Shown: piece after piece, positions 1 to 32,000 of the stretch
Layout: each line of letters opens with the position of its first letter
Numbering within the stretch: position 1 is the first letter of the stretch
Assembly (NCBI RefSeq): GCF_001643775.1
Contig: NZ_CP011402.1
Coordinates: forward strand, 1,364,432-1,396,431
Reading direction: 5' to 3'
Length of the DNA stretch: 32,000 nucleotides
From: Denitrobacterium detoxificans
GTDB lineage: Bacteria > Actinomycetota > Coriobacteriia > Coriobacteriales > Eggerthellaceae
The notes under the pieces: generated by a model
Told to the model about the DNA's origin: nothing
Database searches by the model: none
What the model saw: only the letters and a program-made list of their open reading frames with translations
Program-made: the position numbers and the translations under genes

Positions 1-196
1 CTCCGAGGACGCATGCAAGGTGGCGCGTGCGTGCTAAGGGGAAAGCCCTGCTAATGCAGCCTGTCCATTATACACATCCTGGGAATTGGCAGCTACGCGG
101 TATACGAAGCATCATGGTCTGCACATATGGGGCGCGCTGGCACGCTCCACCAAGAAGGCAGGTGTGCCACCGGATGCGCAAAAAGAGAGTGCACGA

Positions 197-964
197 TTAG
201 AATAACCCACTCGTGAGCAGGAAGTTCAGGGACTTGAGGTTGAGCCCCATATGCTCGCGGAACCACTGGTGCGCGAAATGGAGCACGGCAAACGACGCCT
301 GAAGGGGAACGTGCGATTCGCGTACGTGGGCAAACGGTTGGCCCAGCAGCGTTTGCACCCACAGCAACGTGGTAGCCTCGATGCGCTGCGTCTGCACGTG
401 CGAACGGCAATCAACGCACACCGCTCCCCCTTCGACGAACGAAAAATCACGCCATGCACCATGCTCGAGCGGCACCTGTGCCCCGCACGATACGCACGTG
501 GACACGCGCGGGCGAAAGCCCAGCATGGCAAAGAGCTTCACCAGAAACGCAGCACAAATGGCGGGCGCATCGTCTTCCTGGCAGGAGCGTAGTTCGTCGA
601 GTGCAGCGCAGGCCATGTCAAACAGGCGCGGTACGGGAAGGTCGGGCTGGCCGCACTTGGCAAGTGCGTCGAGAATGGGAGAAGACGCAGCGTTGAACAG
701 CACGTCTTCGCGAAGGCGCGCATGGGCGTTCACGCAGCGCGCCTCGGTGACGATGGGAAGGCCCCTCCCCTTTGCAATGAGCACGTCGGCCAGGCAAAAG
801 TACTCCAGACGCGAAGCGAACGTGTTGCCCGGCTTGCGCGCGCCACGGGCAACGGCTTGCCCGAGCGAGCCATCTTCGTGCAAAAAGGCGATGATGAGGT
901 CGGTTTCCCGAAGCTTGGTCTTTCGAACGACCAGTACGCGGCAAGATTTCGTGGGCGTGGCCAC
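197..964 (-). CDS. recO: DNA repair protein RecO
   Basis: 255-aa ORF, N-term VLVVRKTKLRETDLIIAFLHEDG, zinc-binding CVSCGAQ...CVDCR; directly downstream of era as is common. Confidence 0.93.
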   Translation of the reverse strand: MATPTKSCRVLVVRKTKLRETDLIIAFLHEDGSLGQAVARGARKPGNTFASRLEYFCLADVLIAKGRGLPIVTEARCVNAHARLREDVLFNAASSPILDALAKCGQPDLPVPRLFDMACAALDELRSCQEDDAPAICAAFLVKLFAMLGFRPRVSTCVSCGAQVPLEHGAWRDFSFVEGGAVCVDCRSHVQTQRIEATTLLWVQTLLGQPFAHVRESHVPLQASFAVLHFAHQWFREHMGLNLKSLNFLLTSGLF

Positions 965-1872
965 TACATGCCTTCTCCGTAGCCGAAGCGCCTGATCTGA
1001 TTCAGGTCGCGACGCCAGTTCTTGCGCACCTTCACGCGCAGATCCAGGAAGACACGCGAGCCAAGCATCTGCTCCAGATCGGTGCGGGCTTCGCTGCCAA
1101 TGGCCTTCAGCGCGCGACCGCCCTTGCCGATGATGATGCCCTTCTGGCTATCGCGTTCCACGTAGATAAGCGCATAGATGCGCTCGAGGTTCTTGCGCTT
1201 GTCGTATTCCATTTCCTCGACGACGACGCCAATAGCGTGGGGCACCTCGTCGTGAAACGAACGAAGGATCTTCTCGCGAATGAATTCGGCGATGAGCACT
1301 TCCGTAGGCTGGTCGGTTTCCATGTCGGAGGGGAACCATTGCGGACCCGGCGGAAGCAGGTTCGCCGCCGTTTCCATAAAGGCCTCCACGCCGTCTCCGG
1401 TAACCGACGAAACCTCGAGCACGGCGTCCCATTCGGCCAGAGCCTGCGCGGCTTCGCGCTGCTTGGCGATGGTTTCGGCGTCGACCAGGTCAGTCTTGGT
1501 AATGACCAGGATCTTCTTTGCCTTCACTGCCGAAATCTGGCGGACGACCCATTCGTCGCCACGGCCCGCGGGCTTCGATGCGTCGAGCAGGAAGGCCACG
1601 GCGTCGATGCCGTCGAGCGCTTGGATGGCCGACTCGTTGAGCTCTTCGCCCAGCACGTCGTGCGGCTTGTGCAGGCCCGGCGTGTCCACCAGCACCAACT
1701 GGTAGTCGTCGCGCGTGACGACCGCACGGAAGCGGTGACGCGTGGTTTGCGCGGTGTCGCTGGTAATGGCAACTTTCTTGCCCATGATGGCATTGATGAG
1801 CGTGGATTTACCCGCGTTGGGGCGCCCGATGAGCGTGACGAACCCCGAGCGGAAGTCTTCGGAGAATTCCAT
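964..1872 (-). CDS. era: GTPase Era
   Basis: GRPNAGKSTLINAIMG G1 motif, DTPGLH, ITKTD, C-terminal KH domain (SQKGIIIGKGGRALKAIG). Start chosen at MEFSEDF inside the longer ORF 964..1920. Confidence 0.96.
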   Translation of the reverse strand: MEFSEDFRSGFVTLIGRPNAGKSTLINAIMGKKVAITSDTAQTTRHRFRAVVTRDDYQLVLVDTPGLHKPHDVLGEELNESAIQALDGIDAVAFLLDASKPAGRGDEWVVRQISAVKAKKILVITKTDLVDAETIAKQREAAQALAEWDAVLEVSSVTGDGVEAFMETAANLLPPGPQWFPSDMETDQPTEVLIAEFIREKILRSFHDEVPHAIGVVVEEMEYDKRKNLERIYALIYVERDSQKGIIIGKGGRALKAIGSEARTDLEQMLGSRVFLDLRVKVRKNWRRDLNQIRRFGYGEGM

Positions 1873-1874
1873 GA

Positions 1875-2255
1875 TTACCATCCTAGAAGAGGAAGCACAT
1901 GCGGGATGAACACGATGCACCCCACAATGGCGGAAGTAAAAGCAAAAATGTAAACGGCGCCGGCAGCCATGTCCTTTGCGGCCTTGGCAACCGGATGAAG
2001 CTCTGGGCTAGCAAGGTCGACGGCATCTTCAATAGCGGAATTAAAGCACTCGCCGCCAACAACCAAGCCGCAGCAAATGAGCACGGCACACCATTCCCAC
2101 GGCGCCAAGGAGAATACAAACCCCAACACAATGACGAGAACGGCACCAGCCGTTTGGACGCGGATATTGAACCCTGTACGGTACGCTTCAAAAACGCCTT
2201 GAATGGCGTACTTGAACGACTTTACGAACGGGGTCTTGCCCGCGCCGGGTTTCAC
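1875..2255 (-). CDS. dgkA: Diacylglycerol/undecaprenol kinase family membrane protein
   Basis: 126 aa, NIRVQTAG...FNSAIEDAVDL.....AKDMAAGAV motif, TM helices; syntenic between ybeY and era. Confidence 0.92.
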   Translation of the reverse strand: MKPGAGKTPFVKSFKYAIQGVFEAYRTGFNIRVQTAGAVLVIVLGFVFSLAPWEWCAVLICCGLVVGGECFNSAIEDAVDLASPELHPVAKAAKDMAAGAVYIFAFTSAIVGCIVFIPHVLPLLGW

Positions 2256-2713
2256 GATTGGCCTCGCCAGGCAGCCAGAAGCTCACGCTCGCGGGCCTCC
2301 ATGACCTCTGCCTCTTCGTCGACGATGTGGTCGTAGCCGCATAGATGCAGGCAGCCGTGCGTAATGAGCAGCTCGAGCTCTTCTTGGAAGGTGGTGCCGT
2401 ATTCCTGCGTCTGACGCTTGCAGACATCAACCGCGATTACGATATCGCCCAGCTCGTACGGAGCGTCTTCGGGCGCGTCGGCATCGAACTCGTCATCGAG
2501 GTTGTCGCATTCGAAGCTCAGGACGTCGGTGGGACCCTGCTTTCCGCGATAACCTTCGTTCAGGCGGGTCATTTCCTCGTCATCGACGAAGCTGATGGAC
2601 ATTTCGGTGTTGGCCGGCTTGCCCTCGTGCGAGACGACGAATTCGGCGAGCTGCGCAATGGGCAGACTTTCGACGTCTTCTTTGCCGTAATCGTAATTGA
2701 CGGTGATTTCCAT
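2252..2713 (-). CDS. ybeY: Endoribonuclease YbeY (rRNA maturation)
   Basis: THGCLHLCGYDH metal-binding motif; start MEITVNYDYG preceded by GGAAGGATAGG RBS. Confidence 0.92.
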   Translation of the reverse strand: MEITVNYDYGKEDVESLPIAQLAEFVVSHEGKPANTEMSISFVDDEEMTRLNEGYRGKQGPTDVLSFECDNLDDEFDADAPEDAPYELGDIVIAVDVCKRQTQEYGTTFQEELELLITHGCLHLCGYDHIVDEEAEVMEARERELLAAWRGQS

Positions 2714-3109
2714 TCCTATCCTTCCCGAGGAGGACGCAACCACAGTAGCTGGAGGCCCTTCCCCGCAGACACGGGCTATGTTGTGTTTTGAGGTAATTAT
2801 ACGCGCTCGATTGAAAACGGGGCAGCTGGGGCAATGCCTGTCACCCTACGGACACAAGCGCGTTCGGCGCGTATAGGCGCTAAAAATGGCATTTGGGCAA
2901 AAATAGCCCGCCCGATGTAAAAAATTCAACGCTGTACAGGTAAATCGGCTACGAGCGGCAACGTAAATGACTTCACGAAATAACTGACCTGGGGAAACAC
3001 AGGATCAGAACTATAGAAACGATCGAAATATTGGGCTCTTCGGTGGTTTCTGTGGGAGAGATTCCGGCATAGGCCCAGCTCAGCGGGCGAAAACAACGAT
3101 CTGGAACTG

Positions 3110-3133
3110 AAACGGCCCCGGGAGGGGCCGTTT
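3110..3133. terminator. Hairpin AAACGGCCCC-GGGA-GGGGCCGTTT inside the IS, upstream of the transposase
   Basis: Perfect 10-bp stem; probably shields the transposase from external read-through. Confidence 0.55.
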
Positions 3134-3191
3134 CCGCGTCATCCGCCTATGATTGCTAAGCCAAATTCAGACAACCGAAGAGGTGTGACGC

Positions 3192-4565
3192 ATGAAGAGT
3201 CTACTACTTCTCGCCCTCGGTCTGGCCCGCACGGTCGTCCTGGGCGCGCGCATCGAGGCCGAGCGCATCGTCGTGAGCGTCCGGCCCTACAAGCGCGAGC
3301 AGCGCCGCTGCCCCGTATGCGGCAGGGCCTGCGACTTCTACGACATGGCGAACCGCGGGGCCCCCAGGCTGTGGAGGGCGATGGACCTGGCGCGCTCGGC
3401 CTGCTACCTGGAGTACGCGCCCTGCAGGGTGCGCTGCCCGGAGCACGGCGTGCGCACCGAGGCCGTCCCCTGGGCGCGGCACGGGGCGCGCTTCACGCGT
3501 GACTTCGAGGACTGGGTGGCGTGGCTGGCGGTCCGCTGCACCGCCTCGGCGGTCTCCGAGCTCGCCCGCGTCGAGTGGCACAGCGTGGGCGGCGTGTGCA
3601 GGCGCGTCTACGCCGAGCTGGAGGCCGCGCGCGGCGCCTCGAGGTTCGACGGCGTGCGCCGCATCGGCATCGACGAGACGTCGTACAAGAAGGGCCACAA
3701 GTACGTCACGGTGGTCGTCGACCACGACCGCGGCTGCCTCATCTGGGCGCACGAGGGCACCGGCAAGGACGTGCTCAACCTGTTCCTCGACGAGCTCACG
3801 CGCGAGCAGAGGCGCGCCATAGAGGTGGTGACCGCCGACGGCGCGAGGTGGATAAGGCAGCTGGTCAAGCGCCGCTGCCCCAACGCGAGGTGGGTCATGG
3901 ACCCCTTCCACGTGGTCCAGTGGATGAACGACGCGCTCGACGCCGTGCGCTGCGAGGAGTGGAACGCCGCCAGGGCCGCCGCCAGGGCCGCCAGGCCCAG
4001 GCCCGAGGGCAAGCGCGGCAGGCCTGCCAAAGGCGAGCTGCCGCCCGAGGAGGTCAGGGCGCTCGAGGAGGAGGCGGCCTCCATCAAGGGCAGCCGCTAC
4101 GCGCTCGTGAAGAACCCCGAGGACCTCACCGACGGCCAGAGGGCGAGGCTCGAGGCGCTCAAGAAGAGGGCCGGCTCGCGGCTGGTCAGGGCCTGGGAGC
4201 TCAAGGAGGACCTGCGGGCCGTCTTCCGGGCAGCCGACGGCTCCGAGGCCGCCGAGCTGCTCGACGACTGGATGCACAGGGCCGCCTACTGCAAGATCGC
4301 CAAGGTCGTCGCCGTGGAGAAGAAGGTGCGCCGCCGGCGCGACGACATCATCGCCGCAGTCGAGCTCGGCATCAGCAACGGGCGCGTAGAGGCCATCAAC
4401 AACAAGATCAAGGTGACGGTGAGGATGGGCTACGGCTTCCGCAACACCGACAACCTCGTGGCCCTGCTCATGCTCAGGTGCGGCGACTGCCAGCCCCAGC
4501 TCCCGGGTCGCCCGGTGAAGGCGAGGAAGAAGGGCGTGAAGGGAGCGAAGAGCGTTGCTGCCTAG
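3192..4565 (+). CDS. ISL3-family transposase
   Basis: 457 aa; N-terminal Zn finger CPVCGRACDFYD, GIDETSYKKGHKYVTVVVDHD, VTADGARW...VMDPFHVVQWMNDALD, C-terminal ISNGRVEAINNKIKVTVRMGYGFRN. Confidence 0.96.
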   Translation: MKSLLLLALGLARTVVLGARIEAERIVVSVRPYKREQRRCPVCGRACDFYDMANRGAPRLWRAMDLARSACYLEYAPCRVRCPEHGVRTEAVPWARHGARFTRDFEDWVAWLAVRCTASAVSELARVEWHSVGGVCRRVYAELEAARGASRFDGVRRIGIDETSYKKGHKYVTVVVDHDRGCLIWAHEGTGKDVLNLFLDELTREQRRAIEVVTADGARWIRQLVKRRCPNARWVMDPFHVVQWMNDALDAVRCEEWNAARAAARAARPRPEGKRGRPAKGELPPEEVRALEEEAASIKGSRYALVKNPEDLTDGQRARLEALKKRAGSRLVRAWELKEDLRAVFRAADGSEAAELLDDWMHRAAYCKIAKVVAVEKKVRRRRDDIIAAVELGISNGRVEAINNKIKVTVRMGYGFRNTDNLVALLMLRCGDCQPQLPGRPVKARKKGVKGAKSVAA

Positions 4566-4754
4566 GCTAGCCCCTTGTCACACAAACTACCGAAGCCTCA
4601 AATATTGCTTCGATAGCAGCCGCAACCTGTACAGCATTGATTATTTGCATATGATCGTCCGGTTTTCGCCCAATGACCCCAATATGACACAAATCACAGT
4701 TCCTCATCAGTGCACGGCAAGTCATGTCCACATTGCTGCGGGCCCTGTCGTGAG

Positions 4755-4843
4755 TCAAATTTGGCACCTACGTGCCGCCCCAAGGGCTTTTTAGGCTTAG
4801 CCGTTATTTTGACTCGTAGTGTTGTCCTGACTGGTAATCAAAC
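4755..4843 (-). ncRNA. tracrRNA-like RNA (type II CRISPR), orphan
   Basis: Minus-strand sequence GTTTGATTACCAGTCAGGACAACACTAC-GAGT-CAAAAT-AAC-GGCTAAGCC-TAAAAA-GCCCTTGGGGC-GGCACGTAGGTGCC. Upper stem pairs 25/28 positions with the 36-nt repeat (GTG variant, GU allowed), then a GA/GAGU bulge and a GUUUUG/CAAAAU lower stem, a nexus hairpin (4794..4802) and hairpins at 4777..4787 and 4763..4776. 3' end approximate (no clean U-run). Confidence 0.72.
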
Positions 4844-4863
4844 GGAAGTGGAGGCGTGAGCGC

Positions 4864-5103
4864 ATGCTGACGTATTCGAAAATAGCAACCATGGGTCATA
4901 CTGCGCTTTTCGAGTATTATCCCGAGGGCGATACCTCAAAACCAGGTGTTGTATCCTTCGATTTCGATAGCGGGGAATGCGAAATCACTTGCTTAGCGGA
5001 TGGCGACCGTCATTCGCGATACGCCAACCATCTCGCTAATGCCTTAGAAAGCCAGCATGCTGGCGATGGGGTCGTTCCGTCGGGTACGATAATGTGGTAT
5101 TAA
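4864..5103 (+). CDS. Hypothetical small protein (79 aa)
   Basis: GGAGG at 4850..4854 is 9 nt upstream of the ATG; MLTYSKIATMGHTALFEYYPEGDTSKPGVVSFDFDSGECEITC... Confidence 0.55.
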   Translation: MLTYSKIATMGHTALFEYYPEGDTSKPGVVSFDFDSGECEITCLADGDRHSRYANHLANALESQHAGDGVVPSGTIMWY

Positions 5104-5152
5104 AATTTTTCGAACAGGCTATGAGCCGCCTATGGGCGGCCGGAATGGCCAT

Positions 5153-5225
5153 TGGCACGCCACTGAAGAGTCGAACCCGATACGCGGCTTTGGAGGCCGA
5201 CGCTCTTCCATTGAGCTAGTGGCGT
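5153..5225 (-). tRNA. tRNA-Trp(CCA)-like gene, possibly degenerate
   Basis: ACGCCAC TA GCTC AATGGAA GAGC G TCGGC CTCCAAA GCCGC GTA TCGGG TTCGACT CTTCA GTGGCGT G CCA. Perfect 7-bp acceptor stem, 4-bp D-stem, loop CTCCAAA (anticodon CCA) and encoded CCA end, but poor T-stem (G-C, two G-U, C.C, U-A) and 3-nt variable loop. Confidence 0.6.
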
Positions 5226-5322
5226 ATGGTATAAAGATTGCGAAGGGTTCCCCCTCGGTCTTGGACGGAGGCTGGAACCCTTTCTCTGTTCTCGCTTTAT
5301 TCGACGTATCACCCCATCCTCG

Positions 5323-5358
5323 GTTTTGGAGCAGCGTCATTCTGACTGGTAATCAAAC
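5323..5358 (+). repeat. Type II CRISPR-like direct repeat R1 (36 nt)
   Basis: GTTTTGGAGCAGCGTCATTCTGACTGGTAATCAAAC. Confidence 0.93.
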
Positions 5359-5388
5359 GTTATGCGCGTATTTGATATACTACGCATG

Positions 5389-5426
5389 GAAGCCCCCACG
5401 ATTTACAACTGAGTCGCCGGGGCTTC
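5389..5426. terminator. Hairpin GAAGCCCC...GGGGCTTC in block 1
   Basis: 8-bp perfect stem next to the stop codon of the minus-strand ORF; plus strand followed by TTCATTTTC. Confidence 0.5.
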
Positions 5427-5427
5427 T

Positions 5428-5670
5428 TCATTTTCTGATCACGTCAATCAAGTTTCCACTCTTATCAAGAATGGTCACCCAATCGAACTCCGCCGCATAC
5501 TCTTCGTTTTTGATCAGACCACGAATGGCTGCGCACAAGTCGGAATCGGTTATATGCAGAGACTCGTAGTTGTCGATCACGAGCCTCTTCATTCCTTTCT
5601 TGCCGATGGACTTATCAAAGTAATTCTTGACGGCACCATGAGCGTTTCGCGACGTAAGCAGCGTTTTCAT
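5428..5670 (-). CDS. Hypothetical small protein in block 1 (80 aa)
   Basis: MKTLLTSRNAHGAVKNYFDKSIGKKGMKRLVIDNYESLHITDSDLCAAIRG...; frame stays open upstream through repeat R2 (ORF 5428..5754), so it may be a 5'-truncated gene. Confidence 0.45.
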   Translation of the reverse strand: MKTLLTSRNAHGAVKNYFDKSIGKKGMKRLVIDNYESLHITDSDLCAAIRGLIKNEEYAAEFDWVTILDKSGNLIDVIRK

Positions 5671-5720
5671 CTCAATACCATTCAGCAATCGGCCGTCTTG
5701 TCCCAAATTACGCGACCATC

Positions 5721-5756
5721 GTTTTGGAGCAGCGTCATTCTGACTGGTAATCAAAC
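5721..5756 (+). repeat. Type II CRISPR-like direct repeat R2 (36 nt)
   Basis: GTTTTGGAGCAGCGTCATTCTGACTGGTAATCAAAC, identical to R1 and R3. Confidence 0.93.
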
Positions 5757-5772
5757 AGATTCGGGAAAGAAA

Positions 5773-5819
5773 AAGCCAGTTAGGTGAACCCTCAACTTAA
5801 GCGGGCCGCTAACTGGCTT
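5773..5819 (-). terminator. Inverted repeat AAGCCAGTTAG...CTAACTGGCTT, probable minus-strand terminator
   Basis: Perfect 11-bp stem, 25-nt loop; minus strand continues TTTTTCTTT. Confidence 0.55.
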
Positions 5820-5882
5820 GCCAAAAATATAACATTTTGAGCAATCGAATGAAAGCTTTGCATTCTTCTTATGGAGGGCAAG

Positions 5883-6108
5883 ATGAAGGTTCCTAACCGC
5901 GTCAACATCCTGGGCATCCCGTATGATGTCGTCTCTGACGATATGGAGACAATGAGGATGGCTTTATCTCTCCTCGTAGGCAAGTCATCATGTTGCGCAA
6001 GGGGCTGCCCCGCGAGAAGCGCGAGCAGACGTATCTGCACGAGCTGGTTCATGGCATCTTGGATCAGCTTGACTACTTGGAGCTGTACGAGGACGAGCAC
6101 CTGGTGCA
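5883..6108 (+). pseudogene. Fragment of phage-type ImmA/IrrE-like zinc peptidase, frameshifted and truncated by repeat R3
   Basis: MKVPNRVNILGIPYDVV... in one frame, then NEDGFISPRRQVIMLRKGLPREKREQTYLHELVHGILDQLDYLELYEDEHLVQ in another; HELVH motif; coding similarity ends exactly where R3 begins (6109). Confidence 0.65.
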
Positions 6109-6144
6109 GTTTTGGAGCAGCGTCATTCTGACTGGTAATCAAAC
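6109..6144 (+). repeat. Type II CRISPR-like direct repeat R3 (36 nt)
   Basis: GTTTTGGAGCAGCGTCATTCTGACTGGTAATCAAAC. Confidence 0.93.
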
Positions 6145-6398
6145 CGCGCCATCGCGCAGCCATACCCCTGGCGCGCGTGGTAGTCCACCTCGTGCCCGCA
6201 TCGGTCGAGCCGCCATAGGCTCTCGGACGTGGCACGCTATATGCGCCCATCGAACGTGGGCACCTCGATGAAAATGCGCATAATCACCTTCTAATCTAAT
6301 GTAAGTGGCGCTATAATGATTTAGGCGGTACTTGCCCGGTCATGGACGGGGTGTAGGCCGCTATCTTTTTACTCTAAGCATGCCCCTCTGCTTATCAG

Positions 6399-6434
6399 GT
6401 TTTGGAGCAGTGTCATTCTGACTGGTAATCAAAC
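6399..6434 (+). repeat. Type II CRISPR-like direct repeat R4 (36 nt)
   Basis: GTTTTGGAGCAGTGTCATTCTGACTGGTAATCAAAC (one substitution vs R1-R3). Confidence 0.93.
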
Positions 6435-6495
6435 ATGAGAATGCGCATGTTGCTCCCTTAGGCATGAAAAAGCGCCTATGAAGTCGCTAAATTGC

Positions 6496-6523
6496 TTGAT
6501 ACATAAACTCTGTTTGATATAAT
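6496..6523 (+). promoter_or_regulatory. Sigma70-like promoter
   Basis: TTGATA-N16-TATAAT; predicted start at about 6530, the first base of a hairpin. Confidence 0.5.
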
Positions 6524-6529
6524 TTATTC

Positions 6530-6563
6530 GAAGCCCGACGCGGCAACGCAGCGTCAGGGCTTC
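6530..6563. terminator. Hairpin GAAGCCC-G-ACGC...GCGT-CA-GGGCTTC, T-rich downstream on plus strand
   Basis: 7-bp plus 4-bp stems; followed by ATTTGTTTTCCC on plus strand. Confidence 0.5.
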
Positions 6564-6854
6564 ATTTGTTTTCCCATCTTGTAACGCTGCCGTCCTTTAA
6601 GGCAAAAAGGATTTCTTGAACATTCGAGTAATCAGACTCAGGATCACTCAACGATTCCTCAAAGTGTTTCAAGAATCGCTTGTCATTCATAGCGCTATCA
6701 AGATTGCTCAGAACAATCCTTAATCTGCTTTCCGCCTTTCGAAACTTTGTATCTGCTTTTGCTATATTGCCAGCAACCGCCAAATAGCCATTTCCATCAG
6801 GGCATTTTGCTTCCCAGAGTACACCGACAGCTCCTATAGCATAATCAAACTTCG
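6562..6854 (-). pseudogene. Gene fragment in block 4, 5' end apparently truncated at repeat R5
   Basis: Open frame KFDYAIGAVGVLWEAKCPDGNGYLAVAGNIAKADTKFRKAESRLRIVLSNLDSAMNDKRFLKHFEESLSDPESDYSNVQEILFALKDGSVTRWENK*; the only ATG upstream of the coding-like part lies inside the repeat. Confidence 0.4.
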
Positions 6855-6890
6855 GTTTTGGAGCAGTGTCATTCTGACTGCTAATCAAAT
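6855..6890 (+). repeat. Type II CRISPR-like direct repeat R5 (36 nt), degenerate 3' end
   Basis: GTTTTGGAGCAGTGTCATTCTGACTGCTAATCAAAT. Confidence 0.9.
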
Positions 6891-6949
6891 ACCCTCCTCG
6901 ACCTTACATACGCACTTCCCTACGGAAAGACCCTGGGCGCTGAAGCCCG

Positions 6950-7483
6950 TCATGTGGGGCGATATGGCCTAACGCCAAAGTCAACCTCGATGATGCGCCC
7001 GCAATATCTGGGCTTGGCGGGAGCAGGAATCGGACCGGGCTCGCGCTGCCCCATCTCGGCAGCCTTCGGAGCAATCACCGTCTGGAACCAGCCGCAACAT
7101 CCGCAGTGCCACACTGCCCCATCCCACGTAAGTTCCAACGGCCTAAGCTCGAGGCGGTGCCCACATCTGGGACACATGTGCGGCTGTCTCGATATCGCCT
7201 TGAAATAGGGGCTCAGCTCCAGCATACGCCCACCTCCCACTCGTTTGATTGTCAGCCAAAATGACTCCGTTGAATACAAATGGCCCGAATCGTCAATATC
7301 GAAAGCCGCCCTTACTTCTGCATCTTCAGAAGGTCCTTCAGGATCATTAACGGAGTCGCAAGAATAAGCAGAATCGCATACCCTGCAAAGGAAGGGTCGC
7401 CCGACCCACCAAAAAAGACATTCCCTTTGCCAAGCCTTCGTTTGCGTGAACGATTCAAACCAAAAGATGGTCGTTATGAGCAT
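6950..7483 (-). CDS. Hypothetical protein with zinc-ribbon-like CPRCG...CGCC
   Basis: Up to 177 aa; HMCPRCGHRLELRPLELTWDGAVWHCGCCGWF; start uncertain. Confidence 0.45.
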   Translation of the reverse strand: MLITTIFWFESFTQTKAWQRECLFWWVGRPFLCRVCDSAYSCDSVNDPEGPSEDAEVRAAFDIDDSGHLYSTESFWLTIKRVGGGRMLELSPYFKAISRQPHMCPRCGHRLELRPLELTWDGAVWHCGCCGWFQTVIAPKAAEMGQREPGPIPAPAKPRYCGRIIEVDFGVRPYRPT

Positions 7484-7836
7484 CGTAGCCCAGACAACTC
7501 ATTCACGCGTCCATCATGTAGGACACGCAAACAGCCAAATGCAAATACACTTTTCATCAGGAAGGATGCAATTTCAAACGAAGGGCAATGGCCCTAGCAC
7601 TGCCGCGCAACGAGGAACGGGAGGGAAACGATAATGGCAATATTCGCACTACTTACTGCGCCAGCAATGATCATCTCGGTGTTTGCGTTATGCGCCTAGC
7701 AGAACTCATGGGTCGAGCCAACCAACCCAGGAAGCAAACCCCACGTCAATAGCGTATTGACACCTCAACCATCGCATTATATTCTAATCATGTGTTTTTT
7801 GCGTTTATTTGGGGTACAAGGAAGGTAGGTAGCGAA

Positions 7837-8280
7837 ATGGAACGCAGTGGAAGTCAGAAGGTGTTGTTGGTACTGTCCATCATCGAGATTATAGGCGCCG
7901 CGTTGTCCCTTATTACGGGCATCCTGTTCTTCGTAGGTGCAGGCGCGGTGCTATCCGATGCAAGCGTCGTCGCGGGAACAGGCGCCACTCAGGGCCAAGC
8001 AGCCGGTATTTTCGTAATCCTATCGTGTATTCTCATTGTCGAGGGTATCTGGAGCCTCCTGTGCGGCATCTTCGGCGTTCGCGCCGCCAACGATAACCAG
8101 AAGATCATGATCGTTTGGGTCTTCTGCCTCATTGGCGTGATCATGGCAATCATTGGCATCATCGCAGCCATCGTAAACGGCCAGTTCGGCAGCCAAGTTT
8201 GGTCGCTCGTTTGCTCGCTGGCAGTCTCGGGCATCATGTTCTTCATCGCCAACAACATCAAGAAGGAAGCCGGCAAGTAA
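7837..8280 (+). CDS. Hypothetical multi-pass (about 4 TM) membrane protein
   Basis: MERSGSQKVLLVLSIIEIIGAALSLITGILFFVGAG..., strongly hydrophobic segments. Confidence 0.75.
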   Translation: MERSGSQKVLLVLSIIEIIGAALSLITGILFFVGAGAVLSDASVVAGTGATQGQAAGIFVILSCILIVEGIWSLLCGIFGVRAANDNQKIMIVWVFCLIGVIMAIIGIIAAIVNGQFGSQVWSLVCSLAVSGIMFFIANNIKKEAGK

Positions 8281-8398
8281 GACTAACCACTTACACAGGC
8301 ATCATCCAGCACCCTGCCTTCGTCGAATCCGACAGCCAGAAGGGAGGGTGCTGGTTTTTATCACCCACACTAGGGCAAACAAGTCGAAAGGATGACCC

Positions 8399-9079
8399 AT
8401 GAATTACGAGATCGTTGGAGAACCGTATCCGGCAGTCGTATGCCATCTGCAGCGCGGAGAGCAAATGAAAACTGAAAAGGGCTCCATGGTGTGGATGGAC
8501 CCCGTCATGAAGATGGAAACCAACACCGGGGGTGGAGGAATCGGCAAGATGTTCGGACGCATGCTATCAGGTGAGAGCATGTTCCAAAACGTCTACACGG
8601 CGGAAAGCGACGGTATGATCGCGTTCGGATCGAGCTTCCCCGGCCAGATCCTTCCCATCGAGATTCAACCTGGTCAGGATTTCATCGCGCAGAAGATGGC
8701 GTTTCTGGCATCCGAGATGGGCGTAACGCTCGACACGTTCTTCAACCAGAAGCTCAGTGGCGGCTTCTTCGGCGGCGAAGGCTTCATCATGCAGCGCCTG
8801 AGCGGCCAGGGCATGGTATTCCTCGAGTGCGACGGATCGCTCGTTCGCTACGAGCTTGCCGCCGGCCAATCCATGGTAGTCGACACGGGCAACGTACTCG
8901 GATTCACGGGCGGCGTAAATCTACGCGTAGAGAGAATTCAAGGCGCAAAGAACGTCATGTTCGGCGGCGAAGGCCTCTTCAACACGGTGCTCACCGGCCC
9001 GGGCACGGTCTACCTGCAAACGATGCCGCTCGCCAACCTCGTCGACGTGATTGCGGCCCATATGCCTAAGACAGACTAA
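8399..9079 (+). CDS. AIM24/TIGR00266-like family protein
   Basis: 226 aa; MNYEIVGEPYPAVVCHLQRGEQMKTEKGSMVWMD...LTGPGTVYLQTMPLANL pattern of this family. Confidence 0.8.
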   Translation: MNYEIVGEPYPAVVCHLQRGEQMKTEKGSMVWMDPVMKMETNTGGGGIGKMFGRMLSGESMFQNVYTAESDGMIAFGSSFPGQILPIEIQPGQDFIAQKMAFLASEMGVTLDTFFNQKLSGGFFGGEGFIMQRLSGQGMVFLECDGSLVRYELAAGQSMVVDTGNVLGFTGGVNLRVERIQGAKNVMFGGEGLFNTVLTGPGTVYLQTMPLANLVDVIAAHMPKTD

Positions 9080-9153
9080 ATCGAAGCGCTCTGAACAAGC
9101 GTAGACAAGCATTATCACGCAACGCGAGCACGAAACTCGCCCAAACAAGCAGG

Positions 9154-9196
9154 GCCAGCTAGCAACCAAGCATCGTAAGGGGTTCGGCTAGCTGGC
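9154..9196. terminator. Bidirectional terminator GCCAGCTAGC...GCTAGCTGGC
   Basis: Perfect 10-bp arms between convergent genes. Confidence 0.6.
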
Positions 9197-9210
9197 TTTG
9201 TTCTGCCCGC

Positions 9211-10041
9211 CTATACATTACCCAATAGGACCGTATGCAAGTGACGCTCGGCTACGCTGGCCAGCTCATGCAGCGTAGCGATGGGCGTAGGAGGCACATC
9301 ACTCATACGGTGCTGCGGGAAGAAACGCGTAAGATGGTACGGGATGGCGGGGTCGAGCGATGCAAGCCACTGCGCCATTTCCTCTATCTGTTCTGCATCA
9401 TCGGAAAGCCCAGGCACTACGAGCGTAGTTACCTCCAGATGGCACGTAGGCAATGCGGCCAGCAACTCAATCGTACGCTTCACCGTACCCAAATCGCCAC
9501 TGAGCTTGCGGTAACCCTCCGCAGTAAAGCATTTCAAGTCGATGTTGGCAGCATCCACGAAGGGGGCAATCTGCTCCACCACCTGCTCGCTCGCGAACCC
9601 ATTGGAAACGAGTACGTTCACCAATCCCGCTTCGTGCGCCAACGCGGCCGTATCGCGCAGGAACTCCCACGTCACAAGCGGCTCGTTATACGTGTACGCA
9701 ACACCAACGCACCCGCGATCGCGCAGGCCGCACGCAGCGTGCACAACCTCTTCGGGCGTTACCTCGCGCCAAGGCACCCCAGTCGCATCCACTTGCGCAA
9801 TCGAGGCGTTCTGGCAAAACGGGCAATGCATGTTGCAGCCGTAGCTGCCCAGGGAAAGCACGGTACTCCCCTGTTTCCAGTGGGCAATCGGCTTCTTCTC
9901 GATAGGGTCGAGCGCCAGCGACGTAATGCGCCCGTACCCTTCGGGCGCCACCACGCCATCGATGCAGCGACGAGAACGACATGCCCCCAGCGCACCCTCG
10001 GCAAGGGAACACGCATGGGGGCATGTCGAGCATATTGTCAC
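9211..10041 (-). CDS. amrS: AmmeMemoRadiSam-system radical SAM protein
   Basis: 276 aa; SLGSYGCNMHCPFCQNASIAQ (CxxxCxxC cluster variant of this family), EPLVTWEF, TTLVVPGLSDD. Confidence 0.85.
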   Translation of the reverse strand: MTICSTCPHACSLAEGALGACRSRRCIDGVVAPEGYGRITSLALDPIEKKPIAHWKQGSTVLSLGSYGCNMHCPFCQNASIAQVDATGVPWREVTPEEVVHAACGLRDRGCVGVAYTYNEPLVTWEFLRDTAALAHEAGLVNVLVSNGFASEQVVEQIAPFVDAANIDLKCFTAEGYRKLSGDLGTVKRTIELLAALPTCHLEVTTLVVPGLSDDAEQIEEMAQWLASLDPAIPYHLTRFFPQHRMSDVPPTPIATLHELASVAERHLHTVLLGNV

Positions 10042-10047
10042 GGCTAG

Positions 10048-11727
10048 TTAGTCACGCGTGAGCTTACGATGCAGGCGATGCGGCTTGGCGGCTTCGGGCC
10101 CCAAGCGACGAACACGGTCTTCCTGGTAGCCTTCGAAGTTGCCCTCGTACCAGTACCATGCACCCGGATTCTCGTCGGTACCTTCCCAAGCCAGAATATG
10201 CGTGGCAACACGGTCGAGGAAGAAGCGGTCGTGGCTGGTGATGACAGCGCAGCCGCTGAACTCGTTCAGCGCCTCTTCCAGGCTGGAAAGCGATTCGGTG
10301 TCCAGGTCGTTCGTGGGCTCGTCGAGCAGCAGCAGGTTGCCGCCCTGCTTCAAGGTAAGAGCCAGGTTCAAGCGGTTGCGCTCGCCACCGGAAAGCACGC
10401 CTGCGGGCTTCTGCTGGTCGCTGCCCTTGAAGCCATACGCCGCCACATATGCGCGCGAAGGCACCTCGGTGCCAGCTACGTTCATGTAGTCCAGACCATC
10501 CGACACGACTTCCCAGACCTTCTTATTGGGATCGATGCCGGCACGGTTCTGATCGACATAGGAAAGCTGAACGGTAGAGCCCAGCTCGAGCGTGCCGCTC
10601 GTGGGAGCCTCCTCGCCCACGATCATGCGGAAGAGCGTCGTCTTGCCCACGCCATTCGGGCCGATGACGCCCACGATGCCATTGCGCGGCAGGCTGAACG
10701 ACAGGTCATCGATGAGCACGCGGTCGCCGAATTCCTTGTGCAGATGCTCGGCTTCCAGCACCTTGTTGCCCAAGCGCGGACCAGCAGGAATGTGAATCTC
10801 GGTGAAGTCGACATTCTTGCGCGCAGCGGATTCGGCCACCATCTTCTCGTAGGCCGCCAAACGCGCCTTGCCCTTGGCCTGACGGGCCTTCGCGCCACTG
10901 CGCACCCATTCCAGCTCGGCCTTCATCTTCTTGGCGCGCTTCTTGTCCTGTGCACCCTCGAGCTCCAAACGCGCAGCCTTGGTTTCCAGATACGTGGAGT
11001 AATTGCCCTTGTAGGGATACAGCGTGCCGCGGTCGACCTCGCAAATCCACTCGGCTACATGGTCGAGGAAGTAACGGTCGTGCGTGACGGCCAAGACGGC
11101 ACCGGGATACTTCGCCAGGAACTGTTCGAGCCACAGAACCGATTCGGCATCCAGGTGGTTGGTGGGTTCGTCGAGCAGAAGCAGGTCGGGAGATTCCAGC
11201 AGCAAGCGGCACAGGGCCACGCGACGACGCTCGCCACCCGAAAGCACCTTCACAGGAGCGTCGGGGTCGGGGCACTGCAGCGCATCCATAGCCTGCGAAA
11301 GCTGCGAATCCAGATCCCAACCATTAACGGCATCGATGGCGTCCTGAAGCTTGCCCATTTCCGCCATGAGCGCATCGAAATCGGCATCGGGCATGGCCAT
11401 TTCCGCCGAAATCTCGTTGAAGCGCGCCACATTGGCAAGCGTTTCGGCAAAGGCCTGCTCGACGTTCTCGCGAACTGTCTTGTCATCATCGAGCGCGGGA
11501 TCCTGCTGAAGCAGACCCACGGTGTAGCCAGGCGTAAGGCGTGCCTCGCCGTTGCTGACCTCTTCCAGGCCCGCCATGATCTTCAGCAGCGTGGACTTGC
11601 CCATGCCGTTCGGACCAACGACGCCAATCTTCGCGCCAGGATAGAACGCAAGCGTAACGTCGTCCAAGATGACCTTGTCGCCATGCGCCTTGCGCGCCTT
11701 TTCCAGCGTGTAAATGAATTCAGCCAC
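10048..11727 (-). CDS. ettA: ABC-F type ATPase, EttA-like
   Basis: 559 aa from GTG with GGAGG RBS; duplicated ABC domains with GPNGMGKSTLLK and GPNGVGKTTLFR, LSGGERRRVALCRLLL, LSGGERNRLNLALTLK. ORF track extends it artefactually to 12519. Confidence 0.9.
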   Translation of the reverse strand: MAEFIYTLEKARKAHGDKVILDDVTLAFYPGAKIGVVGPNGMGKSTLLKIMAGLEEVSNGEARLTPGYTVGLLQQDPALDDDKTVRENVEQAFAETLANVARFNEISAEMAMPDADFDALMAEMGKLQDAIDAVNGWDLDSQLSQAMDALQCPDPDAPVKVLSGGERRRVALCRLLLESPDLLLLDEPTNHLDAESVLWLEQFLAKYPGAVLAVTHDRYFLDHVAEWICEVDRGTLYPYKGNYSTYLETKAARLELEGAQDKKRAKKMKAELEWVRSGAKARQAKGKARLAAYEKMVAESAARKNVDFTEIHIPAGPRLGNKVLEAEHLHKEFGDRVLIDDLSFSLPRNGIVGVIGPNGVGKTTLFRMIVGEEAPTSGTLELGSTVQLSYVDQNRAGIDPNKKVWEVVSDGLDYMNVAGTEVPSRAYVAAYGFKGSDQQKPAGVLSGGERNRLNLALTLKQGGNLLLLDEPTNDLDTESLSSLEEALNEFSGCAVITSHDRFFLDRVATHILAWEGTDENPGAWYWYEGNFEGYQEDRVRRLGPEAAKPHRLHRKLTRD

Positions 11728-11814
11728 GAAAACCTCCGTGCTAATAGAGCGGTATTGCGTTAATTTGTTTATTGTACAAGACGAATGTCGAATTCGCTTG
11801 AAACGGAGGCGCTT

Positions 11815-13236
11815 ATGTCGATCGTTGGAGCAATTGTCGTACCGCATCCGCCACTTATCGTTCCCGCCGTTGGGCGCGGCGAGGAGCAACGCATCGGCGA
11901 AACCATTGACGCATATAAGCGCGCAACAAAATGGCTGCTCAGCCAGCAGCCCGATTGCCTGGTTATCACCTCGCCGCACGCGCCGCTGTTTCGCGACGCG
12001 TTTCACGTAACCACCGATGACGTCCTCGAGGGAAGCATGGCCCAATTCCGCGCGCCGCAAGAGCACATGAGCGCGGAATGCAATACCGAACTGGCGCGAG
12101 AAATCATCAGCAGGGCAAACGATGCAGGAATCCCAGCCATTGGCAGCGAGCGCTATCGCGACGACATGGATCACGCCACCTACGTGCCGCTCTACTTCGT
12201 GCGCGAAGCCGCCGGCGGCATGCTTCCCTGCCCCATCGTTCGCATTGGGCTTTCCGGCATGCCGTACGACACGCACCGCCAATTGGGGCGCATCATCGCA
12301 CAAGCGGCAAGCGCGCAGGGCATCAAAGTAGGATTCATTGCCAGCGGAGACCTTTCGCACAAGCTGAAACCCGACGGTCCCTATGGTTTCGCACTCGAAG
12401 GCCCTGTATTCGACGAGCGCATTGGCGAGATATTCGCATCGGGTAACCTCGATGGCCTCTTCGAGCTCGACGAGGCATTCTGCGAAGCTGCCGCCGAATG
12501 CGGACTCCGATCGTTCCAAATCATGGCGGGCGCCCTAGACGGCCTGAGCGTGCATACGGAATTGCTCTCGAACGAAGGGCCGTTTGGCGTAGGCTACGGA
12601 GTAGCCATCTGCAAATGCGAAAGCACGACAAATTGCGACGCCCATGCAGGTAAACGCGATGCGGACAACGACCACCTTCACAGTGCCAATCCGCCCACCG
12701 AGGCCGACCCAATCGTACGCCTTGCGCGCCTAACGGTCGAAACGTTCACGCGCACGGGCCGCGCGCCCAATCTACCTGACGATCTGCCGCAAGAGCTCCT
12801 GGAACGGAAGGCGGGCGTATTCGTAACGATTCACAAGCGGGGCGCTTTACGCGGCTGCATAGGCACCATCTCACCCACATGCAGCAACATTGCGGAGGAA
12901 GTCATACAGAACGGGATTAGCTCCAGCAGTCGTGACCCACGCTTCCCAGCCATACGCGAGGAGGAACTCGATTACCTGGAGTATTCGGTCGACGTATTGG
13001 GCGAAGCAGAGCCCATCGACTCGCCCGAACAGCTTGACCCGAAGCGCTACGGCGTCATCGTTGCGAAACGTTGGCAACGCGGGCTACTGCTCCCGAACCT
13101 CGAGGGCGTAGAGACGATTGAGTCTCAGGTCTCGATCGCCAAGCAAAAAGCGGGCATAGACCCAGCAGACAACGACGTTGAACTTGCGCGCTTCGAAGTC
13201 GTGCGCCATTCCGCCGGCGGAGAGGCACGCAGATAA
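11815..13236 (+). CDS. Fused MEMO1-like plus AMMECR1-domain protein (AmmeMemoRadiSam system)
   Basis: N-term IVGAIVVPHPPLIVPAVGRGEE (MEMO-like); C-term GVFVTIHKRGALRGCIGTISPT...SRDPRFP (AMMECR1); GGAGGC RBS upstream. Confidence 0.88.
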   Translation: MSIVGAIVVPHPPLIVPAVGRGEEQRIGETIDAYKRATKWLLSQQPDCLVITSPHAPLFRDAFHVTTDDVLEGSMAQFRAPQEHMSAECNTELAREIISRANDAGIPAIGSERYRDDMDHATYVPLYFVREAAGGMLPCPIVRIGLSGMPYDTHRQLGRIIAQAASAQGIKVGFIASGDLSHKLKPDGPYGFALEGPVFDERIGEIFASGNLDGLFELDEAFCEAAAECGLRSFQIMAGALDGLSVHTELLSNEGPFGVGYGVAICKCESTTNCDAHAGKRDADNDHLHSANPPTEADPIVRLARLTVETFTRTGRAPNLPDDLPQELLERKAGVFVTIHKRGALRGCIGTISPTCSNIAEEVIQNGISSSSRDPRFPAIREEELDYLEYSVDVLGEAEPIDSPEQLDPKRYGVIVAKRWQRGLLLPNLEGVETIESQVSIAKQKAGIDPADNDVELARFEVVRHSAGGEARR

Positions 13237-13450
13237 TTCGACGCACCAGACATCATCGCCGAACGCATCCACGCGCAACACACGTACGTCCACTACCACG
13301 CACCGTTCGCGGGTTGAAAGGCTAACGAGCGAAACGAAACGCTACCAATCGAGCCCAACGAGAAGCTATAATCCAGCACTAGAGAGGCGCGGAACGGACG
13401 CGCGCAATGCCCGGAGGCGCAAGCCTTCGAAAACGAGGGAGGCGGTCGCA

Positions 13451-13648
13451 ATGTGCTTTAGGCCATCACCTGTATCCAGCTCAAACGACAACATCAACCA
13501 GGGAACATGCCCTACATGCGGAATGCCCGTCGCCGCAGAAGCGGGCACCACAAGCGGAACGTGCCCCTATTGCGGAGAACCCATTCCCCCCAATGATTCC
13601 GGCCAGGGCGGAATTTCCGATGATCCGAAGAACGTGCGCATCTTGTAG
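13451..13648 (+). CDS. Small double-CxxC zinc-ribbon-like protein (65 aa)
   Basis: MCFRPSPVSSSNDNINQGTCPTCGMPVAAEAGTTSGTCPYCGEPIPPNDSG... Confidence 0.6.
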   Translation: MCFRPSPVSSSNDNINQGTCPTCGMPVAAEAGTTSGTCPYCGEPIPPNDSGQGGISDDPKNVRIL

Positions 13649-13723
13649 CCGTTCGACACGCAGCGAAAGGGCAGCCAGGGACGATGAACTGCGCCCCAAA
13701 ACTTGGACGCGATAAATAAGAAC

Positions 13724-14581
13724 CTAGGCGGCTTGGGACTGGCTCCGGAACTCCTCCGGGGTCAGTCCCTTTAGTTTAACTTGCCTCCTCTGCGTGTTCC
13801 AGTACTCGATGTATCCCTCAAGCTCCCTCTTGAACGTCTCGAAGTCGGGGAACTTTCTGCCTCGGAAGAACTCGTCTTTCAAATGGCCGAACACCTGCTC
13901 GGTCGCGCCGTTGTCGATGCAGTTGCCCTTACGTGACATGCTCTGCACGATGCCTGCCTCCTCGAGCCTTCCGCAATACCCTATGTGCTGGTACTGCCAG
14001 CCCATGTCCGACTGCATGACCGGGTGAGCACCGTCCGGAATCTTCGGGATGAGCATGTCGAGCATCTCCTTCTGCTGCGACATGTCCGGGTGCTGGGATA
14101 TGGACCACGCCGCGATCTCCTTGCTGCCGAAGTCGTAGACGGGCGCGAAGTACGCCTTGCCCCATTCCTGCTTGAACTCGGTGACGTCGGTGCCAAGCTT
14201 CTGCCACGGCCCATCTGCCTCGAAGTCGCGCCCCAGCACGTTCTCGAAGGTCTTGCCGACCACGCCCTTGTAGGAATTGTACTTGTGGTAGTCCGTCTCC
14301 CGGCGTATGCCGCAGCTTATTCCTATCTCGTGCATCATCTTGAGCACGGTCTTGTCGGCGATCGTCGCCCCTTCCTCGGCGCGCAGGCACATGGCTATCT
14401 GGCGATGGCCGCAGCCGTTTGGCGAGCGCGAGAAGATCTCGATCGCCTTGCCCCAAAGCTCCGGCCTGGTCGGCGCCTTGGCCGGCTTCGACTTGTTGTA
14501 GTGGTAAGTCGATGCTGGAACGCCCGACACGGCCAGTAGGTCCGCAAGCGCGTGCCCCTGCCCCGAAAGCTCCCTGATCAC
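13724..14581 (-). CDS. IS3-family transposase OrfB (integrase catalytic domain)
   Basis: 285 aa; KLGTDVTEFKQEWGKAYFAPVYDFGSKEIAAW, NGATEQVFGHLKDE, YIEYWNTQRRQVKLKGLTPEEFRSQS (DDE core). Confidence 0.95.
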   Translation of the reverse strand: MIRELSGQGHALADLLAVSGVPASTYHYNKSKPAKAPTRPELWGKAIEIFSRSPNGCGHRQIAMCLRAEEGATIADKTVLKMMHEIGISCGIRRETDYHKYNSYKGVVGKTFENVLGRDFEADGPWQKLGTDVTEFKQEWGKAYFAPVYDFGSKEIAAWSISQHPDMSQQKEMLDMLIPKIPDGAHPVMQSDMGWQYQHIGYCGRLEEAGIVQSMSRKGNCIDNGATEQVFGHLKDEFFRGRKFPDFETFKRELEGYIEYWNTQRRQVKLKGLTPEEFRSQSQAA

Positions 14582-15081
14582 CTGGCATTTCTCCCAGGCG
14601 CTCGCTTTGCCGCTTCCAGGGCACGCAGTTTTTTTAGGTACGCCACCTCGGCCCTTAGCCTGCGGTTCTCCGCCTCCAGCTCCTGTTCGCGGCTCCTTGG
14701 TTCCGGAGGGTCACCCCCGTCTTTCCGCGGCCGCCCCTTCGGCTTGGGCCTCAGGGCCTCCGGACCGCCCTCGCGGTAGGCCTTCGCCCAATTCTTCAGC
14801 TGCGTCAGGTTCGCGATTCCGTGCTTGGACATGACCTCCTGCCTGGTCATGCCGAGGTCGACGAAGTCGCGCGCGGCGGCGAGCTTCGTCTCGTAGTCGT
14901 AACGCCTGTGCTTGGACCCCATGCCCAGAAACGCCTCCTTGCCTACCGCCCTGTACGTGTGGGTCCATTTTTCCGCAATGCTTATCGGTATGGCAAGCGC
15001 TGTCGAGAGCGACCCCTTGCCATATCCTCGGTCGATGAGCTCGACCGCCCTTGCTCTCGTCTCCAGGCTGTATCTCTTCAA
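14578..15081 (-). CDS. IS3-family OrfA (HTH plus leucine zipper)
   Basis: 167 aa; KRYSLETRARAVELIDRGYGKGSLSTALAI..., C-term EQELEAENRRLRAEVAYLKKLRAL; A7 run near its 3' end suggests -1 frameshifting. Confidence 0.93.
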   Translation of the reverse strand: MKRYSLETRARAVELIDRGYGKGSLSTALAIPISIAEKWTHTYRAVGKEAFLGMGSKHRRYDYETKLAAARDFVDLGMTRQEVMSKHGIANLTQLKNWAKAYREGGPEALRPKPKGRPRKDGGDPPEPRSREQELEAENRRLRAEVAYLKKLRALEAAKRAPGRNAR

Positions 15082-15183
15082 AACGAAACTGCACCTCCCG
15101 AACTCGGACTTTCTTTTCCTAGTCCAAATTCGGGGGTGCAGTTCACGATTTCCTGGCTGCCCTTTTATCTGCGCACCACGAAA

Positions 15184-16164
15184 CTACTGCACGGGCTGAA
15201 CGGGAGCGTTCGCCGTCTCCCAGACGTTATAGGCGCTCACGATTTCCGAAACGAGCGAATGGCGCACGATATCGGTGCGCGAAAGCTCGCAGAATGCGAT
15301 GTCTGAAATGCCCTCCAAGATACCACGCACCTGCTTCAGTCCGGAAATGCCACGCGGCAGGTCGAGCTGCGTAACATCACCCGTCACCACCATCTTCGAG
15401 GCGAAACCCAAGCGCGTAAGGAACATCTTCATCTGCTGCGGCGTGGTGTTCTGCGCCTCGTCGAGCACGATGAAGCTGTTATCGAGCGTGCGGCCGCGCA
15501 TGTAGGCAAGCGGCACGATCTCGATGGTGCCGTCTTCCAGATACGCCTGCGCGCGCTGGGGATCCATCATCTCGAACAGAGCATCGTACAAGGGGCGAAT
15601 ATACGGGTCAATCTTCTCGTTCAGCGTGCCCGGCAAGAAGCCAAGGTTCTCGCCCGCTTCCACCACGGGACGCGAGAGAATAACGCGGCTGACCTCGTGC
15701 GAACGCAGTGCGCGAACGGCCATGGCCATGGCAAGATACGTCTTTCCCGTACCAGCAGGCCCAATACCAAAGGTGATGGTGTTCTTGCGAATGGCATCGA
15801 CGTAATGCTTCTGACCAGCCGTCTTGGGGCGAACGGAACGCCCACGATGCGAAAGCACCACGTCGTCACGCAAGGCACGCGGGGCGAATTCACCCGTGCG
15901 AAGCAATTCGATGGCATGCTTCACGTACGCGCGATTGGGCACGCCACCTTCGCGGACATACTGAAAAAGGTCGGTGAACAGCGAAGATACGGCGTCTACT
16001 TCGACCTGCTCGCCCGAGATGCGCACGCTATTTCCGCGCACGAGAATCTGGGCATGATAGCAATCTTCGATAAAGCGCAGAATGTCGTCTTGCGGACCCA
16101 CCACCTTTGCCATATCGACAGTGTCGGGGGCGGTAAGCGAAACGCTCGTTTCCATATCTGTCAT
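15184..16164 (-). CDS. phoH: PhoH family protein
   Basis: GPAGTGKTYLAMAMAV, VEAGENLGFLPGTLNEKIDPY, FIVLDEAQNTTPQQMKMFLTRLG. Confidence 0.96.
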   Translation of the reverse strand: MTDMETSVSLTAPDTVDMAKVVGPQDDILRFIEDCYHAQILVRGNSVRISGEQVEVDAVSSLFTDLFQYVREGGVPNRAYVKHAIELLRTGEFAPRALRDDVVLSHRGRSVRPKTAGQKHYVDAIRKNTITFGIGPAGTGKTYLAMAMAVRALRSHEVSRVILSRPVVEAGENLGFLPGTLNEKIDPYIRPLYDALFEMMDPQRAQAYLEDGTIEIVPLAYMRGRTLDNSFIVLDEAQNTTPQQMKMFLTRLGFASKMVVTGDVTQLDLPRGISGLKQVRGILEGISDIAFCELSRTDIVRHSLVSEIVSAYNVWETANAPVQPVQ

Positions 16165-17387
16165 ACGCTGAATACACCATTCTCGTCGACGGCTTGCAAT
16201 TCACAGGATACTAGACCGCTATCGGGAAAAGAACCATCAAGTTTCACCTGGTAATACGATTCGGTGGTACCAAGGCCGTTTTGCTCCACGAGTACAAACT
16301 CGCGGCTGCCCAGGCGCTTGCGGGCTTCCTGCATGCGCATTTCGTCGCCCAAGCGAGCAAGCTCATCGGCACGCTGCGCGGCGATGATGGGGTCAACCTG
16401 ATCGTCACGTTCCGCGGCGGGCGTACCCACGCGCCGCGAATAGCGGAAGACGTGAATCTTGCTGAACTGGCACAAACGCGCCACACGCAGCGTTTCCTGG
16501 AAGTCCTCGTCGGTTTCCCCGGGAAAGCCCACAATGATGTCGGTCGATAGCGAAAGCTCGGGGATGACCTGGCGCGCACGCTCCACGATGTCAAGGAAGC
16601 GCTCGGCAGAATACGGACGGGCCATCTGGCGCAGCACCCGCGTGCTGCCCGATTGCAGCGGAAGGTGCAGATGACGGCAGACCATGCCATCGGCCTCCGC
16701 AATAGCCTGCAACAGGTCGTCGGTTACATCGCGCGGCTCCACGCTGGAAATGCGAATGCGCACGCTGGGTACCTGTTCGCGCAAGGCACGGACGACGGTC
16801 GCCAACGTAGCGTCACCATCGTGATACGTGCCAAGATTGATGCCCGTGAGCACAATCTCGCGCGCACCAGCCGCGGCAAGCTTGCGCGCCTCGGCGACGC
16901 ATTCCGAAAGAGGCACCGACCAGGCACGGCCACGCGCCACATGGACGATGCAGTACGTGCAGGCATTGTTGCAGCCATCCTGGATCTTCAAGCCCACGCG
17001 AGAGGGAAAGCCCTCGCCGAAGCGCACATCGGATGCAGCAGGCACGATGGATTCGCGCGAAAGGCCACAGCATTCCAGGCACACGTCAACGACCTGGTTC
17101 TTCGGGACCACGATAACGCGTTCACTCATGGAGGCGAATTCATTCGCGTCGATGGCCGCCGCGCATCCGGTCACGATTACGTTGGCATTGGGATAATCGC
17201 GCAATTCGCGGCGCACGGCCTTGCGCGTCTTCTTTTCGGCCTCACCCGTAACGGTGCACGTGTTCACGATGACGCATTCCGGATCGCCGTCGGTAAGGGA
17301 AAACCCAAACGAGCGAAGATCGGCTGCGAATGCATCGGACTCAACGCGATTGACCTTGCAGCCTAGGTTAACGATGCGCGCCCTCAC
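16161..17387 (-). CDS. mtaB: tRNA t6A37 methylthiotransferase MtaB
   Basis: NLGCKVNRVESD, NTCTVTGEAEKKTRK, KIQDGCNNACTYCIVHVARG radical SAM motif; GTG start at 17387 overlapping the rsmE stop. Confidence 0.93.
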   Translation of the reverse strand: MRARIVNLGCKVNRVESDAFAADLRSFGFSLTDGDPECVIVNTCTVTGEAEKKTRKAVRRELRDYPNANVIVTGCAAAIDANEFASMSERVIVVPKNQVVDVCLECCGLSRESIVPAASDVRFGEGFPSRVGLKIQDGCNNACTYCIVHVARGRAWSVPLSECVAEARKLAAAGAREIVLTGINLGTYHDGDATLATVVRALREQVPSVRIRISSVEPRDVTDDLLQAIAEADGMVCRHLHLPLQSGSTRVLRQMARPYSAERFLDIVERARQVIPELSLSTDIIVGFPGETDEDFQETLRVARLCQFSKIHVFRYSRRVGTPAAERDDQVDPIIAAQRADELARLGDEMRMQEARKRLGSREFVLVEQNGLGTTESYYQVKLDGSFPDSGLVSCELQAVDENGVFSV

Positions 17388-18163
17388 TGAAGGCCGCCCA
17401 GCTCGTAGATAACCAAGGCAGGCGCCACGATGCCAGCGGTTTCGGTACGCAGGATGCTCGACCCCAGCGTTACGGTGCTTGCGCACTGATTATGCTCGTG
17501 AAACAGCTGCACTTCCGCTTCGGTGAGCCCACCTTCGGGACCCACGACAACGGCAATGCGCGCATCGTTGCGACCGCACATGTTATGCGCCATGCCGCGC
17601 TCGATGGCAGCCCGTATGCCACCCTCGCGCGCTTCCTCCCAGCACACGATAACCGCCGTAGCGCCTGAAAGCGCCTCGGCCGCCTGCTTCACCGTAGCAG
17701 GCTCATGTATTTCGGGGATGGACATCTGCCCCGACTGCATGGCTGCGCTCTTGGCGATGGAACGCCAGCGAGCCAGTCGCTTCTGCTCCTTCTTGGCGTC
17801 AAGCTTTACAACGCTGCGGTCGCACACGAGCGGGATAAATGCCGAAACGCCAATCTCGGTGGCATGACGGATGACCGTCTCCATCTTGTCGGCCTTGGCA
17901 AGGCCCTGCAAAAGCACGACCTGCGGACCAGCAGCGGGAGCATGTTCATGCGCAGCGATGCGCACAGTAAATGGGTCGCCCGCCTGGACGATCTCGCATT
18001 CGAAGTAATCTTGCGTGGCATCGATGACGGCAATATGCTCGCCAGGAGCCAAGCGCAGCACACGGGCGTGCTTGGCGTCCTCGGCGGACAAACGAAGCGG
18101 AAACACCGCTTCGGTTTCGGATGAAAGTACCTGGTCGTCCAGGAAGAACCGGGGCAGACTCAT
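17384..18163 (-). CDS. rsmE: 16S rRNA m3U1498 methyltransferase
   Basis: KADKMETVIRHATEIGV, VVVGPEGGLTEAEV, LGSSILRTETA. Confidence 0.94.
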   Translation of the reverse strand: MSLPRFFLDDQVLSSETEAVFPLRLSAEDAKHARVLRLAPGEHIAVIDATQDYFECEIVQAGDPFTVRIAAHEHAPAAGPQVVLLQGLAKADKMETVIRHATEIGVSAFIPLVCDRSVVKLDAKKEQKRLARWRSIAKSAAMQSGQMSIPEIHEPATVKQAAEALSGATAVIVCWEEAREGGIRAAIERGMAHNMCGRNDARIAVVVGPEGGLTEAEVQLFHEHNQCASTVTLGSSILRTETAGIVAPALVIYELGGLQ

Positions 18164-18169
18164 GGGACC

Positions 18170-19297
18170 CTAGTTGAACGCGTCTTTGATCTTCTGGAAG
18201 GGCGTGCGTTCTTCAGCATACTCCTCGCCCATTTCCTTCGCCAGCTCTTCCAGAAGCTCGCGCTCGCGCTTGGAAAGCTTCTTGGGAACAACTACGCTGA
18301 CATGGGTAAACAAATCGCCACGAGCATCGCTCTTGAAGCGCGGCATACCATAGCCGCGCACGCGGACCACCTGCTCATTCTGGCAACCAGCCGGAATGGA
18401 CACGGTAACCTTCTCGTCTTCCATGATGCCCTCGACCTCGATGTCGGCACCCAGGCACGCCTGAACGATGGAAACGTTCACGCGCGTATGCAGGTTGTCG
18501 CCATCGCGCTGGAAGAAATCATGCGGCATGATACGGCACGTAACGATGAGATCGCCCGCAGCAGCACCGCGCATGCCCGCTTCGCCGTAACCGGAAAGAC
18601 GCAGCTGCTGGCCATCGCGAATGCCCACGGGCACTTCCACGGAAATGCGCTGACGATCGGGGACGCGGCCCTGACCATCGCATTCGGTGCAGGGGTTCTC
18701 GATGGTCTGGCCCGTACCGCCGCACGTGGGGCACGTAGTAGCCGTTTGCATGTCGCCCAGGAAGGTGCGCTGCACGGTAACCACGCGGCCCTGGCCATGG
18801 CACTCGGGGCACGTGACTTCCTTGCCGTTTTCACCCAGGCCACTGCCACCGCACTCGGGACACGGAGCAAGGCGGTCGTAAATGATCTCCTTCTTTACGC
18901 CCGCGGCGACTTCCTCGAGCGTAAGGCGCAGACCCACGCCCATGTCGCGACCCTCGCGGCGCACGCGCGCACCGCCACCGCCCATGCCGCCTCCGAAGAA
19001 GCTGCTGAACAGATCACCCATGCCAAAGCCGCCACCAAAGATGTCGTCGAAATCCACGTAGGGCTGGCCACCGCCGCTGGCGCCGGGGATGGTGCCAAAG
19101 CGGTCGTACTGAGCGCGCTTGTTAGCGTCGGAAAGGACATCGTACGCCTCGTTGAGTTCCTTGAACTGGTCTTCGGCATCTTCCGCTTTGTTCACGTCGG
19201 GGTGAAGCTGGCGTGCCTTACGACGAAAAGCCTTCTTAATCTCATCGTCCGTCGCCGTCTTCTCGACGCCGAGTACCTCGTAGAGATCCCTTGCCAT
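18170..19297 (-). CDS. dnaJ: Chaperone protein DnaJ
   Basis: J domain with HPD, G/F region, four CxxCxGxG zinc motifs. Confidence 0.97.
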
Positions 19298-19340
19298 AAA
19301 GCTGTTGCCTTTCCTTTCTTACGCTACAAGCGCCAATGCG

Positions 19341-20351
19341 CTATTCGTCTCCCAGGGCGCGTCGCGCAACGTTTACCGCGCGAATGACCTGGGCATAATC
19401 CATTCTTGTAGGGCCAATGACCGCCACCACGCCCTCGCTGGCGCCGCGGCCATAGCGCCCGGCGATAACCGATACGCCCGAAAGCTGCGACGGCGCATTT
19501 TCGTGCCCGATACGCACCGACGTAGAATCGGCGGGCGAATCCTTCAGGATCTGCATGAGCACGGTATCGTCTTCCAGCACCTCGAGCACGGGCATGAGGT
19601 TCTGCGCGCGTTCGAATTCGGGCTGCTTGACCATAGTGGAAAGCCCCAAACGGCGTGCATGGCCCGTATCGCCCTCGCGCAAGCACGCGAGCACTTCCTC
19701 GAACAGCACGGAAACGAGTGGCGAATGGAGCAGCTCGGCGGTTTCCTCGTCGAAATCGGCGCGGATTTCCGCAAGCCCCCTGCCCGCGAACACGCGGTTG
19801 AGCACTTCCTGGGCGTGCGCCAAATCGAGGGAATCGACCTCGTCAACGAACTCGATATGCCTGTTCAGCACCTGGCCGTCTTCGGTGACGATGATGGCCA
19901 GCACGCGGTTGGGCGTAAGCGAGACGAACGTGATCTGCTTGATGTCGAGCCGAAGGGTGCTAGGCGGCAGCACGATGGTGAGGTTATTCGTGAAGCGCGC
20001 GAGCGCCGCGGTGGTCTTCTCAATAAGGTCGTCGAGCTCGGAAGCGCTATCGCGCAGGTTGTCGGCCGCGCGGCGCGCATCTTCGTCGAGTTCCTGACCC
20101 GCAAACTGGGTCTTCAACAGGTCGTCCACGAAGGACCGGTAGCCGATATCAGTGGGAATGCGCCCCGCCGAGGTATGCGGCTGCGTAATATAGCCATCGT
20201 CTTCCAGAACCGAAAGCTCGTTGCGCACCGTGGCTGAGCTGACGCCGAGGTTGTAGTTTTCGACCAGCGTACGCGAGCCAACGGGCAGCGCTCGGGAAAC
20301 GTATTCCTCGATAAGCGCAGCTAGAACGCGCTGTCGTCTATCCGAAAGCAT
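19341..20351 (-). CDS. hrcA: Heat-inducible transcription repressor HrcA
   Basis: SDRRQRVLAALIEEYVSRALPVGSRTLVENYNLGVSSATVRNELSVLEDDGYITQPHTSAGRIPTDIGYR. Confidence 0.96.
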   Translation of the reverse strand: MLSDRRQRVLAALIEEYVSRALPVGSRTLVENYNLGVSSATVRNELSVLEDDGYITQPHTSAGRIPTDIGYRSFVDDLLKTQFAGQELDEDARRAADNLRDSASELDDLIEKTTAALARFTNNLTIVLPPSTLRLDIKQITFVSLTPNRVLAIIVTEDGQVLNRHIEFVDEVDSLDLAHAQEVLNRVFAGRGLAEIRADFDEETAELLHSPLVSVLFEEVLACLREGDTGHARRLGLSTMVKQPEFERAQNLMPVLEVLEDDTVLMQILKDSPADSTSVRIGHENAPSQLSGVSVIAGRYGRGASEGVVAVIGPTRMDYAQVIRAVNVARRALGDE

Positions 20352-20425
20352 GGCCCTCCTTTCGCGTAACCGGCCGTTTGAAAAAGCCCACCTGAAGGCG
20401 GGCTGTTCGTTACCACCAGAGCATT

Positions 20426-20452
20426 CTAGCAGCCGCGCCCTTCAAGTGCTAA
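20426..20452 (-). promoter_or_regulatory. CIRCE-like HrcA operator
   Basis: Minus strand TTAGCACTT-N9-GGCTGCTAG, 14/18 to consensus TTAGCACTC-N9-GAGTGCTAA, 75 bp upstream of hrcA. Confidence 0.5.
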
Positions 20453-20547
20453 AACGACACCAATCTGTCACAGTGAACCCACGTGTGAATGGGCAAAACG
20501 CGTGAAATGAGAAACGGATTGGCAGCGAGGAAACGATCAGCTGACGC

Positions 20548-21657
20548 CTAGGGCGCGACATCGAAGATGGCGCCATAGAGCTCGTTGCCGCAGAGCCAGC
20601 CACGCTCGGTGGGCTGCCAGCGATCATCGCAATGCCGCACGAGACCACGTTCGACCAGGCCTTCCATGACCTCACGGAGTTCGGGCGCGAGCTCGCACGC
20701 ACGGGAAAGCGTTTCCTCGGAAACACCCTGGCTCATGCGCATGCCGAGCATGACGTCCTCCACGCGCATTTGGCGCGCATCCAGATCGTCGGTGATTACG
20801 TCGTCTTGCTTGCGCATGCGCCGTTGCGCATTTTGCGTCATAGTAGCCGCGGAAGGGCCTATGCCCAGATACGGCTTACCGGTCCAATAGGCGGTATTGT
20901 GCCTGCTCTGGAAGCCAGGTTTTGCATAGTTCGCCACTTCGTAGCGCTCGAAGCCCGCCTGAGCCAGCTCCTGCGCGGCAATGCGCATATGCTCGGCTTC
21001 GACGTCGTCATCGGGCTCGGGCATCGCGCCGCGCGAAACAAGCTCGTCGAAGGGCGTTCCCGGCTCAATGGCAAGGGGATACACGCTCACGTGCGTGACG
21101 CCCAATTCGATGGCGGTTCGCAGGCTCTGCCGAAAGCTTTCGGCGCTCTGGCCGGGAATGCCGCACATCAGGTCGACACTCACGTTCTGGAACCTGCCAT
21201 GCGCGATTTCAACGGCACGTCGAGCCGCCTGCGCGTCATGCACGCGCCCCAACGTGCGCAGCACGTTATCGTCGAAGCTCTGCACGCCAATGGAAAGGCG
21301 GTTCACGCCTAGCGCCCACAGGTCGTTCACCATGCGCTCGGTAAGGCTGTCGGGGTTCGCCTCCATGGTGCATTCCACCTGGTCAGTAAGGTGCATGGAA
21401 AGACCGAGAATGTACATGATCTCGGTGAGGGCGCCCAAGCCAATATACGAAGGGGTGCCACCGCCCAAATACACCGTTTCCACCTGGGAGAGAAGCCCCT
21501 GCTTGCCGGCGCGGCGGATTTCCAGAATGACATGGTCGACGTACTCGCGTATGAGCGGAGAGCTTGGGTCGACCGCTTGCGTGGCGAAGTCGCAATAGCG
21601 GCAACGCTGCTTGCAGAAGGGCACGTGGATGTAGAGCGCTTTGTACGGGTCGTGCAT
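20548..21657 (-). CDS. hemW: Radical SAM heme chaperone HemW
   Basis: LYIHVPFCKQRCRYCDFAT, YLGGGTPSYIG, LSIGVQSF, CGIPGQ. Confidence 0.94.
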   Translation of the reverse strand: MHDPYKALYIHVPFCKQRCRYCDFATQAVDPSSPLIREYVDHVILEIRRAGKQGLLSQVETVYLGGGTPSYIGLGALTEIMYILGLSMHLTDQVECTMEANPDSLTERMVNDLWALGVNRLSIGVQSFDDNVLRTLGRVHDAQAARRAVEIAHGRFQNVSVDLMCGIPGQSAESFRQSLRTAIELGVTHVSVYPLAIEPGTPFDELVSRGAMPEPDDDVEAEHMRIAAQELAQAGFERYEVANYAKPGFQSRHNTAYWTGKPYLGIGPSAATMTQNAQRRMRKQDDVITDDLDARQMRVEDVMLGMRMSQGVSEETLSRACELAPELREVMEGLVERGLVRHCDDRWQPTERGWLCGNELYGAIFDVAP

Positions 21658-22674
21658 CTAGCAACCCTTCAGATGCTGTTCTAGCTGGTCGAAGGCGAGA
21701 TCGTACTCCTCGATCGTCTTGCAGGCGTTCAGCATGCCGCGTGCGGCAGAGGCACCATCAAGCCCCTTGCAATACCAGCTGCCCTGCTTGCGCATGCGCA
21801 CGAGCGCACGCGGTTCCCATTCGTAGAGCAAATGAGCATGTCGGCGCGCCATTTCCACGCGCTGCAACGGCGTAGGCCCTTCGGGAGCTGGACGGCCCTC
21901 TAGAGCAGCGCGGATCTCGGCGAAGACCCACGGATTGCCCCGCGCCGCACGCGCCACGAGCACGGCCTCGCAGCCCGTTTGCTCCATCATGGCAAGGGCG
22001 CTTGCCCCACTGACCACATCGCCATTGCCCACAACGGGAATGGAAACGGAGCGCACCACGCGCTCGATTACGCCCCAATCGGCCTGGCCATGGTACATTT
22101 GCGCAGCGTATCGACCATGCACGGTAACCGCGCAGGCACCCGCCTGCTCCATGCGGCGGGCGAATTCGGGGGCCGTTTCGTTGTCGATTTCATAACCGCG
22201 ACGGAACTTCACGGTTACCGGAACGCTAGAAGCGGCAACCACCGCAGAAACGATGCGTTCGGCAAGTTCGGGGCTCTTCATGAGGGCACTGCCATCGCCC
22301 TTGGTAACGAGCTTGCGCACGGGACAACCCATGTTGATGTCGATGACGGCAAGCTTCTCCCCCACCGTCTCGCACAGACGCGAAGCCTGACCAGCCATGA
22401 CCTCGGGCTCGTGGCCAAAGATCTGCACACCCACAATGTCTTCGTTGGGGGCCATTTCCAAAAGGTCTTCCGTACGCTCGTTGCCATGCGAAAGGCCCTT
22501 CGCGCTTACCATTTCGGTAAACGTAAGTTGCGCGCCCTGTTCGATGCAAAGCTGGCGCATAACGCGATCGCTCACGCCGGCAAGCGGGGCGAGCATAACG
22601 CGATGAGAACGTAGGAATTCGCGATAGCTGGGCATGGCGCTAGGACAGGCTGCCAACGGCACTGGCAAGCCCAA
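21658..22674 (-). CDS. dusB: tRNA-dihydrouridine synthase, DusB-like
   Basis: LAPLAGVSDRVMRQLC, DINMGCPVRKLVTKGDGSALM, TVHGRYAAQMYHGQADW, VLVARAARGNPW. Confidence 0.93.
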   Translation of the reverse strand: MGLPVPLAACPSAMPSYREFLRSHRVMLAPLAGVSDRVMRQLCIEQGAQLTFTEMVSAKGLSHGNERTEDLLEMAPNEDIVGVQIFGHEPEVMAGQASRLCETVGEKLAVIDINMGCPVRKLVTKGDGSALMKSPELAERIVSAVVAASSVPVTVKFRRGYEIDNETAPEFARRMEQAGACAVTVHGRYAAQMYHGQADWGVIERVVRSVSIPVVGNGDVVSGASALAMMEQTGCEAVLVARAARGNPWVFAEIRAALEGRPAPEGPTPLQRVEMARRHAHLLYEWEPRALVRMRKQGSWYCKGLDGASAARGMLNACKTIEEYDLAFDQLEQHLKGC

Positions 22675-22834
22675 GCGTCATGAATACCGCCAGAACGAGC
22701 AGGACCACGAGAACGCCTACGCAACCCAGCACCACGGCGAGCTTGCTACCGCCGCTCATGCCAGCCTTGACCTGGGCGTTTTTCTTCTCGTCGAACGGAT
22801 CGTCGAGCCAATCGTACTGTTCCTTGCGCGCCAT
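22640..22834 (-). CDS. Small single-TM protein (64 aa)
   Basis: [55 protein letters not shown]; sits between lepA and dusB. Confidence 0.55.
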   Translation of the reverse strand: MARKEQYDWLDDPFDEKKNAQVKAGMSGGSKLAVVLGCVGVLVVLLVLAVFMTLGLASAVGSLS

Positions 22835-24639
22835 TAGTCATCCACCTTCAAAATAGCCATGAATGCCTCTTGCGGCACTTCGACGCTGCCAATGTTCTTC
22901 ATGCGCTTCTTACCGCGCTTCTGCGCTTCCAACAGCTTACGCTTACGGCTGATGTCGCCACCATAGCACTTGGCCAAAACGTCCTTGCGCTTGGCCTTGA
23001 CCGTCTGACGAGCCAAAACGCGCCCGCCCACGGCAGCCTGAATGGGCACCTCGAACATCTGGCGCGGAATGATTTCTTTTAGCTTGTCGCACAGCACCTT
23101 GCCACGGTCGTACGCCTTGTCGCGATGCACGATGAACGACAGCGCGTCGACGGGTTTGCCCGAAAGCAGGATGTCGAGCTTCACCAGGCGACTGGGCTTG
23201 TAGCCATCGAACTCGTAATCGAGCGAAGCGTAGCCCTTCGTGTTGCTCTTCAGCTTGTCGAAGTAATCGAGGATGAGCTCGGAAAGCGGAAGCTCCCAGA
23301 TCATCTCGACCGTCTGCTGCGAAAGGTAGTTCATGGTGACGAACGTGCCACGACGCGCGACGGTAAGATCCATGACAGCGCCCACATAGTCGGGCGGAAT
23401 GAGGATCTTCGCTTTCAGGTACGGCTCTTCCACATGCTCGATTTCGCCCGGATCGGGCATGTCCTGCGGCGAATGCAGGCTGATCATTTCGCCGTTCGTC
23501 TTGTACACGTGGTATTCCACGCTGGGCGCAGTGGCCAGAAGGTCTAGGTCGAACTCGCGCTCCAGGCGCTCCTTCACGACCTCCATGTGCAGCAGGCCCA
23601 AAAAGCCCACGCGGAAGCCGAAGCCGAGCGCGTGGCTGGTTTCAGGTTCGTAGCGCAGAGCGGGGTCGTTCAGCGAGAGCTTGTCGAGGGCATCGCGCAG
23701 ATCGGGGTACTGGTCGCTGTCGATGGGGAACAAGCCTGTGTAGACCATGGGCTTCGCGTCGCGATAGCCCGGCAAGGGCTCTTCCACGCCGCCGGATACG
23801 AGCGTGACGGTATCGCCCACCTTCACCATGGACGTGTCCTTCAGACCCGTGACCAGGTAACCTACTTCACCCACGGAAAGCGAGTCGGCGGCAACTTCCG
23901 CCGGGCGACGTACGCCCACTTCCTCGACATGCGTGGTTGCGCCCGTGGCCATCATGCGGATGCGATCGCCCTTGCGCATGGTGCCGTCGACGATGCGCAC
24001 CAAGGCAACCACGCCGCGGTAAGCATCGAAGTACGAGTCGAAGATAAGCGCGCGCAGCGGTGCGTTCGCATCGCCCGTAGGCGCGGGGATGTTGTAGACC
24101 ACCGATTCCAGCAAGTCGTGCACGCCAACGCCCGTCTTGCCACTGGCAAGCACCGCGTCGTCGGCCGGGATGGCCAGCGCGTCTTCGATTTCACCGCGCA
24201 CGCGTTCCGGCTCGGCGGAAGGCAGGTCGATCTTGTTGATCAGCGGGATAATTTCCAGATTGGCATTCATGGCCATCATGGCATTGGCCACCGTTTGCGC
24301 TTCCACGCCCTGGGTGGCGTCCACCACCAGCACGGCGCCTTCGCATGCAGCCAGACTGCGGGAGACTTCGTACGTAAAGTCGACGTGACCTGGGGTGTCG
24401 ATAAGGTTGAAGTGGTAGACCTGCCCGTCATCGGCGGTATAGTCCACGCGCACGGCCTGGCTCTTGATGGTAATGCCGCGTTCGCGCTCGATGTCCATGG
24501 AATCGAGCAGCTGCTCCTGCATGTCGCGCTGGGCCACCGTGCCCGTCATTTCCAGAATGCGGTCGGAAATGGTGGACTTGCCGTGGTCGATATGCGCGAT
24601 GATGCTGAAGTTTCGTATGTAATTAGGATCTATGCTCAT
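22834..24639 (-). CDS. lepA: Elongation factor 4 (LepA)
   Basis: [44 protein letters not shown]-term [24 protein letters not shown]. Confidence 0.98.
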
Positions 24640-24647
24640 GCATAGAA

Positions 24648-25121
24648 CTATAGCGTAATCGTGGCCGAATCGGATTCGTCGGAGCTTACAACCACGATTT
24701 GACCAACAGAAGAATCGCCGTTATCGAGGCAAATGGCCCACACGCCATCGTCGAGCTGGAGCGTCACCTTGCCGCCCTCCACATTTTCCACGTGATCGAG
24801 AATGGGTGTATAGGCAGTTCCGTCGGCCGAGGTGAACAACGGCGTGCAGACGGAAACCTTATCGGCTTTCGTGGAGACGGTAACCGTGTTGTTGGAATGC
24901 AGGGCATCGTTGTGGGCCGTGGTGCCATACGTGGTCTTTTCGCCATGGCAACTGGTGCAATCCTTCGTTGGCGACACGATCTGGTGCCCTCGGGGACCGC
25001 ATCCGCCCAGGAACAAGGCGCACATGAGCGCCGCTGCGCTCAGGCAGGCAAACAGCGTTGCGCTGCGGAAAGAGAGCGTCGTATGGTGTGTAATTGTGGA
25101 TTTGCGCACGTTCAGCCTCAT
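24648..25121 (-). CDS. Exported lipoprotein-like protein with a single CxxCH heme-binding-type motif
   Basis: Signal/lipobox LFLGGCG, then [15 protein letters not shown]; start MRLNVRKS with AGAGGGGACAC RBS. Confidence 0.7.
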
Positions 25122-25337
25122 GTGTCCCCTCTTCTCTATTACTATAACCGTGGTCGGAGCGCATATAACGTCCAGCCGTGCTTGCAACGAATGTACCACG
25201 TTCGCCATATACAAGCATTAACCAGAATTACGGTAATGTGAGTATTTCGGTCGCTTAGAGGTACCCAATGCACATGGATTGTGCTACGATTTCAAAGTTT
25301 TCGTTTGAAACATTTGGTATTAACGGAGGATACAGAC

Positions 25338-25832
25338 GTGGCGAACATCAAAAGCCAGAAGAAGCGAATCATTACCAACGAGAAAGCTCGTATGCGCAAC
25401 CGCGCTATCCGTTCCGAGCTGAAGACCGCAACTCGCGCCGTCAAGGACGCTGTTGCTGCGCAGGACGGCCCCAAGGCCATCGAAGCCGCTCATTACGCTT
25501 GCAAGATGATGGACCGCGCCGTTTCCAAGGGTGTTATCCACAAGAACCAGGCTGCCAACCGCAAGAGCGGCATCATGAAGCTCGCCAACACGGTTGCCAC
25601 CGAAGAGGATCGCAAGAACTACAAGGCCCCCGAAAAGAAGGCTCCCGTAGCCAAGGGTGGCACGAAGAAGGCTGCTGCCAAGGCCGCCAAGATCGCTGCT
25701 CTGGAAGAAGCCGCCAAGATCAAGGAAAAGAACCGCAAGGCCACCCAGAAGGCTGAAGCCGCTGCCGCCAAGAAGAAGGCCGAAGCTGCTGCCGCTGAAG
25801 AGGCTGCCGAAGCTGAAGAGTCTGCCGAATAA
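25338..25832 (+). CDS. rpsT: 30S ribosomal protein S20 with a long C-terminal extension
   Basis: GTG start after GGAGG; (V)[30 protein letters not shown]...[33 protein letters not shown] then about 75 aa of A/K/E-rich sequence. Confidence 0.93.
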
Positions 25833-25877
25833 GGTAAACTATTCATAGCGATCGGATTCGTTCGCATATCAAGTGGG

Positions 25878-25902
25878 AAAAGCCGCTCATTGAGCGGCTT
25901 TT
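25878..25902 (+). terminator. Rho-independent terminator of rpsT
   Basis: AAAAGCCGCTCA-T-TGAGCGGCTTTTCT. Confidence 0.85.
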
Positions 25903-26062
25903 CTATTGTCTGGAGTTATCCAAAAACGACGCTCGATTTAGCTCATTTTCGTTTTGGGGTCTACGCACCCGCCGCAATGTGCCCCGATCCGACAAGGCAC
26001 GGAGTGGAAATAGGTACGAAGCGGAAACTGGAAACGCAAGAAAGAGCGAGAGTCGTTCAGCG

Positions 26063-27040
26063 CTATTTCGCGGAACGCTCGACGACCGAGATGACCCAAT
26101 TCTGGAAGACGAGTTCAGGGTCGGAACCACTCTTCATGGCAGCTTCGGCATCGCGAGCGCCGATGAGGGCCTGATGCAGCTCTTCCGACGTGAAGCTGCG
26201 CGCCCACATGGCGTGACGCTTCACGCGCCAAGCGGGGGCATGCAAAACGCCTGGAAGGTCGTTGATACGACCGCGCTGAAGAAGCGCACGGGCAATCATG
26301 AGCTCGCGAACGCGCGTAATGCACATGGCCATGAGCGCATACGGCGTCATGCTCTCCATGCGCGAACGCACGAGCAGGCACTTCTTCAAATTGCGCTCGG
26401 AAAATGCATCGGTGAAATCCCACGGCTTCATTTCCGCCGTGCGGCTGACCATATTCAGAACTTCCGTCTCGTTAATGGGGTCGCTCCCGCGATGCGCCAG
26501 CGCAAGCTTCTGCAACTGAGAGTCGAGCTGCACGGTATTGTCGCCTACGAGCTCAACGAGCGTATTCGCCGCGGCCTGCGTGATGGTGACGCCATGCGAT
26601 GTCGCCATGGCTCGGACTTTCGCCGGCAGTTCGGCATGCTTGGGCGGCGTGCAGTCGATAACAGCCTGCTTGCCCACCTTGGCAGCAGCCTTGTACAGGC
26701 GCGTGTTCTTCGCCAAGCCCGCAGATACCAGGCAGAGTACCGTAGTGGCGCACGGCTCGGAAAGGTACTGCACAAGCTCTTCCTGATCGGGCTTCTTGAG
26801 CTTTTCCACGTTCGTAACGAGTACCAGGCGAACGTTGCTGGCAAACGGGAGCGTATTGCATGCGGCCACGATGGCCTCGCCCGTGTCGGATTCGCCAGAG
26901 AAAGCATCGGAATTGAACTCCAGGTCGCCTTCCTTCGCGACGCGCTGACGCAGGCGCTTGACGACCGTCTCGCGCTTCAGTTCGTCGGCACCGGTAACCA
27001 GATATGCGGGGAGAAGCCCCTGTTCGTTCTTTTCAGCCAT
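26063..27040 (-). CDS. holA: DNA polymerase III delta subunit
   Basis: 325 aa; YLVTGADELKRE..., DCTPPKHAELPAKV, ELVGDNTVQLDSQLQKL; typical comEC-holA-rpsT neighbourhood. Confidence 0.88.
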   Translation of the reverse strand: MAEKNEQGLLPAYLVTGADELKRETVVKRLRQRVAKEGDLEFNSDAFSGESDTGEAIVAACNTLPFASNVRLVLVTNVEKLKKPDQEELVQYLSEPCATTVLCLVSAGLAKNTRLYKAAAKVGKQAVIDCTPPKHAELPAKVRAMATSHGVTITQAAANTLVELVGDNTVQLDSQLQKLALAHRGSDPINETEVLNMVSRTAEMKPWDFTDAFSERNLKKCLLVRSRMESMTPYALMAMCITRVRELMIARALLQRGRINDLPGVLHAPAWRVKRHAMWARSFTSEELHQALIGARDAEAAMKSGSDPELVFQNWVISVVERSAK

Positions 27041-27049
27041 GGTTCCATT

Positions 27050-30062
<3,013 letters not shown>

Positions 30063-30110
30063 TCATGCACCCAGCCTACGTGTACGCAGTCGCCGCGCGA
30101 GCAAAGAAAA

Positions 30111-30142
30111 GTCGCGCCACCCTCGCGAAAGGATGGCGCGAC
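30111..30142 (-). terminator. Terminator downstream of thiI
   Basis: Minus strand GTCGCGCCATCCTTTCGCGAGGGTGGCGCGACTTTTCTTT. Confidence 0.75.
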
Positions 30143-30166
30143 CATTGCACAATTGTTGCAGAAGCC

Positions 30167-31378
30167 CTATTCCTTGCGGCGGCGCTTCTTATACGAGGGG
30201 CACGCATAGTCGTGAACCTCGACGGCCTCCATGATGGAATCGATCCACTCTTCCAGGGGGAACTGCTCTTCCGCGGCAAGCGCGTCTTCCAGCTTGGCAT
30301 GCGTTTCGGGATTACGCGGCATGAACAGCGTGCAGCAGTCGGGGGCGTCCTGGCTGGAGATTTCGAAGGAACCCAGCTGCTGGGCGTCGGCGATGATTTC
30401 CTGCTTGTCGCTGCCGATGAGCGGGCGGAACACGGGCATGTTCACCGCAGCGTCGGTGACGAAGATGTTGTCGATGGTCTGGCTAGCCACCTGACCAAGG
30501 CTTTCGCCCGTTGCGATGGCCTTGGCACCCTCTTGCTGGGCAATGCGCTGCGCAACCTTGAACATCAGGCGACGGTACAGGATGACGCGCAGCTCGGGCG
30601 GGGCACCCAAGGCAATTTCACGCTGATAGTCGCCGAACGGAACGATGTAGCAACGCGCGATGCAGCCCGTACGCTCGAGCACGTGACAGATGTCGTCGAC
30701 CAGAAACTCGCTGGTAGAAGACGTCTGCGGGCGGCCGCTAAAGTGAACCGCGATGGGAATGGCACCGCGGCGCGCCATGCGCCACGTAGCCACCGGAGAG
30801 TCGATACCGCTCGAAAGCATGGTAATCACGCGACCGCTGGAACCCACGGGCAGACCACCTACGCCACGCACGGAACGCGCGTACACATAGGCATTGCCCT
30901 GAATGACCTCGACGCCCACCTTGACGTCGGGATCCTTCATGCGAACCTTCTTTTCGGGGAAATGCTCGCACAGATAGGAACCAACCAAACGGCTGATTTC
31001 CATGGAGGGAATGTCGAAGTCGGTGTGATTGCGACGCGAGGCCACCTTGAACGTGTAGAAATCGCCCACCTCGGCCAGCGCCATGCGAGCCGCTTCGCTC
31101 ATGATACCCATCTCACGATCGCACTTATAACCGCACGACACGCGCGCCACACCGGGAACGCCCGCGATGGCATCTTCGATTTCGCACGCGACTTCATAGC
31201 TCGTGCCTTCCTTGATAAAGACGCACAAGCGGCCGGAAATGCGGCGAATGGTTACGATGGGATACGCCGAAAGCAGCGCTTCGATATTCTTGAGCAGGCG
31301 ATTCTCAAACGACGTGCGATTGTGGCCCTTCAGGCCGATTTCGTGATAATGCACGAGGCAAATGCGTTGCAGTTCCAT
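30167..31378 (-). CDS. thiI: tRNA 4-thiouridine synthetase ThiI
   Basis: VHYHEIGLKGHNRTSFENRL, THUMP domain, SSGIDSPVATWRMARRG PP-loop. Confidence 0.94.
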   Translation of the reverse strand: MELQRICLVHYHEIGLKGHNRTSFENRLLKNIEALLSAYPIVTIRRISGRLCVFIKEGTSYEVACEIEDAIAGVPGVARVSCGYKCDREMGIMSEAARMALAEVGDFYTFKVASRRNHTDFDIPSMEISRLVGSYLCEHFPEKKVRMKDPDVKVGVEVIQGNAYVYARSVRGVGGLPVGSSGRVITMLSSGIDSPVATWRMARRGAIPIAVHFSGRPQTSSTSEFLVDDICHVLERTGCIARCYIVPFGDYQREIALGAPPELRVILYRRLMFKVAQRIAQQEGAKAIATGESLGQVASQTIDNIFVTDAAVNMPVFRPLIGSDKQEIIADAQQLGSFEISSQDAPDCCTLFMPRNPETHAKLEDALAAEEQFPLEEWIDSIMEAVEVHDYACPSYKKRRRKE

Positions 31379-31462
31379 GACTACCTTCCAAGTGAACAAT
31401 GCGCAAAAGGCGCCCGCAAGCCTCTAAGCAAGCGGGCGCCAGATGAAGCTATACCTACGCGT

Positions 31463-31723
31463 TTAGTGCGTTTTTGCGTCGATGGTGCCGGGATCGAACG
31501 ACACGTCTTCCTTGGCAATTTCGCCAAATGCAATGGAAAGCGGCTTCTTGTTGGAAGCGCGGGCGATTTCCACGGCGGTCTGCAGCTGAATAGCGCGTTC
31601 GCGCTGGCCACGAAGCATATCGTTGATGTCGTGCGCGCGATGCGAAGCGACGGCGCACAGCAGGAAGCGGTCGTTTTCCGTTTCCTCGAGCAGTTTGTCG
31701 ATCTTGGGTTCGATAAGACTCAT
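31463..31723 (-). CDS. rpoZ: RNA polymerase omega subunit
   Basis: 86 aa; EPKIDKLLEETENDRFLLCAVASHRAHDINDM...KKPLSIAFGEIAKEDVSF. Confidence 0.85.
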   Translation of the reverse strand: MSLIEPKIDKLLEETENDRFLLCAVASHRAHDINDMLRGQRERAIQLQTAVEIARASNKKPLSIAFGEIAKEDVSFDPGTIDAKTH

Positions 31724-31728
31724 TCGTA

Positions 31729-32000
31729 CTATCCTTCGTAATTACCGGTTGCCTGATCCTCGATATAGGCAACGAGTTTTTGCGTAGCCTCTTCAAGGTC
31801 GTCATTTACAACCGTGTAATCATACTTCATTTTTTGCTGAAGCTCCACCTGTGCGACCTTCATTCGCGCAGCAATCACATCTTCTGGTTCCGTTCCGCGA
31901 CCGCGAAGGCGCTCCAGAAGGATTTCCATGGAAGGCGGCTCGATAAAAACGAGGTGGCACGACGGGAACTTTTCCTTCACCTGGAAGCCACCCTGGACGT
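31729..32000 (-). CDS. gmk: Guanylate kinase, C-terminal part (runs off the window edge)
   Basis: CHLVFIEPPSMEILLERLRGRGTEPEDVIAARM...YDYTVVNDDLEEATQKLVAYI. Confidence 0.88.
   Translation of the reverse strand, partial: VQGGFQVKEKFPSCHLVFIEPPSMEILLERLRGRGTEPEDVIAARMKVAQVELQQKMKYDYTVVNDDLEEATQKLVAYIEDQATGNYEG

Follow-up and report, generated by a model that had tools for sequence, protein, structure and literature searches.

Gene-sized blocks between the repeats of a cas-less type II-A CRISPR remnant in Denitrobacterium detoxificans

How does gene-sized DNA come to stand between intact CRISPR repeats, when spacer length is regarded as set by a Cas1-Cas2 ruler? The question was raised by a locus in a 32-kb stretch of Denitrobacterium detoxificans DNA (the window), which was analysed together with the corresponding loci of related strains and genera.

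Repeats and blocks of the locus

The 36-nt repeat GTTTTGGAGCAGCGTCATTCTGACTGGTAATCAAAC was present in exact copies at 5323, 5721 and 6109 (R1–R3). These copies, the two altered ones that follow, the blocks between them and the element upstream are listed below by their positions in the window.

4843 to 4757, minus strand: orphan tracrRNA gene, with the anti-repeat at 4843–4808, a nexus-like GGCUAAGCC stem, two 3′ hairpins and then AAAUUU
4808–4843, plus strand: the anti-repeat, read as a hybrid "zeroth repeat" TTTGACTCGTAGTGTTGTCCTGACTGGTAATCAAAC and scar of the cas deletion
4844–5322: block W0, 479 bp, GC 0.53, between anti-repeat and R1
4864–5103, plus strand: 79-aa ORF in W0
5153–5225, minus strand: tRNA-Trp(CCA) in W0
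5323–5358, plus strand: R1, exact consensus, C13 variant
5359–5720: block S1, 362 bp, GC 0.48, between R1 and R2
5428–5670, minus strand: complete 80-aa ORF in S1, with a terminator-like hairpin
5721–5756, plus strand: R2, exact copy
5757–6108: block S2, 352 bp, phage gene with a frameshift, encoding an HExxH protein
6109–6144, plus strand: R3, exact copy
6145–6398: block S3, 254 bp, GC 0.57, no clear gene
6399–6434, plus strand: R4, one change, C13T (T13 variant)
6435–6854: block S4, 420 bp, GC 0.43, fragment of a minus-strand gene, truncated at its 5′ end by R5
6855–6890, plus strand: R5, terminal and degenerate, three changes (that of R4, G27C and C36T)

An earlier note on this DNA had reported the five repeats at these positions, with the same numbers of changes in R4 and R5, and all of this was confirmed; no copies were expected by chance (0 in 100 shuffles). 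The repeats are near-identical 36-mers without a palindrome. In its T13 form R4 matches the repeat of Lancefieldella rimae and of most relatives exactly, and R5 is the sole repeat kept in a related Eggerthellaceae MAG (RUI283, L010). A sixth direct copy with 69% identity, the anti-repeat, bounds a fifth block. From the tracrRNA side the intervals were thus 479, 362, 352, 254 and 420 bp, the last four (R1–R5) being the gene-sized intervals with gene fragments that the note had described; regular spacing of ~30 bp was not found.

The window locus was 100% identical in GCA_900110565.1 (L100) and in Logan contig L101, and variants at 94–97% identity were found in the ENA/Logan contigs L099, L102 and L109. 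An assembly artefact was rejected, as the locus recurs in five independent assemblies, one of them a complete genome. Strain comparison, which the note had proposed as a check for block turnover, revealed that whole repeat-bounded units differ between strains. S1 was common to the window, L099 and L109, S2 to the window and L099, and S4 to the window, L099, L101 and L102. S3 was present in the window and L100, and L099 was without S3 plus one repeat, a unit-sized difference. W0 was present in strain L109 and absent from L099, where four other blocks stand instead.

The GC contents of the blocks were 0.43–0.57, compared with 0.59–0.60 for the genome. The S2 gene is cut by R3 ~13 codons short of its end, the protein of relatives being 89 aa long (55–61% identity); it matches phrog_1233 (E=9e-9), and in Atopobiaceae phages its homolog P0007 is part of the head module, with portal/MuF-like genes on one side and a tail tube gene on the other. 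The phage origin that the note had wished to see searched for was therefore found for S2 in the form of a head-module gene, but Pfam, PHROG and phage-database searches gave no match for S1, and an exact source was found for none of the five D. detoxificans blocks. S4 carries TAATCAAAC, which matches the final 9 nt of the repeat, at 6842–6850; the sole protein homolog of its ORF among 5.8 billion sequences was the D. detoxificans ORF itself. Neither a Cas1 ORF nor a terminal inverted repeat was found in or around the blocks of the window.

An orphan tracrRNA and the loss of the cas operon

In L. rimae ATCC 49626 (L009), arrays of the T13 36-mer with 29–31-bp spacers stand directly after cas1-cas2-csn2. 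In L029 an array of the same repeat comes after a cas operon encoding a 1387-aa Cas9, Cas1 and Csn2, in L162 the same 36-mer follows csn2, and C. glomerans has a close repeat variant in the same arrangement. The Cas9 proteins of cas-positive relatives are 1387–1394 aa long; Cas1, Cas2 and Csn2 are also encoded, and Csn2 carries Pfam PF09711. By these comparisons the window repeat, which had been likened to type II repeats, is a genuine type II-A CRISPR repeat, the same 36-mer lying beside cas9-cas1-cas2-csn2 in relatives.

The cas genes themselves, of which none had been visible earlier, were not found in the 32-kb window, where the longest ORF encodes an 823-aa ABC-F ATPase. The syntenic 15 kb of strain L099, with the gene order ybeY-dagK-era-recO, tracrRNA and array, have no recorded cas domain, and the best 120 of 260 Csn2 matches included no close one from D. 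detoxificans, whose genome measures 2.45 Mb. The nearest mobile gene to the window locus encodes an ISL3 DDE transposase, and in neither the window nor L099 was an integrase or recombinase found at or near the locus. The window locus is a remnant of a type II-A (Cas9-type) CRISPR locus without cas genes.

The tracrRNA-like sequence proved genuine when its pairing and its relatives were considered. The tracrRNA/repeat duplex has −35.6 kcal/mol, and the gene is 77–92% identical to a sequence of cas-positive L029 that lies on the strand opposite to cas9, 39 nt upstream of it; L161 and L162 have the same placement. In the two 3′ hairpins six pairs are preserved despite changes on both sides (5-sequence alignment). 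Rfam gave no match for the tracrRNA, even at E<=10. It contains ...GAGUCAAAAUAACGGCUAAGCC..., which we take to parallel the S. pyogenes nexus. Judged on its sequence, the element upstream of the repeats is a true tracrRNA that has been orphaned.

Read on the array strand, the anti-repeat matches the repeat in direct orientation and over part of its sequence, with GCAGTGT and CTGACTGGTAATC in common. The native anti-repeat of cas-positive L029 ends ...GGTAATCGGGA (...ATCGGGA) and is followed by cas9; that of the window and nine other cas-less loci ends ...GGTAATCAAAC (...ATCAAAC, the repeat's own end), and in these ten loci a spacer or block comes directly after it. Two or more classes of crossover are represented among the ten, and the window differs from L099 in this respect. 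Given this repeat-type 3′ end and the abutment on the array in every cas-less relative, comparison at the sequence level showed that cas9-cas1-cas2-csn2 were lost by recombination between anti-repeat and repeat, the scar of which is seen in the anti-repeat. The ancestral order was tracrRNA, cas9, cas1, cas2, csn2, leader and array, and the recombination removed the whole cas operon and fused the tracrRNA to the array. Type II-A loci are prone to such clean, total loss because anti-repeat and repeats are direct repeats bracketing the cas operon. This deletion explains orphan tracrRNA-plus-array loci and stands independently of how the giant blocks are read.

Giant spacers in the clade and their possible origins

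Among 196 intervals from 50 loci, 116 measured 28–31 bp and 80 measured 202–2569 bp, with none between; giant intervals made up ~40% of the array units in relatives. Thirty-three block families were distinguished, plus five more in D. detoxificans, and all 38 are flanked by complete repeats, the breaks falling precisely behind nt 36 and ahead of nt 1. Blocks are interleaved with normal spacers (e.g. 40 normal spacers and 6 blocks in L025) and cut genes at arbitrary positions. In relatives, several blocks contain small genes in full (for membrane proteins, lipoproteins, DUF488, a thioredoxin-like protein, GrpB and a tRNA), and truncated or frameshifted genes occur in both orientations (S2, S4, G4, G5 and G24). 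Units common to strains lie on the trailer side (S1, S2 and S4 here; G1, G3, G2 and G4 in Atopobiaceae), and strain differences sit in leader- or tracr-proximal units, normal spacers and blocks alike. Giant spacers characterise the clade (Atopobiaceae/Eggerthellaceae) as a whole. This spread, which includes cas-positive arrays, was absent from the earlier note, as were the fifth block W0 and the route of cas loss. G3 and G27 were rejected as acquisitions: the former is native trailer DNA with the 5′ part of ilvE and the latter an inter-array segment.

Blocks with a known source are colinear with temperate phages that are also targeted by normal spacers. All 597 bp of G4 are colinear with terS/terL of such phages, and G19, G12, G24, G21 and G5 are phage-derived, with genes cut mid-frame. 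The motif NARR, defined post hoc as the PAM from 8 protospacers, followed the protospacers of normal spacers in 7 of 8 cases. With best homologs as sources, most of them only 77–98% identical, the outward flank of the block was NARR at 7 of 13 ends, against a background of 7.6% (P=1.6e-5), and with sources of >=85% identity at 4 of 8 ends (P=0.002); each of the three blocks with both ends known had at least one NARR end. NARR was missing at the other 6 of the 13 ends, among them the right end of S2, the only informative block end in the window, where the flank, taken from an 83% homolog, was GGGT. Looking for a PAM at source junctions, as had been suggested with an NGG-like motif in mind, thus yielded a PAM-like flank in relatives, but not NGG. 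PAM-side ends were commoner at the upstream repeat, the reverse of normal spacers.

The earlier note had offered three explanations, of which aberrantly long spacer acquisition fitted best because of the exact repeat borders, the bimodal lengths, the leader-polarised differences, the phage origin and the PAM-like flanks at about half of the ends. We give roughly even chances to the blocks having arisen by rare Cas1-Cas2 integration of long DNA, now fossilised in the window. The broader proposal is held a shade more tentatively, at somewhat below even: that the type II-A adaptation machinery of Atopobiaceae/Eggerthellaceae (Cas1-Cas2, Csn2 and Cas9) naturally integrates dsDNA spacers of 0.2–2.6 kb, often enough to account for ~40% giant units. 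The spacer-inserting enzyme may sometimes insert kilobase-sized DNA, since oversized spacers recur in the arrays of Cas9-bearing relatives.

If Cas1-Cas2 was the agent, the 254–479 bp blocks would be giant spacers of foreign, at least partly phage, DNA, inserted when cas genes still existed; fragments would have been joined exactly at both repeat borders with duplication of the repeat, as in Cas1-Cas2 integrase chemistry. The adaptation complex of the clade would now and then integrate an untrimmed long duplex, one end placed beside a PAM and the other arbitrary, in either orientation, and the ~200-bp minimum may reflect DNA looping that lets both ends reach one integrase. As the window has no cas genes, acquisition there would be only historical. 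Since these insertions, as was shown, the array has altered only through losses of whole repeat-plus-block units and the adjacent ISL3 insertion. A giant spacer could still yield a functional guide, since in type II systems the crRNA draws on no more than the 20 nt beside the downstream repeat, and kilobase blocks may offer homology for related phages to recombine into the array. Neither an experiment nor a published case of Cas1-Cas2 insertion of >200 bp in vivo was found in the literature.

On the main rival reading, the blocks might instead be what rearrangement has left of temperate phages or other integrative elements with the repeat as their attB. Phage integrase and host recombination, without Cas1-Cas2, would have produced them through rounds of integration, aberrant excision and internal deletion, together with transduction of units that carry repeats. 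Such a phage exists in the clade: in L011 a tyrosine integrase gene (13364–14470) adjoins attR, which is composed of phage DNA, TGACTGGTAATCAAAC and a spacer, while attL consists of repeat nt 1–31 and ACCTAGATAGG. Prophages with hybrid att sites in repeats were found in L011, L012, L024 and L049, at three or more different repeats, and one had lost eight intervening units; the att core TGACTGGTAAT is present in the tracrRNA anti-repeat as well. Seven block families (G4, G12, G24, G21, G7, G11 and G19) derive from this repeat-integrating phage family, five of them from regions beside prophage att sites, which hints at local events with an array-resident prophage rather than capture of free fragments. 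However, integrase junctions are hybrid repeats with the crossover within nt 21–31, whereas all 38 block families have complete repeats; half-sites within blocks are no general feature, and the borders of blocks cut phage genes at arbitrary points and do not coincide with attP arms, with blocks in both orientations. No series of core-to-core exchanges was found that joins arbitrary phage DNA to nt 1 of a full repeat, and the PAM-like flanks are left unexplained. No block of the window showed hybrid attL/attR of the kind made by the S. pyogenes prophage phiAP1.1, full repeats standing on both sides and the integrase being absent. We regard this origin as unlikely, though still deserving some weight. 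A decayed and invaded array, another explanation offered earlier, holds in so far as cas was lost by recombination and ISL3 landed adjacent, but prophage junctions in relatives differ from block borders.

An origin through homologous recombination or gene conversion of ordinary 30-nt spacers with phage protospacers, in which a double crossover at two spacers swaps spacer-repeat-spacer for the phage segment between, appears improbable. Spacer-protospacer recombination is on record in staphylococci; the normal spacers here are directed against the same phages as the blocks, in L014 the continuation of block G5 into phage DNA shows that blocks do recombine with phages, and the right-end PAM that this model predicts is present at G12, G21 and G24. 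Its predicted PAM inside the block at nt 31–34 from the left was found in 6 of 38 cases against ~3 expected, which is not significant; it does not predict the opposite-strand PAMs outside the left end at G4, G5, G12 and G16, and it requires two co-oriented spacers against one phage per block. The integron-like platform of the earlier note, in which repeats would be cassette boundaries and functional genes would be moved by a dedicated recombinase, is very improbable: the complete small genes would suit it, and a one-block-one-repeat circle could in principle be moved by a repeat-specific phage integrase, but an integrase is missing in or near the window locus and L099, the repeats, unlike attC, are copies of one non-palindromic 36-mer, many blocks carry genes with truncations or frameshifts in both orientations, and strain differences resemble leader-polarised gain plus unit deletion, not shuffling. 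Equally hard to credit is a mundane origin through ordinary spacers broken by inserted DNA, two neighbouring arrays or misassembly. ISL3 lies beside the window locus and IS30 beside the L017 array, and G3 and G27 are stretches of chromosome lying between parts of arrays; but G4, G12, G5, G19, G21 and G24 are colinear with their source right to the repeat border, so no spacer halves remain, and the five assemblies agree. For blocks of known source, the mundane origin is largely refuted.

Were Cas1-Cas2 integration of long DNA true, a clade with hundreds to thousands of bp between intact repeats would challenge the fixed-ruler view, and CRISPR arrays would be kilobase-scale capture sites for phage and chromosomal DNA, intact genes included. 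The CRISPR Cas1 integrase would still be capable of casposase-like large-DNA insertion, a natural precedent for site-specific kilobase insertion that bears on DNA recording, knock-in tools and the casposon origin of adaptation. There would also be a route for gene capture by arrays, and arrays would serve as landing pads for phage recombination.

Comparison with known systems

The locus and its relatives resemble type II-A CRISPR systems in the 36-nt repeat beginning GTTTTnGAGC, in the degenerate terminal repeat and in the leader-polarised strain differences; the relatives also share the tracrRNA upstream of cas9 on the opposite strand, with anti-repeat, nexus and 3′ hairpins, the order cas9-cas1-cas2-csn2, 29–31-nt spacers and a 3′ PAM. 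They differ in that the window has no cas genes and every interval is 254–479 bp, that ~40% of the relatives' intervals are 0.2–2.6 kb, and that the inferred PAM is NARR rather than NGG.

Prophage integration into type II-A CRISPR repeats was reportedly described by Nozawa in 2011. In S. pyogenes, prophages of the phiAP1.1 family integrate into these repeats (Varble et al., bioRxiv 10.1101/2020.10.09.333658). The prophage of the clade is like phiAP1.1 in having a tyrosine integrase, using a short repeat core as attB and inserting at any repeat; it can delete intervening units and belongs to a phage family targeted by the array. Its att core is 11 nt in Coriobacteriia hosts and 8 nt in S. pyogenes. 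Repeat-targeting prophages, until now described in S. pyogenes, exist in Coriobacteriia too, a result that stands alone. Unlike these whole prophages with hybrid att sites, the blocks are 0.2–2.6 kb fragments between intact repeats.

If the reading through Cas1-Cas2 holds, the blocks would share with casposons and other Cas1-family integrases the insertion of kilobase DNA by Cas1 with duplication of a fixed-length target, here the repeat. Only this 36-nt duplication is analogous; unlike casposons, the blocks have no casposase gene, terminal inverted repeats or self-mobility, and the target is a CRISPR repeat. With integron arrays (intI, attI, attC) the locus shares tandem gene-sized units, a recurring site and whole-unit gain or loss between strains, but it has no intI, its sites are identical 36-mers and not the imperfect palindromes of variable sequence that end each cassette on the 3′ side, and its units are often gene fragments in either orientation, integron cassettes being mostly complete ORFs in one orientation. 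Orphan arrays and Tn7-like transposons homing to CRISPR repeats are known (Mob DNA 2025, PMC11837452). Unlike Tn7-like elements, the blocks have no flanking transposon genes or ends, and unlike other isolated arrays, the orphan state here has a specific, recurrent cause, deletion between anti-repeat and repeat.

The array of the window and its repeat

Five direct copies of a 36-nt repeat, GTTTTGGAGCAGCGTCATTCTGACTGGTAATCAAAC, were found at 5323-6890 of the window, three of them exact, one with 1 change and one with 3, where none was expected by chance. As the earlier note had described, they were spaced by intervals of 362, 352, 254 and 420 bp (blocks S1 to S4). A sixth, diverged copy (the anti-repeat, AR) and a further block, W0, lay to their left:

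4843 to 4757, minus strand: tracrRNA, comprising the anti-repeat, then ...GAGUCAAAAUAACGGCUAAGCC..., then two hairpins
4808-4843: sixth repeat copy, 69% identical, left border of the 479-bp interval W0
W0, 479 bp: block containing a tRNA-Trp gene and an ORF of 79 aa
5153-5225, minus strand: tRNA-Trp(CCA) (Rfam, 38 bits), within W0, between the anti-repeat and the first repeat (R1)

GC contents of the intervals were 0.43-0.57, compared with 0.59-0.60 in the surrounding DNA. The locus, from Denitrobacterium detoxificans, was identical (100%) in GCA_900110565.1 (L100) and one Logan contig (L101), and variants of 94-97% identity occurred in three further assemblies. Thus neither chance nor an assembly artefact, the latter a concern of the earlier note, accounted for the repeats.

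When one genome per species was scanned for the exact pattern, the repeat turned up in Atopobiaceae/Eggerthellaceae MAGs as well as in Lancefieldella rimae ATCC 49626. The L. rimae array began 57 nt after cas1-cas2-csn2, and a cas-positive relative (L029) had the complete layout alr-udg-tsaE, tracr, cas9 (1387 aa), cas1, cas2, csn2 and array. The full layout was also present in contig L162 with the same repeat and in Coriobacterium glomerans PW2 with a close variant; the Csn2 contained PF09711. The window repeat, described as type II CRISPR-like in the earlier note, is thus of CRISPR type II-A. All 36-mer hits examined (10 in genomes, 37 in metagenomes and 2 in viral sequences) were in arrays or array-prophage junctions, ruling out a generic dispersed repeat. 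The repeat variant with C at nt 13, searched by itself, had no match in metagenomes.

The tracrRNA-like sequence noticed earlier beside the array proved to be real. Its anti-repeat paired with the repeat (-35.6 kcal/mol). Ten loci carried homologs of 77-92% identity; where cas genes were present, the homolog lay directly upstream of cas9 but on the other strand. Alignment of five sequences showed six base pairs in the two 3' hairpins that were maintained through changes on both sides. Rfam gave no tracrRNA match, and a promoter/terminator scan gave a signal no higher than background.

Whole repeat-bounded blocks were turned over between D. detoxificans strains, with trailer-side units in common and leader-side units different, as in the rest of the clade. 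The order was AR-W0-S1-S2-S3-S4 in the window and AR-B1(362)-B2(1000, grpB)-B3(456)-B4(359)-S1-S2-S4 in another strain (L099). The S3 difference amounted to one repeat and one block; its deletion in L099 was the simpler reading, since the fourth repeat (R4) is the variant with T at nt 13. Two of three strains carried the tRNA-Trp(CCA) gene of W0; as L099 lacked it, this is an accessory tRNA copy, probably of foreign origin.

Repeat remnants were also observed near the end of the array. The final 9 nt of the repeat, TAATCAAAC, recurred at 6842-6850, 4 nt upstream of the terminal R5, were conserved in L099, and may be what is left of a collapsed unit or a half-site. An inverted, degenerate partial repeat (19/23 nt of repeat nt 14-36) was at 7242-7265, ~350 bp past the array, within an ORF on the minus strand (6950-7483). 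The trailer region was variable: 7114-7691 and 8375-9115 were missing from MAG RUI283 (L010), and between window 7411 and 7398-7593 L099 carried 263 bp of other sequence. GC of the variable trailer was ~0.54, below the genome value.

Loss of the cas genes

On the array strand, the anti-repeat of cas-positive L029 read TTTGACTCGCAGTGTTGTCCTGACTGGTAATCGGGA and was followed by cas9. That of ten cas-less loci, the window among them, ended in ...GGTAATCAAAC, the 3' end of the repeat, and either a giant block or a spacer of 29-30 nt came directly after this hybrid anti-repeat. The scars were at the following positions:

Window 4808-4843
L099 4737-4772
L006, L020, L021, L032, L037, L044, L045 and L046

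Two segments, GCAGTGT and CTGACTGGTAATC, were common to anti-repeat and repeat in direct orientation and bracketed the cas operon; recombination between anti-repeat and repeat deletes cas9-cas1-cas2-csn2 together with the leader. The crossover mapped to the second segment in most loci, including the window, and to the first in L099 and L032. The entire cas operon has been lost recurrently by this route, with at least two crossover classes, and the different segments used in the window and L099 imply either independent losses of cas in the two D. detoxificans strains or later conversion. Type II-A loci of this layout have a built-in route to losing all cas genes. Among the best 120 of 260 Csn2 hits (down to 47% identity), none came from the 2.45-Mb D. 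detoxificans genome. Any acquisition activity in the window is historical.

Just left of the tracrRNA was an ISL3-family IS (3034-4599; transposase ORF 3192-4565, DDE_Tnp_ISL3, E=1e-66). L099 was without it, so that it was a later insertion; the flanks there met with an overlap of ~8 bp, probably the target duplication.

Large blocks in related arrays

Intervals were counted over 50 loci, a metagenome scan contributing 37 loci: 116 intervals were of 28-31 bp and 80 of 202-2569 bp, with none between. The 80 large intervals formed 33 families (G-numbers). In arrays joined to cas genes, large blocks were interspersed among normal spacers, as in L. rimae (30, 29, 30, 1106, 30, 1152, 30, 532, 30, 1087, 753, 606, 597); normal spacers and blocks numbered 40 and 6 in L025, and 21 and 1 in L029. 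Complete repeats bordered every block. Strains shared trailer-side units and differed in leader-side units, the differing units being both normal spacers and blocks.

In C. glomerans PW2 (L161, 11329-13380), nine normal spacers preceded a last repeat with a foreign 3' end after ...TGACTGGTAATC, then a 1.98-kb gene-bearing segment and a solitary full repeat; L162 had a 218-bp unit ahead of a degenerate terminal repeat. On one metagenome contig (L017, 1843-2862), an IS30-family transposase and gatCA genes replaced everything upstream of G6, an array truncation mediated by the IS. The order G2, G4, 30, 29, G1, G3 at L031 72-3395 was a circular permutation of the usual 30, 29, G1, G3, G2, G4, reflecting either a real rearrangement or misassembly through repeats at low coverage (2.8x).

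The blocks contained complete small genes (membrane proteins, lipoproteins, DUF488, a thioredoxin-like protein, GrpB, a tRNA) and gene fragments cut at repeat borders. G4 was colinear along its full 597 bp with the terS/terL part of one family of temperate phages (91.6% to L052/L115), and G19 matched phage head genes at 94.6%. G12 consisted of a repressor end and a membrane ORF, and G24 of a lipoprotein gene and the first ~270 nt of an integrase gene; G21, G7 and G11 originated from the other prophage end. Phages matched by blocks were also matched by normal spacers of the same arrays. In IMG/VR, the G24 end pattern and a reconstructed attP were absent, and the G5 MuF fragment had a single 34% relative.

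The earlier note had called for a search of each block against phage and plasmid genomes. By DNA, the window blocks had no source in GenBank phages or PLSDB plasmids, and by protein none in the GenBank phage collection. S2 was a frameshifted HExxH-protein gene (89 aa in relatives) cut short by the third repeat (R3); it matched phrog_1233, and its homologs lay within the head-gene module of phages of Atopobiaceae. S4 found nothing in IMG/VR and only itself in a protein search, looking up the S1 ORF as an exact protein gave no match, and the window block ORFs had no Pfam match.

Two families were seen in longer contexts. G3 (L. rimae, L009 6037-6789), a DUF488 gene and the 5' part of ilvE, was native chromosomal trailer of L. 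rimae; it ran uninterrupted into the remainder of ilvE in L031 (2642-3500), L007, L018 and L042, and the L. rimae ilvE was broken by one repeat and two further blocks. In L014 (1-6067) the 1.15-kb G5 was not closed by a repeat on its left but ran on for at least 4.8 kb into the head genes of a phage (TerS, TerL, portal and MuF, some frameshifted), most simply by recombination of a phage into the block via homology.

Origin of the blocks

Exact repeat borders with repeat duplication are the signature of Cas1-Cas2 integration. These borders, together with the bimodal lengths, leader-polarised turnover, phage origin and a PAM beside roughly half of the block borders, argue for rare integration of long, incompletely trimmed DNA, to which we give about an even chance. 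This reading corresponds to aberrantly long spacer acquisition, one of the possibilities in the earlier note. The gap at 32-201 bp would fit looping of a stiff duplex so that both ends meet one integrase, which may explain the missing units.

The 3' flanks of eight good protospacers of normal spacers were cAGG, tAAG, tAAG, cAGA, cAAA, cAAA, aAAG and gTTT, giving NARR as the PAM after seven of the eight. For each block end, the flank was taken from the best homolog, reading away from the block along the strand that leaves it. The motif was present at G4-left, G5-left (98% source, L014), G12-left, G12-right, G16-left, G21-right and G24-right, and absent at G4-right, G21-left, G7-right, G8-right, G11-right and window S2-right. 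The earlier note had suggested checking for an NGG-like motif at the source junctions; NARR was found at 7/13 ends (background 7.6%, P=1.6e-5), and at sources of ≥85% identity at 4/8 (P=0.002). G19-left, located after this count, had no NARR. Because NARR was defined post hoc and the sources were imperfect, the result is suggestive of PAM-linked capture rather than proof.

A repeat-targeting prophage was considered as the cause of the blocks. In a temperate phage family of oral Atopobiaceae, an 11-nt core within the CRISPR repeat, TGACTGGTAAT, served as attB and also occurred within the tracrRNA anti-repeat. The core was deduced from both prophage ends: in L011 a tyrosine integrase was followed by ...ctgatta|TGACTGGTAATCAAAC|spacer|repeat, and the opposite end (L049, L024) read repeat nt 1-31|ACCTAGATAGG. 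The sites were:

L011 13364-14559
L049 ~2071-2110, reverse strand
L024
L012 1100-1121

The prophage was at differing repeats in differing samples, with eight array units lost in one case, and one-sided junctions between the last repeat and phage genes varied in position between strains. Five of the seven phage-derived families came from att-proximal prophage ends, which integration of long DNA leaves unaccounted for. However, prophage insertion does not explain the borders: its junctions were hybrid repeats, whereas blocks broke exactly at nt 36 and nt 1, their ends fell at arbitrary sites within genes in either orientation, and half-repeat att cores inside blocks were not general. Interruption of ordinary spacers was rejected because blocks of known source were colinear with it right to the borders. 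Double crossover at two spacers was also rejected, the internal PAM not being enriched in blocks, as was contiguity of adjacent blocks in the source; conserved termini that would suggest a MITE or IS were not found in the blocks.

Literature searches found no report of repeat-flanked, gene-sized or long spacers. The window is a decayed example, and the cas-positive relatives are the best place to study giant spacers. Type II-A loci, orphan arrays and prophages in repeats are each known already; phiAP1.1 of S. pyogenes, like the Atopobiaceae prophage, inserts into a CRISPR repeat.

Follow-up and report, generated by a model that had tools for sequence, protein, structure and literature searches.

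The window analysed here, a 32-kb stretch of the Denitrobacterium detoxificans chromosome, carries on its minus strand a type II-A tracrRNA that has very probably been stranded by the deletion of its cas operon. The anti-repeat would be the scar of this deletion, and the RNA is most likely non-functional. The element has the sequence and the structure of its homologues in other Coriobacteriia. It stands in the window without cas genes, leader, promoter or terminator, its anti-repeat is chimeric, and the same type of junction recurs in other lineages. Judged from sequence comparison, recombination between the anti-repeat and a CRISPR repeat is the probable cause.

Read on the minus strand from 4843 to 4755, the sequence is GUUUGAUUACCAGUCAGGACAACACUACGAGUCAAAAUAACGGCUAAGCCUAAAAAGCCCUUGGGGCGGCACGUAGGUGCCAAAUUUGA. 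The whole element reaches from 4843 to 4752 and consists of an anti-repeat, a GAGU bulge, a CAAAAU lower-stem strand, a nexus and two hairpins (Table 1). A sequence-only reading of this DNA had proposed a tracrRNA-like gene with these parts, and all of them are present in the sequence. The geometry of the anti-repeat, bulge and lower stem is indeed S. pyogenes-like, and they lie antisense to the repeats. The reading had also counted 25 paired positions among the 28 of the upper stem. This number holds for two of the five repeat copies, those at 6399 and 6855, which have T at repeat position 13, but not for the consensus repeat, which pairs at 24 of 28 positions (23 Watson-Crick pairs and one G-U pair, with four mismatches). 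The lower stem has 6 bp, and the columns of the bulge and the lower stem are invariant in the alignments A1 and A3. The cofolding proposed as a check gave a favourable result: the repeat:anti-repeat duplex has an energy of -35.6 kcal/mol, better than the mean over all shuffles of -12.5 ± 3.1 (1000 dinucleotide shuffles; z = -7.5). A degenerate copy of the repeat, when read antisense, would reach such an energy in any case. The decisive evidence for the identity of the tracrRNA is the match of the scaffold.

Homologues were collected by scanning one genome per species for the 3' end of the repeat, which gave 82 loci, mostly type II-A arrays of Coriobacteriia. A blastn-short search with the tracrRNA found only three relatives, and more homologues were recovered with a regular expression and later with a covariance model. 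The covariance model of seven relatives, from which the window was left out, matches the window from 4843 to 4717 on the minus strand over model positions 1-130 (85.4 bits, E 4e-15), although the stretch 4717-4751 aligns poorly to model positions 100-130. The same model gives 81.4 bits for the sister strain, and plain antisense CRISPR repeats score 26-36 bits. In the alignment of 13 homologues, 95.7% of the cells of the four helices are paired, and nine pairs are changed on both sides. None of 500 shuffles reached the observed values, and partners slid out of place were paired in 30-46%. In helix 1, which joins the 3' element to the bulge region, 91% of the cells are paired, and the pair 29-101 occurs as GC in seven homologues, GU in four and AU in two. 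The 85.4-bit match and the covariation thus make the element a true member of the tracrRNA family, and it is a genuine Coriobacteriia type II-A tracrRNA homologue by sequence and structure. Public covariance models gave a different answer from the relatives' own model. Among all 4227 models of Rfam release 15, searched over 4560-7100, no tracrRNA matched at the gathering threshold or at E <= 10, and a tRNA was the only hit. Evidently, any curated Rfam tracrRNA model does not reach the Coriobacteriia lineage.

Table 1. Features of the tracrRNA element, the array and the neighbouring insertion sequence, in window positions.
Feature	Position	Strand	Remarks
ISL3-family IS	3034..4599	+	8-bp target duplication AAATATTG; strain-specific, absent from L086
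Position of the terminator in relatives	4717..4751	-	GGGCCC remnant alone, without hairpin or U-tract
Conserved 3' element UUUGACUC	4752..4759	-	complementary to GAGUCAAA of the bulge/lower-stem region 4808-4815
Hairpin 3, GGCAC-GUAG-GUGCC, GGCACGUAGGUGCC	4763..4776	-	changes on both sides in 4/5 pairs; 100% of cells paired
Hairpin 2, GCCC-UUG-GGGC, GCCCUUGGGGC	4777..4787	-	changes on both sides in 4/7 helix pairs
Nexus hairpin GGC-UAA-GCC, GGCUAAGCC	4794..4802	-	97% of cells paired in 13 homologues
CAAAAU lower-stem strand and GAGU bulge	4806-4811 and 4812-4815	-	pairing partner GUUUUG at the repeat 5' end
Anti-repeat, upper stem	4816..4843	-	chimera: 4816-4826 tracr-specific, 4827-4843 equal to the repeat 3' end
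S0 (479 bp)	4844..5322	+	79-aa ORF at 4864-5103; tRNA-Trp at 5153-5225 on the minus strand
Repeats (array 5323..6890)	5323, 5721, 6109, 6399, 6855	+	one mismatch at 6399, three at 6855
S1 (362 bp)	5359-5720		
S2 (352 bp)	5757-6108		truncated, frameshifted phage gene
S3 (254 bp)	6145-6398		
S4 (420 bp)	6435-6854		C-terminal ~90 aa of a 404-aa phage VG15 protein, cut at the repeat border

It is next to inconceivable that the element is only a degenerate sixth repeat whose hairpins arose by chance. On the plus strand it lies in register with the repeat and is 69% identical to it. However, past its repeat-like part the element has 53 nt that fit a tracrRNA model derived from other genomes, the score is 85 bits against the 26-36 bits of antisense repeats, and the matched hairpins covary in the tracrRNA family, which refutes this explanation. 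The sequence-only reading had placed the anti-repeat and a sixth repeat in opposition. It was right about the tracrRNA, but the choice was a false one, because 4827-4843 is identical to the repeat at 17 of 17 positions.

The homologous loci fall into nine that are linked to cas9 (L129 together with L004, L022, L049, L055, L096, L124, L127 and L128) and seven that are cas-less (the window, L086, L018, L030, L061, L082 and L126). In the latter eight of the cas9-linked set, the homologue lies divergently upstream of cas9, and wherever the locus is long enough, cas9 is followed by cas1, cas2, csn2 and then the array. The intact order is therefore the tracrRNA on the minus strand, a divergent promoter region of 40-60 nt, cas9-cas1-cas2-csn2, a conserved leader and the array. 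In the relatives, cas9 starts about 40-100 nt from the tracrRNA. The anti-repeat is 6074-6127 nt away from the first repeat in the six of nine cas9-linked loci that have the array in view, and cas9-cas1-cas2-csn2 occupy this gap of ~6.1 kb. In the window, the distance from the anti-repeat to the first repeat is 479 nt with no cas gene inside; the cas-less loci either lack a further repeat or have it at a distance of 29-2236 nt. S0 stands where the canonical loci have the tracrRNA promoter, the four cas genes and the leader. The earlier statement that the window holds no cas9 was correct: tblastn with a relative's Cas9, Cas1, Cas2 and Csn2 over the 32-kb window gave no match (best E 0.19). Cas9-bearing contigs of 6.1-6.6 kb were considered as excised circles, and this was rejected; the contig ends do not overlap, and the contigs break in the tracrRNA and at the first repeat. 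In L128, an ABC-F gene adjoins the tracrRNA, a hint of partial synteny with intact loci.

The signals for expression have been lost as well. An extended -10 box, TGnTAnnnT, lies at most 25 nt upstream of the anti-repeat in 9/9 cas9-linked loci (TGCTACACT, TGTTAGAAT, TGATAGAAT and similar), whereas it is absent from 7/7 cas-less loci, the window included. A promoter scan of the minus strand had no hit upstream of 4843. The seven homologues from other species in alignment A1 have a terminator hairpin with a U-run, and in homologues fetched later a T-rich run comes after a GC hairpin. The window and L086 have no terminator, with the GGGCCC remnant alone in its place, and a terminator scan found no terminator-like site downstream of the tracrRNA in the window. 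Finally, the 18 compared arrays that have the end of the leader in view share a conserved leader (...GCAGTGGGGAATTTGCNCCAAYG) directly before the first repeat, and this leader is found upstream of none of the repeats in the window.

The anti-repeat itself records how this state may have arisen. Viewed on the array strand, a tracrRNA anti-repeat is a degenerate direct copy of the repeat. The distal 17 nt of the anti-repeat are identical to the repeat at 11-13 of 17 positions in all nine cas9-linked loci, where the distal end reads ...TATCAAGAT, ...TAATCGGAA or ...TATCAGAAC. In the window, all 17 positions of 4827-4843 (plus strand, CTGACTGGTAATCAAAC) equal the 3' end of the CRISPR repeat, and in the six other cas-less loci 16-17 of 17 do, with the ending ...CTGACTGGTAATCAAAC. 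Since the repeat-identical distal end occurs only in cas-less loci, the anti-repeat is a chimera of tracrRNA and repeat, and 4827-4843 is the putative junction of anti-repeat/repeat recombination. Two classes of junction can be distinguished. The window, L061 and L082 have a tracr-type interior (GTGTTGTCC or GTGACGTCC), with the crossover in the CTGACTGGTA (3') block. In L086, L018 and L030, the interior is that of the own repeat, and the crossover lies in the 5' block near GCAGTG. The window and L086, two strains of one species, thus belong to different junction classes, and their first spacers also differ. D. detoxificans has seen at least two such events, because neither state could have given rise to the other. 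The same type of scar is found in at least five lineages, twice within one species.

We propose that short identical blocks common to the anti-repeat and the repeat (GCAGTG and CTGACTGGTA) recombined, by short-homology recombination or by single-strand annealing. The segment lost would have comprised the tracrRNA promoter, the four cas genes, the leader and the leader-proximal spacers. It would have left a hybrid site with the tracrRNA on one side and the repeat on the other, directly followed by the next spacer. Autoimmunity, or an advantage in letting mobile elements in, may have selected for the deletion. The surviving scaffold would be deprived of its promoter, its terminator and its Cas9 partner; because of this and of its drift, it is most likely inert. 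The closest known process is the collapse of arrays through repeat-repeat recombination, which is documented (PMC12477760). There too, short direct repeats recombine and the block between them is deleted. In the present case, however, one partner would be the tracrRNA anti-repeat, and the block lost would be the whole cas operon with the leader rather than spacers. A targeted, non-exhaustive full-text search of the literature found no description of the anti-repeat/repeat route of deletion.

The putative state before the deletion is reconstructed from L127, which of the cas9-linked loci found is the one nearest to the window; its Cas9 shares 90% identity with that of Hugonella massiliensis. 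The interiors of the anti-repeats of L127 and the window differ by a single base. The stem interior of L127 has one mismatch and one G-U pair, and the window pair has two or three additional mismatches (C·A, A·C), none of which is compensated. The sequence-only reading had taken compensated pairing as a sign of selection on the tracrRNA function, a view that these mismatches and the divergence between strains contradict. The 89-nt tracrRNA differs between the window and L086 at eight positions (91% identity), while the next 155 nt are 94% and the flanking genes 96-97% identical in the same pair of strains. In L086, the GUAG loop that is conserved in the family has become GUAU, and hairpin 3 contains a G·U pair. 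Some features argue against a fossil. The nexus and hairpin stems of the window are perfect and the GUAG loop is typical of the family, so the decay is slight or the deletion recent. Moreover, two strains or more have kept the fusion, and hardly any mismatches have accumulated in the repeats. Genes on the minus strand of the long spacers may cause read-through transcription of the tracrRNA. The case also carries a warning: good pairing in an orphan tracrRNA is no proof of selection.

The sequence-only reading had listed three fates for the RNA, namely action with a distant Cas9, a relic and a repurposed RNA, and the evidence favours the relic. We consider it very improbable that the tracrRNA still functions with a Cas9 encoded elsewhere and with crRNAs from the window array, in the way that orphan arrays work in trans. 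The scaffold is structurally intact, it still forms the stable duplex with the repeat, and the locus is kept in several strains, all of which would fit such a function. The native promoter and terminator are missing, however, the array has neither leader nor promoter, and processing of spacers of 254-479 nt would yield crRNA guides of the wrong length. The uncompensated mismatches and the drift from strain to strain speak against function too. Furthermore, a Cas9 partner was sought in a protein search. No Denitrobacterium protein is found among the best 120 relatives of the L022 Cas9, nor among the best 120 relatives of the Hugonella-type L127 Cas9; among them are named proteins of Hugonella, Slackia, Eggerthella, Arabiibacter, Raoultibacter and Adlercreutzia. 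With the L127 query, identity drops to 60% after the fourth match, so a Denitrobacterium orthologue should have been listed. Other D. detoxificans proteins do carry names in the same protein database. The absence of the species from both sets of 120 is indirect evidence against a Cas9 elsewhere in its genome.

Another explanation, and a very improbable one, is that the element has been repurposed, either as a decoy or regulator, like the solitary repeats that serve phages as RNA anti-CRISPRs or like viral sgRNAs, or as an antisense partner of transcripts from the repeat region. There are reports of tracr-like elements that lie far from cas9 and act as anti-CRISPRs (10.64898/2026.06.01.729453), and the element of the window is likewise a tracr-derived sequence away from cas9, in a low-GC region that holds phage-derived DNA. 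The described RNAs are prophage-borne, compact and terminated, have a fold-back guide and repeat, and lie beside acr genes (10.64898/2026.06.01.729453). None of these features was seen in the element of the window. It occupies a chromosomal site between ybeY and housekeeping genes, with no prophage. The DNA 5' of the anti-repeat has neither a guide nor a repeat-like segment that could fold back, no terminator follows the tracrRNA, no Acr-like or Aca-like neighbours were detected, and the neighbouring small ORFs have no domain matches. A decoy would also have no target if the genome lacks Cas9. In addition, several lineages acquired the same type of junction independently, and the DNA downstream of it differs from case to case. 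The RNA as such is an unremarkable type II-A tracrRNA whose system has probably been lost.

The chromosomal setting bears on how the cas genes were lost. The left part of the window holds recO-era-ybeY (197-2743), and ybeY is followed by the ISL3-family IS, the tracrRNA element and the five repeats of 36 nt. The context, recO-era-ybeY ... AIM24, is conserved across strains. GC content falls from ~0.60 to 0.46-0.55 over 4500-8000. The protein encoded at 8399-9079 is on record under the name of D. detoxificans. The contig FOEC01000023.1 (GCA_900110565.1) is 100% identical to window 4270-13992, and L086, a second D. detoxificans strain, is ~96% identical to the window. At least two strains, ~4% apart in sequence, thus retain the fusion of tracrRNA and array; of L095, a third one, only the sequence from 4814 onward is available. 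S0 is also present in L087 and L095 and is absent from L086. The sister MAG L080 has kept the terminal repeat alone, a sign of further decay nearby. An exact-protein look-up of YbeY led to one short contig.

In some type II-C systems, the tracrRNA adjoins the array natively, and the cas genes of the window could then have been lost on the other side, for example through the ISL3 element. The IS does sit close by, 153 nt downstream of the 3' element of the tracrRNA (4752-4759), and the tracrRNA adjoins the array in several loci. We nevertheless hold this explanation to be highly unlikely. L086 has no IS and shows the same cas-less fusion of tracrRNA and array. Its ybeY lies ~310 bp past the insertion point of the IS in the window and ~460 bp from the 3' element of the tracrRNA, and no cas remnant was found between ybeY and the tracrRNA in this strain. 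Since L086 is free of the IS and equally cas-less, the ISL3 element is not responsible for the cas deletion, and it was rejected as the cause of cas loss. Moreover, cas9 stands between the tracrRNA and the array in all cas9-linked members of the family, the repeat-identical distal end and the missing -10 box are confined to cas-less loci, and the leader is absent. The stranded tracrRNA with a recombination scar remains the preferred reading.

The tracrRNA of the Streptococcus pyogenes type II-A system, reportedly described by Deltcheva in 2011 and by Jinek in 2012, is the obvious reference for the intact relatives. It is summarised in 10.1101/2020.10.09.333658. Like it, the element of the window is antisense to the array, and its anti-repeat comes with a bulge of 4 nt and a lower stem of 6 bp (GUUUUR:YAAAAU) whose terminal pair is G·U. 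An AAUAA(C/G)GCUA-type nexus and a terminal GGCAC...GUGCC hairpin are also shared, and the relatives of the window have the tracrRNA divergently upstream of cas9-cas1-cas2-csn2, as in S. pyogenes. Unlike the S. pyogenes locus, the window has no cas9, promoter, terminator or leader, and the distal part of the anti-repeat has been replaced by the repeat. The Coriobacteriia family also has an extra 3' UUUGACUY element, which can pair with the bulge and the lower-stem strand.

Orphan CRISPR2 of Enterococcus faecalis has normal 30-nt spacers and can use the Cas9 and the tracrRNA of CRISPR1 in trans. The window resembles such orphan arrays in having chromosomal repeats without adjacent cas genes (PMC5491264). 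It differs from CRISPR2 in that the remnant includes the tracrRNA, the array is leaderless and the spacers are hundreds of bp long.

The window element is thus a clean natural example of the loss of a Cas9 locus that would take a single step, with the anti-repeat serving as a built-in direct repeat of the array. The scar is diagnostic, since the distal anti-repeat is converted to the repeat and the promoter is lost. It offers a simple sequence test by which tracrRNA fossils can be told from working or repurposed tracr-like RNAs in genome scans.

The array may be a stranger, and possibly weightier, observation than the tracrRNA. The 36-nt repeat, GTTTTGGAGCAGCGTCATTCTGACTGGTAATCAAAC, occurs in five copies with 0-3 mismatches. 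The distance from one repeat to the next is 290-456 bp, and not ~66 bp. The segments between the repeats are of foreign origin. With spacers of 254-479 nt (S0 included) compared with ~30 nt for II-A, and without a leader, this array is not canonical. S2 contains a terminator, a promoter, the first 76 of 89 codons of a gene and a frameshift. Full-length homologues of this gene lie just downstream of the VG15 minor-head gene in siphophage contigs of 35.7 kb. Exact look-up of the ORF in S1 found no record of the 80-aa version and found the 86-aa version only in the same genome. The ORF in S4 had no match among phage records and viral contigs.

Long segments of this kind are widespread. In 28 of the fetched loci (the window and 27 further type II-A loci of Coriobacteriia), 68 segments of 137-2047 bp were counted, mixed with normal spacers of 29-31 nt and often placed towards the trailer end. 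Arrays whose cas operon is intact have them too (L072 of Lancefieldella rimae, and L025). A full, duplicated repeat stands on either side of each segment, and only 6/68 have a degenerate or partial repeat in their interior. Borders of this kind are what integration by Cas1-Cas2 characteristically leaves. The source is truncated phage DNA with a hot spot near the VG15/MuF minor-head gene, and in three other genomes a long segment starts inside a VG15 or Mu F gene that is truncated at the border. From these features it is possible, though doubtful, that the giant spacers are products of adaptation by Cas9-Cas1-Cas2-Csn2, namely untrimmed phage fragments of 0.14-2 kb, and that the orphan tracrRNA is the last trace of this system. 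If the adaptation machinery made them, these Cas1-Cas2 modules would tolerate very long inserts. This would bear on the mechanisms of adaptation and on DNA-recording tools.

Other sources of the long spacers were considered. Decay of prophages through a core-only att site was rejected as a general source, as a core-like partial repeat is found in just 3/68. Insertion of IS elements was also rejected, with one clear case only (L036). Phage integration into repeats does occur in this group. In the viral contigs L001 and L002, a tyrosine integrase is followed by TGACTGGTAATCAAAC (the 3' end of the repeat), a spacer and a repeat. This layout implies that the phage uses the repeat as attB, and it makes the phage the Coriobacteriia counterpart of ΦAP1.1 of S. 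pyogenes, which integrates into type II-A repeats (10.1101/2020.10.09.333658). Unlike the ΦAP1.1 case, the window has no integrase, and its long segments are flanked by full repeats and not by core-only att sites. A phage att site therefore does not explain the window. The 16-nt att core matched 26 viral contigs, about the number estimated for chance, and only L001 and L002 are relevant.

The PAM of the Coriobacteriia Cas9 clade was sought by spacer scans of viral contigs and by a literature search, and neither found it. A search of spacers against the loci returned one match, which lies inside a long spacer of another genome. No motif was seen at the 5' borders of the VG15-type long spacers, for which the proxies are distant. 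In both cases with a related source phage, GGG(W)CTCGCGAT directly follows the 3' border in the source, and the GGG sits where an NGG-type PAM would lie. The DNA beyond the 3' border reads GGGTCTCGCGAT and GGGACTCGCGAT; these belong to unrelated genes in different frames and occur once per locus. Weaker source proxies have GGA and CAA at this position.

Long inter-repeat segments are a widespread feature of this array family. In 28 loci (the window and 27 others, including L018, L025, L064, L072, L076, and L084), 68 segments of 137-2047 bp are bounded by full 36-nt type II-A repeats. These long spacers are intermixed with normal spacers of ~30 nt, and some of the arrays that contain them still have an intact cas operon. 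Just six of the 68 include an internal repeat copy, degenerate or partial. Their content consists of truncated genes of phages and mobile elements. One 30-nt spacer of ordinary length in Adlercreutzia shanghongiae (L081 spacer 9) matches the interior of an Enterorhabdus MAG's long spacer (L006 2145-2174, 90% identity); this fits the view that long spacers are pieces of the mobile elements targeted by short spacers. Five long spacers from four genomes originate from one phage neighbourhood, made up of the VG15/Mu F minor-head gene and its immediate downstream neighbour, which suggests a source hot spot adjoining the portal gene.

Features of the window and of related loci
Feature	Location	Strand	Remark
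ISL3-family insertion sequence	window 3034-4599	+	complete, 457-aa transposase; target duplication AAATATTG at 3026-3033 and 4600-4607
UUUGACUY/RAGUCAAA helix	window 4752-4759 with 4808-4815	-	shared by all 13 tracrRNA homologues at these positions
S0	window 4844-5322		first long spacer
tRNA-Trp (CCA) gene	window 5153-5225	-	Rfam tRNA, 38 bits; inside S0
S1	window 5359-5720
S2	window 5757-6108		VG15/Mu F neighbourhood
S3	window 6145-6398
S4	window 6435-6854		VG15/Mu F neighbourhood
177-aa ORF	window 6950-7483	-	directly after terminal repeat
L072 long spacer 6			VG15/Mu F neighbourhood
L076 long spacer 2			VG15/Mu F neighbourhood
L078 long spacer 5			VG15/Mu F neighbourhood
3'-border flank in source	L131 8228-8239	+	beyond match to S2 3' end (6108)
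3'-border flank in source	L001 7742-7731	-	beyond match to L003 long spacer 1 3' end
Integrase-repeat junction	L001 13364-14625		viral contig
Integrase-repeat junction	L002 459-1300		viral contig
Terminal repeat	L080 3004-3039		sister MAG, same downstream genes as window
Inter-repeat segment, 1000 bp	L086 5171-6170		complete GrpB-family gene, 188 aa

The borders of the long spacers were compared with the DNA of source-phage relatives. Just past the 3' borders of two unrelated long spacers, the source reads GGGTCTCGCGAT and GGGACTCGCGAT, which are identical at 11 of 12 positions, a motif built on two data points from related source phages. The two flanks lie in different genes and different reading frames, and each occurs once per locus. 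GGG forms the start of the motif, and the palindrome TCGCGA lies within it. Weaker source proxies read GGATGG and CAAGCA at that border. In the L018 array, long spacers 4 and 15 share a 165-nt stretch in inverted form: it closes one of them and, as its reverse complement (96% identity), opens the other. The pair are therefore two fragments that end at one source coordinate and were inserted in opposite orientations. A stretch homologous to the 165-nt segment adjoins a repeat in L054 as well.

The repeat itself is also associated with phage integration. In the viral contigs L001 and L002, a tyrosine integrase gene is followed by a sequence ending in ATGACTGGTAATCAAAC, which corresponds to the 3' terminus of the CRISPR repeat; a spacer and a full repeat come next. 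It follows that a temperate phage uses the repeat of this family as its attachment site. Phage attachment at a CRISPR repeat is likewise seen with ΦAP1.1 of S. pyogenes.

A conserved UUUGACUY lies 3' of the last hairpin of the tracrRNA and is complementary to RAGUCAAA of the bulge and lower-stem strand. Across 13 homologues, pairing in this helix stands at 91%; one of its base pairs occurs as GC, GU, or AU. Formation of the predicted helix would compete with crRNA pairing. The S. pyogenes tracrRNA is not known to have such an element.

Relatives of D. detoxificans represent further stages of decay. In the sister MAG L080, only the terminal repeat is present. Another Eggerthellaceae species (L082, L125, and L126) carries a solo tracr with an intact terminator and a repeat-type distal end, with neither an array nor cas genes visible beside it. 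The window's ISL3 element, with ybeY on one side and the tracr remnant on the other, is missing from the related strain L086. Compared with the window, L086 has four extra long segments and lacks S3 and the strain-specific S0, which is found in L087 and L095. The best DNA matches of the tRNA-Trp gene are mycobacteriophage tRNA-Trp genes (77-79% identity). The 177-aa ORF has zinc-ribbon-like CxxC motifs and no Pfam match, and is partly conserved in L080 (74% over 53 aa).
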